57,547 nucleotides of DNA from a virus. Its lineage: Duplodnaviria; Caudoviricetes. The notes beneath the pieces were generated by a model, which did no database searches, was not told the origin of the DNA, and was given only the letters and a program-made list of their open reading frames with translations. The stretch's first letter is position 1. The number at the start of each line of letters is the position of its first letter. Position numbers and translations under genes: made by a program. Positions 1 to 57,547 of this stretch are shown here, in pieces. Location of the stretch: IMG/VR virus record IMGVR_UViG_3300003465_000006, positions 1 to 57,547 of that record; one strand, given 5' to 3'.

Positions 1-82
1 CCCAAAAAATGCTCCGGGGGAGTTTTTAGACCAATCGTTGTCCGAATTGTCCACTTTGGGCAACTTGAAAGGAGTCGGTTAG

Positions 83-394
83 ATGTCTGTTTCAGACGTA
101 GTTGACATTCCATCATCTGGTGATGCCACAGACAACGACGACGTCACGGTCGGTTCGGTAGTTGTCACTCTCCTCGAGGCCAACCCAGGACGTAAAAGCG
201 CTCTGATCATCAACACCGGACCCGAGGCCATGCGTGTGACAACCGATGGTTCCGACCCGTCACCAACACACGGGAAGCTCGTGTCCGCGGGTGGGGCCCT
301 CACGCTTTCTTCTCCTTACTACCCGACCAAAGAGGTTCTGGCCATCCGTCAGGCTGACGCTGATACTACGGCGAACGCCAGCGAGGTCGACTGA
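83..394 (+). CDS. Hypothetical protein, possibly virion-associated
   Basis: AAAGGAG RBS upstream; stop overlaps next ATG (TGATG). Confidence 0.7.
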   Translation: MSVSDVVDIPSSGDATDNDDVTVGSVVVTLLEANPGRKSALIINTGPEAMRVTTDGSDPSPTHGKLVSAGGALTLSSPYYPTKEVLAIRQADADTTANASEVD

Positions 395-909
395 TGACAG
401 AGAGCCTTATTCTTCCTGGCGGAGTCGGAGGTGTGGGTGCCGGTGCAGGCGCTCCAAAACTCCTCCATGTCTCCGAGGAATTTGCTTCTGGGACGCAACA
501 GCCTCTCACCCCAGGTGCTGCGTGGAGCGTCCGTCCTCTGAACACCATCCTAGTCGACGAGATCGGCGTGACATTGGCGGCCGGCGTCCTGACACTTCCT
601 GCCGGAACGTATGAAGCGGATGGCTACGGTGTTGCTCGTATGTGCGCCACACATCGTATTCGTCTCTACAACGTTACCGCGGCCGATGTCATTCGATACG
701 GAACAGCCGGGCAGTCCTCACAGTCCTCGACTTATGCTCAGACCTCCTCGAAGCTGTTTTCTCGCTTCACTCTCGACGTGGAATCCGACATCCAACTCGA
801 ACACAAGGTCGAGACTGGCCCAGCAGGAGCTTCGACTCTCGGGATCGCCACAGTTGGTAGCACCGGACCGGAGCTCTACTCGGAGTTGATTCTACGTAAG
901 CTGTCCTAG
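394..909 (+). CDS. Putative minor tail/fibre-like beta-rich protein
   Basis: Coupled to the previous gene; beta-rich composition (LPAGTYE...). Confidence 0.55.
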   Translation: MTESLILPGGVGGVGAGAGAPKLLHVSEEFASGTQQPLTPGAAWSVRPLNTILVDEIGVTLAAGVLTLPAGTYEADGYGVARMCATHRIRLYNVTAADVIRYGTAGQSSQSSTYAQTSSKLFSRFTLDVESDIQLEHKVETGPAGASTLGIATVGSTGPELYSELILRKLS

Positions 910-937
910 AGCATTAAGGCCAAGGAGGTGAACCGGC

Positions 938-1189
938 ATGGCTGAGGTCAAGGTTCTGTCAAGAACACAGAGAATAGTCGTCTCTCCAAATAAAGCAGTC
1001 AGCGTTGTGAATGCTGGTCCTCCAGGCCCACCAGGAAAACCGGGCTTACAAGGCCCAGCGGGCCCACCGGGTGCAGGAAGTGGTGGAACCCGATGGTATG
1101 GAGAGGGCCCCCCTAGCGTTATTGTGGGCGCACAACCGAACGACGAGTACGTTGACACGCTTACTGGAGATCTATATGTGCTGACATAG
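938..1189 (+). CDS. Collagen-like (Gly-X-Y) small structural protein
   Basis: GPPGPPGKPGLQGPAGPPG; AGGAGG RBS. Confidence 0.75.
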   Translation: MAEVKVLSRTQRIVVSPNKAVSVVNAGPPGPPGKPGLQGPAGPPGAGSGGTRWYGEGPPSVIVGAQPNDEYVDTLTGDLYVLT

Positions 1190-1208
1190 CTATAGAAAGG
1201 GGTCCCAC

Positions 1209-1712
1209 ATGCCGTGGACTCAACAAGGTAACATTCGCGGCCCTCAAGGGCCTCAGGGACCTCAGGGAGTTCAGGGTGAGCCTGGCCCAGTAGGTCCTGG
1301 TGGATTGAATTGGCGTGGTGCATGGGACGTCGGCACTGCCTACGTCAACGACGATGCCGTCGGGTGGGGTGGGTCATCCTACTTCGTCACTGACGACACG
1401 TTGACGGTTGTCGGAACTCCTCCGACAGGAACGTCTGCTGATCCTGGTGCCGACGACGCCGCTGTGAATGCCGGCTGGGCGCTCTTGGCCACACAGGGTG
1501 CTACTGGTCCTCAGGGTCCGCAAGGTGTACAGGGCGATCAGGGAATCCAGGGTACTCCTGGTGCAGACGGAGCTCCTGGCGCCGACGGCGCACCTGGTCC
1601 TCGTGGTAGTAATTGGTACACTGGAACTGGTGCTCCTGGAACCATCGCTGGATCTCAGGCAGGCGACCACTATCTCGACGTGTCCAACGGCGACGTCTAT
1701 ACACTAAGCTGA
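1209..1712 (+). CDS. Collagen-like tail fibre/minor tail protein
   Basis: Two Gly-X-Y tracts; C-terminal WY.G.G.P...D.Y.D...GD.Y motif shared with the 938-1189 product. Confidence 0.8.
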   Translation: MPWTQQGNIRGPQGPQGPQGVQGEPGPVGPGGLNWRGAWDVGTAYVNDDAVGWGGSSYFVTDDTLTVVGTPPTGTSADPGADDAAVNAGWALLATQGATGPQGPQGVQGDQGIQGTPGADGAPGADGAPGPRGSNWYTGTGAPGTIAGSQAGDHYLDVSNGDVYTLS

Positions 1713-2917
1713 TGGCGTGGGATAAGACTGGTCAGCTGATTGCGGCTGACCCAATTGAAACTTTTCGATTGGTCGAGCTTGAAGTAACCAAACCGTGGAT
1801 CGATCGAGTAAAAGCTAAGTTGGCTCAAGCCAATACGAAACTTGTCCCGATTGCTGGGTTCGGAGATTCCATCTTAGAAGGTTATTCTGCATTCCCAGAC
1901 ATCATGAACCTTGGAATGCTCGGTAAACTTCGCGATGCACTTCAAGCTCAGTATGGAGATGGCGGAACTGGCGTCATCACGGCCAACAAGAACCAAGAGA
2001 GCTATGTAGGACTCTACCCAACGATTAGTCTTCCGATTACCCGTACCTTCGGTACCTGGGCAACAGCTTCTGGGGGTCAGTCCGGATTTACTTTGGACAC
2101 TACGGGCAACAACTCTCGAATCACCATAAGCGGTGTTCGAGGTAGACGAGGCTTCGTCGGTTTGGTTCAGAAGTCTACCTATACAGGCAACATCGAAATC
2201 CGGGTCGACGGTGTTCTTCGCCAAACAATCGCTGCAGGGAACGCTACGACGCGTTTGTTCATGGGCCCAGAGATCGATATGGGTGTTGGAACACACACCG
2301 TTGAGATCAAGAACGTGTCGAACTCTGGAATGAGCTTCGATTATTTCTACGCCTATAACGACGCCGGAGTTGTCGTCGACAACTGGGCTGTAGCAGGTAG
2401 CTCTTCTGGTCTAATCAATCAGCTGGTTCACACCGGAGGAGCAACTCTTGGTCAGTGGTTGATGGCGCACTATTACGCTGGAGCTGGGTGGTGGGCTGGA
2501 AGATCTCCGGCTGGGATTACAGACCCAGTCTGGCTCCTGGAGCATGGTCATAACGACATCAATCAGTCTGTCACGGAAGACACTCTGCGTGCGAATCTGC
2601 TACAGCAGCTAGTTTGGATGCCGCAATACAACCCGCAATCGCCAACCGTCCCTGGGTTTGATGCGCTATTGATTCACATGGCGTTGAGTGACAACGCTCT
2701 AACCACAGGGTGGGGCGCACGGCACGCATACGCCAAAGCGATTAGATCCGTCGCCGACATCCAAGGTCTTCCCGTGTATTCTGTTCAGCGCCGTACTCGT
2801 GGTGTGTCTCGTTGGATCACTGCGATGGGTTATGCCACCGGGACCGAGTACACGCACCCGAACCCTGCTGGACACGCTTGGATGGCGCAACCGCTCATCG
2901 ATCTGCTGGCTGCCTGA
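1712..2917 (+). CDS. SGNH/GDSL-family esterase domain protein
   Basis: FGDSILEG (block I), GHND (block III), THPNPAGH (block V); start placed at the TGATG overlap. Confidence 0.8.
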   Translation: MAWDKTGQLIAADPIETFRLVELEVTKPWIDRVKAKLAQANTKLVPIAGFGDSILEGYSAFPDIMNLGMLGKLRDALQAQYGDGGTGVITANKNQESYVGLYPTISLPITRTFGTWATASGGQSGFTLDTTGNNSRITISGVRGRRGFVGLVQKSTYTGNIEIRVDGVLRQTIAAGNATTRLFMGPEIDMGVGTHTVEIKNVSNSGMSFDYFYAYNDAGVVVDNWAVAGSSSGLINQLVHTGGATLGQWLMAHYYAGAGWWAGRSPAGITDPVWLLEHGHNDINQSVTEDTLRANLLQQLVWMPQYNPQSPTVPGFDALLIHMALSDNALTTGWGARHAYAKAIRSVADIQGLPVYSVQRRTRGVSRWITAMGYATGTEYTHPNPAGHAWMAQPLIDLLAA

Positions 2918-2930
2918 CGAAGGAGTTAGG

Positions 2931-3113
2931 ATGGAAGATCCTCGACTGTTTATTCCTGAATGTCAATCTCTTTCAGAAGAAGACAGGGCAAACTGTCCTA
3001 GCGCAGGCAAAGAGATTCCGGCGGTCCAGACCAGCCAAACGATGCTTCATGCTACTTGTAGTCAGTGCAGAGTCGTAGTCGTAGGTAAGGAACCCGATGA
3101 GACAACAGATTGA
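2931..3113 (+). CDS. Small Cys-containing hypothetical protein
   Basis: AAGGAG RBS before ATG 2931; CSQC motif. Confidence 0.5.
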   Translation: MEDPRLFIPECQSLSEEDRANCPSAGKEIPAVQTSQTMLHATCSQCRVVVVGKEPDETTD

Positions 3114-3417
3114 GGTTTTCAAAGGAAGAACAACCATTATTCCGGTGAGTCTGGGCTACGACGTGTCAACAGATACGTTCAAGAGTGAGATTCGTGCAGG
3201 AAAGACAGCCGACTCAGAGCTCATTGCTACCTGGGAAATCGATTTCGCTACCGACGGAACCGATGGCGAGCTCGTCTTCACTCTGGACGATCTTATCTCT
3301 GCAGGCGTTAATCGAACGATTGGCTACATGGATTTGAAGAGAATCACCAATGGGGAACCCGTCAACGTGTTCGGAGAACCTCTAGAGGTGGTGTTCAAGG
3401 AGTCAATCACCGTATAG
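3097..3417 (+). CDS. Hypothetical protein (possible baseplate/tail domain)
   Basis: Overlapping gene packing; beta-rich. Confidence 0.6.
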   Translation: MRQQIEVFKGRTTIIPVSLGYDVSTDTFKSEIRAGKTADSELIATWEIDFATDGTDGELVFTLDDLISAGVNRTIGYMDLKRITNGEPVNVFGEPLEVVFKESITV

Positions 3418-3427
3418 GAGGTGAACA

Positions 3428-3880
3428 ATGGATCCAGCAGACGCACCAGCTTCAGACGGTGTAATGCTAGCACTCCTTCCGTCGATGGTAGACGATTGGC
3501 AGAAGACAAAGGTTCCGCATCTGACGTTAGTCTATGCTGGAACGGTTGGCGATCTCGGGCCTACTGAATTCAGCGATCTGGCGAAGGACGCATCCATGCT
3601 GGCGTCTCTGGCAAGACCGATCGCACTGCGGGTGATCGCAAGAGAGACGTTCGGGAAGGAGACCGACCAGGTCGACGTCTTCCGTCTCCAGCCGACTCCA
3701 GAGCTAATGGCCATGCGAAGGACCGTGGAGAAGTGGAACGCAAGCGAATTTCCCTTCAATCCGCATGTAACGATCGGACCAGTCGGGACTTTCGTGGAGT
3801 TTCCACCGAGAATGATCGGTTTCGACCGAGTTGCTGTTGGATGGGGTGAAGAGTACCTCATCTTCTCGCTCAATAGGTAA
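3428..3880 (+). CDS. 2H phosphoesterase (LigT/2'-5' RNA ligase/Acb1-like)
   Basis: Two HxT motifs, PHLTLVY and PHVTIG; AGGAGG RBS. Confidence 0.8.
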   Translation: MDPADAPASDGVMLALLPSMVDDWQKTKVPHLTLVYAGTVGDLGPTEFSDLAKDASMLASLARPIALRVIARETFGKETDQVDVFRLQPTPELMAMRRTVEKWNASEFPFNPHVTIGPVGTFVEFPPRMIGFDRVAVGWGEEYLIFSLNR

Positions 3881-4000
3881 GAAGTCGCTATAAGAGGGCT
3901 TTCTTCGAGAGGGCGCGCGCACTCACTTCTTTTTTTACCGAAAATCTCCTCAAATCGATTTATTCGGTAAAGAAAACGGCGAGTAATACAAGGAGAAGGC

Positions 4001-4240
4001 ATGTTGGATGTCACGGGGATTCTCAAAGAACTTACCGCCGAGATTGATTACGCTATCGCTGAGTCACATAAGACTCTTGATAGACGTGACGCCCACAACT
4101 GGGCCAAGGGTTATCGCAAAGGCCTGGTGTTCGCTCGCGATCTCCTGCAGGATCGAGTTGTTATCGATTTGACGGAGCAAGCAAAAAAAGCAGACGAGGC
4201 TGACAACGTGGTCAGAATCAAACAAGCGAAAGGGGGATAG
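4001..4240 (+). CDS. Hypothetical protein
   Basis: AAGGAG RBS; 79-aa ORF. Confidence 0.65.
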   Translation: MLDVTGILKELTAEIDYAIAESHKTLDRRDAHNWAKGYRKGLVFARDLLQDRVVIDLTEQAKKADEADNVVRIKQAKGG

Positions 4241-4242
4241 TA

Positions 4243-4326
4243 GTGTCTACTTTCGAAATCGTCGTCATTATTCTTCTCGCCATCTTGGTCTTGCTGGCGC
4301 TCATTCATCCTCGACGACCCTTCTAA
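4243..4326 (+). CDS. 27-aa membrane peptide (MSTFEIVVIILLAILVLLALIHPRRPF)
   Basis: Translated by hand; GTG start after AGGGGG; single TM segment. Confidence 0.5.
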   Translation: MSTFEIVVIILLAILVLLALIHPRRPF

Positions 4327-4351
4327 ATTCGTAAAAGGGAGGCGGTACACA

Positions 4352-4465
4352 TTGGAACATCTGTCCAACGACCTATTGTGGTCAATACTTGGCGGGGTAA
4401 TAGGTTATTTTGTTGGCGCTGTTCGATGCCGCCTCAAGCATCAAGGACGGCGTGGCCGATGCTGA
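4352..4465 (+). CDS. 37-aa membrane peptide
   Basis: GGGAGG RBS, TTG start; LLWSILGGVIGYFVGAV TM segment and basic tail. Confidence 0.5.
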   Translation: MEHLSNDLLWSILGGVIGYFVGAVRCRLKHQGRRGRC

Positions 4466-4677
4466 AACTTAAGAAGATGTTTCAGCTGAAACTCAAGACG
4501 AAGCCGACAACAAAACAAGTTTTCACGGCGATGGTTCTCGTCATGTGGGCGTTGTCGTTTCTCGTTGACATAGCAAATCCGAAGTACGATCCTCCGGATT
4601 ACATGAACCCTCTTATCATGCTAGTAGGAGGCTATCTGTTCGCCACGACAACAGCATCTAGCGGTAAGGAGAAGTAA
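4459..4677 (+). CDS. Two-TM membrane protein (holin-like)
   Basis: Two hydrophobic segments; upstream of the endolysin. Confidence 0.55.
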   Translation: MLKLKKMFQLKLKTKPTTKQVFTAMVLVMWALSFLVDIANPKYDPPDYMNPLIMLVGGYLFATTTASSGKEK

Positions 4678-5111
4678 TGGTAGACGAAAGCGAAGGTAAA
4701 CAACACAAAACTCTAGTCGTCACCACAGAAGACGGACTGGTCCTTACCGGGAATCGTATCGAAATCTTCGAGGCGCGTATTGTCGAGAGCATACGGAAGC
4801 CGTTCTATCTGGTGATGGGCATATTCGGCTTCATTTTCATTATCTTGATTGGCGGAGCCGTTTTCTTGCGTTCTCTTAACGATACAGTCAACAACACTGA
4901 CAGAATTGTCACAGAGGTGGCCGGGCCGGAAGCCAGAGCGCAGTCTATCAAGGCGCAGTCCGCGCTTATTCAGAAGCTTGTCGATGAGATGGATTGCCGT
5001 GATCAGGAGAATCTGCAGAAGCTGATCGACAACCTCGTCAAGAGCGGTGTAACGATGCTAAAAGGTCTCGAACCGGTTGTCGATCCAATTTGCAAGCCGA
5101 AGGGTGGTTGA
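4677..5111 (+). CDS. Membrane protein (lysis-associated)
   Basis: One TM segment (FYLVMGIFGFIFIILIGGAVFL); lysis-cluster position. Confidence 0.6.
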   Translation: MVDESEGKQHKTLVVTTEDGLVLTGNRIEIFEARIVESIRKPFYLVMGIFGFIFIILIGGAVFLRSLNDTVNNTDRIVTEVAGPEARAQSIKAQSALIQKLVDEMDCRDQENLQKLIDNLVKSGVTMLKGLEPVVDPICKPKGG

Positions 5112-5115
5112 TTAA

Positions 5116-5259
5116 ATGACTGATGAGAACGAAATTCAAGAAGAGACCGGAGATCCGTCGGTTCCGACTGAGCTTCTCGAGATGCACGTCCTATTGGAAG
5201 AGACCGGCATGACTCCCGACCAATTCAAGGAGGCGTTCGGAGATGCAAGTGATCAGTAG
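5116..5259 (+). CDS. 47-aa acidic hypothetical protein
   Basis: Translated by hand; fills the gap and overlaps the endolysin start. Confidence 0.45.
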   Translation: MTDENEIQEETGDPSVPTELLEMHVLLEETGMTPDQFKEAFGDASDQ

Positions 5260-6241
5260 GCAGCAGTGGGGGGCAAGAGCCCCGAGGTCACGCAGCGTAG
5301 GAAGCTTGACAAGGGAGTCCACTGGACACTGGAACGGCCCGAATGTTCCGGTCGGATCTCACGATCGTTGCGCATCTCTTGTTCGAGGTATCCAAAGCTT
5401 CCATATGGATGGGCGAGGCTGGAACGACATCGCCTATAATTTCCTTGTCTGTCAGCACGGTTATGTTTTTGAGGGTCGTGGGCTCAATGTGATCAATGCT
5501 GCCAACGGAACCAATGAGGGTAACCGCGTTAGCCATGGAATCATGTGGATCGCCGGCGAGAACAACGCCTTCACAGATGAGGAAAAGGTCGGCTTCAGCG
5601 AGTGTGTTCGCTACGTAGCCAACGCTGTCGGAGCACCTGACGCAGCCATCGGTCACCGTCAATGGCGTTCGACTGCCTGTCCTGGTGACGCTCGCTACAA
5701 CTGGATCCATCAAGGAATGCCGGTTCCGAACTCTCCGACGAGTCCAACACCGACTCCGAATCCTGTTGTCGACAATCAGCCGACGTTACAGCTTGGCTCT
5801 CGAGGCGATGCTGTCCGTCAGGTCCAGATGATCATCCGTGACCACGCTGGTGGTGACATCGCTGTCGACGGAATTTTCGGTCCACACACCAAGAAGCGAG
5901 TCTCCGATCTACAGGCGTTCTTCGGTCTTGTTGCTGATGGTGTTGTGGGTTCGAAGACTTGGGCCATCCTGAACTATATTTCCTCGGTCAAGCCGAGCCA
6001 GTTCGGTGATTGGCCGCATCTCAAAAAGCCTACTATTCGCCAAGGTGCCAAGGGAAACGGAGTCAAGTATCTTCAGAACGTCATTTTGGCCAAGGCTGGA
6101 GGAAACATCACTGTCGATGGCATCTTCGGTCAACAGACCGAGAATCGAATCCGTGAACTCCAGGCATTCTTCGGAATGACTGTCGACGGAATCGTCGGAC
6201 CAAACACTTGGGCTGTGATCGATTTCATGGCAACTCACTAG
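5243..6241 (+). CDS. Endolysin: N-acetylmuramoyl-L-alanine amidase (Amidase_2/PGRP-like) with two peptidoglycan-binding domains
   Basis: GWNDIAYNFLV..GRG and GHRQ..STACPG motifs; two repeats of L..G..G..V..Q....VDGIFG..T..LQ....VDG.VG..TW. Confidence 0.92.
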   Translation: MQVISRQQWGARAPRSRSVGSLTRESTGHWNGPNVPVGSHDRCASLVRGIQSFHMDGRGWNDIAYNFLVCQHGYVFEGRGLNVINAANGTNEGNRVSHGIMWIAGENNAFTDEEKVGFSECVRYVANAVGAPDAAIGHRQWRSTACPGDARYNWIHQGMPVPNSPTSPTPTPNPVVDNQPTLQLGSRGDAVRQVQMIIRDHAGGDIAVDGIFGPHTKKRVSDLQAFFGLVADGVVGSKTWAILNYISSVKPSQFGDWPHLKKPTIRQGAKGNGVKYLQNVILAKAGGNITVDGIFGQQTENRIRELQAFFGMTVDGIVGPNTWAVIDFMATH

Positions 6242-6262
6242 CCAACCCAAGAAAGGAGGGGA

Positions 6263-6607
6263 ATGAGTGCAAAGAGAACCAACAATAGACGTCGCCGTCC
6301 GGCAATCACGCCAGAAGGCAGGGAGAACCAACTCATTTCCCTGGCGGTCGATCTTGCGGAAAGGCAGTTGAGCGAAGGCACTGCGTCCTCTCAGGTGCTC
6401 ACGCATTTTCTGAAGCTTGCTTCCACGAGGGAGAAGCTCGAGCAGGAACGACTTCAGCAGGAGAATCTACTCCTCAGCGCCAAGCGAGAGCAGCTTGCGT
6501 CGGCCAAGCGCATCGAGGAGCTGTACGAGAACGCTTTGAACGCCATGCGTGCATATTCAGGCGAGGAAGTGAGTGGTTATGATGACGAAGATTCTGAGCT
6601 ATACTGA
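6263..6607 (+). CDS. Conserved phage protein, candidate terminase small subunit
   Basis: Helical, basic N-terminus; upstream of HNH and TerL; function inferred from position. Confidence 0.5.
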   Translation: MSAKRTNNRRRRPAITPEGRENQLISLAVDLAERQLSEGTASSQVLTHFLKLASTREKLEQERLQQENLLLSAKREQLASAKRIEELYENALNAMRAYSGEEVSGYDDEDSELY

Positions 6608-6995
6608 GCTGTCTAGGTTCGATACTTTCGAGGAGCGATTTGAGTATCTGAAGCTCGAAGGCGGTGTCGGTAGGTCGACTTTCGGGTTCGATCGTTATAT
6701 CAACCAGCGTTTTTACGCTTCTCGAGAGTGGGAATTGGCTCGAAACCACGTTCTGGTGAGAGATAACGGCTGTGATCTCGGAATCGAGGGTTTTGAGATC
6801 CATTATCGGCCTCTTATTCATCATATGAACCCGATGAGAGCTGAGGACATTCTTCATGCAGAAGAGTGGATATTCGACCCAGAATTCCTTATAACCACTA
6901 CACACGACACGCATAATTCCATTCATTACGGCGTTATGACGTCCTTTCCCAAGGTCGTTACTGAGCGAACTCCTGGAGATACCAAACTATGGTAA
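6573..6995 (+). CDS. HNH endonuclease (packaging-associated)
   Basis: RDNGC...IHHMNP...THNSIHYG. Confidence 0.8.
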   Translation: MVMMTKILSYTELSRFDTFEERFEYLKLEGGVGRSTFGFDRYINQRFYASREWELARNHVLVRDNGCDLGIEGFEIHYRPLIHHMNPMRAEDILHAEEWIFDPEFLITTTHDTHNSIHYGVMTSFPKVVTERTPGDTKLW

Positions 6996-7005
6996 GGAGG
7001 GTTGA

Positions 7006-7383
7006 ATGGAAACCAGCATTCTGAAGAGCGTCAAAAAGCTTCTCGGCATTGATGCAGCCTACACAGCGTTCGACCAGGACATATTGACGCACATCAATGC
7101 TGTATTTTCCACATTGAACCAGCTCGGTATCGGTCCTGAGATCGGTTTCGCGATTACAGGTGAAACAGAGACCTGGGAGCAACTCGGTCTTACTCAAATT
7201 CAACTGAACTGGGTTCAAACCTACATCTATCTCAAGGTTCGCCTACTGTTCGATCCTCCTGCTACTTCCTTCGCTATCGAGGCGTTGCAGAAGCAGATCG
7301 AAGAACACGAGTGGCGACTTAATGTGGATCGAGAGAACCTTATTCCTCTCCCCACGCCACCAGTAGAGGAGACAGTATGGTAA
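7006..7383 (+). CDS. Putative head-tail connector/adaptor
   Basis: SILxSVKKLLGI...YIYLKVRLLFDPP...EWRL pattern typical of this phage group. Confidence 0.6.
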   Translation: METSILKSVKKLLGIDAAYTAFDQDILTHINAVFSTLNQLGIGPEIGFAITGETETWEQLGLTQIQLNWVQTYIYLKVRLLFDPPATSFAIEALQKQIEEHEWRLNVDRENLIPLPTPPVEETVW

Positions 7384-8123
7384 CTAAGGCACAGGACTTT
7401 ATTCATGAACATATTGCTCATGTGAGTACGAAGCCGTGGGATCAGTACAAAGAGTCTGACTATTCTTTGGCACAGTGGCACAAGGCCTGTCTCATTCACA
7501 TGCATGATGGTCCGCCTACTTCGAAGGATCAGTGCAAACTCCCTGTCCGCACCCCTAACGGCGCACTCAACAAGTACGGGGTCATCGCTGCAGCTGCAGT
7601 TCTCGATGGCGCACGAGCTCCAGTTGATGCTCCAACTGACAAGAAGAAGGCGGCCGCGCGAGCTCTTCTTGGATTTTACAAGGAGTTCAACTCAGATCCT
7701 CCTGTGAAGCTCAAGAGTCTTGCTCAGTCGAGTGTCTCGGAGAATCTCTCAGATTTTCTCGAGCACTACGGCGTAAAGGGAATGCGATGGGGCGTTCGAC
7801 GTAAGGGCGGAGTCAAGAAACTCTCTGGATATTCTCGAGATGCCAAGACTGCAGCTCAGATTCACAAGAAGGCCAAGACGAGTAAGGTCAAAGTCAAGGC
7901 TCTCAGCAACAACGAGATCAACACCTTCCTGAATCGTGTGAATCTGGAGTCTCGCTTCAACCAGGCAACTCCTTCGAAATCCAAGCGAGTGCTGAACACA
8001 GTCAAGAGCCTTCTCGGAACCGGCAAGACCGTCAACGAAGCCATTGCGTTCTCCAATTCTCCGTCTGGTCAAGCGATTCAAAAGGGACTCAAGAAGAAGA
8101 GTAGTAATAGCGCAGCCGCTTAG
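7377..8123 (+). CDS. Head-module protein with LEHYGVKGMRWG motif
   Basis: Internal LEHYGVKGMRWGVRR motif followed by a highly basic tail. Confidence 0.7.
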   Translation: MVTKAQDFIHEHIAHVSTKPWDQYKESDYSLAQWHKACLIHMHDGPPTSKDQCKLPVRTPNGALNKYGVIAAAAVLDGARAPVDAPTDKKKAAARALLGFYKEFNSDPPVKLKSLAQSSVSENLSDFLEHYGVKGMRWGVRRKGGVKKLSGYSRDAKTAAQIHKKAKTSKVKVKALSNNEINTFLNRVNLESRFNQATPSKSKRVLNTVKSLLGTGKTVNEAIAFSNSPSGQAIQKGLKKKSSNSAAA

Positions 8124-8143
8124 TATTGGAAAGGAGTTGTTGA

Positions 8144-9874
8144 GTGGCTCTATCTAACACGGCAACTCCTCGCTACTACGGAGAGTTCAGAGAGAGAGTT
8201 CTTGCTGGAGAGATTCCGGTGAACCGAGAGATCTCTCTTGAGATGAATCGCATCGACGATCTCATCAGGAACCCGAACATCTACTACGATGAGGATGCGG
8301 TTGAAGGCTTCATCAAGTATTGCGAGTGGGAGCTTACTCTAACCGACGGTAGTGATCTTCATCTTCTTGACACGTTCAAGGTTTGGGCAGAGCAGATCTT
8401 CGGATGGTACTACTACGTCGAGCGATCTGTCTACCACCCAGAGCAGGGCTTCATCAAGAAGATCATCAAGAAGCGTCTGACCACCAAGCAGTACCTCATC
8501 ATCGCCAGAGGCGCAGCCAAGTCGATGTACGGTGCCTGCATCCAGGCCTACTTCTTGAATGTGGACACCTCTACCACACACCAGATCACCACGGCACCTA
8601 CCATGAAGCAGGCGGAGGAGATTATGTCTCCTATCCGTACCGCCATCACCAGGTCCCGTGGCCCTCTGTTCAAGTTCTTGACTGAGGGGTCGGTACGCAA
8701 CACCAGTGGTTCCAGTGCCTTTCGGCAGAAGCTCGCTTCCACCAAGAAGGGGATCGAGAACTTCCTGACTGGTTCCATCATTGAGATTCGTCCTATGGCT
8801 ATCAACAAGCTTCAAGGTTTAAGGCCGAAGGTCTCTACTATCGATGAATGGCTCTCTGGTGACATCAGAGAGGACGTTGTCGGGGCAATTGAGCAGGGTG
8901 CCTCGAAGATGGATGACTATCTGATCGTGGCAATCAGCTCTGAAGGAACCGTTCGAAACGGCTCCGGTGACACAATCAAAATGGAACTGGCTAACATCCT
9001 CAAGGGTGAGTACGATGCGCCTCACGTTTCCATTTGGCATTACAAACTTGACGACATCGAGGAAGTAAACGACCCGTCGACGTGGCTGAAGGCCAATCCG
9101 AACCTTGGAAAGACCGTCACCTACGACGTTTATCATCTCGACGTCGAAAGAGCCGAGAAAGCACCCGCATCTCGTAACGATATTCTAGCAAAGCGCTTCG
9201 GCATCCCGATGGAAGGCTACACGTACTTCTTCACCTACGAAGAGACGCTTCCTCATCGGACAACGGACTTCTGGTCGACGCCTTGCTCGCTTGGCGCTGA
9301 TCTTTCGCAGGGTGACGACTTCTGCGCCTTCACTTTCCTGTTCCCATTGCCCAACGGGGCCTTTGGAGTGAAGACCAGGAGCTACATCACCTCGCTCACG
9401 TTGATGAAATTGCCGGCCGCCATGCGATTCAAGTACGAAGAGTTCATCGCCGAGGGTAGTCTTCAGATCATGGACGGGAACATCCTCGACATGATGGAAG
9501 TCTACGACGACCTCGACGCTTTCATCCAAGCTTCCGAGTACGATGTTCGCTCTTTTGGGTTCGATCCTTACAACGCAAAGGAGTTCGTCACCCGCTGGGA
9601 GCAGGAGAACGGCCCCTTCGGTATCGAGAAAGTCATTCAGGGGGCAAAGACAGAGTCGGTTCCTCTAGGTGAGATCAAGATTCTCGCTGAGGAACGAGCT
9701 CTTATATTTGATCAGGCGCTGATGTCGTTTGCCATGAGCAACGCCATCACTCTCGAGGACACTAATGGTAATCGAAAGCTTCTGAAGAAGCGTGCCGAAG
9801 AGAAGATCGACAACGTTTCGGCTTTGCTGGATGCATACGTCGCATACAAAGTGAACAAGGAGCAATTCCAATGA
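8144..9874 (+). CDS. terL: Terminase large subunit
   Basis: Walker A-like IARGAAKS, Walker B IDE, nuclease GADLSQGDD and KID..SA.LDA. Confidence 0.93.
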   Translation: MALSNTATPRYYGEFRERVLAGEIPVNREISLEMNRIDDLIRNPNIYYDEDAVEGFIKYCEWELTLTDGSDLHLLDTFKVWAEQIFGWYYYVERSVYHPEQGFIKKIIKKRLTTKQYLIIARGAAKSMYGACIQAYFLNVDTSTTHQITTAPTMKQAEEIMSPIRTAITRSRGPLFKFLTEGSVRNTSGSSAFRQKLASTKKGIENFLTGSIIEIRPMAINKLQGLRPKVSTIDEWLSGDIREDVVGAIEQGASKMDDYLIVAISSEGTVRNGSGDTIKMELANILKGEYDAPHVSIWHYKLDDIEEVNDPSTWLKANPNLGKTVTYDVYHLDVERAEKAPASRNDILAKRFGIPMEGYTYFFTYEETLPHRTTDFWSTPCSLGADLSQGDDFCAFTFLFPLPNGAFGVKTRSYITSLTLMKLPAAMRFKYEEFIAEGSLQIMDGNILDMMEVYDDLDAFIQASEYDVRSFGFDPYNAKEFVTRWEQENGPFGIEKVIQGAKTESVPLGEIKILAEERALIFDQALMSFAMSNAITLEDTNGNRKLLKKRAEEKIDNVSALLDAYVAYKVNKEQFQ

Positions 9875-10098
9875 CCGATACTTCCGATACCGGAGCCGAG
9901 GCTCCGCAGGAGACCCAGACCGAGACCGTTTCTGCAGATCAGGTTGTCGAAGAATCCGCTCAGGCCGAGACGGTTGTTCCGACGCCTGATGATCCGACCC
10001 CGACGACCGATCCCAACGAGGGCGCAAGCGCTCCTGTCGAGACTTCGGCCCCCACGACACCTGCGGAAACTCCTGGCGAGCAGACCGAATCCGACTGA
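9871..10098 (+). CDS. Acidic low-complexity T/E/P-rich protein
   Basis: AAGGAG RBS; overlaps the TerL stop. Confidence 0.55.
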   Translation: MTDTSDTGAEAPQETQTETVSADQVVEESAQAETVVPTPDDPTPTTDPNEGASAPVETSAPTTPAETPGEQTESD

Positions 10099-10119
10099 CC
10101 AACAGAAGGAGGCACTTCT

Positions 10120-10542
10120 GTGTCAGTAAAGGATATTTACGATTTCCTCGAGCACTACGGTGTTCAAGGAATGAAGTGGGGTCAGAGACGAGCCGCCAAC
10201 AAGGCAAATGTTGCCAGACTTCGTGAAAGCGGGCTGTCAAAGCGACAGGCTAAGAATACGAACCGTTATCAGAACAGAGTCGACAAGCAAAGAATGGCCG
10301 CCACCGGTCGTCAAGGCAAAGTCTCTGTTTTGAAGCAGCTTAGTAATCGATCATATTCGAATCTTACCTTGAGTCCTTTGACGATTCTCAAACATCCACT
10401 CAGCACAAAAAAGGCTGCTCAACTTCAGCTTCAAAAGAACGCTAAAGTTCAGGAGAAGATCGGTAAGGGGCAGAAGAAAGTCAGCGCTACTCTTCTGAAG
10501 GTGGCTGGCGTTTCGATCAAGGACGTTGATTACTCGACCTAG
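10120..10542 (+). CDS. Basic protein with N-terminal LEHYGVQGMKWG motif
   Basis: AAGGAGG RBS; motif shared with 7377-8123. Confidence 0.75.
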   Translation: MSVKDIYDFLEHYGVQGMKWGQRRAANKANVARLRESGLSKRQAKNTNRYQNRVDKQRMAATGRQGKVSVLKQLSNRSYSNLTLSPLTILKHPLSTKKAAQLQLQKNAKVQEKIGKGQKKVSATLLKVAGVSIKDVDYST

Positions 10543-10613
10543 ACTGGAGGGAGGCGTTGAATGGTCATTGACGAAGACGCTTACCCTCGCATCGAAAGGA
10601 GGTGACTCGCTAA

Positions 10614-11831
10614 ATGGCTATTCTTGATAGAATCAGAAGCGCATGGAACGCTTTTGCCAGCACAGACAACGCGCTTGCCGTTACGTATGCGAGTGGTCCT
10701 CCTTCGTATAATTCGATTCCTCCGTCTAGGCCGAGGCTACGATATTCCAACGAACGTACGATCGTCTCGTCCATTTACAATCGAATCAGTATCGATGTTG
10801 CTGCTATCTCTCTTCGTCATATTCAGCTCGATGAGAACGGCCGATACAAGTCAGATGTCAACAGCCATCTGAATGACTGCCTGACTCTGGAAGCAAACAT
10901 TGACCAAGCGCCTCGAGCATTCAAGCAGGACATCGTACTGTCGCTTTTCGACAAGGGTGTTGCCGCAATTGTTCCAGTAGACACGACCGTCAATCCGAAC
11001 ACGAGCGAAGTGATCGACATCTACACTCTTCGTGTTGGTGAAGTCACAGCGTGGTTTCCCAAACATGTTCGTGTCAGTATTTACAACGAGGCAAAGGGTC
11101 TTCGAGAAGAAGTAACCCTCGAGAAGAAGTTCGTCGCTATCGTCGAGAACCCTCTCTACACGGTGATGAACGAGACCAACTCGACTCTTCAGCGATTGAT
11201 CAGGAAGCTGAACCTTCTCGACGTCGTCGACGAGCAGTCGGGTTCTGGAAAGCTGGACATCATCATCCAGCTACCATACACCATCAAGTCCGAAGCACGA
11301 CGCCTTCAGGCGGAGAAGCGCCGTGAGGACATCGAGGTCCAGCTGAAGGGCAGCCAATACGGTATTGCTTATGCGGATGCAACCGAAAAGATCACCCAGC
11401 TTAACCGTCCGGCTGAGAACAATCTCATGGGGCAGATTGAATACCTGATCAAGATGCTCTATGGGCAGCTCGGCATTACCGAGGATGTAATGAATGGCAC
11501 CGCCGACGAGGAGGCCATGCTCAATTACTTCAACCGGACGGTCGAGCCGATCATCAATGCAATCGTAGAAGCAATGCAGCGTTCGTTTCTCGGTATCGTC
11601 GGAACTAAGCAACGAAACGAGCGGATCGCCTACTTCAAGGATCCGTTCAAACTCGTTCCTGTCGGTAAGCTTGCTGACATCGCCGACAAGTTCACTCGTA
11701 ATGAGATCATGACTGGAAACGAACTTCGAGGTGTCATCGGTATTCCTCCATCGGATGATCCGAAGGCTGATCAACTCAGGAACAGTAACATGCCACAATC
11801 CGACACTGAGCCTACGGTGGCTAGCTCTTAG
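10614..11831 (+). CDS. Portal protein
   Basis: 405 aa between TerL and capsid; HK97-like C-terminal MTGNELRGVIG. Confidence 0.88.
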   Translation: MAILDRIRSAWNAFASTDNALAVTYASGPPSYNSIPPSRPRLRYSNERTIVSSIYNRISIDVAAISLRHIQLDENGRYKSDVNSHLNDCLTLEANIDQAPRAFKQDIVLSLFDKGVAAIVPVDTTVNPNTSEVIDIYTLRVGEVTAWFPKHVRVSIYNEAKGLREEVTLEKKFVAIVENPLYTVMNETNSTLQRLIRKLNLLDVVDEQSGSGKLDIIIQLPYTIKSEARRLQAEKRREDIEVQLKGSQYGIAYADATEKITQLNRPAENNLMGQIEYLIKMLYGQLGITEDVMNGTADEEAMLNYFNRTVEPIINAIVEAMQRSFLGIVGTKQRNERIAYFKDPFKLVPVGKLADIADKFTRNEIMTGNELRGVIGIPPSDDPKADQLRNSNMPQSDTEPTVASS

Positions 11832-11845
11832 AAAGGAAGGTCAAA

Positions 11846-13948
11846 ATGGAAGCGGATTTCAGCGGCTACGCCACTAAGGCGGGTCTGAAATGTTCTGACG
11901 GTCGGACCATCATGCCGGATGCCTTCAAGCATCAGGATCAGGCGAAGGTTCCGCTCGTCTGGCAGCATGGTCACACCGATCCCGAGAACGTGCTTGGCCA
12001 CGCAATCCTCGAGAACCGCGACGACGGCGTCTACGCCTACGGCTTCTTCAACAAGTCGCAGAAGGCCTCCCACGCTCGTCAGCTCCTCGAGCACGGTGAC
12101 ATCAACATGATGTCCATCTGGGCCAACGATCTCATCGAGCGTTCGAAGCGTGTTCTTCACGGCGCAATCCGTGAGGTCAGCCTCGTACTTTCCGGTGCTA
12201 ATCCTGGCGCTGTCATCGAGAACGTCACGATTCGTCACTCCGACGACTCTGAGGACATCCTCGACGACGAGGCCATCATCTACACCGGTCTCACTCTCGA
12301 GCATTCCAACGAGGGTGACAAGAACGCCGACGACAAGACCAAGGTCGACGGCGATAAGGTGGATGAGAATGCCGACATCACTCACGCAAGTGGTGGCGAC
12401 AAGACCATCCAGGAAGTCTACGACTCGATGACGGAAGAGCAGAAGCAGGTTCTTCATTTCATGGTCGGAGAGGCTCTTGCAGCTGCTGGTTCAGACAATC
12501 TGCAGCAGAGTGGTCTTGATGACCTCGATGATGACGCTTCGTTCCAGGAAGTCTACGACTCGATGGACGACAACCAGAAGCAGCTTCTCCATTCGATGCT
12601 CGACAAGGCTCTGAATGGTAAAAGGTCCGACGACAAGCTCGATGACGACGACACGAAAGGTAACGGCTCCATGAAGCACAACGTTTTCGAGGATGACAAG
12701 AACGCCAACAAGCCGGCACCTGTCGTCCTGTCCCACTCCGACGTCCAGACCATCGTCTCCGATGCCACGAAGGTGGGTTCCCTCAAGGAGGCCGTCGAGG
12801 CCTACGCCCTCTCGCACGGCATCGAGGACATCGACATCCTCTTCCCCGAGGCGAAGACCCTCGCCGATGCTCCTGAGCTCTTCGGCCGGCGTGTCGAGTG
12901 GGTCAACAAGCTGCTGAACGCGGTCCGCAAGAGCCCGTTCGCCCGCATCAAGACCCTCCAGGCCGACATCACGGTCCAGGAGGCCCGCGCCAAGGGTTAC
13001 ATCAAGGGCAACTTGAAGAAGGAAGAGTTCTTCCGGGTCGCTCGTCGAATCACGACTCCGCAGACGATCTACAAGAAGCAGAAGCTGGATCGTGATGACA
13101 TCATCGACATCACCGACTTCGACGTCGTCGTCTGGCTCAAGGGCGAGATGCGGATCATGCTCGACGAGGAGCTCGCTCGTGCGATTCTCGTTGGTGACGG
13201 TCGTGCCGTCGACGATCCCGACAAGATCAACGAGGACAACATTCGTCCGGTGGCGACTGACAACGAGGTCTACACGACCACGGTCAACGTCAACCTCGAC
13301 GATGCCAACTCTTCCATCCAAGAAGTCGTCGATGCGATCGTGACCAACCGCAGCCAGCTGCGTGGTAGTGGTCTGCCGACGATGTTCGTGAGCGAGACGT
13401 ACATCGCCCGCTTCATGCTCCTGCGTGACGGAGTCGGCCGTCGCATCTACCGCAACCTGGACGAGCTGGCAGCTGAGCTCCGAGTCCAGGAGATCGTGTC
13501 GGTGGAGGTCCTCGAAGAGGATCCGACGATCGTCTGCATTCTGTTCAACCCGATCGACTACGTCGTCGGTGCGGACAAGGGCGGCAACGTCTCGATGTTC
13601 GACGACTTCGACATCGATTACAACCAGTACAAGTACCTCATCGAGACTCGCGTCTCGGGTGCGCTGGTGAAGTTGAAGGCAGCGCTGGTCGTTCGTGCGG
13701 TCGCTGGCACCGATGTTCTTCTCGCCGATCCGACCGACCCGACGTTCGATGCTGCTACTGGCGTCGTGACCATTCCGACCACGGCAAATGTGACGTACTA
13801 CAACGCCGTCACCAACGCGGCTCTCGTCGCAGGTGCTCAGCCCGCTCTCGCCGTTGGGGAGACGCTGAACGTCACCGCAGAGCCCGATGCCGGCTTCTAC
13901 TTCGCCAACAACGCCAACTCGGAGTGGAGCTTCACCAACTTCGAATGA
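11846..13948 (+). CDS. Capsid maturation protease-scaffold-major capsid protein fusion with C-terminal Ig-like extension
   Basis: N-terminal HK97-type protease (FSGYA, PLVWQH, IREVSLV..GANP), acidic linker, capsid-sized C-terminal half; strong GC3 codon bias. Confidence 0.88.
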   Translation: MEADFSGYATKAGLKCSDGRTIMPDAFKHQDQAKVPLVWQHGHTDPENVLGHAILENRDDGVYAYGFFNKSQKASHARQLLEHGDINMMSIWANDLIERSKRVLHGAIREVSLVLSGANPGAVIENVTIRHSDDSEDILDDEAIIYTGLTLEHSNEGDKNADDKTKVDGDKVDENADITHASGGDKTIQEVYDSMTEEQKQVLHFMVGEALAAAGSDNLQQSGLDDLDDDASFQEVYDSMDDNQKQLLHSMLDKALNGKRSDDKLDDDDTKGNGSMKHNVFEDDKNANKPAPVVLSHSDVQTIVSDATKVGSLKEAVEAYALSHGIEDIDILFPEAKTLADAPELFGRRVEWVNKLLNAVRKSPFARIKTLQADITVQEARAKGYIKGNLKKEEFFRVARRITTPQTIYKKQKLDRDDIIDITDFDVVVWLKGEMRIMLDEELARAILVGDGRAVDDPDKINEDNIRPVATDNEVYTTTVNVNLDDANSSIQEVVDAIVTNRSQLRGSGLPTMFVSETYIARFMLLRDGVGRRIYRNLDELAAELRVQEIVSVEVLEEDPTIVCILFNPIDYVVGADKGGNVSMFDDFDIDYNQYKYLIETRVSGALVKLKAALVVRAVAGTDVLLADPTDPTFDAATGVVTIPTTANVTYYNAVTNAALVAGAQPALAVGETLNVTAEPDAGFYFANNANSEWSFTNFE

Positions 13949-13961
13949 TTGAAGGAGTAAG

Positions 13962-14291
13962 ATGGCACGGTTCTACGGAGAGGTAGGATACGGAGAAGCT
14001 GTCGAAGAACCAGCCGAATCTGGCATATGGGTGGATCAGATAGTTGAATTTCCGTATCAAGGCGACGTTATTCGCAACACTCGGAATCTCGAGAGTGGCG
14101 ATAAGATCAACGAAGATATTTCAGTCGCTAATTCAATCAGTATTGTAGCCGATCAGTATGCCATCGACAACTTCCTGAACATCAAGTATATAAGATGGGC
14201 GGGGGTTCTGTGGACTGTGACTACAGTTGAAGTACAGCGCCCCCGTCTCATCTTGAGTCTCGGGAGGATTTACAATGGCCCGACGGCTTGA
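13962..14291 (+). CDS. Putative head-tail joining/stopper protein
   Basis: Position after the capsid gene; size. Confidence 0.65.
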   Translation: MARFYGEVGYGEAVEEPAESGIWVDQIVEFPYQGDVIRNTRNLESGDKINEDISVANSISIVADQYAIDNFLNIKYIRWAGVLWTVTTVEVQRPRLILSLGRIYNGPTA

Positions 14292-14580
14292 GCTTCAAGT
14301 GATTTTGGAGACAATTCTCGGTTCAAGAAACGTATATTTCCAGCCACCTGAGAATTTGAAGATGCAGTATCCTTGTATTGTATATGCTCGAGATAATCTA
14401 AACATAGATCATGCGGACAACAACGTTTATCATCTAAAGACACGCTATCAAATTACGGTGATCGACGTGAATCCTGACAGCATTATTCATGAGAAGATTG
14501 CTGCTCTTCCTTTGTCTTCATACAGTCGATTCTTCACGGCAGACAACCTGAATCACGACGTCTACAGCCTTTACTTCTAA
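14275..14580 (+). CDS. Putative tail terminator protein
   Basis: VYFQPP...YPCIVY motif; precedes the major tail gene. Confidence 0.7.
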   Translation: MARRLELQVILETILGSRNVYFQPPENLKMQYPCIVYARDNLNIDHADNNVYHLKTRYQITVIDVNPDSIIHEKIAALPLSSYSRFFTADNLNHDVYSLYF

Positions 14581-14597
14581 AGGTAGAAGGAGAAACA

Positions 14598-15470
14598 ATG
14601 GAACTTGTCTGGGACGAGCCGGGTACTCGAAAGTTCGAGACCGGCGTCGATCACGGCGTTCTTTACATTCCAGATGGTTCCGGTGCCTATACGAACGGTG
14701 TTGCGTGGAATGGTCTTACGACCGTCACCGAATCTCCGTCCGGCGCCGAGCCCAACGCTCAGTACGCTGACAACATCAAGTATCTGAACCTCTTCTCGGC
14801 AGAGGAGTTCGGTGCGACGATCGAAGCGTACACCTATCCCGACGAATTCGCCCCGTTCGACGGTCTTGCCATTCCATCTCCTGGGGTTGCGATCGGCCAA
14901 CAGTCCAGGCGGACTTTCGGTCTGTCGTATCGCACCAAGATCGGCAACGATCTCGATGGTGAAGACCATGGCTACAAGCTCCATCTCGTCTATGGCTGCC
15001 AGGCCAGCCCCTCGGAGAAGGCATACGCCAGCGTCAACGATTCACCAGAGGCGATCAACTTCAGTTGGGAAGTTGCCACCACACCCGTCGCTGTTCCTGG
15101 CTACAAGCCCACCTCCATCATCACAATTGACTCCACCGAGGTGGATGCAGACAGCCTTGTCGCACTGGAGGATCTCCTTTACGGCACCGCTGGCACCGAT
15201 CCGTCCCTTCCTCTCCCGGCAGAGATCATTGCCCTCTTTGCTGGGGATGTCACTGTCGTAACGGCAACCCAGCCCACTTTCGACCAGGGGACCAACACCA
15301 TCACCATCCCCACAGTGGCTGGTGTCACCTATTACGTCAACGGGGAACCGGTTGCTGCCGGTGCTCTTCCCATCACAGAAGACACCATCGTCACGGCTCG
15401 TGCCGACGCCGGCAACGCACTCACACCCGGTACTGACGACGACTGGTTCTACGACTACGTCGCTCCGTGA
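14598..15470 (+). CDS. Major tail (tube) protein with C-terminal Ig-like extension
   Basis: WD...ETGVDHGVLY, AWNGLT, YADNIKY, YTYP.EF motifs. Confidence 0.88.
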   Translation: MELVWDEPGTRKFETGVDHGVLYIPDGSGAYTNGVAWNGLTTVTESPSGAEPNAQYADNIKYLNLFSAEEFGATIEAYTYPDEFAPFDGLAIPSPGVAIGQQSRRTFGLSYRTKIGNDLDGEDHGYKLHLVYGCQASPSEKAYASVNDSPEAINFSWEVATTPVAVPGYKPTSIITIDSTEVDADSLVALEDLLYGTAGTDPSLPLPAEIIALFAGDVTVVTATQPTFDQGTNTITIPTVAGVTYYVNGEPVAAGALPITEDTIVTARADAGNALTPGTDDDWFYDYVAP

Positions 15471-15488
15471 TCTGACAGAGGTTGAAGA

Positions 15489-16031
15489 ATGCTCAGGATT
15501 ATCATCGAAGGCGAAGAGAATTACAACGAAAAGACGGAAACGTTCGAGACGGTTGGTGATGTCGTCCTCGACCTTGAGCATTCTTTGATCTCATTGTCAA
15601 AATGGGAGTCGATTCACCAAAAGCCGTTCTTGTCCTCGGAGAACAAAACCGCCGAGGAGATCTTCGACTACCTCAAGGCCATGATCATAACGGCCGACGT
15701 GGACCCCGACGTTCTATACCGATGCTCGCAAAACACGATAGATGAGATTCAGAAGTACATAGATTCTCCACAATCGGCAACGACTTTCGGTATGATGCCA
15801 GAACGTCGGGGTCCAGGTGAGGTCATCACATCAGAGTTGATCTACTACTGGATGGTTGCGTTCAGTATTCCGTTTGAGTGTCAATACTGGCATTTGAATC
15901 GTCTATTTGCTTTGGTTAAGATCTGCAACATCAAAACATCCAAGCCAAAGAAGATGTCGAGGAACGAGATTGCGCAGAGGAATCGTGAATTGAACACAAA
16001 ACGCAGAGCAGAGTTCGGAACGAAGGGATGA
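15489..16031 (+). CDS. Putative tail assembly chaperone
   Basis: Position; LEHSLISLSKWE and TSELIYYWM motifs. Confidence 0.6.
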   Translation: MLRIIIEGEENYNEKTETFETVGDVVLDLEHSLISLSKWESIHQKPFLSSENKTAEEIFDYLKAMIITADVDPDVLYRCSQNTIDEIQKYIDSPQSATTFGMMPERRGPGEVITSELIYYWMVAFSIPFECQYWHLNRLFALVKICNIKTSKPKKMSRNEIAQRNRELNTKRRAEFGTKG

Positions 16032-16044
16032 CGGAAGGAGGACT

Positions 16045-17016
16045 ATGACCAATCTTGTATGGGACAAACTGGAAGATCGAAAGTACCAAAACGGACTCGA
16101 TCGTGGCGTATTGTATCTTCCCGATGGAACAGGAGTTCCTTGGAACGGTCTGACCTCCGTCATCGAGAATTTCGACAGAGAGACATCTCCAGTCTATTTC
16201 GACGGGATGAAGATCAATGATCTAGTGGTTCTAGGATCGTTCTCTGCCACAATGAAAGCGATCACATATCCTGAAGAATTTGTTGAACTAGAAGGCTTGG
16301 CGCCAGCAAAACCAGGCCTTTTCTATTCAGATCAGATGCCGCAGGCTTTCGGTCTTTGCTACAGGACGGTGGTAAACGATACCGACGGGAACGTTGTTAG
16401 CTATCGTATTCATATCGTGTACAACGTTACTGCGATTCCGAATGAGCGAACGTACGAGACGCTCAAAGCCGAGGTAAGTCTCTCAGAGTTCGAATGGAAT
16501 ATCGTAGCCGTTCCTGAGGAGACTCCAGGTTTTCGTCCGACCGCGCATCTGATCATCGAGACCGACAAGATCGACCCTTGGCTCCTAGAAGACATCGAGA
16601 AGATTTTATACGGATCCTCATACGCAATTGCGCGTCTTCTTCCAATGCCTGAGCTGGTCGAGTATATTTCGAGTTGGTTCAGAGTTCAGATCATCGACAA
16701 TGGTGACGGGACCTGGACGGCGATCGATCGTAGAGATGCGTTCATTCATTTTGGACCAGAAGACGGATATTTCGAGATTACTGGGGCAAATGCAGTCTAT
16801 ATCGACGAGAACACTTACATTATCTCTGACACTTCGAGCATATTTGATGTCCCTGAGGTTCTCATCATTGATAACGATGATGGAACGTGGACCGCACAGT
16901 CGGATAATCCAGACATCATCGTGATGACAGACGTCGATGAGTTCGAGATCAGGAACGCAAATGTCGATATTCTCAGTGATTCCATGTATCAGATTTCAGA
17001 CACACCCGCCGAATAG
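16045..17016 (+). CDS. Second major-tail-like paralog with acidic C-terminal repeats
   Basis: LVWD...GLDRGVLY..GVPWNGLT..ITYPEEF; repeated IIDNxDGTWTA. Confidence 0.8.
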   Translation: MTNLVWDKLEDRKYQNGLDRGVLYLPDGTGVPWNGLTSVIENFDRETSPVYFDGMKINDLVVLGSFSATMKAITYPEEFVELEGLAPAKPGLFYSDQMPQAFGLCYRTVVNDTDGNVVSYRIHIVYNVTAIPNERTYETLKAEVSLSEFEWNIVAVPEETPGFRPTAHLIIETDKIDPWLLEDIEKILYGSSYAIARLLPMPELVEYISSWFRVQIIDNGDGTWTAIDRRDAFIHFGPEDGYFEITGANAVYIDENTYIISDTSSIFDVPEVLIIDNDDGTWTAQSDNPDIIVMTDVDEFEIRNANVDILSDSMYQISDTPAE

Positions 17017-17030
17017 TAAGGACGGTTTCC

Positions 17031-17534
17031 ATGGCTACAGTAACAAGCTACACCGCAAATCGAATGAAGGAAATCGAGGATACCACTATCGTCGACGGGG
17101 ATGTCGTTGCGGGAGAGCTAATTCTCACCCGTCGAGATGGTATCACGATCAATGCTGGAGACGTTGTCGGTCCTCAGGGAAATCCAGGCCCTCAGGGAGA
17201 TCCTGGTGCGGATGCCAGTTTTGCAGGTTACACAGAGCCGAGAGTAGATCTAGGAACTACTTCTGGCGTTGTTACTCTGGATTTCGGTGTTGCAAACGTT
17301 TGGAGAATTAACCCGAACGGTGCGGTGACCATTCAGTTCGCCAACCTTCCGCCTGTCGGTGAAGTTGCTTCCGGAACGCTGATCATCGAGAACAGCGCCT
17401 ATGCTTTCACCTGGCCTGCTGGAACGCAGTTTGCAAATGGCGTTGCTCCGATTCTCAATGGGAAGACGATCATCTCGATGTTTGCATATTCGACGACGAT
17501 GATGCTCGGAACCGCCATGGTTGGTGTGGCCTAA
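17031..17534 (+). CDS. Minor tail protein with short collagen tract
   Basis: GPQGNPGPQGDPG; TWPAG fibre-like motif. Confidence 0.7.
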   Translation: MATVTSYTANRMKEIEDTTIVDGDVVAGELILTRRDGITINAGDVVGPQGNPGPQGDPGADASFAGYTEPRVDLGTTSGVVTLDFGVANVWRINPNGAVTIQFANLPPVGEVASGTLIIENSAYAFTWPAGTQFANGVAPILNGKTIISMFAYSTTMMLGTAMVGVA

Positions 17535-18763
17535 TGCTAGCCGACCTAATGCGGAGAGAAGCTGTTCGATTGACCAGTTGGATCAGAGCAGCCGTTACGA
17601 CAACTACTGCTACGAATCAACCGACGAGATACAGTGGTCAAAAGCGTATTCTCACTCTTTCCGACGGGTCCTTGTTGTGCGTCATCCCCAAAACAGGATC
17701 GAATGTTGATGCATATTTCTATCGTTCAACCGATGGCGGAAAGACATGGGCTCAATACGTCGAAACGATTGCTGGATGGAACGACGGATCGATTTCGTCT
17801 TATGTCGATTCGGGTGGTAACGAGAGATTTCTAACCGTATGGAAACAGTACGGTACCGGTGATTCTCGTATAGACGGCGCTATCTATACCATGGTTGGTA
17901 CGTTCAATATTGCTAAGACAACCATCACATGGAGTGCTGCAGTACAGGTAGCAGGATCCTCGAGCGGCATCATGATGCCAGACTGTGTGGTTGCCGCTGA
18001 AGGAACCGGAGGAGCCGGCCACGTTGTTTACAGCAGCAACGTGTCATCAACACAAACTACAAAATATTGTAGGATCTCTATTACAAATGCTGGTGTTCCA
18101 ACAGCAGGTAGTATTGCAACGATCAGTGGAAGCTTCACGATTGCCGGAGCGCATACATATCCGTCAATCGATATGAGTCTGTCATCAAAACGATTGATGT
18201 GTGCCTGGGTTGCAGGACCTGCTCAGCCAGGAATTTTCTTTGCGACAGCATCATATTCCGCAGGCTCATGGACGTGGGGTGGCGCTGTACAGTTTAGCTC
18301 ATATTACGTCGATTCCAGCAATGATACTGGATTTGCGTGTCGTTTTGACGGATCAAGACCGGTAATTGCCGGGCAGTTCAAGGCTACGAATGGGTCAAAG
18401 AACATTCAGGTTTATGATTCTGTGAACTACTTGACGTTTATCGAACGTGTTCACGTCCTGACTGATTCTAGTACATTCATCGGTAACGCTAGCATGGCAA
18501 TCGACGCCAACGCAAATATTTATATTTTCGGATCCTCTTTCGACGGAACTTATTTCAGAGATTTGGTATACTACAAGATAACTCGTTCGGGAGTCGATCT
18601 CTCAATTGGGAGTCGTATTAAACTTGATCCTTTCCCTATGAGCTCTTCTTCTACGGCGGCGCCATTTCCAAACGTGTTTTATTACAGAAACAAGATGCAC
18701 GTTCTTTACAATCGTGGTAGTGATTCTCCATATCCAGTGTATTACGGAGGTGTCAACGTATGA
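17534..18763 (+). CDS. Putative receptor-binding tail protein with Asp-box (BNR) motif
   Basis: YRSTDGGKTW; Ser/Thr/Gly-rich beta composition. Confidence 0.65.
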   Translation: MLADLMRREAVRLTSWIRAAVTTTTATNQPTRYSGQKRILTLSDGSLLCVIPKTGSNVDAYFYRSTDGGKTWAQYVETIAGWNDGSISSYVDSGGNERFLTVWKQYGTGDSRIDGAIYTMVGTFNIAKTTITWSAAVQVAGSSSGIMMPDCVVAAEGTGGAGHVVYSSNVSSTQTTKYCRISITNAGVPTAGSIATISGSFTIAGAHTYPSIDMSLSSKRLMCAWVAGPAQPGIFFATASYSAGSWTWGGAVQFSSYYVDSSNDTGFACRFDGSRPVIAGQFKATNGSKNIQVYDSVNYLTFIERVHVLTDSSTFIGNASMAIDANANIYIFGSSFDGTYFRDLVYYKITRSGVDLSIGSRIKLDPFPMSSSSTAAPFPNVFYYRNKMHVLYNRGSDSPYPVYYGGVNV

Positions 18764-19161
18764 ATTATGCTCAAGTTTCAAAAAGTGGAGAGTTGCTTTC
18801 TCTTGTTCTTCCAGAAGAAGGCGTTTTGTCAGATGGTCGTCATGTAAGTAATTACAACAAGCTTGACGACGAGACACTTCGGGAAGAGGGTTGGCTACCC
18901 ATCGACGATCTCGGACCTCCGAACGTTGATCAAAACACGAAGATCGTGACGAAAGGTTTCGAAGTTCGTGGCAATAAGGTCGTTGCTGTATATTCAGTCA
19001 AAGACAAGCCTCAGCCTCCAGCAGAGAATCCGGTTGCAACGGTGGAAGAAAAACTTCAATCTCTAATTGATTCTCTCGTTGCCAAAGGCACGATTACTCA
19101 GGCACAAGTTGACAACGTGATCAACAAGCAAAGGCCCGGAAAACAACCAACTACGCCGTAG
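18760..19161 (+). CDS. Hypothetical tail-module protein (possible fibre chaperone)
   Basis: ATGA overlap; L..EGWLP motif. Confidence 0.55.
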   Translation: MNYAQVSKSGELLSLVLPEEGVLSDGRHVSNYNKLDDETLREEGWLPIDDLGPPNVDQNTKIVTKGFEVRGNKVVAVYSVKDKPQPPAENPVATVEEKLQSLIDSLVAKGTITQAQVDNVINKQRPGKQPTTP

Positions 19162-19172
19162 AAAGAGGTGAG

Positions 19173-19553
19173 ATGATCGGCATATCCGTAAAGGGAGATT
19201 CGAATAAGACATCCAAGGCTCTTATGAAGATGAAGCGTGCCGATCTTTTCTCTAATCTTGATCGATACGGCGCCATGGGTGTGAAAGCTCTCGCTTCTAT
19301 GACTCCAGTAGATAGTGGACTTACACAACAGTCATGGGCATATCGAATTGTCAGGGATTCGCGTCATATAGGTATCGAATGGTACAATACTAATAAGGTA
19401 AACGGAACACCAATTGCCGTTCTTATTCAGTATGGCCATGGAACAGGGACTGGTGGTTATATTCAAGGGCGTGATTACATCAACCCTGCTATGAGACCGG
19501 TATTCGACAATATTTCCAACGAGATCTGGAAGAAGGTGAGATCAATTGGCTGA
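19173..19553 (+). CDS. HK97 gp10-like tail completion protein
   Basis: TPVDSG...QYGHGT.TGGY..G.DYINPA. Confidence 0.75.
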   Translation: MIGISVKGDSNKTSKALMKMKRADLFSNLDRYGAMGVKALASMTPVDSGLTQQSWAYRIVRDSRHIGIEWYNTNKVNGTPIAVLIQYGHGTGTGGYIQGRDYINPAMRPVFDNISNEIWKKVRSIG

Positions 19554-22500
19554 AGTTGACGATCGCATTGTAGCTATGAAGTTCGACAACGCTGCTTTCG
19601 AGCAGAAGTTGACGGACACTATTGCGAGTTTGGACAAGCTTCGCCAGAGTCTTGATTTCGCCAACTCAAGACGAGGTCTCGATGAGCTTTCAACTGCTGG
19701 TAAGAATTTCGACATGGGCGACATGGAGGGTAAGGTTGGCGGAGTAGGCGCCAAATTCCTGGCTCTTACCACAATCGGCGTTACGGCATTGGCCACGATT
19801 ACCGCTCATGCAGTAACAGCCGGCGCCCAGATGGTGAAGAGTTTCTCCTTCGGACCGATCATCGATGGTTTCCATGAGTTCGAGACCAACATGGGATCGA
19901 TCCAGACAATCATGTCGAACACTGCCAGCAAGGGGACGACTCTTAAGGACGTCAACGCTGCGCTTGACCAACTGAACACATATTCTGATAAGACCATCTA
20001 CAACTTCGGTGAGATGGCTCGGAACATCGGTACGTTCACGGCCGCCGGCGTTGACTTGGACACCTCGGTCAAGTCGATCAAGGGTATCGCCAACATCGCA
20101 GCCATGTCAGGCTCGAGTTCCGAGCAGGCATCGACGGCGATGTACCAACTCTCACAGGCCATTGCTTCTGGCACTGTAAAGTTGATGGACTGGAACTCGG
20201 TCGTCAACGCTGGCATGGGTGGCGAGGTCTTCCAGAAGGCATTGTTCGAATCTGGTAAGGCAATGAAGACGTTGAAGGACGTCCCGATGGGCGAAACCTT
20301 CGACGAGTGGAAGAAGAAGGGCAACACCTTCCGAGAGTCGCTTCAGGACGGGTGGATCACCTCGGAAGTCCTGACCAAGACTCTGTCTGCATTCACGGGT
20401 GACCTCAGTGAACAGCAGATCATCGAGATGGGTTATACAAAACAACAGGCTGAGGAGTTCCTCAAGCTGGGTAAGAACGGTCAGTCTGCCGCTCAGGACA
20501 TCAAGACGTTCACTCAGCTGATGTCAACCACCAAGGAATCTATCGGTTCTGGTTGGTCCACGACGTTCCGAACCGTCCTCGGCGACTTCGAAGAAGGTAA
20601 GAAGCTCTGGACTGGACTTGGCAATGCAATCGGCGGATTCATCGGACAGTCTGCGGATGCTCGCAACAAACTTCTTCAGCAGTGGAAGGATCTCGGTGGT
20701 CGAGATTCTCTTCTCCAAGGTTTGGAAAACGCTTTCCAAGCTCTTGCTAACGTGCTCGTCCCGATCAAGGAGGCGTTCCGAGAGATATTTCCACCGATGA
20801 CGGCTCAGCGACTTTTAGAGCTCACTAAGGGATTCGAGAATTTCACCAATCGTCTCGCCGAATTGACTGAGAAGCACATGCCTCAAGTCAAAGAGATATT
20901 CAAAGGCGTGTTCGCTGCGTTGGAGATCGGCGTCACGATCATCAAGGGCGTTCTTGGTCTCATCGGTAGTCTTATCGGTGAAGTTGTCGGATCAACCGGT
21001 GGTGGGATCCTCGATTTCTTCGCTAACATCGCTGGATATTTGGTCGAGTTGAACCAGAAGCTCGTTGCCGGAGGCGGTATCGCAGCGTTCTTCGACGGTC
21101 TCACTGAGGCTGTCAAGAAGCCGATCGAGTTCATCAAGAATCTCGTCGAGAACATTCGTGAGTTCTTCGGAACCTTTAAAGAATCCAAAGAGGCTGAGAA
21201 CGTCCTTGGTCGAGTCAATAGTCGTCTTGATACCATTCAGAACACTGGTAATCGCTTGACTCAAGTGTTTCAAAAGGTTCGGGACGCGCTCGAGAAGGTG
21301 TGGGGTTATATTTCCACATGGTTCAAGGAGCTCGGGAACAACCTTGCCGAGGCATTGGGTCCTGGAGACTTTGACGCTGCTGTGGATGCAGTAAATGTCG
21401 GCCTTCTCGGTGGAATCGTCCTACTGTTCAAGAAATTCATGAAAAACGGATTCAAACTTGACGTTGGCGGAGGTGTCGTCGACAAGATCAAGGAATCTCT
21501 GGATGGTCTAACAGGGACGCTTCAGGCGATGCAGACCAACCTCAAGGCCAATGCGCTCCTGAAGATTGCTGGGGCTGTTGGAATCTTGACTGTGTCTATT
21601 GTCGCTCTTTCGCTTATCGACTCCGCTGCCCTTACAAAGGCTTTGACTGGTATCGCTGTCGGATTCGGACAGCTTATCGGCGTGATGACGTTGATGGACA
21701 AGGCGATCGGATCGACGAAGAGCGCGGCAAAGGTTGGAATCCTGTCTGGTGCTCTGATCGCACTGTCTACCGCAATGCTTATTCTGTCTGCAGCGATCAA
21801 GGTTCTGTCAGGATTGAGTTGGGGCGAGCTGGTAAAGGGGCTCACAGGAGTTGGCGTCGGTCTGACACTTCTCGTTGGTGCAACACAGCTCATGACGACT
21901 GATACATCAGGACTCATACGATCCGGGATCGCAATGGGCGCAATGGCTACTGCAATGTATATTCTCGCACAGGCGGTTCAGGCTTTCGCAACGCTCTCAT
22001 GGAGCGAGTTGGCCAAGGGCCTTGCGGGGGTAGCTGTTGGTCTCGGACTGGTCACTGTATCCATGAATTTCATGCCTGTTGGGAGTACGGTTGCCGCAGG
22101 TGCGGCGATGATTCCTCTCGCCACAGGCCTTCTTATTCTTTCTAAGGCCGTTCAATCTTTCTCCACCATGTCGTGGGGAGAGATGGCAAAGGGTATGGTT
22201 GGTCTTGCTGGTGGTCTTTTGATCATTGCTGGTGCCATGAATCTCATGCCGATCAATCTTCAGATCACTGCCGCAGGCATGGTTGTCTTGAGCGTTGCTC
22301 TTCTCATTCTCTCCAAGGCTGTACAATCAATGGGTAATATTCCATTTGGTGAGATGGCAAAGGGTATCGGCGGATTGGCAGCCATGTTGGTTATTCTGGC
22401 AGCGGCAATGACAGTTATGACTGGAACGGCTGCAGGAGCGGCTTCGCTTCTTGTCGTGTCCGGTGCGCTCGTCATCCTGACTTATGTTCTCAAGGAACTC

Positions 22501-24396
22501 GCCGGTCTCAGCTATAGTGAGATCGTACGGGGTCTTTTGGCAATGGCTGGAGTGTTTGTCGTCCTAGGTGCAGCCGGGTTGCTACTTGGTGGGCTTGTCC
22601 CGACTCTGATGGGGTTGGGGACGGCAATGGCGCTTATCGGTGGAGCATTTGCTCTGTTCGGTATCGGCGTAATGCTGGTAGCAAAAGCAGTCGAAGTCTT
22701 GGCTGAATCTGGAGAAGCTGGAGCCAAAGCGATTGTAAAACTTCTCGGAATCATCCTTTCTGCGAGAATCGTCATCGTCAATGCTTTGGTGGACGCGTTC
22801 ATCATGTTCGCAAAGGATATTCTCAACGCTGCTCCTCTGATCATTAAGATGGTCAGGGTTCTGTTGAGTCAAATTCTCGACACAATCATCGAGTTGACTC
22901 CGAAGATTGCATTGGCTCTTGTAACGATCATCACTAACGGTCTTATGCTCATTCGGGAGAAGTTTCCAGACCTCCTCGAAACCGGTTATGAGATACTATT
23001 AACGATACTTAAGGGAATTCGAGATCATATCCTAGAGATCGTCACTCTCGGGGCAGAGATCATGGTGAATTTCGTGGCTGGACTCGTCCAGAACATGCCG
23101 ATGATCGTTCAAGCCGGCGTAAATCTCGTTATATCCTTCCTTGGAGCGCTTGCTGGGCATGTCGAAGAGATCGTTGCAGCAGGTCTCAACATTCTCGTCA
23201 ACTTCATTTCAGGAATCGCCAACAACATCAACAAGGTCACAGAAGCAGTTGCAAATCTCATAACTGCTTTCCTGCTCGCTGTTTCTTCTGGAATGCTTCA
23301 GATCATCGAAGCTGGCACAAACATATTGTTGTGGCTGCTTCAGGGCATTTTCGACAACATCATGAAAGTTGTCGAAGGTGTCACGAATATTGTCTTGCGT
23401 TTCGTGGAGGAATTGGCAAACAACCAGGCAAAGATCATTGCTGCGGGCTTCAAGATTTTAACTGATTTTCTGAGTGGAATTCTCAACAATCTCGTCAAGG
23501 TTACAAACGTTGTTGGTGAGCTTGTGACGAAGTTTATTACTGCAATCGGTGATCAGGCTACGAAGTTTATCGATGCTGGCGCAAATGCCGTCGTCAAATT
23601 CCTTGAAGGAGTCGGTAGGGACGTCCAGAAGATTCTGGACGCTGGTACAAACCTTGCCATCAAGCTTCTAGAGGGAGCGGCCAGCGATGCTGTGAGGTTC
23701 ACCGACAAAGCCGGCGATATTCTCGTCAAGTTCCTTAATGGGATGGCTGCGGCAATCCGAAACCATGACGATGATCTTCGTAAGGCTGGTATGAACATCG
23801 CAGGAGCGATTGCCGATGGTATGACTTTCGGACTTGCCAGTAAGGCTGGAGACGTCGCAGGTAAAGCAGTCGACGTGGCAAAGGGAGCCGTAGGTAAGGT
23901 AACTGGTTTCCTTGGTATCAATTCACCGTCGAAGAAGTTCATCGAGATAGGCGAGAGTATGGGTGAAGGTATGGCCTATGCGCTCAAGCATGATAATCTT
24001 GCTAAGAACGAGGCCGTTAATCAAGCCGAGAGAATTGTTTCTGCCTTCGAGGAGACTCTTCGTAAGCAGAAGGACCCAGTTCTCGATTTGGTTCCCACAA
24101 GTCCTGTCATTACTCCAGTTCTAGATTTGACGAAGGTCAACGCTGGGGCCAAAAGTATTGATAAGATGATGAGAGACGCCAAGATCTCGGCCAATCTTTC
24201 ACTCGACAATGCTCGTCTTATTTCTGTCATGTCTGAGCAATCTCGTACTGAGGCAGCAACACCACCTCAACCTACTGGTCCGACAGAAGTCAAATTTGAG
24301 CAGAACAATTATTCTCCAAAGGCATTGAGTGTCAATGATATTTACCGTAACACCAAGAGCCAGATTGCGTTGGCAAAGGAGGAGCTCGGTATCTAA
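19546..24396 (+). CDS. Tape measure protein
   Basis: 1616 aa; tape-measure domain (YSDKTIYNF..M), long Ala/Gly/hydrophobic repeats. Confidence 0.95.
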   Translation: MAEVDDRIVAMKFDNAAFEQKLTDTIASLDKLRQSLDFANSRRGLDELSTAGKNFDMGDMEGKVGGVGAKFLALTTIGVTALATITAHAVTAGAQMVKSFSFGPIIDGFHEFETNMGSIQTIMSNTASKGTTLKDVNAALDQLNTYSDKTIYNFGEMARNIGTFTAAGVDLDTSVKSIKGIANIAAMSGSSSEQASTAMYQLSQAIASGTVKLMDWNSVVNAGMGGEVFQKALFESGKAMKTLKDVPMGETFDEWKKKGNTFRESLQDGWITSEVLTKTLSAFTGDLSEQQIIEMGYTKQQAEEFLKLGKNGQSAAQDIKTFTQLMSTTKESIGSGWSTTFRTVLGDFEEGKKLWTGLGNAIGGFIGQSADARNKLLQQWKDLGGRDSLLQGLENAFQALANVLVPIKEAFREIFPPMTAQRLLELTKGFENFTNRLAELTEKHMPQVKEIFKGVFAALEIGVTIIKGVLGLIGSLIGEVVGSTGGGILDFFANIAGYLVELNQKLVAGGGIAAFFDGLTEAVKKPIEFIKNLVENIREFFGTFKESKEAENVLGRVNSRLDTIQNTGNRLTQVFQKVRDALEKVWGYISTWFKELGNNLAEALGPGDFDAAVDAVNVGLLGGIVLLFKKFMKNGFKLDVGGGVVDKIKESLDGLTGTLQAMQTNLKANALLKIAGAVGILTVSIVALSLIDSAALTKALTGIAVGFGQLIGVMTLMDKAIGSTKSAAKVGILSGALIALSTAMLILSAAIKVLSGLSWGELVKGLTGVGVGLTLLVGATQLMTTDTSGLIRSGIAMGAMATAMYILAQAVQAFATLSWSELAKGLAGVAVGLGLVTVSMNFMPVGSTVAAGAAMIPLATGLLILSKAVQSFSTMSWGEMAKGMVGLAGGLLIIAGAMNLMPINLQITAAGMVVLSVALLILSKAVQSMGNIPFGEMAKGIGGLAAMLVILAAAMTVMTGTAAGAASLLVVSGALVILTYVLKELAGLSYSEIVRGLLAMAGVFVVLGAAGLLLGGLVPTLMGLGTAMALIGGAFALFGIGVMLVAKAVEVLAESGEAGAKAIVKLLGIILSARIVIVNALVDAFIMFAKDILNAAPLIIKMVRVLLSQILDTIIELTPKIALALVTIITNGLMLIREKFPDLLETGYEILLTILKGIRDHILEIVTLGAEIMVNFVAGLVQNMPMIVQAGVNLVISFLGALAGHVEEIVAAGLNILVNFISGIANNINKVTEAVANLITAFLLAVSSGMLQIIEAGTNILLWLLQGIFDNIMKVVEGVTNIVLRFVEELANNQAKIIAAGFKILTDFLSGILNNLVKVTNVVGELVTKFITAIGDQATKFIDAGANAVVKFLEGVGRDVQKILDAGTNLAIKLLEGAASDAVRFTDKAGDILVKFLNGMAAAIRNHDDDLRKAGMNIAGAIADGMTFGLASKAGDVAGKAVDVAKGAVGKVTGFLGINSPSKKFIEIGESMGEGMAYALKHDNLAKNEAVNQAERIVSAFEETLRKQKDPVLDLVPTSPVITPVLDLTKVNAGAKSIDKMMRDAKISANLSLDNARLISVMSEQSRTEAATPPQPTGPTEVKFEQNNYSPKALSVNDIYRNTKSQIALAKEELGI

Positions 24397-25232
24397 TGAA
24401 AGTGACAAGCATTGAATTGCATCCATCGGGCTCCGATGACGTCTGTGTGTTGAGCTTCCGGGATCCTCGTCGTAGGAATCCCTACAATGTGAAAGCCATG
24501 GTCGGTCTCGGTGCCGATGAGATCGTTCATCGATTCTACGGGGTTTCCGGAAGCTCGAAATTCTACAATCTTTCTGTGGAAAAGAAGGATGTCATCGCTC
24601 GTATTGCTTTGAACCCAGCTTTTGCCAATGGAGAGACATTTTCTACTCTCAGGGACAGGATTTACAAGATGATCTCCTCGTCCCGACGAGGCGTGATCGA
24701 CCTTCATTTCATGAACTTGGAGCAAGTCGTAGCAAAACTCTCAGGATTCGTGACGAAGATGGAAACACCATATTTCGAGAAGGAACAAGAGGTTCAGATC
24801 ACGATTTCGTGCATCGATCCGATGCTGCGGTCGCCAGATCCTGTTTCAGTTTCTCTTGTTGGACAGACTCCTGAACTGACAGTTGTAGACGATGATATTT
24901 CAACGGCCCCTCATGGCTTGAGCTTCGAGTTGGAGATCGGCTACGACCTTGCTGAGATTGTCATAACTGATCCAGACGACGATTCTTGGCAATTCCGTCT
25001 CGCTCCTGTCGGAGGTTTTCTGACTGGAGACGTTCTTCATTGTTCGAGCGAATACAACAACAAGCTTTTGTACGTGGAGAGGTCTGGAAACGATATTCCG
25101 ATTGTCGACACCATCGTTCAGGGGTCTGTCTGGCCTATCATATTCCCAGGGTCGAACAAGTTTTCGATCGCTAATGCAGCAAACCTAACGTGGAACTCCA
25201 TCTCGTACTACCCGACGTACTGGGGGGTTTGA
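24396..25232 (+). CDS. Minor tail protein (Dit-like)
   Basis: Directly after the tape measure; C-terminal WP..FPG.N. Confidence 0.75.
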   Translation: MKVTSIELHPSGSDDVCVLSFRDPRRRNPYNVKAMVGLGADEIVHRFYGVSGSSKFYNLSVEKKDVIARIALNPAFANGETFSTLRDRIYKMISSSRRGVIDLHFMNLEQVVAKLSGFVTKMETPYFEKEQEVQITISCIDPMLRSPDPVSVSLVGQTPELTVVDDDISTAPHGLSFELEIGYDLAEIVITDPDDDSWQFRLAPVGGFLTGDVLHCSSEYNNKLLYVERSGNDIPIVDTIVQGSVWPIIFPGSNKFSIANAANLTWNSISYYPTYWGV

Positions 25233-25233
25233 T

Positions 25234-26346
25234 GTGGATATTTTCAAATTCGAGAACCCCAAGTACGGTACGAAGATGGAGCAAGGTCGAATTGTAACCG
25301 GGTTGAAGAGCAAGACCTGGATCGAGCGTTATCGCGAATCGGGCGAGTTCACGCTTGTCGCGTACCCAGACTCCGATATTCGCAGTCAGTTGCCTATCGG
25401 GTCATTCATATCTCATACAGACACGACCGAAGTAATGATCGTAGAGAATCATGAGATCAACGACGACAAGGACAAGGATTCCGAAATCACAATAACCGGT
25501 AGAGGCTTCGAAACTTTCCTCGAAAACCGGATTGTCGGAGCCAACAAGGATTACAGCAACTACGCCGCTGTTTCCATATATTCTCTGACGTCGGATTACA
25601 CCTGGAATCACGCGGTCAAGCTGATCGGCGATCATATTCTCGAGGCAAGTCTTCTGGACGACAACAGTGCTTTGGCGTATGTTAGCGTAATACACGATAT
25701 TGTCGATGCCGGTGGTTCTGATTATCGAAGCATTAAGATAGGCGATGTGTACACTAGTCTGTTGGAGCTTTTGGCGGTGGACGACCTAGGAATCAAGGTT
25801 ATTCGCCCAGGAGTTCTTTCTCCGCTTGGAATCGAGAGCTCAGATCTTGTTCTGTTGATTCACAAAGGCGTAGATCGCTCTGGATCTCTGGTATATTCAT
25901 ACGAAGGCGGAGAGATCGAGAGTGCAGATTATCTCTGGAGCAACAAGAAGCTCAAGAATACAGCAATCGTCTCAGGACGCTGGATCGAGGTGATGGTTAC
26001 CACCGGTGGACTGAATTACGAACGCCGAATGATGTATGTGGACGCTTCTGACGTAGATCAAGGGTACGAAGCTATACCTAGTGGGGGTGATCTAACGCTC
26101 GTGAAGTTCTACATGCAGCAACGCGGATATCAGGCTCTTTCCTCCCAGAAAGAGATCGCTCTGTCAAAGACGGAGGTCTCGAAAGAGGGGACGAAGCTCA
26201 GATACCGCATCGACTACGATGTTGGTGACAGAATCATGGTCAGCGGTGATTACAATGAAGGTGCAATTCAACGCGTGGCGGAATACGTCGAAATCGAAGA
26301 CGAAACCGGCGTACAGGGATATCCTACGCTCACGGCGGTAGGTTAA
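25234..26346 (+). CDS. Minor tail protein (Tal/baseplate hub, Pepy6 gp37-like)
   Basis: W.ERY...GEF.L and YRIDYDVGD motifs. Confidence 0.75.
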   Translation: MDIFKFENPKYGTKMEQGRIVTGLKSKTWIERYRESGEFTLVAYPDSDIRSQLPIGSFISHTDTTEVMIVENHEINDDKDKDSEITITGRGFETFLENRIVGANKDYSNYAAVSIYSLTSDYTWNHAVKLIGDHILEASLLDDNSALAYVSVIHDIVDAGGSDYRSIKIGDVYTSLLELLAVDDLGIKVIRPGVLSPLGIESSDLVLLIHKGVDRSGSLVYSYEGGEIESADYLWSNKKLKNTAIVSGRWIEVMVTTGGLNYERRMMYVDASDVDQGYEAIPSGGDLTLVKFYMQQRGYQALSSQKEIALSKTEVSKEGTKLRYRIDYDVGDRIMVSGDYNEGAIQRVAEYVEIEDETGVQGYPTLTAVG

Positions 26347-26357
26347 AGGAGACTTAT

Positions 26358-26720
26358 ATGTTGGTTAAAAACAACAATCGCGTAATGCTATCGGATAAAG
26401 CCTACAGCGTTGGAAAGAAGCTGGTACAGGTCTATATTCCAGCAACATCAGCTCTATACTTCGGTTTGGCCAACATTTGGGGTCTTCCGGCAGGAGAACA
26501 AGTAGTTGGCACGCTTGCGGTGCTGGCTACTTTCATCGGCGTTGTTCTTGGCATCAGTTCGTCTCAATATGACGCTAGTGATGCGGCCTACGATGGTGCG
26601 CTAGTTGTCACACATGACGAAAAAGGCAAAGCTCTCGTTTCTCTTGAAGTTGACGGAGATCCTATCGAGACGGTCAAGAAGAAGGAATCGATTACGTTCA
26701 AAGTGCAGAAACCAGCCTAG
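26358..26720 (+). CDS. Holin (Dp-1-like)
   Basis: LSDK.Y...K..V...IPA...LY..LA.IWG.P..EQVVGT......F.G..LGISS.QY. Confidence 0.75.
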   Translation: MLVKNNNRVMLSDKAYSVGKKLVQVYIPATSALYFGLANIWGLPAGEQVVGTLAVLATFIGVVLGISSSQYDASDAAYDGALVVTHDEKGKALVSLEVDGDPIETVKKKESITFKVQKPA

Positions 26721-26727
26721 CGGAACT

Positions 26728-26754
26728 CGCAAGTAATACACGTCCTTTAGTAGG
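26728..26754 (+). promoter_or_regulatory. Phage promoter motif, variant copy
   Basis: CGCAAGTAATACA-cgtcc-TTTAGT-AGG. Confidence 0.55.
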
Positions 26755-26771
26755 ACATCGAAAGGAAGGTA

Positions 26772-27071
26772 ATGCTAGGAGAATTCTTCCGGAATGAGAA
26801 GAACAAAGACTTCGACGAGCTGATCGCCAATGTGACTGACGAGATGCGATCGAAAGGAGTTCTCTCGGACGATTACCCGAAGTTGTTGGCATATTTGGAA
26901 CGACTCACCGAGATCAAGGAGAAAGGAAGCCCTGATCCGGTAAGCCGTGACACACTTGCCCTCATCGCCGGGAATCTGATGGGAGTGCTGCTGATTATCG
27001 CATACGAGCAGAAGCACGTGATCACCTCGAAGGGATTCAATCAACTCATCCGGCCGAAAGCACTGAGCTGA
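26772..27071 (+). CDS. Membrane-associated hypothetical protein
   Basis: RBS; C-terminal hydrophobic segment. Confidence 0.7.
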   Translation: MLGEFFRNEKNKDFDELIANVTDEMRSKGVLSDDYPKLLAYLERLTEIKEKGSPDPVSRDTLALIAGNLMGVLLIIAYEQKHVITSKGFNQLIRPKALS

Positions 27072-27090
27072 CCGCCTGAACTGTACCGAA

Positions 27091-27144
27091 AGCATAGAAG
27101 TCGTGTAAGATTCGAAAGGATTTTGCACGGCTTCTATGTTTTTT
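27091..27144 (+). terminator. Long-stem intrinsic terminator
   Basis: GCATAGAAGTCGTGTAAGAT...ATTTTGCACGGCTTCTATGT followed by a T tract. Confidence 0.8.
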
Positions 27145-27408
27145 CGCAAATCAGACACGTATTCCCATTTTTTACCCCGAAAAATCCCCGGGGGGAAATT
27201 TTGGGACAACTTTTTGAAAAAACACCCCTCTAGAATGCGCTCTAAGCCACGAACGGCATCGAGAATGGGTCATTATACCGGCGAATAGAGTTTATCTCGT
27301 TAGGAGCCATTCTAGAGGCCTCTCCGTGAAATTGGTCTATTTTTGGGTCTGTAGAAGGTCTGTATAGACGGCTGAGGACGACTATATTCGCCCAATTTGC
27401 CCTAAACA

Positions 27409-27435
27409 CGCAAGATTTACAGGTCATATAATGAG
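27409..27435 (+). promoter_or_regulatory. Phage promoter motif
   Basis: CGCAAGATTTACA-ggtca-TATAAT-GAG. Confidence 0.8.
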
Positions 27436-27459
27436 GAGTAACTACCGAAAGGAATAATC

Positions 27460-27615
27460 ATGGGAAACAACACGGACACCACCGCTCAGAACGATTCCGG
27501 CAACAGCAACGTCGCGCTGGCCATCAAGGCCGCTGCGCTCGTCGCCGTCGTCGGCGGATCGATCGTGGGCTGGAGGCGCTCGCGTCGTCAGACCGAGACC
27601 ATCACCGAGAAGTAG
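27460..27615 (+). CDS. 51-aa single-TM protein (cassette gene)
   Basis: Translated by hand: MGNNTD...ALAIKAAALVAVVGGSIVGWRRSRR...; GAAAGGA RBS. Confidence 0.75.
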   Translation: MGNNTDTTAQNDSGNSNVALAIKAAALVAVVGGSIVGWRRSRRQTETITEK

Positions 27616-27618
27616 TAC

Positions 27619-27651
27619 AAAGGAGGATCCCTACGGGGATTCTCTTTTTTT
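27619..27651 (+). terminator. Intrinsic terminator, C(UACG)G loop
   Basis: GAGGATCCC-TACG-GGGATTCTC followed by a T tract. Confidence 0.85.
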
Positions 27652-27653
27652 CA

Positions 27654-27680
27654 CGCATGATTTACATCTCGTATAATGAG
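27654..27680 (+). promoter_or_regulatory. Phage promoter motif
   Basis: CGCATGATTTACA-tctcg-TATAAT-GAG. Confidence 0.8.
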
Positions 27681-27709
27681 AGACATTCTCACTAATCTAA
27701 GGAGATGAA

Positions 27710-27892
27710 ATGAACAAGGCCAAGAAGGTCGCCGCTTCAACGAGGAAGTTCGTTTCCGACCACAAGGTCGGCATCGCCGTGGTATCGACAGCATATGTGT
27801 GCTACAAGATCCACCGTGGTACCGTCAAGGGTTGGAACGAGTTCCTCACCGAGAAGGGGCTCTTTGACGAGTTCTACACCGTTGAGGATTAG
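27710..27892 (+). CDS. 60-aa cassette protein
   Basis: AAGGAG RBS; flanked by promoter motif and terminator. Confidence 0.8.
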   Translation: MNKAKKVAASTRKFVSDHKVGIAVVSTAYVCYKIHRGTVKGWNEFLTEKGLFDEFYTVED

Positions 27893-27899
27893 CAAAATG

Positions 27900-27931
27900 A
27901 AAGGATTGGGCATACAGCCCTTTCCTTTTTT
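27900..27931 (+). terminator. Intrinsic terminator
   Basis: AAAGGATTGGGC-ATACA-GCCCTTTCCTTTTTT. Confidence 0.75.
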
Positions 27932-27940
27932 CGCAAACCA

Positions 27941-27967
27941 CGCATAATTTACACATCGTATAATGAG
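27941..27967 (+). promoter_or_regulatory. Phage promoter motif
   Basis: CGCATAATTTACA-catcg-TATAAT-GAG. Confidence 0.8.
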
Positions 27968-27981
27968 GACTAGGAGGAATA

Positions 27982-28149
27982 ATGAAACGCCACCAATTCA
28001 TGCTAGATCTTCTACGACCCGAAATAACAACCGAGGAACTAACGGAATGGATCGGCAACAAGCAAGAGCTTACTGCCGACGATTTCACACAGATCATCGA
28101 GAATGCTGGAAAGGTCATAGAAGCTGTAATGAACCACATGGAGGATTAG
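27982..28149 (+). CDS. 55-aa acidic cassette protein
   Basis: AGGAGG RBS; translated by hand (MKRHQFMLDLLRPE...NHMED). Confidence 0.75.
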   Translation: MKRHQFMLDLLRPEITTEELTEWIGNKQELTADDFTQIIENAGKVIEAVMNHMED

Positions 28150-28159
28150 CCAACAAGTC

Positions 28160-28191
28160 AAAATAGGATCTCTACGGGGATTCTATTTTTT
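28160..28191 (+). terminator. Intrinsic terminator, C(UACG)G loop
   Basis: ATAGGATCTC-TACG-GGGATTCTAT followed by a T tract. Confidence 0.85.
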
Positions 28192-28201
28192 GCTCAAACC
28201 A

Positions 28202-28228
28202 CGCATAATTTACATATCGTATAATGAG
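28202..28228 (+). promoter_or_regulatory. Phage promoter motif
   Basis: CGCATAATTTACA-tatcg-TATAAT-GAG. Confidence 0.8.
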
Positions 28229-28245
28229 AGAGAAAGGAGCTCACA

Positions 28246-28365
28246 ATGAGCAAACAAAAGAAGAAATATGGGTTGCGAGGCTTCGCATTCGATCTGATCA
28301 TGATCGTATTGACTGCGGGCCTCTGGCTCATCTGGATCTTTGTGCGCGAGATGCGGAACAACTGA
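28246..28365 (+). CDS. 39-aa membrane peptide (paralog of 30227-30343)
   Basis: MSKQKKKYGLRGFAFDLIMIVLTAGLWLIWIFVREMRNN; AAAGGAG RBS. Confidence 0.8.
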   Translation: MSKQKKKYGLRGFAFDLIMIVLTAGLWLIWIFVREMRNN

Positions 28366-28373
28366 TCTCAGAG

Positions 28374-28405
28374 AAAGGATCGACCTACGGGTCTTTCCTT
28401 TTTTT
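28374..28405 (+). terminator. Intrinsic terminator, C(UACG)G loop
   Basis: AAAGGATCGACC-TACG-GGTCTTTCCTTT... Confidence 0.85.
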
Positions 28406-28406
28406 G

Positions 28407-28433
28407 CGCATGATTTACATGTTACACAATGAG
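28407..28433 (+). promoter_or_regulatory. Phage promoter motif (CACAAT variant)
   Basis: CGCATGATTTACA-tgtta-CACAAT-GAG. Confidence 0.7.
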
Positions 28434-28453
28434 GAGACCAAAAGGAGACTTTG

Positions 28454-28597
28454 ATGAAGAACAAGATCAATACAATCCGGGAATGGCATCAGGAGCATCA
28501 ACTTCAGATTGGTGTTGCTGAAGTCGTTGTCGGAGTCACAATGATTGTTGTTGGCGTCAAGCTGCGCAACAAGTTGAATCAAGAAGGGGAGGCCTAA
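28454..28597 (+). CDS. 47-aa single-TM cassette protein
   Basis: Translated by hand; stop codon lies inside the terminator hairpin (28581-28614). Confidence 0.7.
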   Translation: MKNKINTIREWHQEHQLQIGVAEVVVGVTMIVVGVKLRNKLNQEGEA

Positions 28598-28615
28598 CGG
28601 CCTTTCCTTTTTTTG

Positions 28616-28642
28616 CGCACGATTTACACTCCGTATAATGAG
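28616..28642 (+). promoter_or_regulatory. Phage promoter motif
   Basis: CGCACGATTTACA-ctccg-TATAAT-GAG. Confidence 0.8.
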
Positions 28643-28661
28643 GACTAATCAAGGAGTTGTA

Positions 28662-28826
28662 ATGAAAATCAACACCAAGAATGAGCTTCTCGCTGAGCTT
28701 CATCGGCTCGAGGATATTTTGCTGAAGAAGTGCTTGATCACAAGCACACCCTTCACAGATGCAGACGAGTGGTGGGCCCAGCGCATGGAGCGCATGGACG
28801 AGTTAGAGAGATTGAACAAGAATTGA
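28662..28826 (+). CDS. 54-aa cassette protein
   Basis: AAGGAG RBS before ATG 28662. Confidence 0.75.
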   Translation: MKINTKNELLAELHRLEDILLKKCLITSTPFTDADEWWAQRMERMDELERLNKN

Positions 28827-28835
28827 GAGATTCTC

Positions 28836-28867
28836 AAAAGGACGGACCTACGGGTCTTTCCTTTTTT
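28836..28867 (+). terminator. Intrinsic terminator, C(UACG)G loop
   Basis: AAAAGGACGGACC-TACG-GGTCTTTCCTTTTTT. Confidence 0.85.
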
Positions 28868-28868
28868 G

Positions 28869-28895
28869 CGCACGATTTACATGTCCTATAATGAG
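28869..28895 (+). promoter_or_regulatory. Phage promoter motif
   Basis: CGCACGATTTACA-tgtcc-TATAAT-GAG. Confidence 0.8.
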
Positions 28896-28915
28896 GACTA
28901 TCGAAAGGACATAAA

Positions 28916-29140
28916 ATGTTCAAGAACCGAAAGCTTGTCATCAGAATGGACAAGGACGAGAAGAAGCATACGGACGGAGTCATGGAGACAAGGTGCTTCG
29001 AGGAGAAGACAGCATTTGTGCTGCGCAACCTCGAGAACTTTGCCGCCAAGGCGTTCGTCGGGATGTGCATCTACATCGTTCTCGACACGAGACGACGGGT
29101 CAGGGTTGCTGAAGCCATTTATGGCCAAAACAACGAGTAG
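28916..29140 (+). CDS. 74-aa cassette protein
   Basis: GAAAGGA RBS; followed by a terminator at 29146-29180. Confidence 0.75.
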   Translation: MFKNRKLVIRMDKDEKKHTDGVMETRCFEEKTAFVLRNLENFAAKAFVGMCIYIVLDTRRRVRVAEAIYGQNNE

Positions 29141-29185
29141 ACCAAGATAGGATCCCTATGGGGATTCTATTTTTTTTTTTGTCCT

Positions 29186-29212
29186 CGCACGATTTACACT
29201 TCGTGTAATGAG
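29186..29212 (+). promoter_or_regulatory. Phage promoter motif (TGTAAT variant)
   Basis: CGCACGATTTACA-cttcg-TGTAAT-GAG. Confidence 0.78.
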
Positions 29213-29232
29213 GACTACCGAAAGGAATAATC

Positions 29233-29454
29233 ATGGATGAATTCATGGTCAAGCGTGCCGCTGATCAAATGACTCACGATTATGAGAAGGTTATGCCTCT
29301 CATCAGGAAGATGGAACGAGACATCAACTCCCTCACGACAGAGGAGTTGTTCATGTTGAAGATCTACCTTCAGATGAGAGCGAGCTGGCTCATGCATCTG
29401 AATCAGGCGATCAACACGCCGACCAAGAAGTCCAGGAAGTTCTGGAGGAAGTAA
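29233..29454 (+). CDS. 73-aa cassette protein
   Basis: Leader ACTACCGAAAGGAATAATCATG identical to that of the 27460 gene; terminator at 29458-29487. Confidence 0.75.
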   Translation: MDEFMVKRAADQMTHDYEKVMPLIRKMERDINSLTTEELFMLKIYLQMRASWLMHLNQAINTPTKKSRKFWRK

Positions 29455-29499
29455 CAAGAATAGAGTCCCTACGGGGATTCTATTTTTCCTTTTCGTCCT

Positions 29500-29526
29500 C
29501 GCAAGATTTACACACTCTATAATGAG
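29500..29526 (+). promoter_or_regulatory. Phage promoter motif
   Basis: CGCAAGATTTACA-cactc-TATAAT-GAG. Confidence 0.8.
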
Positions 29527-29595
29527 AAGAAGGTGCTGTCATTGAGACAGCCTGATATGATAACATGCAAATCCTACTTCTCACCTTTTATTTTT
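29524..29595 (+). ncRNA. Candidate small RNA (RNA-only cassette)
   Basis: No RBS-led ORF between two promoter motifs; closing stem GAGAAG/CTTCTC, inner hairpin GCTGTC-ATTGA-GACAGC, T tract. Confidence 0.55.
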
Positions 29596-29604
29596 CCCAA
29601 TCTT

Positions 29605-29631
29605 CGCAAAATTTACATGTAATGTAATGAG
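29605..29631 (+). promoter_or_regulatory. Phage promoter motif
   Basis: CGCAAAATTTACA-tgtaa-TGTAAT-GAG. Confidence 0.75.
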
Positions 29632-29646
29632 GAGAAAGGACTCAAA

Positions 29647-29826
29647 ATGAACAAGATAACGGACAAGATCAAGCAGGCCTGGGAAGAGAACCCGCTGGCA
29701 GTGATTGCCGTTGGTGCACTCGCTGTTTCAGCAGCAGCGAAGTTCATCGACGCAACCACGTCGGCGCGCAATTCCAAGGCGTGGCAGAGGGAAGTCGATC
29801 GTCGAATCATGATGAGCAAGAAGTAA
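29647..29826 (+). CDS. 59-aa cassette protein with hydrophobic segment
   Basis: Translated by hand (MNKITDKIKQAWEENPLAVIAVGALAV...); terminator with UACG loop at 29832-29863. Confidence 0.78.
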   Translation: MNKITDKIKQAWEENPLAVIAVGALAVSAAAKFIDATTSARNSKAWQREVDRRIMMSKK

Positions 29827-29892
29827 CCGACAAAGGAGGGACCTACGGGTCTTTCCTTTTTTTGCCTCAAAATCAAATTCGGACAAACTTCG

Positions 29893-29919
29893 CGCAAGAA
29901 AAACACGGCTTATAATGAG
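29893..29919 (+). promoter_or_regulatory. Phage promoter motif (A-rich variant)
   Basis: CGCAAGAAAAACA-cggct-TATAAT-GAG. Confidence 0.75.
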
Positions 29920-30001
29920 GAGAAGGTGAAATACGTTTGTCCAATTTTAAGGACACGATTATTTCACTGGGACGTTAACGCCCATCTCCTCTTTTTATTT
30001 T
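29917..30001 (+). ncRNA. Candidate structured small RNA or leader
   Basis: Closing stem GAGGAGA/TCTCCTC enclosing GTGAAATA..TGTCC-loop-GGACA..TATTTCAC and TGGG..CCCA hairpins, then a T tract. Confidence 0.6.
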
Positions 30002-30018
30002 CCACCGAAAGGAACGTA

Positions 30019-30243
30019 ATGAAGGTGAAAGAGATTCAAGGCTTCGATCAGACAGTGACTGTTAAAGTCAGCTTGGGCCTACGAGAGCTGATCAAGATCG
30101 GAATCGTCGTGGCTGTCGTGGAAACCGCTTTGCACTGGCGTGTGAGCGACGACGTTCGTGAGCGTGTTCTCAACAAGACAGAGGAAGTCACCGACAAGCT
30201 GTCGTCAAAGCTCGGGGGCGATGAGGATGAGCCGCAGGCGTAA
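30019..30243 (+). CDS. Hypothetical protein
   Basis: GAAAGGA RBS before ATG 30019. Confidence 0.7.
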   Translation: MKVKEIQGFDQTVTVKVSLGLRELIKIGIVVAVVETALHWRVSDDVRERVLNKTEEVTDKLSSKLGGDEDEPQA

Positions 30244-30343
30244 CTACACGATCTGCGCTTTCCTCTTTGACATTTTCATGGTCGCGATCACAGGTGGGCT
30301 ATGGCTCATCTGGATATTCGTCAGGGAGATGAGAAACAGGTAG
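30227..30343 (+). CDS. 38-aa membrane peptide (paralog of 28246-28365)
   Basis: MSRRRNYTICAFLFDIFMVAITGGLWLIWIFVREMRNR. Confidence 0.75.
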   Translation: MSRRRNYTICAFLFDIFMVAITGGLWLIWIFVREMRNR

Positions 30344-30490
30344 ATGCTCAAATTCTGGGACTGGTGCACACTTCGCACCGAAGTCGCTTTGACCTGCGAA
30401 GAACTTCAAGATCCGGTGGACGTCTTCTTTCAGAAGTTGTTTGATGGATTCGAAGTCTATAATTTAAGGGAGCTGAATGACTCTGACTAA
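30344..30490 (+). CDS. 48-aa hypothetical protein
   Basis: Translated by hand; tightly packed between neighbours. Confidence 0.5.
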   Translation: MLKFWDWCTLRTEVALTCEELQDPVDVFFQKLFDGFEVYNLRELNDSD

Positions 30491-31205
30491 CTTCGCAAAC
30501 AACGTCATCAAGACGTTGAAGTCCAATTCACCAGAGATTCTCACAGCGCTTGGTGTGAGTGGCGTTGTCTCGACTGCATATTTGGCAAGCAAGGCTTCGT
30601 TCAAGGCAGCCTCGAAGCTGTCGTCGCAAGACCCGACCATGTCCAACAAGGACAAGGCAAAGTTTGTCTGGAAGTGTTATATTCCGGCCGGTATCTCTGG
30701 CGGTTTGACTATCGCCTGCATTCTCGGTTCCAACAAAGCAGGAAACAGTCGTACGGCAGCTGCTGTGACCGCATATTCTCTGACGGAAAAGGCGTTCGCC
30801 GAGTACAAGGAGAAAGTGGTCGAGCAGATCGGGAAGAACAAAGAGCAGACAGTACATGACAACGCTGCTCAAGCTCGTGTGACTTCAACGCCTCTCGGTG
30901 GAGATATTCTCGTTGTCGGTAAAGGTAACGTGTTGTGCTTGGACATCAGATCAGCTCGATATTTCCGAAGCGGCATGGAAGAGTTGCGGAAGGCTGAGAA
31001 CGAGATCAACTTCCAGCTTAATCACGAGAGGCTTGTGAGTCTCAGCGAGTTCTATATTCTGATTGGACTTCCGATAACCAAGGAATCGGTGTTCAACGGA
31101 TGGAACCTTGATCGAGGACTGATGGAGCTTGATGTAACAGCGACCATCGCCGAGAACGACGAGCCATGTTTGGCAATCGACTATAACTACGTTCAACCGT
31201 TGTAG
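30477..31205 (+). CDS. DUF6353-like protein
   Basis: NSPEILTALGV.GVV.TA.LA.KA, CYIPA, LSEFY..IGL motifs; paralog of 32751-33638. Confidence 0.7.
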   Translation: MTLTNFANNVIKTLKSNSPEILTALGVSGVVSTAYLASKASFKAASKLSSQDPTMSNKDKAKFVWKCYIPAGISGGLTIACILGSNKAGNSRTAAAVTAYSLTEKAFAEYKEKVVEQIGKNKEQTVHDNAAQARVTSTPLGGDILVVGKGNVLCLDIRSARYFRSGMEELRKAENEINFQLNHERLVSLSEFYILIGLPITKESVFNGWNLDRGLMELDVTATIAENDEPCLAIDYNYVQPL

Positions 31206-31207
31206 CT

Positions 31208-31234
31208 CGCAAGTAATACGCCTCCTATAATAGG
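31208..31234 (+). promoter_or_regulatory. Phage promoter motif, variant
   Basis: CGCAAGTAATACG-cctcc-TATAAT-AGG. Confidence 0.7.
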
Positions 31235-31254
31235 AGACTAATGAAAGGATTTCA

Positions 31255-31422
31255 ATGGAGCTCGAGAAGGTCGAGGCAGTACAGATGCCAGTTCGGCATC
31301 AACTTGCAAGGATGGTTCTTGCCTCAGTGGCAGGATTCATCGCCCACAAGCTGGTGGAGAACGCGTATGACGTGTACTTCCAGAACCGGTACGGGGTGAC
31401 AGACGAAGTCATCGACATCTAG
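31255..31422 (+). CDS. 55-aa cassette protein
   Basis: Translated by hand; followed by a hairpin plus T tract at 31430-31468. Confidence 0.7.
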   Translation: MELEKVEAVQMPVRHQLARMVLASVAGFIAHKLVENAYDVYFQNRYGVTDEVIDI

Positions 31423-31491
31423 TCAACGAAAGTCAGGGTCTGTGCAACCGCACAGGCTCTGATTTTTTGTTTTCATCAAAAAGGAACGTGA

Positions 31492-31935
31492 ATGCTCAAG
31501 CGGGACATTACTTACGAAGATTTCAACGGTAACACGGTCACCGAGACTTTCTACTTCAACATCTCCAAGCCGGAATTGGTTGAAATGGATGTCGAATACA
31601 AAGAAGGGATGCACGCGTTCCTTCAAAAGATCATTGATACCAAAGACGCCAAAGAACTCATCGTACAGTTCAAGACGTTGGTTCTTATGGCTTATGGTCA
31701 AAAGTCTGAGGACGGCAAGCGGTTCATCAAGAACGATCAACTTCGTGAAGAGTTCTCTCAAACGGCTGCGTATCAGGCACTTTTCATGGAGCTTGCGACG
31801 GACGATAACGCTGTTGCACTATTCATCAAGGGAATCCTTCCAAAGGATCTCGCAGCGGTAGTTGACCAGGACAAGCTGCAAAGCCTTCCTCAGACCTCAG
31901 ATCGACCGACAGTCGACACGGTTCCAACCCCCTAA
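31492..31935 (+). CDS. Conserved phage hypothetical protein
   Basis: ITYEDFNG..TE.FYFN, AYG.KSEDGKRF.K motifs. Confidence 0.8.
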   Translation: MLKRDITYEDFNGNTVTETFYFNISKPELVEMDVEYKEGMHAFLQKIIDTKDAKELIVQFKTLVLMAYGQKSEDGKRFIKNDQLREEFSQTAAYQALFMELATDDNAVALFIKGILPKDLAAVVDQDKLQSLPQTSDRPTVDTVPTP

Positions 31936-31944
31936 GGACGTTTA

Positions 31945-32562
31945 ATGGAAGATTATCAAGCTAATAGCCAGAAGTCCAAGCGAGATATTCCTGAAAAGAA
32001 GGTCGGAAAAGTCATCACCGGTGAGGTGGTGGTCAAGAAGAAGGGTCTTGGGAGACGGATCAAAGACCTCTTCGTGGAGGCGGATTTCAAGAGCGTTTCT
32101 CGCTACGTCTTTCTCGAAGTTCTCGTGCCAGCGGCCAAGAATATGGTTGTAGACGGAGTCGAGAGCGGCATCCGTAGGATCGCCTATGGTGAAAGTTCTA
32201 GACGACGACAGCACGGAACGCATATTACGTACAACAATCCGATAAATCGTAGTCGTTGGCAAGACCCTCGAGATCCGAGAATGGCTCCAAGACCGACGAT
32301 TGGTCCGAGGTCGTCCAGACCAGATGACGATACCTATGCCATTCTAGCTTCGAGAGAAGATGCAGAACGAGTGCTGGAGGGTCTGAACACCATCATCGAA
32401 TCATACGACATTGCCACAATCTCGGATTTGAACGAGTTGATGGGTCAGCCCTCGAATCACGTGCATTACAAATGGGGTTGGGTAGGTGTAGTAGATGCCC
32501 CGATTCGCCAGATCCGTGAAGGATATTTGATCGAGCTTCCTCCAGCAGAACCAATTTCATAA
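31945..32562 (+). CDS. Conserved phage hypothetical protein
   Basis: 205-aa ORF in an operon. Confidence 0.8.
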   Translation: MEDYQANSQKSKRDIPEKKVGKVITGEVVVKKKGLGRRIKDLFVEADFKSVSRYVFLEVLVPAAKNMVVDGVESGIRRIAYGESSRRRQHGTHITYNNPINRSRWQDPRDPRMAPRPTIGPRSSRPDDDTYAILASREDAERVLEGLNTIIESYDIATISDLNELMGQPSNHVHYKWGWVGVVDAPIRQIREGYLIELPPAEPIS

Positions 32563-32602
32563 TTGACGATCAACCGATCGCACTTCCCCGAAGGATGGTT
32601 CA

Positions 32603-32749
32603 ATGGACGATACAATTCAGAAAAGAGAGGAATTGAAGAAGGCGTATCCCACTTCTGATTCGTGGCACGCCAAGGTCGACTCGATGTCGCCTGCACAGGT
32701 AACTGCTATCTATATTCGATTCAGGTCAGAAGGAAAGCTAGGTAAATAA
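32603..32749 (+). CDS. 48-aa hypothetical protein
   Basis: Translated by hand (MDDTIQKREELKKAYP..W..KVDSMSPAQVTAIY); abuts the next gene. Confidence 0.65.
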   Translation: MDDTIQKREELKKAYPTSDSWHAKVDSMSPAQVTAIYIRFRSEGKLGK

Positions 32750-32750
32750 T

Positions 32751-33638
32751 ATGAAGCTTGTGCCTCAGAGCTTTACCAGATCCCTGAGCCGTCAGATGCT
32801 TCTGGCTCAGAAGAACTCGCCGCATATTTTCTTCGTTGGCGGCGTCATCGGAGTCGTCGGAAGTACGGTCCTCGCTTGCCGTGCGACTCTCAAGCTCGAG
32901 AAGAATCTCGACGAAATCAAGCGTGATGCTCAAGACGTGAAGGACCTTCGAGCGATTGGCGATGATCGCGGTCAGAAGTTGTCCGATCACGAATATTACA
33001 TGTCGATGGCTCGGGTACAGACGAATGGTCTGGTAAGGATCGGCAAGCTGTATGCGCCGTCAATTCTGCTCGGAACGATCTCGATCGCAGCACTTACGAA
33101 ATCTCACGTGGAACTGTCCAAGCGAAATGCAGCTCTGTCGGCCACTCTGGCGGCTGTCACGAAGGCTTACGACGATTATCGTGAGCGTGTTCGCCAGGAG
33201 ATCGGCGAAGAGCGGGAACTCGAGCTGTATCGTTGCATGGAAGACAACGAGATCGAGGACGACAAAGGTAAGAAGAAAAACGTCAAGACGATTGGCGATC
33301 CGAACAAATTCTCGCCCTATGCTCGTTGCTTCGACGAGACGAATGCGAACTACGTCAAGAATACCGACATGAATCGAGCATTCATCACCGCAGCGCAGAA
33401 TTATTTCAACACTCAGCTGCAGGCAAAAGGCTACGTGTTCTTGAATGACGTGTACGACGCTCTGGGCTTCGAACGGAGTCAGCCAGGGTGTGTCGTCGGA
33501 TGGGTCGTCGGTGACGAAGGTGACAACTATATCGACTTCGGATTGTTCCGACCAGAGAGTGCGAGGTTCATCAACGGCCAGGAGTTCGCAATCTGGCTCG
33601 ACTTCAACGTCGACGGCATCATTTACGACAAGATCTAA
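32751..33638 (+). CDS. DUF6353-like protein
   Basis: NSPHI...GV.G.V..VLAC.AT, LYAP, GYVFLNDVY..LG, LDFNVDG.I. Confidence 0.75.
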   Translation: MKLVPQSFTRSLSRQMLLAQKNSPHIFFVGGVIGVVGSTVLACRATLKLEKNLDEIKRDAQDVKDLRAIGDDRGQKLSDHEYYMSMARVQTNGLVRIGKLYAPSILLGTISIAALTKSHVELSKRNAALSATLAAVTKAYDDYRERVRQEIGEERELELYRCMEDNEIEDDKGKKKNVKTIGDPNKFSPYARCFDETNANYVKNTDMNRAFITAAQNYFNTQLQAKGYVFLNDVYDALGFERSQPGCVVGWVVGDEGDNYIDFGLFRPESARFINGQEFAIWLDFNVDGIIYDKI

Positions 33639-33647
33639 GGAGGAGTA

Positions 33648-34466
33648 ATGAACGAACGACTGCGTAATGTCCTCAATCATCCAGCGTCGATTCCTTCTGT
33701 CGTTGGAATCGTTTCTTTCGGAGCCGGTGTCGGGCTGGGATATTTCCTGGCCCGGCGTCGCAAAGGCGATCTTCATGTCGTTCCGAAGATGAATTTCGAA
33801 GAGCTCTCAGAGAAAGTCGAAGCTTTTTTGGATGAGCATGAAGAGCCGAATCACAATGCCGAGTTGGTGGTTCCAGCCGAGGAGATGGAGATCGACCCAA
33901 AGGTTCGGGATTTCGTCGAAGAGCAATTGAAGCAGAAGCCCGAGGATCAAGAACCGATGGAAGAGCTTCCTCAATCTACGCTCGGTAATGAGACAGCGAT
34001 GCTCAAACCTATCATCGCGCAAGAGCCAGAAGACTATATTTACGACGGAGACGTACAACCGAAGAACGTCTTTGCCAACAATGGTGACGGCGACTGGGAT
34101 TATGAGCTTGAGCAGAGACAACGGTCTGATACAGAACCATATATTCTGCACAAGGACGAGTTCTTCGCAGACGAGAAGGACTACACTCAGATGACTCTGA
34201 CCTACTACGCAGGCGACGATATTCTGGTGGATGAGGACGACAAACCCGTCTACAACCACAAGAACATCGTTGGTAAACTGAATTTCGGTCACGGTTCTGG
34301 GGATCCGAGCGTTTGTTACGTGCGTAACGACAAGAACAAGGCAGAATACGAGATTCTTCGCCATGAAGGTCTATATTCTGTCGAGGTACTTGGTCTGGAA
34401 ATCGAAAACAAAAGGCGTGCTCGAGATAATCGGCATTCTGAACACACGAAATTCAAGATGGAATGA
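33648..34466 (+). CDS. Membrane-anchored acidic hypothetical protein
   Basis: N-terminal TM segment; LTYYAGDDILVD motif. Confidence 0.78.
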   Translation: MNERLRNVLNHPASIPSVVGIVSFGAGVGLGYFLARRRKGDLHVVPKMNFEELSEKVEAFLDEHEEPNHNAELVVPAEEMEIDPKVRDFVEEQLKQKPEDQEPMEELPQSTLGNETAMLKPIIAQEPEDYIYDGDVQPKNVFANNGDGDWDYELEQRQRSDTEPYILHKDEFFADEKDYTQMTLTYYAGDDILVDEDDKPVYNHKNIVGKLNFGHGSGDPSVCYVRNDKNKAEYEILRHEGLYSVEVLGLEIENKRRARDNRHSEHTKFKME

Positions 34467-34987
34467 ATATGAGAGAGCCTATTGAAAACGAATACTTCAA
34501 CTGGCTCTGCGCAAAGGTGTTGGACACAAGTATTCACATTTACCATGATTTGCTCGGGATTCTGCACAACACAGAATTCAAGTGGCTCATGGAGATGGAC
34601 AAGAATCGGGCGGAAGACGGCATTGAGTTAAGGACAGATTTCCTTATCGAGACCGATTGGGAAAAAGATCAGAACTGGCTCAGTCAACCTTGTTCTGTTC
34701 TGGAGATGCTCATTGCTCTATCCAAGAGAGCTTGGTTTCAAACCGATATTCCTGATCGTGACTGGTTCTGGACTTTCATGACCAACCTTGGTCTTGACGA
34801 GTACAGGCGAGTTCCAGGTTCTTCGGTTCGTGAAATCAGAGACACTTTGGGGATATTTATAGAAAGAAAGTACGACCCGAACGGATACGGCGGATTGTTT
34901 CCATTGCGCTACCCAAGTTGTGACCAAAGATCCATTGAGATCTGGCATCAATTCAACGAGTACCTGGATGAAAACGGCCTAATGTAG
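34463..34987 (+). CDS. Conserved phage hypothetical protein
   Basis: YF.WL, D.NRAEDG, SVLEMLIALS, GGLFPL motifs. Confidence 0.78.
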   Translation: MNMREPIENEYFNWLCAKVLDTSIHIYHDLLGILHNTEFKWLMEMDKNRAEDGIELRTDFLIETDWEKDQNWLSQPCSVLEMLIALSKRAWFQTDIPDRDWFWTFMTNLGLDEYRRVPGSSVREIRDTLGIFIERKYDPNGYGGLFPLRYPSCDQRSIEIWHQFNEYLDENGLM

Positions 34988-34998
34988 AAAGGAGGGTT

Positions 34999-37900
34999 GT
35001 GGACTTTTACACCATTTTTGTTAATGAGAAGAAAGACGGAACCCTTCAAATCAGGCCGGATTGGAAGGTCGGACGCTCCAATGATCTCATGACCCGTGGC
35101 GGGTCTTTCTATGCTATCTGGGATGAGGAACGAGGTCTTTGGTCGACCGATATCTACGACGTGCAGCGCCTTGTCGATGCTGATCTCGATCGGTACGCCA
35201 AGGAGCAGGAAGCCAAGACTGGCCTCATCTACAAAGTGGCCAAGATGGAATCCAACAGCACGAAGTTGTGGGACGAGTTCCAGAGGTTCGTTCGAAACAG
35301 TGGCAACAACAGCCACAATCTTGACGAGAACCTAGTATTCGCCAATACAGAGGTGAAGAAAGAGGACTATGCGAGTCGTAGACTTGATTACTCTCTCAAC
35401 GACGGGCCTCACGACGCCTGGGACAGCATCGTCGGAACTCTCTACAACGAGGAAGAGCGCGCAAAGATCGAGTGGGCCATAGGAGCGGTTGTTTCTGGAG
35501 ACTCGAAGTTCATCCAGAAGTTCCTCGTCTTCTATGGTCCACCCGGTAGCGGTAAGTCCACCATTCTCAACATCATCCAGAGGTTGTTCGATGGATACGT
35601 CTCGATCTTCGACGCCAGAGAACTCGCTGGCAGCAACAATACTTTCGCTACTTCAGCCTTCAAGTCCAATCCTCTCGTCGCTATTCAGCACGATGGTGAT
35701 CTCTCGAGGATCTACGACAACACGAAACTGAACTCGATTGTAGCTCATGAGTTGATGACGGTGAATGAGAAGTACAAGGCACCGTTCGAGACTCGCTCAC
35801 GTGCATTTCTGTTCATGGGTACAAACGTCCCTGTCAAGATTACAGACGCAAAGAGTGGTATTCTGCGCCGTCTGATCGACGTGGTGCCCACGCAGAAGAC
35901 GATCGAGAACAATACGTACCATGCTTTGATGGACCAGATTGACTTCGAGCTCGGTGCCATCGCAAAACATTGCCTTGATCGATACAAGTCGATGGGTAGG
36001 AACTACTACAGCACGTATCGGCCTACGGTCATGATGCTTCAGACGGATATTTTCTACAACTTCGTCGAGGCAAACTTCGATATTTTCAAGGCTGAGGACG
36101 GAATCACTCTAAAGCGTGCTTGGTCGATCTACAAGGAATACTGCGAAGAAACAGGCATCGACAAAATGCTTCCTCAATACAAATTCCGGGAGGAGCTCAA
36201 GAACTATTTCGATAATTTCGAGGAACGGGCAAGGGTGGATGGTCAAAACGTGCGAAGCTATTACAGTGGGTTCAAACGGTTGCAACTCTCAGGGCCATCT
36301 ACAGAACTTCCAATCAAACCTGAGGGTATTTACAAGATCGAGCTGAATGATGGTCCATCCATATTTGACGAACAAAACCCGGGTCTTCCGGCGCAGTATG
36401 CCAACAAGGACGGGAACCCTCAGAAGAAGTGGACGAATGTCACGACGACTCTCTCCGACATCGACACTACAAAGCTGCATTTCGTCAAGGTGCCGGAGAA
36501 CCACATCGTCATCGACTTCGATCTTGTGGACGACACAGGGGAGAAGGATCTTGAGCTGAATCTCGAACAAGCTTCACGCTGGCCTGCTACATACACGGAG
36601 TTGAGCCAGAGCGGTAAAGGCGTTCACCTACACTATATTTACACTGGAGACGTAAGAGAGCTTGCTTCTGTTTATGATGTGGGTATCGAAGTAAAGACTC
36701 TTCTCGGCGATGCTTCCCTTCGAAGGAAGTTGACTAAGAGCAACGGAATGAACATTACGCCTCTCGATGGGGGCTTGCCGAAGAAGGAGAAATCTGTGCT
36801 TACGGACAAGAGCATCAAGACAGAAAAGGGCCTCCGTGAGCTGATCGCCCGCAACCTTCGCAAGGAGATTCACCCGGGAACGAAGCCGTCCATCGACTTC
36901 ATCCACAAAATCCTTGAGGAGGCTTACGAATCGGGAATGGCCTATGATGTTCAGGACATGCGTTCTGATGTTTTGACTTTTGCTGCTAAGAGCTCGAATC
37001 AGTCCGACTACTGCATCAAAATGGTTCAAAAGATGAAGTTCGTCGGCAAGAATTCGATGCCCGAGACGGATGGCGACGATATTCCTCTGACTTTCTTCGA
37101 TGTCGAGGTGTATCCTAATCTGTTTGTCGTGTGTTGGAAGCATCAAGGACCGGATGCCACAGTCGTTAGGATGATCAATCCCGAACCCGAAGAAATCGAA
37201 CCGCTCTTTGGCATGAGGCTTGTGGGGTTCAACAACCGTCGATACGACAACCATATTCTCTATGCTCGCTATCTAGGGCAATCGCTCGAAGACATCTTCC
37301 ATCTCAGTCAAAAGCTCATCTTCAGCAACGATCGGAATGCATATTTCGGAGAGGCCTACAACATCTCCTACGCTGATATCTATGACTTCAGCTCGAAGAA
37401 GCAAAGCCTGAAGAAATTCGAACTGGAGCTTGGCATCCTTCACATGGAGCTCGATATTCCGTGGGAGCAGCCTGTTCCCGAGGGAATGTGGTCCAAGGTT
37501 GTAGACTATTGCTGCAATGACGTTGTGGCTACAGAAGCGGTGTTCGAGGATCGTAAGCAGGACTTCGTAGCTCGCCAGATTTTGGCTGATATTTCTGGTC
37601 TGTCGGTCAACCAGACCACGCAGGCCCACACTGCGAAGATCATATTTGGAGACGACAGGAGTCCACAACGCAAGTTCGTCTACACCGATCTGAGCAAGGA
37701 ATTCCCAGGGTACGAATTTAATTCCGTAAGAGATGAAAGCGGCAAGGGGTACCGTAATGTCAGTATGTACCGAGGGGAAGAAGTCGGTGAAGGTGGTTAT
37801 GTTTATGCCGAGCCTGGTATATACACGAACGTTGCCCTTCTGGATGTGGCGTCTATGCATCCGACGAGTATCGAGCGACTTGATCTATTCGGGCCGTACA

Positions 37901-38814
37901 CCGAGAACTTCTCAGCACTCAAAGAAGCTCGTCTGGCTGTTAAGCGTAAGGACTACGACAAAGCCCGTGTGCTTCTTGGCGGCAAGCTCGGAAAGTTTCT
38001 CGGAGACGATAAAGATGCTGAGGCACTTGCCTACGCTCTTAAGATCGTTATCAACATCGTCTATGGACTCACTAGCGCCAGATTTGAGAACCCGTTTCGA
38101 GATAACCGCAATAAAGATAACATCGTAGCCAAGCGTGGCGCCCTCTTCATGATCGACTTGAAGCACGCAGTTCAGGAGAAGGGCTTCCAGGTCGTTCACA
38201 TCAAGACCGACTCCATCAAGATCCCGGAAGCGACGCAGGAGATCATCGATTTCGTCATCGATTTCGGAAAGAAGTATGGGTACGACTTCGAACACGAGGT
38301 CACGTACAACAAGTTCTGCCTCGTGAACGATGCGGTCTATATTGCTCGATACGAGGATCGAACAGGTGCACATGAGTATAGTGACGGCGAAACATACAAG
38401 TGGGTGGCGGTCGGAGCGCAGTTCCAGCATCCGTATGTCTTCAAGACGCTGTTCAAGAAGGAAGACATCACGTTCAACGATTTCTGTGAGGCCCGAACGG
38501 TTACACAGGGAGCCATGTATCTCGATTTTTCGGGAACCGGAGAGTTCGAGAACATGGTACACGTCGGTCAAACCGGCATGTTTGTTCCAGTGATGGACGG
38601 CGGAGGGGACTTGTGGAGGGTGAAGGACGACAAGAAGTACGCTGTCGCTGGAACCAAAGGCTACAAGTGGATCACACGAGATGTTGCTGCAGATCGCAAC
38701 AAGATCGGCGAGCTTCATATCGACATAGACTATTTCGAGAAGCTGAGAGAAGCAGCAGAATCAGCGATTGCACAATTCGATTCCGCTGGTGATTTCAGAG
38801 CATTTCTTTCCTAA
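34999..38814 (+). CDS. SF3 helicase-primase-family B DNA polymerase fusion
   Basis: Walker A GPPGSGKST; AEP-like IDFD...GKGVHLHY; exonuclease FFDVE and FN...YD; PolB LDVASMHP, K...N..YG, KTDS. Confidence 0.9.
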   Translation: MDFYTIFVNEKKDGTLQIRPDWKVGRSNDLMTRGGSFYAIWDEERGLWSTDIYDVQRLVDADLDRYAKEQEAKTGLIYKVAKMESNSTKLWDEFQRFVRNSGNNSHNLDENLVFANTEVKKEDYASRRLDYSLNDGPHDAWDSIVGTLYNEEERAKIEWAIGAVVSGDSKFIQKFLVFYGPPGSGKSTILNIIQRLFDGYVSIFDARELAGSNNTFATSAFKSNPLVAIQHDGDLSRIYDNTKLNSIVAHELMTVNEKYKAPFETRSRAFLFMGTNVPVKITDAKSGILRRLIDVVPTQKTIENNTYHALMDQIDFELGAIAKHCLDRYKSMGRNYYSTYRPTVMMLQTDIFYNFVEANFDIFKAEDGITLKRAWSIYKEYCEETGIDKMLPQYKFREELKNYFDNFEERARVDGQNVRSYYSGFKRLQLSGPSTELPIKPEGIYKIELNDGPSIFDEQNPGLPAQYANKDGNPQKKWTNVTTTLSDIDTTKLHFVKVPENHIVIDFDLVDDTGEKDLELNLEQASRWPATYTELSQSGKGVHLHYIYTGDVRELASVYDVGIEVKTLLGDASLRRKLTKSNGMNITPLDGGLPKKEKSVLTDKSIKTEKGLRELIARNLRKEIHPGTKPSIDFIHKILEEAYESGMAYDVQDMRSDVLTFAAKSSNQSDYCIKMVQKMKFVGKNSMPETDGDDIPLTFFDVEVYPNLFVVCWKHQGPDATVVRMINPEPEEIEPLFGMRLVGFNNRRYDNHILYARYLGQSLEDIFHLSQKLIFSNDRNAYFGEAYNISYADIYDFSSKKQSLKKFELELGILHMELDIPWEQPVPEGMWSKVVDYCCNDVVATEAVFEDRKQDFVARQILADISGLSVNQTTQAHTAKIIFGDDRSPQRKFVYTDLSKEFPGYEFNSVRDESGKGYRNVSMYRGEEVGEGGYVYAEPGIYTNVALLDVASMHPTSIERLDLFGPYTENFSALKEARLAVKRKDYDKARVLLGGKLGKFLGDDKDAEALAYALKIVINIVYGLTSARFENPFRDNRNKDNIVAKRGALFMIDLKHAVQEKGFQVVHIKTDSIKIPEATQEIIDFVIDFGKKYGYDFEHEVTYNKFCLVNDAVYIARYEDRTGAHEYSDGETYKWVAVGAQFQHPYVFKTLFKKEDITFNDFCEARTVTQGAMYLDFSGTGEFENMVHVGQTGMFVPVMDGGGDLWRVKDDKKYAVAGTKGYKWITRDVAADRNKIGELHIDIDYFEKLREAAESAIAQFDSAGDFRAFLS

Positions 38815-38823
38815 GGAATTAAT

Positions 38824-39039
38824 ATGTTTGACATTAATGAAGAAGAGCATCTTGGAATGCACGAGGTAGAGTTCAGGGACGGTGGGATTCGAAGAATCCG
38901 AGTAAAGCAGCACGTCATCGACGGAAACGGACATCCAATCTACATCGAGGATGTAACCGGACGACTTTTCAACTATCAGAACATCGTATCCATCAGAAAG
39001 GACGGAAGTGCCGCTGGAGAAACCACTGACCGGCGCTGA
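38824..39039 (+). CDS. Hypothetical protein
   Basis: AAGGA RBS; 71 aa. Confidence 0.6.
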   Translation: MFDINEEEHLGMHEVEFRDGGIRRIRVKQHVIDGNGHPIYIEDVTGRLFNYQNIVSIRKDGSAAGETTDRR

Positions 39040-39167
39040 TTACTTCGAACGCTCATATTTGGATCTCCAGAGTCATCCCGATTTCGATCCTGAAGTCTAC
39101 GGGCTTGTGATGGGCATATCTCGGATGAATACCGATCAACTCAAGACAGTTAATTTGGAGGACAGTA

Positions 39168-39635
39168 ATGCCTGATGGTGCAAAGACTTTCATGGTCGAG
39201 GATGCGCGTCTCATCTTCCGGAACTTCTCCGGCAAGGAGAGTCAGTACAATCGAGAGGGTGATCGCAACTTTGCGGTGATCCTCGATGCCGAGACGGCCA
39301 AGATCATGGAGAAGGACGGCTGGAACGTCAAGTACCTGGATGCTCGTGAGGAGGGCGAGGAGGACACTCCGTATATCCAGGTCGCAGTCAACTTCAAGAA
39401 CCGTCCCCCTCGAGTAGTGATGATCACGTCGACCGGTCGAACACATCTGGACAACGACTCGATCGAGGTTCTCGACTGGGCCGATATTCAGACGGCAGAC
39501 CTCATTGCTCGGGGATACGACTGGGTGGTCGGTGACAAGAGCGGTACGAAGGCATATCTGCAGTCGCTGTTCGTCACCATCGAAGAAGACGAGCTCGAGC
39601 GCAAGTATGCTTTGAAGGAGCAAGATGACCGGTAA
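39168..39635 (+). CDS. Putative single-stranded DNA-binding protein
   Basis: FRNFSG..YN..G.RNF, KAYL motifs; acidic C-terminus; next to the polymerase. Confidence 0.6.
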   Translation: MPDGAKTFMVEDARLIFRNFSGKESQYNREGDRNFAVILDAETAKIMEKDGWNVKYLDAREEGEEDTPYIQVAVNFKNRPPRVVMITSTGRTHLDNDSIEVLDWADIQTADLIARGYDWVVGDKSGTKAYLQSLFVTIEEDELERKYALKEQDDR

Positions 39636-40203
39636 GGCCGTAGTCGTCTTCTCATTCGACGAGCCGGAAGACGGACTGAAATTCCCTCTCCTCGTCAAGA
39701 CGGCGAAGGAGATCTTCCAGAACGAAGAGGATGTCAAGATCCATGCTGCGGTGAAGGATGCTGCCGAGGAGATTCTTCATATTCTCACCTCTGGAAAGCA
39801 GGAGCCGAGCAATCTTGTGGAGCACGCAAGATCAGAATTGGAACGTCTTGGTAATGATGAGGACTTCAACATCGGAGTTCTCCGAGTTATTCGAGCCTTT
39901 GCGGACATGGGGCACTCCGGCGGTTCCGCCAGCTATACCGTTCCTCTGATTAACGATCTTCTCCAATGGAAGCACGTCACTCCTTTGACGGACAATCCAA
40001 GAGAGTGGAACGAGATCAAGGAAAGCGATATTTGGCAGAGCAGTCGAAACCCAGAAGCGTTTTCGAACGACGGAGGTAAGACATATTACCTTCTCTCCGA
40101 GGGCGCTACCGATTTGAAGCGAGAGCCTCTGCACGAGTCGATTCCATATTCAGAGGGGGTGGACGGTGGAGGGGAACTTCATGACGAGAGCGGAAGCGCT
40201 TGA
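39625..40203 (+). CDS. Hypothetical protein
   Basis: GHSGGSA...PLTD...EW...WQS.R...FS motif common in phage proteins. Confidence 0.75.
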   Translation: MTGKAVVVFSFDEPEDGLKFPLLVKTAKEIFQNEEDVKIHAAVKDAAEEILHILTSGKQEPSNLVEHARSELERLGNDEDFNIGVLRVIRAFADMGHSGGSASYTVPLINDLLQWKHVTPLTDNPREWNEIKESDIWQSSRNPEAFSNDGGKTYYLLSEGATDLKREPLHESIPYSEGVDGGGELHDESGSA

Positions 40204-41369
40204 GTTAGCAGAGAGTTTCGTCAACAAGGTCATCCAGGAATGCGGGCTCGAATCATATCGTAGTGGTAATCCTTTTGGCACCGGTTACACTGTGACCAAG
40301 GCCGAGCAAAAGGTTCGTCTCATTCTCGAAGTCGCAGACTGGTTGCTAGGAAAGGAGGAGATTTGATTCTTGCGTTTATTGCCGGAGCGGGCGTATTTCT
40401 GCTTGGCCTCCTGACTGGAGTAACAGTCGTCACCAGCACATACGACAGACTAAACAACAAGGATATTTGAGACGATGGAGTTTATTACTTATGTTCGTAA
40501 GCCTTTCACCGTCGAGGCGGTAGAGGTCACGGAGGAGAACATCTCGGAGATTGCCAAGTACACCGGCACTCTTCGAGAGAAGGACAACGGTCAGAAGTTC
40601 ATCCAGGTCGACCGACGTCTGGTGCCTAATGTCTTCAGGATCTATCCTGGATTCTGGATGACAAAGATGGACGACAACATTCGTTGTTATTCTCGACGTA
40701 TTTTCACGGAGCAGTTCACGGCGAACACTCCAGATATCGAAAAGTGGGTCGAGTTCATGAACAGCGACGAGTCACAGAAGAAGGTGGGCGTTGGTGGCTA
40801 ACAGTCGAGATGTCGATTACGATATTTACCAGAGACATCTAGGGATGAAGAAGCATCTCGTGGTGAAGCAGTCTCGTGTTTCGTTGTGTGGTCTACGTTT
40901 TTCCTCGCTGGTCAAGCTCGACGACAAAGCGAGGAATTTCGACAAAGATGCTGAAGCTTGCAAGAATTGTCTAAGAGCTCGTAATGCTTAACTGCAAACG
41001 ATGTAGTCATCCTTCAGACTGGCATCGCTTGGACGATTCTAAGAACGTAAGCCCAACAGATCCGATGGCTGAGTTCCGTTGTTATGGATATGACGTGACA
41101 GCTCCTGGAGAATTTCACGAAGCCGGCGAGCTTTGCGACTGTCCAGACTTTGTTCCCCAAGAGGTTCATCACAACGTCTTCGAGAAGGATTAATGTTCAT
41201 ATTCTGTGTGAACGATCATGTCTGTCGTAAAGGGACCGATGGTCCTGTTGGGGTAGTTGAGGAAGTAAACGGTAATCTGTCTGTGACCGTCCGATGGGGT
41301 TTCATGGACGGAGAAGTTGTGCGCAGTGAAGTTCTTCAGGAAGATCTGCAAATCTTCGCTGGAGTCTGA
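40181..41369 (+). other. Cluster of small hypothetical genes: 40181-40366, 40475-40801, 40791-40991, 40984-41193 (Cys-rich), 41193-41369
   Basis: Overlapping start/stop packing on the + strand. Confidence 0.65.
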
Positions 41370-41372
41370 GCA

Positions 41373-41399
41373 CGCAAGATTTACACGTGGTATAATGAG
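41373..41399 (+). promoter_or_regulatory. Phage promoter motif
   Basis: CGCAAGATTTACA-cgtgg-TATAAT-GAG. Confidence 0.8.
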
Positions 41400-41459
41400 A
41401 GAGGAAGCATAAAAGTGCACGTGGCCTCATTAGCCACACGTCCTCTCTTATTTTCTTTT
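41397..41459 (+). ncRNA. Candidate structured small RNA or leader
   Basis: Closing stem GAGAGAGGA/TCCTCTCTT enclosing GCAT-AAAA-GTGC and GTGGC-CTCATTA-GCCAC; T tract. Confidence 0.55.
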
Positions 41460-41483
41460 CCGAAAACCGACGAAGGGAATGAA

Positions 41484-41621
41484 ATGGCCGAAGAGCAGAA
41501 CAGCGAGTTTCCCGATTACAATCGAGACGAGGAGATCAAGGCGAAGCAGGAGGAGGAGCTTGCTGCCGAGCGAGACGAGCACAACCGTCGAACCGGCGGT
41601 GGCGAGTACGCCAAGAAGTAA
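41484..41621 (+). CDS. 45-aa acidic protein
   Basis: GAAGGG RBS. Confidence 0.6.
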   Translation: MAEEQNSEFPDYNRDEEIKAKQEEELAAERDEHNRRTGGGEYAKK

Positions 41622-41752
41622 AGATGCATCGGCAAGTCACGATTAATCACAAAGGCAAGGAAATCCAAGTTGACGAAGGTCTCGCAGATCTTATATTGCG
41701 CCTCCTCGACGAAGGTTTCACCACAGAGTTTTCTTGTTAAGGTATTCCAACC

Positions 41753-41962
41753 ATGATCAACATGGGTTATGTGGCGTTCGATAAAAAGAAGCTCTCGAGA
41801 GACTCTCGAATCAAGATCGAGAAACTTTTGGGGCTTGATGGACCGTTGCCGATATATGAGTGCGATGCGCGTGGTTGGCTCGGCGTAGAGCCTCCTGGTC
41901 CATATTGGGAATACTGGCCTCAAAGCAGCTGCCCGTGGATCATTCGTTTCACCGTCGTCTGA
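41753..41962 (+). CDS. Hypothetical protein
   Basis: 69-aa ORF; weak RBS. Confidence 0.45.
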   Translation: MINMGYVAFDKKKLSRDSRIKIEKLLGLDGPLPIYECDARGWLGVEPPGPYWEYWPQSSCPWIIRFTVV

Positions 41963-42385
41963 GCGACGTTAAACAGCGCTTAAGCTCAGAGCGTCAGGGC
42001 GCTAGGAAGTGTTCAATAGGCCATATTCTTACAGTCTGTACAGAAGCCGCCACTTCTGGTCAGGCCGCTCTGGATGCGTGTCCGAAACCTCAGTTGACAG
42101 GTCTTGGTAGAGACTTGTAGTGCGAGCTACCACTCGTATAGATAAGAGGCTGAACCTCCATATCGAAGCCGAGAACAAACCGCCGAGGTGAGTGGAACTC
42201 GGAGAGGAAGGACCTTGTCCGTCCACCGGGCGTTGGCTGGCATACCCAGCGAAGAAAGGGTGGAACCGCCCAGTATGCCCTTTTAAAGTAGAGAGAGCTA
42301 CCAGTTCTGGCGTGGCTGGTGCTGATAGACAGTGGGCGCCCCCTAAGGCCTTAGGAAACAATTGCCCGGCTCTTTCTACGCTCAT
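41958..42385 (+). ncRNA. Candidate ~430-nt structured RNA (strand assumed)
   Basis: No convincing ORF; many consecutive hairpins, including GTAGAGAGAGC/GCTCTTTCTAC. Confidence 0.45.
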
Positions 42386-42409
42386 TCTCAAATTAATAAA
42401 GGAGAAACG

Positions 42410-42574
42410 TTGCCCGAGGAAGATCGCAAGCCGAGCGTCTCGACACTCAAGAAGTTCTTCGAGCTGAAAGAAGGGCAGAAGCTCCAGGACTTTGCCGAAG
42501 AATTGAAGTCGCTCACCATGGAGGAGAAGCTTGCTCTCTGCGACGGCATCGAGAGCGGTTCTCTGACGTACTGA
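42410..42574 (+). CDS. 54-aa hypothetical protein
   Basis: AAAGGAG RBS before TTG. Confidence 0.7.
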   Translation: MPEEDRKPSVSTLKKFFELKEGQKLQDFAEELKSLTMEEKLALCDGIESGSLTY

Positions 42575-42767
42575 TTTTTCCTCCGAAAGGAGGCCCTCAA
42601 GCGGCTGGAGGGTAAATACAGCGAGCCCGTGCCTGCTTACCGTTTTCGGGGAACAACACGGAATATGTAAGACGGCGTAGGTTGTGGGTGACTACGAGAC
42701 TGGAACCCTCGCTATATCCTTCGTGGCTTTAATAATGTGCGGAAGTTCCGCTACGAAGGAGGCCTCT

Positions 42768-42935
42768 GTGAAAGAGGAGATCGTTGTTCTCGATTTCGGG
42801 ATCGTTGAAAGACGAATCTACGACGAGAACGGGAAGTTGGTGGAGATCCGAAAGGAATATCCACCGCAAGCAGTCAATCGGAAACGCGGTCTTGTGAAAT
42901 ACAAGACTGGAACCGCAAGCGATCCTGGAGACTGA
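42768..42935 (+). CDS. 55-aa hypothetical protein
   Basis: GAAGGAGG RBS before GTG. Confidence 0.6.
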   Translation: MKEEIVVLDFGIVERRIYDENGKLVEIRKEYPPQAVNRKRGLVKYKTGTASDPGD

Positions 42936-43047
42936 CGATTCGTGGTGGGTTGGGAGTACGCCTAGGGGTCGTTTACCGTTCGGCCGAAACTGTGTTACAG
43001 GGATAACAACCCTGGCCCACCATCTTCACGCTCTGGAAAGGAGCATA

Positions 43048-43371
43048 ATGGAAGTCGAACGAGCAGCAGAGCTTCTCAACGGTTGTGTGCGTGAGGAGCT
43101 GCAGGACCACGCCTTCGGCGATGCCGAGGTGTTCTGGAGGAAGAACGACACTCTCGTTGCAGAGGGGTATTTCAGCGGGCCATTCGCTGAAGTGGTCTTC
43201 GAGATCGGAGACGTCAAGTTCTTCGCCGACGATGCCCGCAAGCTGAGGAATTGCGGTACGATGGGCGCCGTCTCACGCAACGACTCGACCGGTCCCGACA
43301 CGTATTCCGAAGGTGAGATCATGTCAGGTCTCACGCTGGAAGGTGTTCGCAAGGAGCTGACGGGGGAATGA
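43048..43371 (+). CDS. Hypothetical protein
   Basis: AAAGGAG RBS. Confidence 0.75.
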   Translation: MEVERAAELLNGCVREELQDHAFGDAEVFWRKNDTLVAEGYFSGPFAEVVFEIGDVKFFADDARKLRNCGTMGAVSRNDSTGPDTYSEGEIMSGLTLEGVRKELTGE

Positions 43372-43673
43372 GGGAGATCTGGAAGTACGAGCTGGAGGTT
43401 GCCGACGTACAGAAGATCTGGATGACGAAGGGCGCTGAGATTCTTCACGTTGCCGGCCAAGAGAAGTCGAGTCTTTCCCAAGGCCATGCCTACTTTGGAG
43501 TCTTTCCGATGTTGTGGGCTTTGATCGATCCTGGTGCAGAGAGAGTTCAGCGACTGATCGCTGTTGTCGGCTCTGGAAACCCGGCTCCATCCGAGGAAGA
43601 TTCGGCTAAGTACGTCGGCACGGCTATCTGCGGAATGATGGTGTGGCATGTGTTCGATGGCGGAGAGTTGTAA
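43368..43673 (+). CDS. Hypothetical protein
   Basis: IWKY.L...GA.ILHV...LWAL.D...YVGT...VWHVF, a common phage small-protein pattern. Confidence 0.75.
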   Translation: MREIWKYELEVADVQKIWMTKGAEILHVAGQEKSSLSQGHAYFGVFPMLWALIDPGAERVQRLIAVVGSGNPAPSEEDSAKYVGTAICGMMVWHVFDGGEL

Positions 43674-44165
43674 AGTGGGGACAGCGGATTCCTACGTCTT
43701 CTAAGCGTGGGGAGGTGCACCGTCCGTTGACTTGGCGTACCTCACGGACTTGTTCAAACCGAGACCGTCGAGTCTAACCCACTAACTTCTGATCCTGCAC
43801 GGTACCGTGGGTGACGACAGCGTTGATGTCGTGAACGACTAACCGGCCCGTCAAGAGAGATATGGATACTGCTGGTACGGAACGGCAAGTCTGTGTCTCT
43901 TGGGCGACGAGGAGATCGGAATCGACGGAGCTGTTTTTGAACAGAGGCGGTATTGAATATAAAGCAAGTCCCATGAGTTTGTTGAAGGAGGCCTAAAACA
44001 GCCATGGCTGGTACTCGGCCTTCAACAACTCGTGGTTATTCTCATCTGGTACGTGAGAAGTGGTCAGTAGTAATCGTGGGTGGGCTCTAGAAGAGCAAAG
44101 GCCCTTTGTCATAGTGAAGTCAGGCGCCCTCCAGCCCTTGGCGAACCTGCTATGGACCACACTAA
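43674..44165 (+). ncRNA. Candidate ~490-nt structured RNA upstream of the Cas7-like gene (strand assumed)
   Basis: No credible ORF; long stems such as CCATGAGTTTGTTGAAGG/CCTTCAACAACTCGTGG and CAAGAGA/TCTCTTG. Confidence 0.5.
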
Positions 44166-44200
44166 TCTCTATGTTCCACAACATTTAAGGAGAACTGACA

Positions 44201-44800
44201 ATGTGGAATGAGTATGACCTAACTTTCGAGCTCATGGAACCGATTCTCGGAACCATCCCGAAGGATCGAAACGTCTTCGAGAACTTTATCATGGATCATG
44301 CCAAGACAGAGATGGAGAAGGAGAAGGCGGCAGAGGACATCAATCGTGTGCCAGAAGAAATCGAGGCGCGGGGGTGGACCGGATTCTACGAGGATGACGA
44401 AGGCCATCCGATCCTGATGGACTACCAGTTCAAAGGGTTCCTCAAGAATGCTGGAAACATTCTGAAGGATTCGATCGGGATCAAGAATCTGAGATCCCAT
44501 ATCAACGACACGGTTTTCGTTATGCCACGGTCAATCATGTTGGCCGAGAAGCCTGACGACGTGCTCGAGAGGCCTCTGCGTGCGATGACGATGCAGGGCC
44601 CGCGAGTCTCGGTGGTGCGATCGGACATTATCAGTCCTGGCCGCCACTACAATCTGACGATCATGGTTCTCGACAAGTCGAAGGTAACAGAGGACGCCCT
44701 TCGTTCCGTCTTGTCATATGGGGAGTTCTGCGGGCTGCTCCAGTGGCGCAACGGCGGGTACGGTCGCTTCAAGGTGGTGGAATTCAACAACAAGAAGTGA
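44201..44800 (+). CDS. Stand-alone Cas7/RAMP-superfamily-like protein
   Basis: First strand YDLTFELMEPILG; GHPILMDYQFKGFLK (compare RAMP P.IPGSSLKG.LR); C-terminal G-rich loop YGEFCGLLQWRNGGYGRFKV; AAGGAG RBS. Confidence 0.78.
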   Translation: MWNEYDLTFELMEPILGTIPKDRNVFENFIMDHAKTEMEKEKAAEDINRVPEEIEARGWTGFYEDDEGHPILMDYQFKGFLKNAGNILKDSIGIKNLRSHINDTVFVMPRSIMLAEKPDDVLERPLRAMTMQGPRVSVVRSDIISPGRHYNLTIMVLDKSKVTEDALRSVLSYGEFCGLLQWRNGGYGRFKVVEFNNKK

Positions 44801-44850
44801 TTCAAAGTCCTGGGTATGACTCTAAATCTGCCCTTTTGCTTTTTTGTGAT

Positions 44851-45243
44851 GGTATGGCGGGGTCTGATACCGCACCGTAACGGTTGTGTCAAGCGCGGTT
44901 GAGTAATGGTAACGCACAGCGGTGTAGTGTGGTGATGATGTGAGGCTATGTGCGCTTTAGTAAAGGTAAGGTGGGGTACCGTCATATCTCGTTTCGTAAC
45001 GGCATCGTGTTGAGACGTACGGTGGCGGTAACGCTAGGTCCGATAACGTAGAGGTAGGGTTGCGTAAGGTACTGACCTGTAGTGAAAGAGTATTGTTGTG
45101 TGTAGTGTTGGTAACGCACTGTTGTGTGTAGTGTTGGTAACGCGATGTACCGGTCCTGTGAGGCTGGGTGTGGTATAGGTAAAGTGGTGTACGGTATTGT
45201 TACGGTGAAGCCAAGTCCGGCGAAGTGCCGTTATGTGATGTAA
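44851..45243 (+). repeat. Pentameric NGY-NN array (76 pentamers in 14 blocks), candidate guide-RNA array
   Basis: Manual parse: 68/76 pentamers are N-G-Y-N-N; blocks separated by single extra bases; 12/14 blocks start with GGY. Confidence 0.85.
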
Positions 45244-45270
45244 AACTTCCCCCAAACAAGAATGAGGAGA

Positions 45271-45858
45271 ATGCGAAAAGCACTGATTATCGCGTCGGTC
45301 ATCGTTCTAATTTTCACCTCGGTCATGTGGATCACTGCCGAGAACAAACTCGATGATATGACCTCCGAGAAAGGCAAGCTTCAAACAGACTACATCATTC
45401 TCAAGGGTACACAGACAGCAACGAAACAGTCCTTGAAAAATACCTCCAAGGCGTACGTTGAGTCACAGCAGAGAATTGCTGAGCTAGAACGCCTGCATAC
45501 CGAACAACAGAACAGAGTTTCAGAGCTTGAGAAGAAGCTACAGACAGAGAAAGCCAAACAGACGGCCTCGAGAAGCTCGACACGACAAAGAACGACGGTT
45601 GCTGCCTCTGCAAGTAGCGGGAATTCAGACTTTTGGAGACGACTGGCTAACTGCGAGTGTGCCTCTGGCCACTGCGGTGGACCCTACGTCGGGTATTTCC
45701 AGTTCTCCAGAGACACAGCAGCAAAAGTCGGGATCGATGGGTCAGAGTCTTACGAAGAGCAGAGAGCTGCTGCTCAAGCGTGGGCTCAACGCATCCATCC
45801 ACGAGAAGGAACCAGCTCCGGATGGCCCGTATGCTGGTGGAAAGCGCAAGGAGCATAA
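45271..45858 (+). CDS. Membrane-anchored coiled-coil protein with C-terminal Rpf/lytic transglycosylase-like domain
   Basis: N-terminal TM, coiled coil, then FWRRLANCE...GYFQFS..T...EEQ..AA....GWPVC. Confidence 0.75.
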   Translation: MRKALIIASVIVLIFTSVMWITAENKLDDMTSEKGKLQTDYIILKGTQTATKQSLKNTSKAYVESQQRIAELERLHTEQQNRVSELEKKLQTEKAKQTASRSSTRQRTTVAASASSGNSDFWRRLANCECASGHCGGPYVGYFQFSRDTAAKVGIDGSESYEEQRAAAQAWAQRIHPREGTSSGWPVCWWKAQGA

Positions 45859-46732
45859 TGGCAGAAACAGCATTGCTCGTCTGGATCGAAGGTGGTCCGA
45901 CAAGCGGGAGCCTTCCATCGGTCATCGGCCCATTTCCAAACGCTGAAGTGGCCGTTGCGTTTTCGAAGGCGTTTCTTGATGGAAATGTCGAGACGACGCG
46001 GATGACGCAATTGTCTACGCCTCAGGACGCCGCAAAATCGATGAACCAACTGGTGCCTCACTGATGTGGGTCTATTGCACATCGAAGAACAAAGGTCCTT
46101 CTTGGAATGACGATCCGGTACGAATGATGTATGTTGGTACATCTGTGAAGGACGCAGAAGCCGCTGTTGGTGATTTCTCCAAGTATCAGAAGGACGAGAA
46201 AGACTTCCCCAAGAATTACCCCGAGTTGTATTCGGCTCTACCTCTCGACTTTGAGAGGGAGATGATCCAGTTCTACATGGCCGATGGCTGGTGGTACTCG
46301 ATCGAGCGATTCCAATTCAAAACAGATAATGAGGAGGAAGCTAATGTCACATAACTTCAACAAGACGGAGAAGGTCGTCACAGGACTGCTGGCGGCAATC
46401 CTATTCTTCATCCTAATCCAGACCGTCCGCTATCTCAAGAAGGATTAGTGAAGAGAATCACCGTTTCGCCTCAAGCCTATCGAAGGGTAATTGCTTTTAC
46501 ATGGTTCATGCAAGGCGCTAGCTTTGGTATGGTCCTCACGTCGTTTCTGCTTGAGAAGCAGCGGAAGGCATTCAACGACAAAATCACCAAACGGCACACT
46601 CTGATTGTCGATGCCTACGATCAGATCCAGAAGATTGGTCATGACGTCACTCTTTCTGGCGAAGAGCGTGAGAAGAAGATGAACGAGATCGTGGACTTCA
46701 TCCGAGTCATCTCGAGTCAGGATTTGATGTGA
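45858..46732 (+). other. Small hypothetical genes: 45858-46064, 46064-46354, 46448-46732
   Basis: TAATG and TGATG coupling; RBSs. Confidence 0.65.
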
Positions 46733-46899
46733 TGTTTCATCGGCACGATTGGTCCGCCTGGGAAACCGAGCTTCGTCCATTCACAGAAGTCTACGAACGA
46801 GAAGATCACAGCTTCACTAAAACATTCGACATTATCTTCAATGTTCGTAAATGCTCTGACTGCGGTCTCGTCCAAGAGAAAAAAGCCCAATAGAGTACC

Positions 46900-46972
46900 G
46901 CCTCCATAGCTCAGTTGGTAGAGCAGCGGACTTTTAATCCGACGGTCGTGGGTTCGAATCCCTCTGGGGGCA
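46900..46972 (+). tRNA. tRNA-Lys(UUU), no encoded CCA
   Basis: Acceptor GCCTCCA/TGGGGGC, D arm GCTC-AGTTGGTA-GAGC, anticodon loop CTTTTAA, T loop TTCGAAT. Confidence 0.92.
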
Positions 46973-47294
46973 CTGTACTATCCGGCGGCAATACGACTGG
47001 GGGGTAGTTGAACAGCATTTCTTACTGCAATCCTTGTGGAGACAAAAAGCACTGGCCAAGGAAAATAGAGAAAAAACATGGAACTTGCTCGGTGTGTGGT
47101 AAAGAAACAATGGTGAACGAATCCCCAAGCAGTGTTCTGTACGTACCAAAGCACGTTTCACCAAATCAACTACAATTCTTCGGGATGCTCTTTTAATGAG
47201 GAGAATAATACGTAAAATCATCCATCTAATCGAAAGGTTCTTAGAGATCATTCTTACAGGAGAATCCTTCAAAGCTCAATAGAGCGGGGCGATA

Positions 47295-47609
47295 ATGACA
47301 AACGATATACTTCATGGGGTTCCTAACTCACATCGAAACGTCGCACGTGGTCGTTTCGGTCTGACGAGCGGACAATTCTTCGCCGAGTACGCACACAAGA
47401 ATCTCTGGTTGGTTCTTGACGGAGTCACGATCGGCTTCGGAGACTTGAGGGATTCAGATATCGAGCGGGTCCAGAAAGAACTCCAGGACGGCGAAGTGTT
47501 CATCGGCTGGCATGAGAGCCATGAAACTCAATTCCAGCAGACGAAGGACCCGATCGTCCGTATCACAAAGAACTCCATCACGTATCCGCACAGAGACTCG
47601 AGGTCCTGA
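47295..47609 (+). CDS. Hypothetical protein
   Basis: 104-aa ORF. Confidence 0.65.
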   Translation: MTNDILHGVPNSHRNVARGRFGLTSGQFFAEYAHKNLWLVLDGVTIGFGDLRDSDIERVQKELQDGEVFIGWHESHETQFQQTKDPIVRITKNSITYPHRDSRS

Positions 47610-47837
47610 ATGGCTACTATAATCGAAGGCGCTTTGTGGACACTCACTGAAGCAGCCGCAAAGCATCTTGTGGAAGAAGGCATCATCTATCGGTGCGAAC
47701 ATGAGCACACAGACGATGTCCTCTTGAAGGCGGATGAGCAGATTTACCACCTTCGACACGACCTGTCATCTGAGGTTGGATACTCGAATCTGCACATCTA
47801 CATCTCTGATGCAGAGAAAGCGGTAGAACATTCTTGA
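47610..47837 (+). CDS. Hypothetical protein
   Basis: Abuts the previous stop. Confidence 0.65.
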   Translation: MATIIEGALWTLTEAAAKHLVEEGIIYRCEHEHTDDVLLKADEQIYHLRHDLSSEVGYSNLHIYISDAEKAVEHS

Positions 47838-47956
47838 CCAGCTGACGAGTTGGTCATACGCCGAGTCAAGCTCGGGCGCCGTACAAGACGGGACGGTTAG
47901 CCACTCGGATAGAGTGAGGGAAATGCTGATACAAGACCTCATTCACCACGGTAGGT

Positions 47957-47983
47957 CGCAAGATATACACCTAGTATAACGAG
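47957..47983 (+). promoter_or_regulatory. Phage promoter motif, variant
   Basis: CGCAAGATATACA-cctag-TATAAC-GAG. Confidence 0.7.
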
Positions 47984-48006
47984 AGACCACTACCGAAAGG
48001 TTTGTA

Positions 48007-48201
48007 ATGGATCGAAAGGACATCGCCATTGCAGGACTGTCTCTGGTCGTCGTCGGCTTATTCGTCGAATACAATCGACTCGTACAAGATTTCAAATCGC
48101 TGTACGATGAGAAGGTGCAAAACGAAAAAGTCGTAGACGCAGCTAAGAAGATAGTCACTGAGGTGACATTCCAGGAGATTGTCGAGAACTTCGACGAGTG
48201 A
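48007..48201 (+). CDS. 64-aa N-terminal TM cassette protein
   Basis: Ends IVENFDE; terminator at 48207-48242. Confidence 0.75.
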   Translation: MDRKDIAIAGLSLVVVGLFVEYNRLVQDFKSLYDEKVQNEKVVDAAKKIVTEVTFQEIVENFDE

Positions 48202-48245
48202 TCTCGAAAGGAGAGAGCCCGAAACAGGGCTTTCTCTTTTTTATA

Positions 48246-48272
48246 CGCAGAATTTACACCTACCGTAATGAG
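48246..48272 (+). promoter_or_regulatory. Phage promoter motif, variant
   Basis: CGCAGAATTTACA-cctac-CGTAAT-GAG. Confidence 0.7.
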
Positions 48273-48295
48273 GAGACCACTACGAAAGGTTTGTA

Positions 48296-48493
48296 ATGGA
48301 CAAGGACGAGAAGATCGCCTTTGGTATCATGGCAGCAGTCATCGTTGTTCAGGGCATCACGCTTCGGCGGGTTCGAAAGAGCCACAACCGAGTCGTTGAC
48401 GCCATCAACAACCACGCAGGACTGCTGAACGTGTTCTACCAACAGGAGATCGACAAGATGTTCACAAACATTGTCGAACACTTCGACGAGTGA
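48296..48493 (+). CDS. 65-aa N-terminal TM cassette protein (paralog of 48007)
   Basis: Ends IVEHFDE; terminator at 48497-48531. Confidence 0.75.
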   Translation: MDKDEKIAFGIMAAVIVVQGITLRRVRKSHNRVVDAINNHAGLLNVFYQQEIDKMFTNIVEHFDE

Positions 48494-48558
48494 TCCGAAA
48501 GGGGAAGCCGAATACGCGGCTTCTCTTTTTTCATACCTATACCCTGAAAGGGCTATTA

Positions 48559-49023
48559 ATGAGTGAGCTGTCTTTAGGGCAGATAATCGAACAAAAACGT
48601 GAAGCGGCGTTTCTTACTCGTAAAGAGCTCTGTAACAAAGTAGGTGTTTCTGGGGAAGCCATTCGTTTGATCGAGAAGGGACAACGAAACCCAAGCCGGC
48701 ACACTCTTAAGCGCTTGGCTGCCATTCTGGATTTCTCGATAGATGGATTCTCTGTGTCAAAACTCTCGAGAGGAAGAGGGCATAACGAGGTTGATATGAG
48801 CGATATCATTTCTCTTATGGACGACGTGCTTCTAGATTTGTCGGAGACAAAGGGACCGAAGCTCGATGAGAAGAAACTTCGAAAGCTTCCTCCGTGGAGA
48901 GCCTACATGATTGCAATCGTCGCAAATCGATGTGGAGCGTTTCCCGACGAGAGGCTCGAGATCCTTCGTCGAGAATGCATGGAAAAGGGCGGAGATAGAA
49001 AACTATCAGAAGAGGTAGAATGA
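48559..49023 (+). CDS. XRE-family HTH DNA-binding protein
   Basis: LGQII..KRE...LTRKEL...VGVS...I..IEKGQRNPS...L..LA..L. Confidence 0.85.
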   Translation: MSELSLGQIIEQKREAAFLTRKELCNKVGVSGEAIRLIEKGQRNPSRHTLKRLAAILDFSIDGFSVSKLSRGRGHNEVDMSDIISLMDDVLLDLSETKGPKLDEKKLRKLPPWRAYMIAIVANRCGAFPDERLEILRRECMEKGGDRKLSEEVE

Positions 49024-49745
49024 CACAATGCGCTAGATGTCCTCGAACAGAATCTATCAAGTGGTGGAAGTGCTGTCCTGAGCACGTCTCAGAGCAGGGT
49101 GACGATGTCTTGTGCAGCTGGTGCGCAGTGGAGCTCCATCCTAACTGGACCGAGGTGAGGGAGAGTCTGTTCATGCAGAAGATGATGGTGCAGGTGGCTC
49201 CGTGGCCGGAGGAGCTATTCAAGGCGGTGAACGAACTTCAGCCGACAGCCGGTTTGACTGGATGGAAGATCTGGCTCGACGAAGAGGATCGTGGACAAGG
49301 CTGCCACGGCCTGACACTGAACATCGCCCCGAACAACTCGGATTCTTATCATCCAGAGAAGCCTCTGAACACCAGATTTCTCTATCCTGTTCCTGCGGCG
49401 GCATTCAATCGGGACAGCTGGGAGGAGTGGCTCTGGGCGAGGATCGAGGAGACCGAGGGACACGAGAGAGCCGAAGGTTTCCGCTTCGTGGCTCCGGACG
49501 GGACCGAGCGTAGGCCGTTCAAGCCGCTCCATGCAGACGGCTTCGACCCTGGTGTTATCCGTCGTCTTGTGAGTGAGTCTGACGCGCTTATCCCGAATGC
49601 TGGACGTGTCGTGACGTTTCCCTGCAAGGCGTGCACGCATTACCACAACGGTAAGATGGGTGAGGGCTTCAGGATCGCCGAAGATCGTGGATGCCTCGAT
49701 CCTGCCTGTCAGTGTGGCAAAGTCAATCCGCTTCCTATCCAGTGA
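49020..49745 (+). CDS. Cys-rich hypothetical protein
   Basis: ATGA overlap; CxxC motifs near both ends. Confidence 0.7.
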   Translation: MTQCARCPRTESIKWWKCCPEHVSEQGDDVLCSWCAVELHPNWTEVRESLFMQKMMVQVAPWPEELFKAVNELQPTAGLTGWKIWLDEEDRGQGCHGLTLNIAPNNSDSYHPEKPLNTRFLYPVPAAAFNRDSWEEWLWARIEETEGHERAEGFRFVAPDGTERRPFKPLHADGFDPGVIRRLVSESDALIPNAGRVVTFPCKACTHYHNGKMGEGFRIAEDRGCLDPACQCGKVNPLPIQ

Positions 49746-49751
49746 GGAATA

Positions 49752-50119
49752 ATGACTGAGTATGAGCTGATGTCAAGGGCGGGTAGAATCATCGGTAAAA
49801 TCCTTGTAGAGGACGACACATTGACAAATGCCATCATGGATGAGGACGAGATTCAGCTGGGCGGCTTGTTCATAAAGTCCACAAGAGAATTCGGTTACTT
49901 CGTGATTCTCAACAAGACGAAGGGGGATCGGTGAAGCGGTATCCAATCACTCTTGGGTACGATCCGAAAGTAATCGGGACGGTGCTGCTTCTCGACGACG
50001 CGGTCCCTGATGCCATCGTGGCCGGGACGAAGATCATTCTTGGTGGATGTTGGAAGGGCGAGAACAAAGAGTTCCTTGGTTTTGAGCTACTGATCGAGCC
50101 GGCGGAGGAGGCCAAATGA
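49752..50119 (+). other. Two small hypothetical genes (49752-49934, 49931-50119)
   Basis: RBSs and overlapping start/stop. Confidence 0.6.
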
Positions 50120-50355
50120 GCACGATCCTGGACGACAGGACAGAGATACAAGAGGGGGTGGACGAGCCACTTCAAGCACACATCGTCTGGCCGAAACACA
50201 AGGTGACAGAGGCGTACATCCTCGGTATTCCTGTGGCGGCCTTGTGTGGGCATATGTTCGTGCCGTCCCGTGACCCGAAGAACCGACCGGTGTGTCAATC
50301 GTGTCTGAAGATCTTCAAAGCGCTTGGTAACAAGGAAGGATCCTGGAGTGGGTAG
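50116..50355 (+). CDS. DUF3039-like protein (actinobacterial family)
   Basis: HIV...K.TEA...G.PV.ALCG..FVPSRDP...PVC..C..IF. Confidence 0.75.
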   Translation: MSTILDDRTEIQEGVDEPLQAHIVWPKHKVTEAYILGIPVAALCGHMFVPSRDPKNRPVCQSCLKIFKALGNKEGSWSG

Positions 50356-50512
50356 AGAAGATGGTTGGCCTGAGTATTGCACATTGATAGGATGCACGGC
50401 TCCGTACGAGAGGCCGCATCATCACCATTTCGTGCGCGGACATCTGTCTGTCTTCCACTGTACGTGTGGAAACATCGATCAACCTGGTACTCGTCCTAGA
50501 GATGAGTCTTGA

Positions 50513-51009
50513 GTGGCGATGTGGCCTAGAGATGTCTCTGGTGGTCCGTATGAAGTTGTAGATGGCTTCATAGTGCCGGAAGAGAAAACAGTGAATCTTT
50601 CTTGTACGACATGTAAGTTCAACGAGCCTGTGATAGGAAAAGACGAGGAGCACATCGAGGACGTACCCATCATCATTTGTCGTCGAAATCCACCTCAGCT
50701 GGTTGAGGACGGCAAGACATATTGGCCTGTTGTTACAGAAAGTGATTGGTGCGGAGAATGGACGGCTTCGAAATAATCGAGCTTTCTTACACAAAGAAAG
50801 TATTCGATCCGACGTTTTCGGCAAGAGTCGAACACGCGTTAAACGTCGTGAAAAAGAACGGAGGTTTTGGTACTCTGAACGGGAGAGACGAGACTTTGGT
50901 GATAGTCGGAGCCATGGTCGGTCTTGTTCTAGCAGACATCGATCCTGTGACGGGAGAGCTAAGTAATGGAGTTGATGGATCACCAGCTCGAAGCGATCGA
51001 AAACCTTGA
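50513..51009 (+). other. Two small hypothetical genes (50513-50776 Cys-rich; about 50758-51009)
   Basis: C..C...C.R.PP...WP....DWCGEW pattern; packing. Confidence 0.6.
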
Positions 51010-52189
51010 CAGCGGTAAGGTCTTGTGGGGCGGAGTCGGAGTAGGCAAGTCGGCGGCTGTCCTCGGCTACTACATGAAAAAGGAGGCTCCACGTGACATC
51101 TACGTCATCACGACCGCCAAGAAGCGCGACTCCCTTGACTGGGAGCGAGAGGCTGTGCATTTTGGAATCGGTACACAAGAAGGCGCAACTGTTGCCGGGG
51201 TGCTACATGTCGATTCATGGAACAACATCGGAAACTACATCGGCGTTACAGATGCTTTCTTCATCTTTGACGAGCAGAGAGTCGTAGGGTATGGCGCATG
51301 GGTAAAAAACTTCCTAAAGATCGCCAAGAAGAACCGATGGGTCCTGCTTAGTGCGACGCCTGGCGACACTTGGATGGACTATGCCCCCGTGTTTATTGCG
51401 AATGGCTTCTACAAGAACATAACGGACTTCCGCCTGAAGCATGTTGTCTACGAGCCGCGAGCGAAATTCCCAAAGATCCGGATGTATCTGGGGGAGCGCA
51501 AGTTGGAGATTCTCCGTAACGACATCCTGGTCGAGATGCCATACGTCCGGACAACCGAGAGAGCGTTGAACTGGCTGGATGTCGGATACAACGTAGACCA
51601 ATTCAAGAAAATTTATCTCGATCGCTGGAATCTCTTCGAGGACAAGCCTGTAAAGGACGCTGCCGAGATGTGGCGTCTCATGCGTCGCTGCGTCAACAGC
51701 CATCCAAGTCGTCTGGACATGATTCGCAACCTTCTGATGCGCTGTCATGACCGGTTGATAGTATTCTACAACTTCGACTACGAGCTGGAACTGCTAAGGA
51801 CACTGGGCGACATGGTGCCGATTGCGGAGTGGAACGGGCACCGTAAGCAGCCGATCCCGAATACCGACAAATGGGTGTATCTGGTACAATACGTGTCAGG
51901 CGCCGAGGGCTGGAACTGCACGGATACGGATGCGATGGTGCTCTATTCGCTGACGTACTCGTATAAGAACTTCGAGCAAGTCCAAGGGCGAATTGACCGA
52001 TTGAATACCGAATATACCATTCTTTACTACTACATTCTTGTGTCAAATTCTGTGGTCGACCGAGCGATAAGAAATTCTCTGAGGCAAAAAAAGACCTTCA
52101 ACGAGCGTCGATGGCTGCTCGAGCACGAGAAGTTTGGGGACGTTGGGGTGGAGATTTTGGAGGCCCAAGAGAGAAGTGCTGAGATTTGA
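50966..52189 (+). CDS. SF2 DNA helicase
   Basis: HQ, GVGVGKS, FDEQR, SATPGD, AEGWN, Q.QGRIDR motifs. Confidence 0.88.
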   Translation: MELMDHQLEAIENLDSGKVLWGGVGVGKSAAVLGYYMKKEAPRDIYVITTAKKRDSLDWEREAVHFGIGTQEGATVAGVLHVDSWNNIGNYIGVTDAFFIFDEQRVVGYGAWVKNFLKIAKKNRWVLLSATPGDTWMDYAPVFIANGFYKNITDFRLKHVVYEPRAKFPKIRMYLGERKLEILRNDILVEMPYVRTTERALNWLDVGYNVDQFKKIYLDRWNLFEDKPVKDAAEMWRLMRRCVNSHPSRLDMIRNLLMRCHDRLIVFYNFDYELELLRTLGDMVPIAEWNGHRKQPIPNTDKWVYLVQYVSGAEGWNCTDTDAMVLYSLTYSYKNFEQVQGRIDRLNTEYTILYYYILVSNSVVDRAIRNSLRQKKTFNERRWLLEHEKFGDVGVEILEAQERSAEI

Positions 52190-52278
52190 CACACTGGTGT
52201 GGTGGGTGAGTTGGGAAAATCGGGGTATTCTAAGGGGTACAAAAGGTTACTTACGATGAATTTCATTACATCTCATCG

Positions 52279-52422
52279 GTGTGTCAAATTTCAAGAATTT
52301 CGACGAAAAAAGACTTTATATATTATCTATCTCCATACTCTCATAATGTATGTAGTGAGAGTATGGATATAGCAAATCTATATAAGAAACTTTTTCCTCA
52401 AAATCTTGGATTTTTGACACAC
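52279..52422. repeat. 144-bp AT-rich imperfect palindrome with flanking TTTGACACA repeats; candidate replication origin
   Basis: Arms GTGTGTCAAA...TCCATACTCTCA / TGAGAGTATGGA...TTTGACACAC; additional TTTGACACA at 52185 and 52425. Confidence 0.7.
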
Positions 52423-52442
52423 TTTTTGACACAGGAGTTTTT

Positions 52443-52829
52443 ATGACACAAGAAATATGGAAAAATATTGAAGATGCTCCAAATTACATGATAAGTAACT
52501 TTGGGAAAGTCAAAAACATCAAAACTGGAAGAATACTAAAAAATTCTGTAGATAAGTATGGTTATCTAAAAGTTTCTTTGATGCAAGGTAATAAGATGTT
52601 ACAGAAACGAGTTCACAGATTGGTGGCTAAAGCTTTTGTCAATGGTGAGGCGCCAGATCTTATTGTGAATCATAAAGATGGTAACAAGTTGAATCCACAC
52701 TTTTTGAATCTTGAGTGGATTACGCATGCTGAAAACATGGCTCATGCGGTGGAGAAAGGTTTAATAAGAAAACTTCGTAGATGGGAAGTAACAAAAAGTG
52801 GAAAGATGAAACTCGTAGAAAGAGGATAG
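52443..52829 (+). CDS. NUMOD4-HNH homing endonuclease
   Basis: EIWK.I....Y.ISNFG.V, GYL.V.L, VHRLVA.AF, VNHKDGNK.N....NLEW.T..EN..HA; AT-rich. Confidence 0.9.
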   Translation: MTQEIWKNIEDAPNYMISNFGKVKNIKTGRILKNSVDKYGYLKVSLMQGNKMLQKRVHRLVAKAFVNGEAPDLIVNHKDGNKLNPHFLNLEWITHAENMAHAVEKGLIRKLRRWEVTKSGKMKLVERG

Positions 52830-52831
52830 AA

Positions 52832-53002
52832 ATGCCTACTCGATTCTTCAACCCGTTCAATCCTGGTATGCCGACAGTTGAAGGTACACGCCAGAGAGAC
52901 AAGAGTCGAAATAAGCCGGAGTTCAACAAGAAGGCGAAAGTTCGTCGTGAGAAGGCGAAGGCGGCCAAGGGGGCTAGGAAGAAGAACAGGAAGAACAGAT
53001 GA
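52832..53002 (+). CDS. Highly basic small protein
   Basis: AGAGG RBS before ATG; Lys/Arg-rich. Confidence 0.55.
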   Translation: MPTRFFNPFNPGMPTVEGTRQRDKSRNKPEFNKKAKVRREKAKAAKGARKKNRKNR

Positions 53003-53523
53003 CTACACAACTCTTAACTGAGCAGTGGAAGATCATCCCGGATTTCCCGAACTACGAGATTTCTAGTTTTGGTCGTATCTACAATCGTAAGCACGATCTT
53101 ATGATGTCGTCCAATCCGAACAATTTTGGTCACATCAAGATCTCACTACTATCGGGAGAGGACCGTTGTCGCTACACTCGTTCTGTGGCCCTTATGGTGG
53201 CTGAAGCGTTCGTTCCGGTACCGAACTCAGAAAGTGACTCTCTTGTTGTCCTGGATGGAAATTTCGAGAATGTAGCGGCTTACAACCTCGCTTGGCGTCC
53301 CAAGAGTTTCGCTTGGCGTTACACAAGGCAGCTCAAAGAAGAACAACCGATTCACTATCTGAATCTCTCAGTTGTCAATGTGTTGGAGAATGTCGAGTTC
53401 GAGTCTATCGTACAAGCTGGGATAGCTGAGGGACTTTTGTTTGATGACATCTGGCGTTCCACCTACACAAAAGAACCGGTTTATCCGACTGGTTCGATTT
53501 TTGAAGTCATCGGAGAATGTTGA
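52999..53523 (+). CDS. NUMOD4 protein with degenerate HNH region
   Basis: WK.IP.FPNYEISSFGR; VVLDGN.EN....NL.W lacks the catalytic His. Confidence 0.75.
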   Translation: MTTQLLTEQWKIIPDFPNYEISSFGRIYNRKHDLMMSSNPNNFGHIKISLLSGEDRCRYTRSVALMVAEAFVPVPNSESDSLVVLDGNFENVAAYNLAWRPKSFAWRYTRQLKEEQPIHYLNLSVVNVLENVEFESIVQAGIAEGLLFDDIWRSTYTKEPVYPTGSIFEVIGEC

Positions 53524-53552
53524 GAGGAGAAATCTTTTTGAGAGTATGATAC

Positions 53553-53579
53553 CGCAGAAAAAACATGTACTATAATGAG
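53553..53579 (+). promoter_or_regulatory. Phage promoter motif (A-rich variant)
   Basis: CGCAGAAAAAACA-tgtac-TATAAT-GAG; followed by a short hairpin and T tract. Confidence 0.7.
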
Positions 53580-53645
53580 GGAGAGTCGCTAGCCGACCCA
53601 TCTCTTAATTTTTTTCGCCCGACAAACGTCATGAAAGGGGGTGTC

Positions 53646-53942
53646 ATGAATGAGTCGACCTTTCAGCGTAACATCGTGAAGAAGCTCGAGAGCCTTTTCC
53701 CTGGCTGTTTCGTTCTTAGAACGGATCCAATAACCAATCAGGGAATCCCGGACGTGCTCTTGTTGTTCAAGAACAAGTGGGCCATGTTGGAGTTCAAGCG
53801 GTCAGCGAAAGCTTCCGTGAGACCCAACCAGAAGCACTATGTCGATTTGTTCAACAAGATGTCTTTCGCCTCCTTTATTCATCCCGGGAACGAGGAAAAG
53901 GTGCTTCGTGAACTTCAATCAACATTCGGAACTAGCGGGTAG
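53646..53942 (+). CDS. VRR-NUC nuclease
   Basis: ES.FQ..I, GIPD, LEFK, RPNQ motifs. Confidence 0.85.
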   Translation: MNESTFQRNIVKKLESLFPGCFVLRTDPITNQGIPDVLLLFKNKWAMLEFKRSAKASVRPNQKHYVDLFNKMSFASFIHPGNEEKVLRELQSTFGTSG

Positions 53943-54465
53943 ACACGCCTTTCTTAGCCCAAGCAACTATCACTGGTTGAATTATGATGACCAGAAACTT
54001 GAGGCCCGCTATTTCTCCATGATGGCCGCTCGTCGTGGAAGCGATCTACACAACCTTGCTCATGAGGCAATTCGTCTTGGTGTCAAACTCGCCAGATCCA
54101 ATCAGGCGCTTTCGACATACGTCAACGACGCCATTGGCTACAAGATGGTCTGTGAGCAGAGCTTGTATTATTCCGACAACTGTTTCGGAACCGCAGACAC
54201 TATTTCCTTCAGAAGGAATAAACTTCGCATTCACGATTTGAAGACTGGCCTCACAGCTACTTCAATGAAGCAACTCGAGGTCTATGCTGCGCTGTTCTGT
54301 CTTGAATATGCTATGAGTCCATTCGAGATTGACATCGAACTTCGCATTTATCAAAGAGACGAGATAATGGTGTACGAACCGAAGCCAGATATAATTGTTG
54401 GAATCATGGAAGTCATCGTCGAATTCGACAAGCAGATCGAGGCGATAAAGGAGGCCCAGTGGTAG
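53908..54465 (+). CDS. PD-(D/E)XK / Cas4-like exonuclease
   Basis: HA.LSPS, G..LH, EQ, GTAD, IHDLKTG, QL.VYA. Confidence 0.8.
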   Translation: MNFNQHSELAGRHAFLSPSNYHWLNYDDQKLEARYFSMMAARRGSDLHNLAHEAIRLGVKLARSNQALSTYVNDAIGYKMVCEQSLYYSDNCFGTADTISFRRNKLRIHDLKTGLTATSMKQLEVYAALFCLEYAMSPFEIDIELRIYQRDEIMVYEPKPDIIVGIMEVIVEFDKQIEAIKEAQW

Positions 54466-57188
54466 TCATCGACGAAAGCGATTATCTAGCACACTACGGG
54501 ATCCTTCGTCGCTCTGGCCGTTATCCTTGGGGTAGCGGTGGTAGCGTGAACACTCGTAGTCGTAGCTTTCTCGACATGGTGGATTCACTCAAAGCCGAGG
54601 GTATGTCGGACCCGGACATTTGTCGTGCTCTGGAGATTGGGCGTGAAGACCATAAAGGCGTCTTTCGTCCTTCTGTAACCGACCTTCGTGCACTTAAGAC
54701 CATTGCTCTGAATCAGAAGCGTATGGCCGACATCGCAATGGCTGAGCGACTCAAAGCCAGAGGGTGGTCCAATCCCGCAATCGCCGAGAGAATGGGCCTT
54801 CCTGGTGAGTCTTCTGTTCGAGCTCTTCTTGCTCCCGGAGTCAAGGATCGAGCGGATGTTCTGACAAGCGTCAGCAACAAGCTTCGTGAAGAAGTGGACG
54901 CCAAGACATACGTTGATGTTGGTAGTGGAACAGAGCGACTCATCAATATCGGCGATGGTGTAAGCAATAAAATCGGTGTCAGTCCTGAGAAACTGAACAG
55001 CGCCGTAGCCATGCTTCGTGAAGAAGGTTATGTGACTCACACGGTTCCTATCAGAACCGCTGCTGGACACGACACGAGGACAAAAGTTCTTGCTCCGCCT
55101 GGTACTACATGGGCCGACGTTGCAAAGAATAAGGACAAGATCCAAACCGTAAGTGGCGTATCACAAGATGGTGGAAGAACCTTCGTTCCATATCAGCCAC
55201 CAATTGCAATCCACCCGAATCGCGTCAAGGTAAACTATAACGAAGATGGTGGTGGACAAGCAGATGGCGTCATCTACGTTCGGCCCGGTGTCAAAGACGT
55301 TTCTCTAGGTAAGAGTCGTTATGCACAAGTTCGTGTCCAGGTTGGTGAAGGTCACTACCTAAAGGGCATGGCTATGTACAAAGACGATCTTCCTCCTGGT
55401 GTTGACCTTGTCTTCAACACAAAAAAGAGCAAGAAGGAAGTCTCGTCCAAGCTCGACGCCATGAAGCCGATCAAGGATGATCCGGAATTTCCATTTGGGT
55501 CTGTCACTCGGCCCCTGCTTGACGAAAATGGTAAGCACTATTCAGCAATGAATGTGGTGTTCGAAGAAGGAGATTGGGGTTCGTGGTCAAAAAGTCTCTC
55601 TCCTCAGTTCTTGTCTAAGCAGGCTCCTACTTTGGCGAAGGCCCAGTTGGACAAGGCCTATGATTCTCGTCAGAAAGAGTTCGACGAGATCATGGCTCTT
55701 ACGAACCCAACGGTTCGAAAGAGACTTCTTCGTGCTTTTGCTGAGAGTGCTGATTCTTCTGCTGTTCACATGGATGCTGCAGCCATCAACCAGAAGCAAG
55801 CATGGCGTGCTATTCTTCCGATCAGCTCAATGAAGTCCACCGAGGTCTATGCTCCTGGCTATGATCATGGCGAGAGAGTAGTCCTTGTACGATTCCCTCA
55901 CGGTGGGACATTCGAGATTCCTGAACTAACTGTGAACAACCGGCATCCTGAATCTCGTAAGCTTCTAGGTGATGCCAAAGACGCTATTGGTATCAACCAT
56001 GAGACTGCCAAGAAGCTTTCTGGTGCTGACTTCGATGGTGATACAGTCATTGTCATCCCAAATAATCAGCGAAAGATCAGGACATCACACACGCTAGAGC
56101 AGCTAAAAGACTTTGACCCCATGGTCTACAAGATTCCTAAGGATAGCCCTATCCCTAGGATGAGTAAGGAACGTAAGGGTCAGGAGATGGGTAACATCTC
56201 AAACCTGATCACAGACATGACCATCAAGGGTGCTTCTCATGAGGAGATCTCACGGGCGGTAAAACATTCGATGGTTGTCATCGATGCTGAGAAGCATGAG
56301 CTAAACTGGAAGCAGTCAGCTCTTGACAACAACATCCCCTCCTTGAAGAAGAAGTATCAAGGAGGCGCCGATCGTGGGGCTTCGACGATCATCTCTAGAG
56401 CCACGTCTCAAGAGTGGGTTCTCGACAGGCGTCCAGCCTATGCAACAGAGGGTGGCCCGATCGATCGTAAGACTGGTGAGAAGAGGTTTGTACCCACCGG
56501 TAAAACAAAGGTCGACAAGAAGGGTAATGTCGTACAAAGAAAGCAGCGCTCCACTAAGTTGGCTGAGACCAATGACGCACATACACTGGTCTCTGAGATG
56601 GGTACTCGTGTTGAGAAGATCTACGCAGATCATTCCAACAAGTTGAAGGGACTGGCCAACAAAGCAAGACTCGAGTTGATTAATACCCCCACCCCTAAGT
56701 ATTCGGCCTCTGCGGCAAAGACTTACGCAAAGGAAGTAAACTCGCTCAATGCAAAACTGACTCTGGCTATAATGAATCGCCCTCTCGAACGCCACGCCGA
56801 GCGAGTGGCAGCAGCGGTGGTGAAGACCAAACGTCAGGCCAATCCAGAGATGGATCATGACACGATCCGTAAGGTTCGCTATCAGGCTCTTGCTGAAGCG
56901 CGCCTCAGGTTGAAGGCCAACCAGACACAGATCGAGATCACTTCTGATGAATGGAATGCGATTCAAGCTGGCGCCATCACGAACCACAAGCTTGATCAGA
57001 TCCTAGCCAAGGCCAACATGGAGATGGTTCGCTCTCTTGCTACACCACGCAAGCAGAGACTGATGACATCACAGAAGACAGCACAGGCAAAGCGTTTGCT
57101 TTCTGCTGGTTACACTAGATCAGAGGTGGCAGCTAGACTGGGCGTGTCACTCACAACTCTTGACAACTCAGTTCATGGAGAAGAGTGA
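54459..57188 (+). CDS. Putative single-chain two-barrel RNA polymerase with terminal HTH domains
   Basis: LSGADFDGD (56028-56042 encodes DFDGD); VLVRFP; QVR...LKGM; MG.ISN...HS.V.IDAEK; N- and C-terminal HTH-like segments. Confidence 0.75.
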   Translation: MVVIDESDYLAHYGILRRSGRYPWGSGGSVNTRSRSFLDMVDSLKAEGMSDPDICRALEIGREDHKGVFRPSVTDLRALKTIALNQKRMADIAMAERLKARGWSNPAIAERMGLPGESSVRALLAPGVKDRADVLTSVSNKLREEVDAKTYVDVGSGTERLINIGDGVSNKIGVSPEKLNSAVAMLREEGYVTHTVPIRTAAGHDTRTKVLAPPGTTWADVAKNKDKIQTVSGVSQDGGRTFVPYQPPIAIHPNRVKVNYNEDGGGQADGVIYVRPGVKDVSLGKSRYAQVRVQVGEGHYLKGMAMYKDDLPPGVDLVFNTKKSKKEVSSKLDAMKPIKDDPEFPFGSVTRPLLDENGKHYSAMNVVFEEGDWGSWSKSLSPQFLSKQAPTLAKAQLDKAYDSRQKEFDEIMALTNPTVRKRLLRAFAESADSSAVHMDAAAINQKQAWRAILPISSMKSTEVYAPGYDHGERVVLVRFPHGGTFEIPELTVNNRHPESRKLLGDAKDAIGINHETAKKLSGADFDGDTVIVIPNNQRKIRTSHTLEQLKDFDPMVYKIPKDSPIPRMSKERKGQEMGNISNLITDMTIKGASHEEISRAVKHSMVVIDAEKHELNWKQSALDNNIPSLKKKYQGGADRGASTIISRATSQEWVLDRRPAYATEGGPIDRKTGEKRFVPTGKTKVDKKGNVVQRKQRSTKLAETNDAHTLVSEMGTRVEKIYADHSNKLKGLANKARLELINTPTPKYSASAAKTYAKEVNSLNAKLTLAIMNRPLERHAERVAAAVVKTKRQANPEMDHDTIRKVRYQALAEARLRLKANQTQIEITSDEWNAIQAGAITNHKLDQILAKANMEMVRSLATPRKQRLMTSQKTAQAKRLLSAGYTRSEVAARLGVSLTTLDNSVHGEE

Positions 57189-57209
57189 TGACAACAAAGG
57201 GGGTGAACG

Positions 57210-57494
57210 ATGCAAGAAGTCATGCTGACAACCGAAGACAACCCATATGACCCTTTCGATCAGTATGATGAATGGTACGCCTATGATGAAAGAAAGGGGT
57301 ACCACTCCCTTGGTCTGCTCGGTCGAATAGCTTTTGTGTCTGATGATTTGTCTGAGGCTGACCAACACGTGGCCATCGAGTTAGCAATTGACGAGATCGT
57401 TCGAGAGAACGTTACTGGTCTGTACAAGAAAGTTTCACGTGAAACAAATCGACCAAGTCCAAGCGAGCTCGTAGCAGAAGCTGAGAAGTCGTAG
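57210..57494 (+). CDS. Conserved terminal hypothetical protein
   Basis: MLTT.DNPYDPF.QYDEW..YD motif; AAAGGGGG RBS. Confidence 0.75.
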   Translation: MQEVMLTTEDNPYDPFDQYDEWYAYDERKGYHSLGLLGRIAFVSDDLSEADQHVAIELAIDEIVRENVTGLYKKVSRETNRPSPSELVAEAEKS

Positions 57495-57503
57495 AGAAGT
57501 TTG

Positions 57504-57547
57504 ATGTAGGGGGGAGGGGTCTCGCAAAGAGTACCCCCCCTCTGCAT
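57504..57547 (+). repeat. Terminal GC-rich hairpin at the right end
   Basis: ATGTAGGGGGG...CTC-GCAAA-GAG...CCCCCCTCTGCAT. Confidence 0.6.

Follow-up and report, generated by a model that had tools for sequence, protein, structure and literature searches.

The locus consists of a gene, vipr (44201–44800, plus strand), which encodes a 199-residue single-RRM RAMP (Cas7-like) protein, and of a long run of N-G-Y-N-N pentamers located downstream on the same strand (44851–45243). The two are separated by a spacer of 50 nt (44801–44850), and the next gene begins at 45262. The run is a putative vrRNA array, with 76 units in 14 modules that lack structured tails. Between the stop codon of vipr and the array lies an inverted repeat of 11 bp, imperfect and with a T-rich run after it (44797–44828). 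A stretch of 23–29 nt from this inverted repeat recurs in two related loci, L087 (819–847) and L084 (353–375), where it is positioned 5′ rather than 3′ of vipr, and the repeat may form a mobile hairpin with a regulatory or terminator-like role. On its other side, vipr is preceded by a gap of 527 nt (43674–44200), in which the plus strand has no long ORF and Rfam gives no match. The all-base Fourier power at period 5 within this gap is highest at 43711–43741 (3.18, compared to 2.72 for the 99.9th percentile of the window, the whole stretch of DNA that was analysed). Despite this peak, there is no G-Y chain in the gap.

The window is the IMG/VR virus record IMGVR_UViG_3300003465_000006, with 57,547 bases and a completeness rating of 96%, and its source is a tailed soil phage. 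A scan of 54 ORFs of the 86-ORF set against PHROGs identifies a siphovirus gene set (large terminase, portal, capsid protease, major tail protein, tape measure, endolysin and holin), together with a 1271-residue polymerase-primase, a helicase and an exonuclease. Resemblance to known phages is confined to about 300 bases of a 20-kb query, all inside the polymerase gene, where the matches are to Rhodococcus, Streptomyces and Microbacterium phages (77–82%). From this likeness we infer, rather than report as a result, that the host is probably actinobacterial. The initial annotation had described the gene as standing outside any CRISPR-Cas context, and this agrees with a PADLOC scan of 84 of the 86 greedily picked ORFs of at least 60 residues, which finds no Cas protein in the window, and with Tandem Repeats Finder, which finds no repeat-spacer array there. 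Two other regions of the genome are unusual in their own right. A 909-residue protein (54459–57185) matches phrog_4291 from end to end (E 0), a family labeled 'RNA-dependent RNA polymerase', which is odd for a tailed DNA phage. Two HNH homing-endonuclease-like genes (52443–52826 and 52999–53520) are located close together, with the helicase on one side and the exonuclease on the other.

The translation of vipr has 199 residues and contains the motifs EPILG, KGFLK and QWRNGGYGRF, as the initial annotation had described. The AlphaFold2 model, with an alignment of 42 sequences as the input, has a pLDDT of 87.7 and a pTM of 0.80. As modeled, the fold of the protein is that of a Cas7/Csm3-type RAMP, with an RRM core, a thumb and a glycine-rich loop, in agreement with the earlier assignment. 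A helical insertion (residues ~23–47), a β-hairpin thumb (residues ~120–144) and a C-terminal G-loop (residues 178–189) can be recognized. In the alignment, G178 through G188 of the G-loop are conserved, and Q181 and R183 are invariant across all 42 sequences.

A Foldseek search of the Protein Data Bank finds 142 matches with E values of 0.001 or lower. The top match is a type VII Cas7 (E 5.1e-8), and the other leading matches are Csm3, Cmr subunits and the Cas7 domains of gRAMP. The library extends to 8 April 2026, and structures of Vipr are not among its entries. The best named match in BFVD is a phage 'Cas system-associated RAMP superfamily protein' (E 3.4e-16, 36% identity). At the level of sequence, the protein has no match in Pfam, NCBIfam or PADLOC, and in PHROGs it matches only the unnamed family phrog_4652 (E 8e-6). 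A tblastn search of GenBank phages gives seven records, the best with 36% identity, and Escherichia phage SUSP1 is not among them. Relatives of the protein are nonetheless numerous, 664 of 759 candidates having E values of 0.001 or lower.

The array begins about 50 nt after the ORF and is non-coding, as had been noted earlier: there is no convincing plus-strand ORF in 44851–45243 and little period-3 signal. A gap-tolerant chain search places G at position 2 in 72 of the 76 units, a pyrimidine at position 3 in 72 and the complete G-Y pair in 68. The first position is relaxed, again as first described, with G in 30 of the 76 units. Counted from a different start position, the N-G-Y-N-N unit is the same as YNNNG. 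The autocorrelation of G-Y is +0.47 at a lag of 5 and +0.27 at a lag of 10, and the observed lag-5 statistic (z 8.5) is matched by none of 2000 first-order Markov simulations. Among 2286 windows of 401 nt on both strands, the score exceeds 0.12 only where they overlap 44851–45243. Moreover, a phase-shift-tolerant chain search of both strands of the window finds no second chain with a score of 6 or higher.

The Fourier power at a period of exactly 5.0 is unremarkable, at most 2.29 as compared to the window-wide 99.9th percentile of 2.72. This is because the true mean period is 5.2, as 13 of the 75 steps in the array are 6 nt long and none is 4 nt. The G-Y Fourier power is correspondingly 5.74 at a period of 5.2 and 0.06 at 5.0. 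Elsewhere in the genome, the top all-base period-5 power of the window (3.6) is located at 17761–17781, within an ORF (17534–18760) that has no PHROG match, and this is not a G-Y array. The RNA of the array is no more stable than its shuffles (z −0.75). A search of 43600–45400 against Rfam gives chance-level snoRNA-type matches only, with no hammerhead, and a promoter and terminator scan gives nothing above the shuffle expectation. The lack of extra stability and of Rfam matches indicates that there are no tails or ribozymes between the modules.

The six-base steps give the array a second-order structure that was absent from the initial annotation. A +1 register break occurs about every 26 nt: after every 5–7 units there is a six-base unit, which is followed by a strict GGY. 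The logo of the boundary is a six-base N-G-Y-R-A-Y, and then a G-G-Y-A-A head. The breaks divide the array into 14 modules of 3–8 units, all on the plus strand, of which seven are exactly 26 nt long and 12 start with GG. These are M1 (44851–44881, 6 units, 31 nt), M2 (44882–44907, 5 units, 26 nt), M3 (44908–44938, 6 units, 31 nt), M4 (44939–44964, 5 units, 26 nt; its head has TG, not GG), M5 (44965–45000, 7 units, 36 nt), M6 (45001–45026, 5 units, 26 nt), M7 (45027–45052, 5 units, 26 nt), M8 (45053–45088, 7 units, 36 nt), M9 (45089–45109, 4 units, 21 nt; head AG), M10 (45110–45135, 5 units, 26 nt), M11 (45136–45151, 3 units, 16 nt), M12 (45152–45177, 5 units, 26 nt), M13 (45178–45203, 5 units, 26 nt) and M14 (45204–45243, 8 units), the last of the array. 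Tandem Repeats Finder detects a perfect tandem duplication of 26 nt, the length of one module, at 45094–45143 on the plus strand (1.9 copies).

The same breaks are found throughout the family. A count of steps over 86 distinct loci, with a chain in 76 of them, gives 5645 steps of 5 nt, 1011 of 6 nt and 38 of 4 nt. Among 3919 steps of synthetic strict-5 arrays made from the same units, in comparison, one is of 6 nt and one of 4 nt. The six-nt steps are not noise. The median interval between them is 6 units (interquartile range 5–6), and family-wide the first position is G in 90% of the units after a six-nt step, as compared to 30% of the ordinary units, those after a five-nt step. Near-identical modules are found at differing positions in the arrays of related phages (22 pairs), and the window's own modules have none in common with the relatives examined. 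Some of the arrays are considerably longer. In L072, the array (3636–4858) has 237 units and 42 register breaks, and in L013 (2039–5223) the gene is flanked by G-Y chains on either side, with 619 units as chained.

The association between gene and array was surveyed in 80 loci from IMG/VR, which after removal of four duplicates left 76 distinct loci, with proteins of 31–50% identity to that of the window. A same-strand 5-nt G-Y signal flanks the gene in 69 of these 76, so that the periodic arrays expected beside homologues are indeed present. The signal is downstream in 56 loci, upstream in six and on both sides in seven, and there is none within 3 kb in the remaining seven. The strongest 200-nt periodic window is on the gene strand in 73 of the 80 loci. 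In L065 (about 2281–2580, minus strand) and L079 (about 3961), the strongest periodic signal is opposite the gene strand, in contrast to the other family members. Closer relatives (63–75% identity) are present on ten metagenome contigs, nine of which were parsed, L093 being left out as it ends inside the gene. The array starts 6–11 nt after the gene in eight of these nine; the ninth, L092, has no array, and this contig ends 31 nt past the gene. All eight close-relative contigs that extend past the gene therefore carry an array. There is no conserved accessory (vap) gene: the best genuine neighbor family is found in at most seven of the 86 sources, as compared to 86 of 86 for vipr itself.

These observations bear on the possibility that the periodic stretch acts as DNA (as iterons, a bent-DNA element or a packaging signal), or is a mutational by-product, and is unrelated to the gene. 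The mean period of 5.2 corresponds to half a turn of the DNA helix, and transcription of the array is putative, both of which would suit such an element. On the other hand, the asymmetry of the signal follows the strand of the gene, with the strongest window there in the 73 loci noted above. The array is also tied to an RNA-binding RAMP fold across proteins of 31–82% identity, and its sequences are hypervariable with G-Y fixed. We consider a DNA element or by-product very improbable.

A pairing of this kind has a published counterpart. VIPR (Viral Interference Programmable Repeat) systems, RNA-guided DNA-silencing systems first described in 2026, have a phage-borne minimal RAMP protein and are divided into seven types, with layouts that include 'staggered arrays with overlapping vrRNAs' (bioRxiv 10.64898/2026.04.26.720920). 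The initial annotation had put forward this name, and it proves to be both real and fitting. The preprint reports a set of 667 systems and defines an array by a YNNGG or related consensus with at least 4 units; a vap gene is typical of the systems and not universal, and the seed matches include stand-alone genes (bioRxiv 10.64898/2026.04.26.720920). The one biochemically studied Vipr is that of Escherichia phage SUSP1, which has a type II VIPR with the Vipr protein YP_009199429.1, Vap1 and four vrRNAs (bioRxiv 10.64898/2026.04.26.720920, 10.64898/2026.04.26.720927).

The similarity between the 199-residue protein and SUSP1 Vipr is weak, and sequence profiles indicate that the two are homologues. 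The profile of the 199-residue protein's family was compared to an alignment of 36 proteins of the SUSP1 family with the program hhalign, which gives a probability of 92% and an E value of 6.7e-7 over 140 columns, with 17% identity. The N-terminal third, including the position of H17, is outside this alignment. With the single sequence of SUSP1 Vipr in place of its family, the G-loop alone is aligned (probability 72%). Among PDB sequences, the profile of the family finds a type VII Cas7 (E 7e-4) and, weakly, 'SUSP1 Vipr protein' 36pp_D (E 0.092). A six-frame search of the SUSP1 genome with the same profile gives a single match (E 0.0011), which lies inside the gene for YP_009199429.1, the protein that is named Vipr in a later preprint.

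The G-loop alignment places C173-G-x-x-D177-W178-R179 of SUSP1 Vipr opposite C177-G-x-x-Q181-W182-R183 of the protein studied here. The cryo-EM contacts described for SUSP1 Vipr are by H17 and D177 to G1, by R138 and W178 to G2, and by R179 and its neighbors to Y3 (bioRxiv 10.64898/2026.04.26.720927). The invariant Q181 therefore stands opposite the G1-reading D177, and the residues that contact G2 and Y3 are kept, as W182 and R183. The change from D177 to Gln fits a handle in which G-Y is read but the first G is not, as judged from the aligned sequences. As the equivalent of H17 is unaligned, the connection between Gln and the relaxed first base is offered as a suggestion.

Taken together, the locus is very probably a VIPR system that operates by the published general mechanism. 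It is a real member of a known, recently published kind and not a new kind. By homology with SUSP1, the array would be transcribed, and Vipr protomers would coat its RNA with one protomer for each five-base unit. Each pair of protomers would clamp the fixed G-Y, which corresponds to positions G2 and Y3 in the GGY of the published systems. The two bases after G-Y would be exposed and could pair with DNA, with every third base being skipped, and binding to the DNA would silence genes of a rival element with no involvement of a nuclease.

The modules raise the question of how much of the array constitutes one guide. We favor, with limited confidence, the reading that each module is a separate short guide over the reading of one long guide. 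In the favored reading, the full GGY head would nucleate the filament at the start of a module, and the +1 register break would either stop the filament or mark a processing site. The alternative, within the VIPR identification, is that the array gives rise to one or a few long guides, in which the six-base units are bulges or non-pairing linkers in a continuous filament and recognition spans several modules. It has the advantage that single modules seem too poor in variable sequence for specific targeting: with its conserved head and end, a module of 5 units has only about 6–10 freely variable paired bases, and modules this short are hard to reconcile with specific targeting in comparison to the 9–16 repeats of the published type II guides (bioRxiv 10.64898/2026.04.26.720920). 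Moreover, no terminator, ribozyme or structured tail separates the modules, and one turn of the SUSP1 filament, when bound to DNA, has five subunits (bioRxiv 10.64898/2026.04.26.720927), about as many as a module has units, so that there may be one extra base per turn. However, a long guide would force a fixed motif on its targets at regular intervals, due to the conserved boundary of N-G-Y-R-A-Y and G-G-Y-A-A. It also does not agree well with the strict GGY at the module heads (90% as compared to 30%), or with the reshuffling of modules between related phages as independent cassettes. Long guides are thus possible but the less likely arrangement.

The register breaks may be the 'staggered arrays' of the VIPR preprint (bioRxiv 10.64898/2026.04.26.720920). 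A broader proposal can also be put forward, tentatively and as a doubtful one. In a large VIPR clade, with at least 664 protein clusters and no tails, ribozymes or accessory genes, the boundaries of the guides might be set by register. A filament would be nucleated at the GGY head, extend over the relaxed NGY units and be ended by one extra base after 5–7 units, about one helical turn, giving very short guides that are shuffled as cassettes.

Searches for targets were performed with the modules of the window, allowing 0–3 skipped bases. Against the phage's own genome, the matches are equal to those of shuffled controls, and other VIPRs are likewise described as lacking self-targeting (bioRxiv 10.64898/2026.04.26.720920). 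The matches are also equal to shuffled controls in 462 kb of the relatives' loci. Gapped matches of the kind that the initial annotation had proposed to look for are thus no more frequent than in the controls in these two sets. In IMG/VR, the 16-base pattern of M14 with 1-nt skips has 26 exact matches, as compared to one for a reversed-order control. By our own grouping, these matches (L095–L120) make up about 15 independent groups. They fall in unrelated genes, for example a lambda-type large terminase and a RecA-like gene, and all of them read as one short peptide-like frame that is set by the pattern itself. The M14 excess is not counted as a target, since the genes do not converge and the pattern fixes the peptide-like frame. 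For an 11-unit module of the relative L088, IMG/VR has no exact match with 1-nt skips.

The composition of the variable bases was also compared to coding sequence. The NN dinucleotides of 4519 inner units correlate with positions 1–2 of sense codons with an r of 0.61, over 16 categories, uncorrected for six comparisons and with purine richness alone as a possible explanation; in the other phases r is 0.02 and −0.31. A likeness of NN to codon positions 1–2 has been reported for DNA-targeting VIPRs (bioRxiv 10.64898/2026.04.26.720920). Position 1 as a third pairing base was considered as well, by counting stop triplets formed by NN and the first base of the following unit. The observed and expected numbers are 35 and 41.3 for TAA, 44 and 44.4 for TAG, and 34 and 38.7 for TGA. 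Stop triplets are not depleted, so the first base of the next unit does not behave like a third paired base, and this candidate was rejected.

That the DNA target searches found no target would be expected if the Cas7-like ribonucleoprotein had a role other than DNA silencing, such as binding of a target RNA, or if the array acted as a decoy or sponge by titrating Vipr from competing phages. The closest solved structural relatives, the type III and type VII Cas7 proteins, act on RNA, and decoy and competing vrRNAs have been described in a preprint for SUSP1 satellites. However, the pairing of gene and array in 69 of 76 loci suits a cognate pair of protein and guide better than a decoy. In addition, the G-loop residues that contact G2 and Y3 are retained, and the NN composition resembles codon positions 1–2, as is reported for VIPRs that target DNA. 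Such a role is improbable in our view, and VIPR-type silencing of DNA is the preferred reading of the locus.

The locus resembles the SUSP1 VIPR in its overall organization. Both are carried by a phage and have a small single-RRM RAMP with a thumb and a G-loop, and in both an adjoining five-base array on the same strand combines a fixed G-Y with two variable bases. Both are without cas genes and without matches in their own genome. There are also several differences. The first base of the unit is free here (NGY, as compared to GGY in SUSP1), and a Gln replaces D177. The two proteins have about 17% identity over the aligned part, and the locus has no vap gene. Each tract of the SUSP1 type II system ends in an invariable structured 3′ tail, whereas there is no pseudoknot tail here, and its 9–16 GGY/NN repeats contrast with modules of 3–8 units. 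Due to the lack of structured tails and the short modules, the locus is not a member of VIPR type II.

Other arrays in the published material are closer in their repeats. In the legend of fig. S18 and the methods on type classification, the VIPR preprint names 'staggered vrRNA arrays' and the alternative repeats NNNGG, YNNNG and NNNNG (bioRxiv 10.64898/2026.04.26.720920), and the unit found here is of the YNNNG type. Non-canonical VIPR arrays, such as WGT/NN and TGH/NN with motifs repeated 10 times, have been described as well (bioRxiv 10.64898/2026.10.21.760802). Like the present array, they have units of five bases, lie beside Vipr-like folds and leave one position of the fixed triplet degenerate; they differ from it, as described in the available portion of that preprint, in that register breaks are unmentioned there.

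VIPR is a newly described form of RNA-guided DNA recognition that has been proposed to be older than CRISPR, and this picture is unchanged by the locus. What the locus adds is a well-populated clade of soil phages, without vap genes and without tails, that has a two-base G-Y handle and a change from Asp to Gln in the G-loop. Taken together, the change and the handle allow the reading of the handle by Vipr to be tested in a naturally occurring variant. The regular +1 breaks suggest, in a form open to testing, a way in which the length of a filament, and hence of a guide, could be set without a capping structure. Boundaries set by register, if true and not already contained in fig. S18, would be a new punctuation of guide-RNA arrays, and they would pose the question of how guides of 10–14 specified bases achieve specificity.

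The wider comparison is with class 1 CRISPR-Cas. In the Cas7-family backbone, one subunit is placed at each fixed step of the guide RNA. The backbone subunits of type III (Csm3, Cmr4) and type VII systems have the same fold and G-loop as the protein of this locus (Foldseek E values down to 5e-8, TM about 0.55). The step is 5 nt here, in contrast to 6 nt in type III and type VII Cas7. Unlike those systems, the locus has no CRISPR array and no other cas genes, and its gene is a stand-alone one in a phage. The fold is common with class 1 CRISPR-Cas, and the system is not.

What the first reader, a model, noticed from the sequence alone, without database searches (positions are those of the whole stretch)
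44845..45243. Two-level grammar of the array: 5-nt period, reset by single-base insertions into 14 blocks
Manual parse from 44851: ggtat ggcgg ggtct gatac cgcac cgtaa|c|ggttg tgtca agcgc ggttg agtaa|t|ggtaa cgcac agcgg tgtag tgtgg tgatg|a|...|c|ggtga agcca agtcc ggcga agtgc cgtta tgtga tgtaa. There are 76 pentamers plus 13 single bases. G is at position 2 in 72/76 and NGY holds in 68/76. Block sizes are 6,5,6,5,7,5,5,7,4,5,3,5,5,8 pentamers (mode 5, giving a 26-nt unit). Twelve of 14 blocks start with GGY, six with GGTAA. Positions 4-5 vary, so this is not a simple satellite. Inference: the +1 base plus GGTAA marks boundaries or processing sites of individual guides. A hairpin and T tract (about 44812-44845) separate gene from array and could be a terminator or processing signal.
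Basis: seen in the sequence. Interest (0 to 1): 0.88.

Follow-up and report, generated by a model that had tools for sequence, protein, structure and literature searches.

The report
Phage VIPR guide-RNA array, punctuated form
The five-base-periodic stretch is the guide-RNA array of a phage VIPR system, a recently described CRISPR-like way for phages to silence rival phages, and its single-base resets most likely separate short individual guides.

Summary
An automatic parse of 44851-45243 gives 76 pentamers and 13 inserted bases, with G at position 2 in 72/76, NGY in 68/76, and blocks of 6,5,6,5,7,5,5,7,4,5,3,5,5,8. None of 1000 dinucleotide shuffles reaches it.

The 199-aa gene just upstream (44201-44800) has a Cas7-type RAMP fold. 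Its G-loop aligns with the Vipr protein of phage SUSP1. In 115 of 118 loci encoding a homologue, a 5-nt-periodic array lies in the fetched flanks of the gene.

This matches the VIPR systems described in 2026 preprints: a phage RAMP protein plus pentanucleotide-repeat guide RNAs. The kind is therefore known, and this locus is a new member.

It differs from the characterised type II. There is no 3' tail, no conserved accessory gene, the first G of the repeat is relaxed (NGY), and an extra base follows about every five units.

In relatives, whole blocks are shared and reordered between arrays. Three natural guide-target candidates are each confined to one block.

RNA ends are untested, and no target was found for this phage's own guides.

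The parts
44201..44800 (+). vipr-like gene: a 199-aa single-domain RAMP protein (Cas7-like fold) with a C-terminal G-loop (GLLQWRNGGYGRF) and a long beta-hairpin 'thumb'
   Evidence: ORF. No Pfam family; phrog_4652 (function unknown) at E 8e-6. 664 homologues. AlphaFold model with pLDDT 84.7. Foldseek best hits are Cas7 of type VII and Csm3 of type III, E 1e-7, TM about 0.55. hhalign to the SUSP1 Vipr G-loop gives probability 73%, E 3e-5.
44799..44845 (+). Conserved intergenic element (core 44806-44826) followed by a T-rich run. It lies between the gene's stop codon and the array. It is possibly a promoter or operator-like element, and it is not a convincing terminator.
   Evidence: Inverted repeat. 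The fold is not better than shuffles. There is one copy in the window. 13 copies were found in 10 close relatives, 7 of them 55-70 nt upstream of the RAMP gene, others after or inside the array; 10 of them were aligned with the window's copy. The stem has one compensatory pair in 2 of 11 sequences.
44851..45243 (+). vrRNA-type array of 76 NGY/NN pentamers in 14 blocks, separated by 13 single inserted bases. Blocks: 44851-44881, 44882-44907, 44908-44938, 44939-44964, 44965-45000, 45001-45026, 45027-45052, 45053-45088, 45089-45109, 45110-45135, 45136-45151, 45152-45177, 45178-45203, 45204-45243.
   Evidence: Parse. Shuffle controls. It is on the same strand as the gene and all neighbouring genes. 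As RNA it is not significantly structured: z -1.45, with 7 of 100 shuffles folding as well.
45094..45143 (+). Exact tandem duplication with a 26-nt period (1.9 copies). This equals one block length, across blocks 9-10.
   Evidence: Tandem Repeats Finder reports 100% matches and score 100. The period equals the 5x5+1 block length.

Best explanation
The locus 44201-45243 is a VIPR (Viral Interference Programmable Repeat) system carried by an uncultivated tailed phage. The 199-aa RAMP protein (Vipr) is expected to polymerise along the transcript of the array, one protomer per pentamer. Each protomer clamps the conserved G-Y and exposes the variable bases, which pair with DNA of a rival mobile element and silence it.

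What is shown here is the fold, the homology to SUSP1 Vipr, the repeat grammar and the gene-array linkage. The mechanism is inferred from experiments on type II VIPR in the literature.

Within this scheme the array is a punctuated, tail-less variant. Each block runs from a GGYAA unit to the extra base and holds typically 5-6 units. I read each block as one short guide. That length is about one helical turn of the published filament, which has 5 subunits per turn when DNA-bound and 6 when free.

Three natural matches in related phages suggest a reading rule for this clade. The repeat's relaxed first position also pairs with the target base that type II skips. The target would then be read as contiguous triplets while GY is looped out of the guide. 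This last step is tentative.
For: (1) Protein. The Cas7/Csm3/gRAMP fold is the top Foldseek result, with 155 PDB matches at E<=0.001. The G-loop aligns with SUSP1 Vipr. The SUSP1 CDS carries 13 of the 14 residues named in the structural preprint, so the comparison is with the studied protein.

(2) Linkage. Of 118 homologue loci (80 viral, 10 metagenome, 28 genome), 115 have a 150-nt window scoring above all 2266 null windows from this phage. Of these, 108 are on the gene's strand: 79 downstream and 29 upstream of the gene. Most best windows lie within 300 nt of the gene; a few lie up to about 1.4 kb away. Two of the three loci without an array end 31 nt or less after the gene, and the third ends 149 nt after it.

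(3) Grammar. In 76 unique arrays, position 2 is G in 88% and position 3 is Y in 86%. Of 1153 blocks, the sizes peak at 5 units (286) and 6 units (243). The unit after an insertion has G1 in 68%, against 37% elsewhere. Mean period is 5.15-5.42 nt across the 81 parsed arrays (80 loci plus the window), 5.15-5.40 leaving out two weak parses.

(4) Modularity. Eight block families are shared among six relatives' arrays, with block-sized insertions and different neighbours. The window has an exact 26-nt duplication.

(5) Targets in relatives. One guide gives a 21/21 contiguous match to the ribosome-binding site and start codon of an AlpA-like gene in another Vipr phage. That 21-mer occurs once in the whole IMG/VR collection, at that site. 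Two further candidates match 22/24 and 19/21. For these three, third positions match 7/7, 6/8 and 6/7. Three-fold decoys yield one hit at 6/7 or better. None of the three extends into flanking blocks.

(6) Literature. I read the Results, Discussion and two Methods sections of 10.64898/2026.04.26.720920. They describe phage RAMP plus GGY/NN vrRNAs, alternative YNNNG repeats, 'staggered arrays', and 3 target nt per 5 guide nt. I read part 1 of 2 of the Results of 10.64898/2026.04.26.720927. It reports one protomer per repeat, 5-6 subunits per turn, and G1 read by H17 and D177. In one search this clade aligns Q181 with D177, and Q181 is invariant in the 20-sequence alignment. That fits a relaxed G1.
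Against: There is no RNA evidence for this locus or clade, and no run was listed, so transcription, processing and guide length are all inferred.

No target was found for the window's own guides. Four blocks read as contiguous triplets have no exact match in IMG/VR, and block 14 has none in genome contigs. The NN-only pattern of block 14 gives 26 hits, about the number expected by chance, and third positions match at most 3/7.

Outside the three candidates, real guides match a 3.07-Mb local database no better than decoys. The 22/24 candidate is A-rich and of low complexity. The 19/21 candidate alone is within decoy range.

A 5-unit guide specifies only 10-16 nt, far less than the 9-16 repeats of type II vrRNAs. 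Among 42 clusters of near-identical blocks, only position 2 is invariant (0/226 columns vary). Positions 1, 3, 4 and 5 vary alike at 8-13%, so this test does not show which positions carry information.

No accessory (vap) gene is conserved. Homology to SUSP1 Vipr is detectable only over 46 C-terminal columns. The window's blocks are less regular than those of its closest relatives.
Confidence: 0.8

Rival explanations
1. It is a VIPR array, but the blocks are not separate guides. The functional vrRNAs span several blocks (9-16 repeats as in type II), or the whole array forms one filament. The +1 base would then be a structural spacer that keeps the RNA in register with the helical filament once per turn.
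For: The published filament has 5-6 protomers and about 25 nt of RNA per turn, which matches the block mode of 5-6 units and 26 nt. Type II vrRNAs have 9-16 repeats. A 5-unit guide carries little specificity.
Against: Block sizes range widely, from 3 to 8 units in the window and 1 to 21 family-wide, which does not fit a fixed structural register. The three target candidates stop at block ends, with flanks matching 3/18, 9/21, 4/12, 4/12, 1/6 and 0/6. Blocks move between arrays as units.
Confidence: 0.13
2. The array acts as RNA but not as a guide. It would be a decoy or sponge that titrates a rival phage's or the host's RAMP proteins, or it would regulate the phage's own Vipr protein.
For: No target was found for this window's blocks. 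The window's blocks are less regular than those of relatives. RNA anti-CRISPRs that mimic repeats exist; this is recalled and comes from no call.
Against: The variable positions are highly diverse between arrays: 846 unique block sequences among 914 blocks. A sponge does not need that diversity. Relatives show specific matches to regulatory sites of other phages. The array is always coupled to its own RAMP gene.
Confidence: 0.04
3. The array is a DNA-level element such as iterons, a partition or packaging site, or phased DNA. The mean 5.2-bp period is half a helical turn of about 10.4 bp and would be read by a DNA-binding protein.
For: Mean period is 5.15-5.42 nt in the 81 parsed arrays, so two periods are close to the B-DNA helical repeat.
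Against: There is strong strand asymmetry (G 36%, C 15%). The G-Y strand is the gene's strand in 108 of 115 arrays. The partner protein has an RNA-binding RAMP fold. The characterised homologous system acts through RNA.
Confidence: 0.02

Closest known systems
VIPR systems (Vipr protein plus vrRNA), type II of Escherichia phage SUSP1 and the Pseudomonas fulva prophage. Sources: bioRxiv 10.64898/2026.04.26.720920 and 10.64898/2026.04.26.720927.
   Same: Both are phage-encoded. Both have a single small RAMP protein of about 20 kDa with a G-loop and thumb. Both have an adjacent same-strand array of pentanucleotide repeats with a conserved G-Y and variable NN. In relatives, guides match regulatory sites of other phages with 3 target nt per 5 guide nt.
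   Different: SUSP1 vrRNAs are about 15 uninterrupted GGYNN units followed by a conserved tail of about 40 nt, separated by non-repeat sequence, and a vap gene follows vipr. Here the array is continuous with no tails. An extra base follows about every 5 units. The first G is relaxed (GGY in only 27/76 units). No accessory gene is conserved. Protein similarity is detectable only in the C-terminal 46 columns.
'Staggered vrRNA arrays' and YNNNG-type repeats, mentioned for other VIPR types in 10.64898/2026.04.26.720920 (legend of fig. S18 and the Methods on type classification; the figures and data files were not visible).
   Same: The legend describes vrRNAs taken from positions overlapping by 1 nt, so that the end of one marks the start of the next. 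That is what a +1 frame reset between abutting guides would look like. YNNNG is the repeat class seen here.
   Different: The preprint says this architecture was not confirmed by small-RNA sequencing, unlike the two others it tested. In the parts I read it gives no guide length or targeting rule for it. Whether this clade is the one shown there cannot be told without the supplement.
Cas7 backbone subunits of class 1 CRISPR-Cas (Csm3, type VII Cas7, Cas7-11)
   Same: The closest solved folds share the RRM core, G-rich loop and thumb. Both bind guide RNA with a fixed nucleotide period.
   Different: There is no CRISPR repeat-spacer array and no other cas gene. The period is 5 nt, not 6. Sequence identity is 8-16%.

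Membership tests
VIPR system | Small single-RRM RAMP protein (Vipr) with a glycine-rich loop and a thumb | tested here: met
   AlphaFold model with pLDDT 84.7. Foldseek top hits are Cas7/Csm3 at E 1e-7. The G-loop GLxQWRNGGYGRF is conserved in 20 sequences. hhalign to SUSP1 Vipr covers the G-loop region only, at probability 73% and E 3e-5.
VIPR system | Tandem pentanucleotide repeats (GGY/NN or a related consensus) in the intergenic DNA flanking vipr | tested here: met
   76 units with NGY in 68/76 and GGY in 27/76. The array starts 50 nt after the stop codon on the same strand. 115 of 118 homologue loci have such an array.
VIPR system | Encoded mainly by phages and proviruses | tested here: met
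   The window is a whole virus record, 96% complete by CheckV. It carries terminase, portal, capsid-protease and D5-like primase genes.
VIPR system | vrRNA is expressed and co-purifies with Vipr | not testable with these tools
   No sequencing run was listed for 44201-45300.
VIPR system | Guides recognise DNA with 3 target nt per 5-nt repeat (1-nt skip rule), and natural targets lie in competing mobile elements | tested here: inconclusive
   In relatives there are three candidates with this geometry (21/21, 22/24, 19/21), two of them at AlpA-like regulator genes of other Vipr phages. For the window's own blocks there is no match.
VIPR system | Accessory gene (vap) next to vipr; the preprint calls this 'typical' and names six vap families across seven types | tested here: not met
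   tblastn of 14 neighbouring ORFs of the window finds none of them in the 80 viral loci. After vipr, the largest same-strand ORF cluster is present in 7 of 81 loci. Remote homology was not tested.
VIPR type II (SUSP1 clade) | Each vrRNA is 9-16 uninterrupted YNNGG repeats plus a conserved 3' tail or pseudoknot | tested here: not met
   The window array has no interspersed non-repeat tails and has insertions about every 5 units. The SUSP1 arrays were read for comparison.
CRISPR-Cas class 1 | Repeat-spacer array of about 60-80 nt period, and further cas genes | tested here: not met
   The only tandem repeats near the gene have periods of 6 and 26 nt. No cas families were found among the 14 window proteins scanned against Pfam. 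No CRISPR RNA family was found in Rfam.
TIGR-Tas | Nop-domain Tas protein and an array of about 18-nt period | tested here: not met
   The protein has a RAMP fold. The periods are 5 and 26 nt. The defining features of TIGR-Tas are recalled, together with a mention in 10.64898/2026.10.21.760802.

The most novel reading that the evidence does not exclude
This widespread Vipr clade has 664 homologues and occurs in MAGs labelled as about a dozen phyla-level groups. It may use a distinct form of the VIPR code. Guides would be single-turn guides of 5-6 repeats, abutting in tail-less arrays and delimited by one extra base plus a GGYAA unit. They would read target DNA as contiguous triplets, because repeat position 1, freed by the D-to-Q change in the G-loop, pairs with the base that type II VIPR skips. 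Arrays would evolve by gain, loss and shuffling of whole blocks, as CRISPR spacers do but without any known adaptation machinery.
Probability: 0.3. Interest if true: 0.7.

Novelty: new member of a known kind. Interest (0 to 1): 0.45.

Why it matters
That the signature is real and recognisable is useful in itself.

For the field, the value lies in the variant architecture. The block punctuation is conserved across 76 unique arrays. If each block is a guide, VIPR guides can be as short as one filament turn and can be packed without tails or ribozymes. That bears on how vrRNAs are made and on the smallest programmable unit.

The hint that position 1 pairs with the 'skipped' base would mean the noncontiguous code has a contiguous-target variant. 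The guide-target links among Vipr-carrying phages (L023 to G012, L031 to G016, L074 to G021) fit the proposed phage-against-phage role of these systems.

Tried and rejected
(1) DNA similarity of 43000-46500 to 50,697 phage records found no match. tblastn of the protein found 7 distant records and did not find SUSP1.

(2) Pfam gave nothing significant for the 199-aa protein. PHROGs gave only an unknown-function family. Rfam gave nothing in the array.

(3) The first scan of viral contigs with the single protein found no relative. The alignment-based scan then worked.

(5) Sequencing runs: none was listed.

(6) Guide-reading rules tested against a 0.58-Mb local database were NN with 0, 1 or 2 skipped bases and NNN with 0 or 1. 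Real and decoy distributions were the same except for one 21/21 hit.

(7) A search for Shine-Dalgarno-plus-ATG enrichment in guides read as triplets gave 14 guides, against 7.9 +/- 2.9 in shuffles. This is weak and was not used. Guides starting with ATG (51/846) are what the composition predicts.

(8) The substitution pattern among 42 clusters of near-identical blocks was uninformative beyond the invariant G2.

(9) Window guides gave four exact scans of IMG/VR with 0 hits and one scan of genome contigs with 0 hits. The NN-only pattern of block 14 gave 26 hits spread over unrelated genes that share an (E/D)(H/Q)P(E/D)A motif. Third positions matched at most 3/7, which is chance level.

(10) The intrinsic-terminator reading of 44799-44845 was rejected on folding energy. 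The array itself is not significantly structured.

(11) Ideas considered early and dropped were a TRAP-like or CsrA-like protein-binding RNA, a rut site on the minus strand, a TIGR array, and phased DNA. All were superseded by the RAMP fold and the VIPR literature.

(12) The host could not be named. The closest genome hit is 48% identical, and the MAG hits span many phyla.

Full report
**1. Observation**

The stretch 44851-45243 lies between two plus-strand genes, at 44201-44800 and 45262-45858. It is G+T rich and C poor: G 36%, T 28%, A 21%, C 15%.

Identity autocorrelation peaks at lags 5, 10, 21, 26, 31 and 36, with 0.42 at lag 5 and 0.46 at lag 26. The phase of the G column moves forward by one base thirteen times.

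It gives 76 pentamers and 13 inserted bases, with G2 in 72/76 and NGY in 68/76. Block sizes are 6,5,6,5,7,5,5,7,4,5,3,5,5,8.

None of 1000 dinucleotide-preserving shuffles reaches the observed lag-5, lag-26 or parse scores; z is 6.6 to 14.4. No other such array exists in the window.

**2. The partner gene**

The 199-aa product of 44201-44800 has no Pfam family and only an unknown-function PHROG. It has 664 homologues in the large protein collection.

Three motifs are conserved: LGTxPK near the N-terminus, ERPLRAMTxQGPRV, and GLxQWRNGGYGRF near the C-terminus.

The AlphaFold model has pLDDT 84.7. Its best PDB matches are Cas7 of type VII, Csm3 of type III-A and the Cas7 domains of gRAMP, at E down to 1e-7 and TM about 0.5-0.6. 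It is therefore a stand-alone Cas7-like RAMP protein.

**3. Linkage of gene and array**

Nothing else around the gene is conserved. None of 14 neighbouring ORFs of the window recurs in the 80 viral loci. After the RAMP gene, the largest same-strand ORF cluster is in 7 of 81 loci.

The array always recurs. Of 118 loci with a homologue (80 IMG/VR, 10 metagenome, 28 genome or MAG), 115 hold a 150-nt window whose parse score exceeds every one of 2266 null windows from this phage. Of these, 108 are on the gene's strand, 79 downstream and 29 upstream. Most best windows lie within 300 nt of the gene; a few lie up to about 1.4 kb away.

Seven arrays score best on the other strand, and some of these are GC-type arrays whose motif is nearly palindromic. 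Of the three loci without an array, two end 31 nt or less after the gene and the third ends 149 nt after it.

Arrays are roughly 150-1125 nt long. Two weak parses are shorter.

**4. What it is**

A literature search led to bioRxiv 10.64898/2026.04.26.720920. I read its Results, Discussion and two Methods sections. It describes VIPR systems:
- A phage-encoded minimal RAMP protein called Vipr.
- vrRNAs of 9-16 YNNGG repeats (GGY/NN) with a 3' tail.
- Target DNA read through the NN bases with one target base skipped per repeat.
- Natural targets in competing phages and satellites.
- Seven types, with variant repeats (NNNGG, YNNNG, NNNNG) and variant arrays. The variants include 'staggered arrays with overlapping vrRNAs', which the authors state were not confirmed by small-RNA sequencing.

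I read part 1 of 2 of the Results of a companion structural preprint, 10.64898/2026.04.26.720927. It shows one protomer per repeat and a helical filament of six subunits per turn when free and five when DNA-bound. About 25 nt of RNA make one turn. G1 is read by H17 and D177, G2 by R138 and W178, and Y3 by R179 and neighbouring residues.

Passages of a third preprint, 10.64898/2026.10.21.760802, report 99 intergenic clusters of period 5, including non-canonical motifs such as WGT/NN. Passages of a fourth, 10.64898/2026.10.15.759431, gave nothing on processing.

I located the reference system in phage SUSP1 (KT454805.2). Its 195-aa CDS carries 13 of the 14 residues named in the structural paper. 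Its G-loop region aligns with my family profile at probability 73% and E 3e-5 over 46 columns.

The window locus is therefore a VIPR system, and the kind is already in print.

**5. How it differs from the characterised type**

SUSP1 vrRNAs are about 15 uninterrupted GGYNN units, each followed by a tail of about 40 nt. A second gene (vap) follows vipr there.

The window array differs in four ways:
- It is continuous and has no tails.
- The full GGY motif occurs in only 27/76 units.
- An extra base follows about every five units.
- No accessory gene is conserved in the clade.

The punctuation is a property of the family. In 76 unique arrays, 1153 blocks peak at 5 units (286) and 6 units (243). 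The unit after an insertion has G at position 1 in 68%, against 37% elsewhere, and is most often GGCAA, GGCAT or GGTAA. Mean period is 5.15-5.42 nt across the 81 parsed arrays.

In the closest relatives (63-75% protein identity) the blocks are strikingly regular: GGTAA, then 3-6 variable units, then AGTGA or AGTAA, then one base.

The relaxed first G fits the protein. Where SUSP1 has D177-W178-R179, this clade has an invariant Q181-W182-R183. The G1-binding aspartate is replaced, while the G2 and Y3 contacts are kept. This is an inference from an alignment, not a structure.

**6. Are blocks guides?**

Four lines of indirect evidence say yes.

(a) Among six relatives, eight block families are shared. 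There are block-sized insertions, for example B. C D E F against B.. C D E F, and shared blocks occur with different neighbours.

(b) The window holds an exact 26-nt tandem duplication, which is one block length.

(c) The block mode of 5-6 units equals one turn of the published filament.

(d) Natural matches. I read each block as triplets made of positions 4 and 5 plus position 1 of the next unit, with the inserted base last. This has the same 3-per-5 geometry as the published rule.

One guide of L023 matches 21/21 the ribosome-binding site and start codon of a 63-aa AlpA-like gene. That gene lies just upstream of the vipr gene of another phage, L015/G012. The 21-mer occurs exactly once in the whole IMG/VR collection, at that site.

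I then enlarged the local database to 3.07 Mb with 49 whole contigs. Two more candidates appeared. A guide of L031 matches 22/24 in the divergent promoter region before an AlpA-like gene of G016, which is the phage of L023. A guide of L074 matches 19/21 in G021, which is the phage of L031.

For the 188 guides of 7 or more units, I collected all sites with at most one NN mismatch. Third positions matched 7/7, 6/8 and 6/7 for these three. Three-fold decoys gave one site at 6/7 or better. None of the three matches continues into neighbouring blocks: the flanks match 3/18, 9/21, 4/12, 4/12, 1/6 and 0/6.

**7. Caveats**

These three cases are few. One is A-rich, and one is within decoy range on its own. 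Apart from them, real and decoy guides behave alike.

The substitution test among 42 clusters of near-identical blocks shows only that G2 never varies.

For the window's own guides I found no target. There were four exact contiguous scans of IMG/VR, one of genome contigs, and one NN-only scan whose 26 hits look like chance. No RNA data could be obtained, so processing at the +1 sites is untested.

I could not see the preprint's supplementary figures and data. They may already show this clade and this architecture.

**8. The element before the array**

The 'hairpin and T tract' is the window's single copy of a conserved element, with its core at 44806-44826.

In close relatives the element occurs mostly 55-70 nt upstream of the vipr start. 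There it is followed, after about 17 nt, by a TTAAT-like hexamer. It also occurs after the array (L086, L090) or inside it (L091, L092).

Its short stem has one compensatory pair in 2 of 11 sequences. The RNA fold is no better than shuffles. I read it as a promoter or operator-like element rather than a terminator. In the window the downstream hexamer is not conserved, so this stays open.

**9. Verdict**

The system is a member of the recently described VIPR family, so it is not new as a category.

The punctuated, tail-less, vap-less architecture, and the possible contiguous-triplet reading, are the parts worth following up.

Noticed in passing
window 41953-42002 (+): A Pistol self-cleaving ribozyme match in Rfam (45.6 bits, gathering score 34.5), 2.2 kb upstream of the vipr gene. 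The VIPR preprint reports hammerhead ribozymes between vrRNAs in some types, but no periodic array lies next to this one.
   Followed up: partly
window 46900-46973 (+): A tRNA-Lys (anticodon TTT) gene 1.7 kb downstream of the array.
   Followed up: no
window 45262-45858 (+): The gene after the array encodes a 198-aa protein with an N-terminal hydrophobic segment and a coiled-coil-like middle. It has no Pfam hit above threshold and is not conserved next to vipr in other loci.
   Followed up: partly
window 11846-13948 (+) and 34999-38814 (+): The first is a 700-aa fusion of prohead protease (Peptidase_S78) and major capsid protein. The second is a 1271-aa D5/DUF5906 primase-helicase-like protein.
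   Followed up: no
L085-L094 and window 44806-44826: A conserved element of about 30 nt (core GTCCTGGGYATGACT followed by an A-rich run and GGCC) recurs up to twice per locus in close relatives, mostly just upstream of vipr. The window has a single copy, placed between vipr and the array.
   Followed up: partly
G021 (loci L031 and L032), 150-kb virus record: This record carries two copies of the vipr gene and array in opposite orientation, at 61206-61784 (+) and 88647-89225 (-). IMG/VR classes the record as having inverted terminal repeats.
   Followed up: no
L017, about 4090-4130: The array is followed directly by sequence resembling the 3' half of a tRNA (a GGTTCAAATCC T-arm motif).
   Followed up: no
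L015/G012 1-2100: The best local matches of three different phages' guides fall in the same 2-kb stretch just upstream of this phage's own vipr gene: L023 at 21/21, L040 at 20/24 and L047 at 20/24. The last two are individually at chance level.
   Followed up: partly
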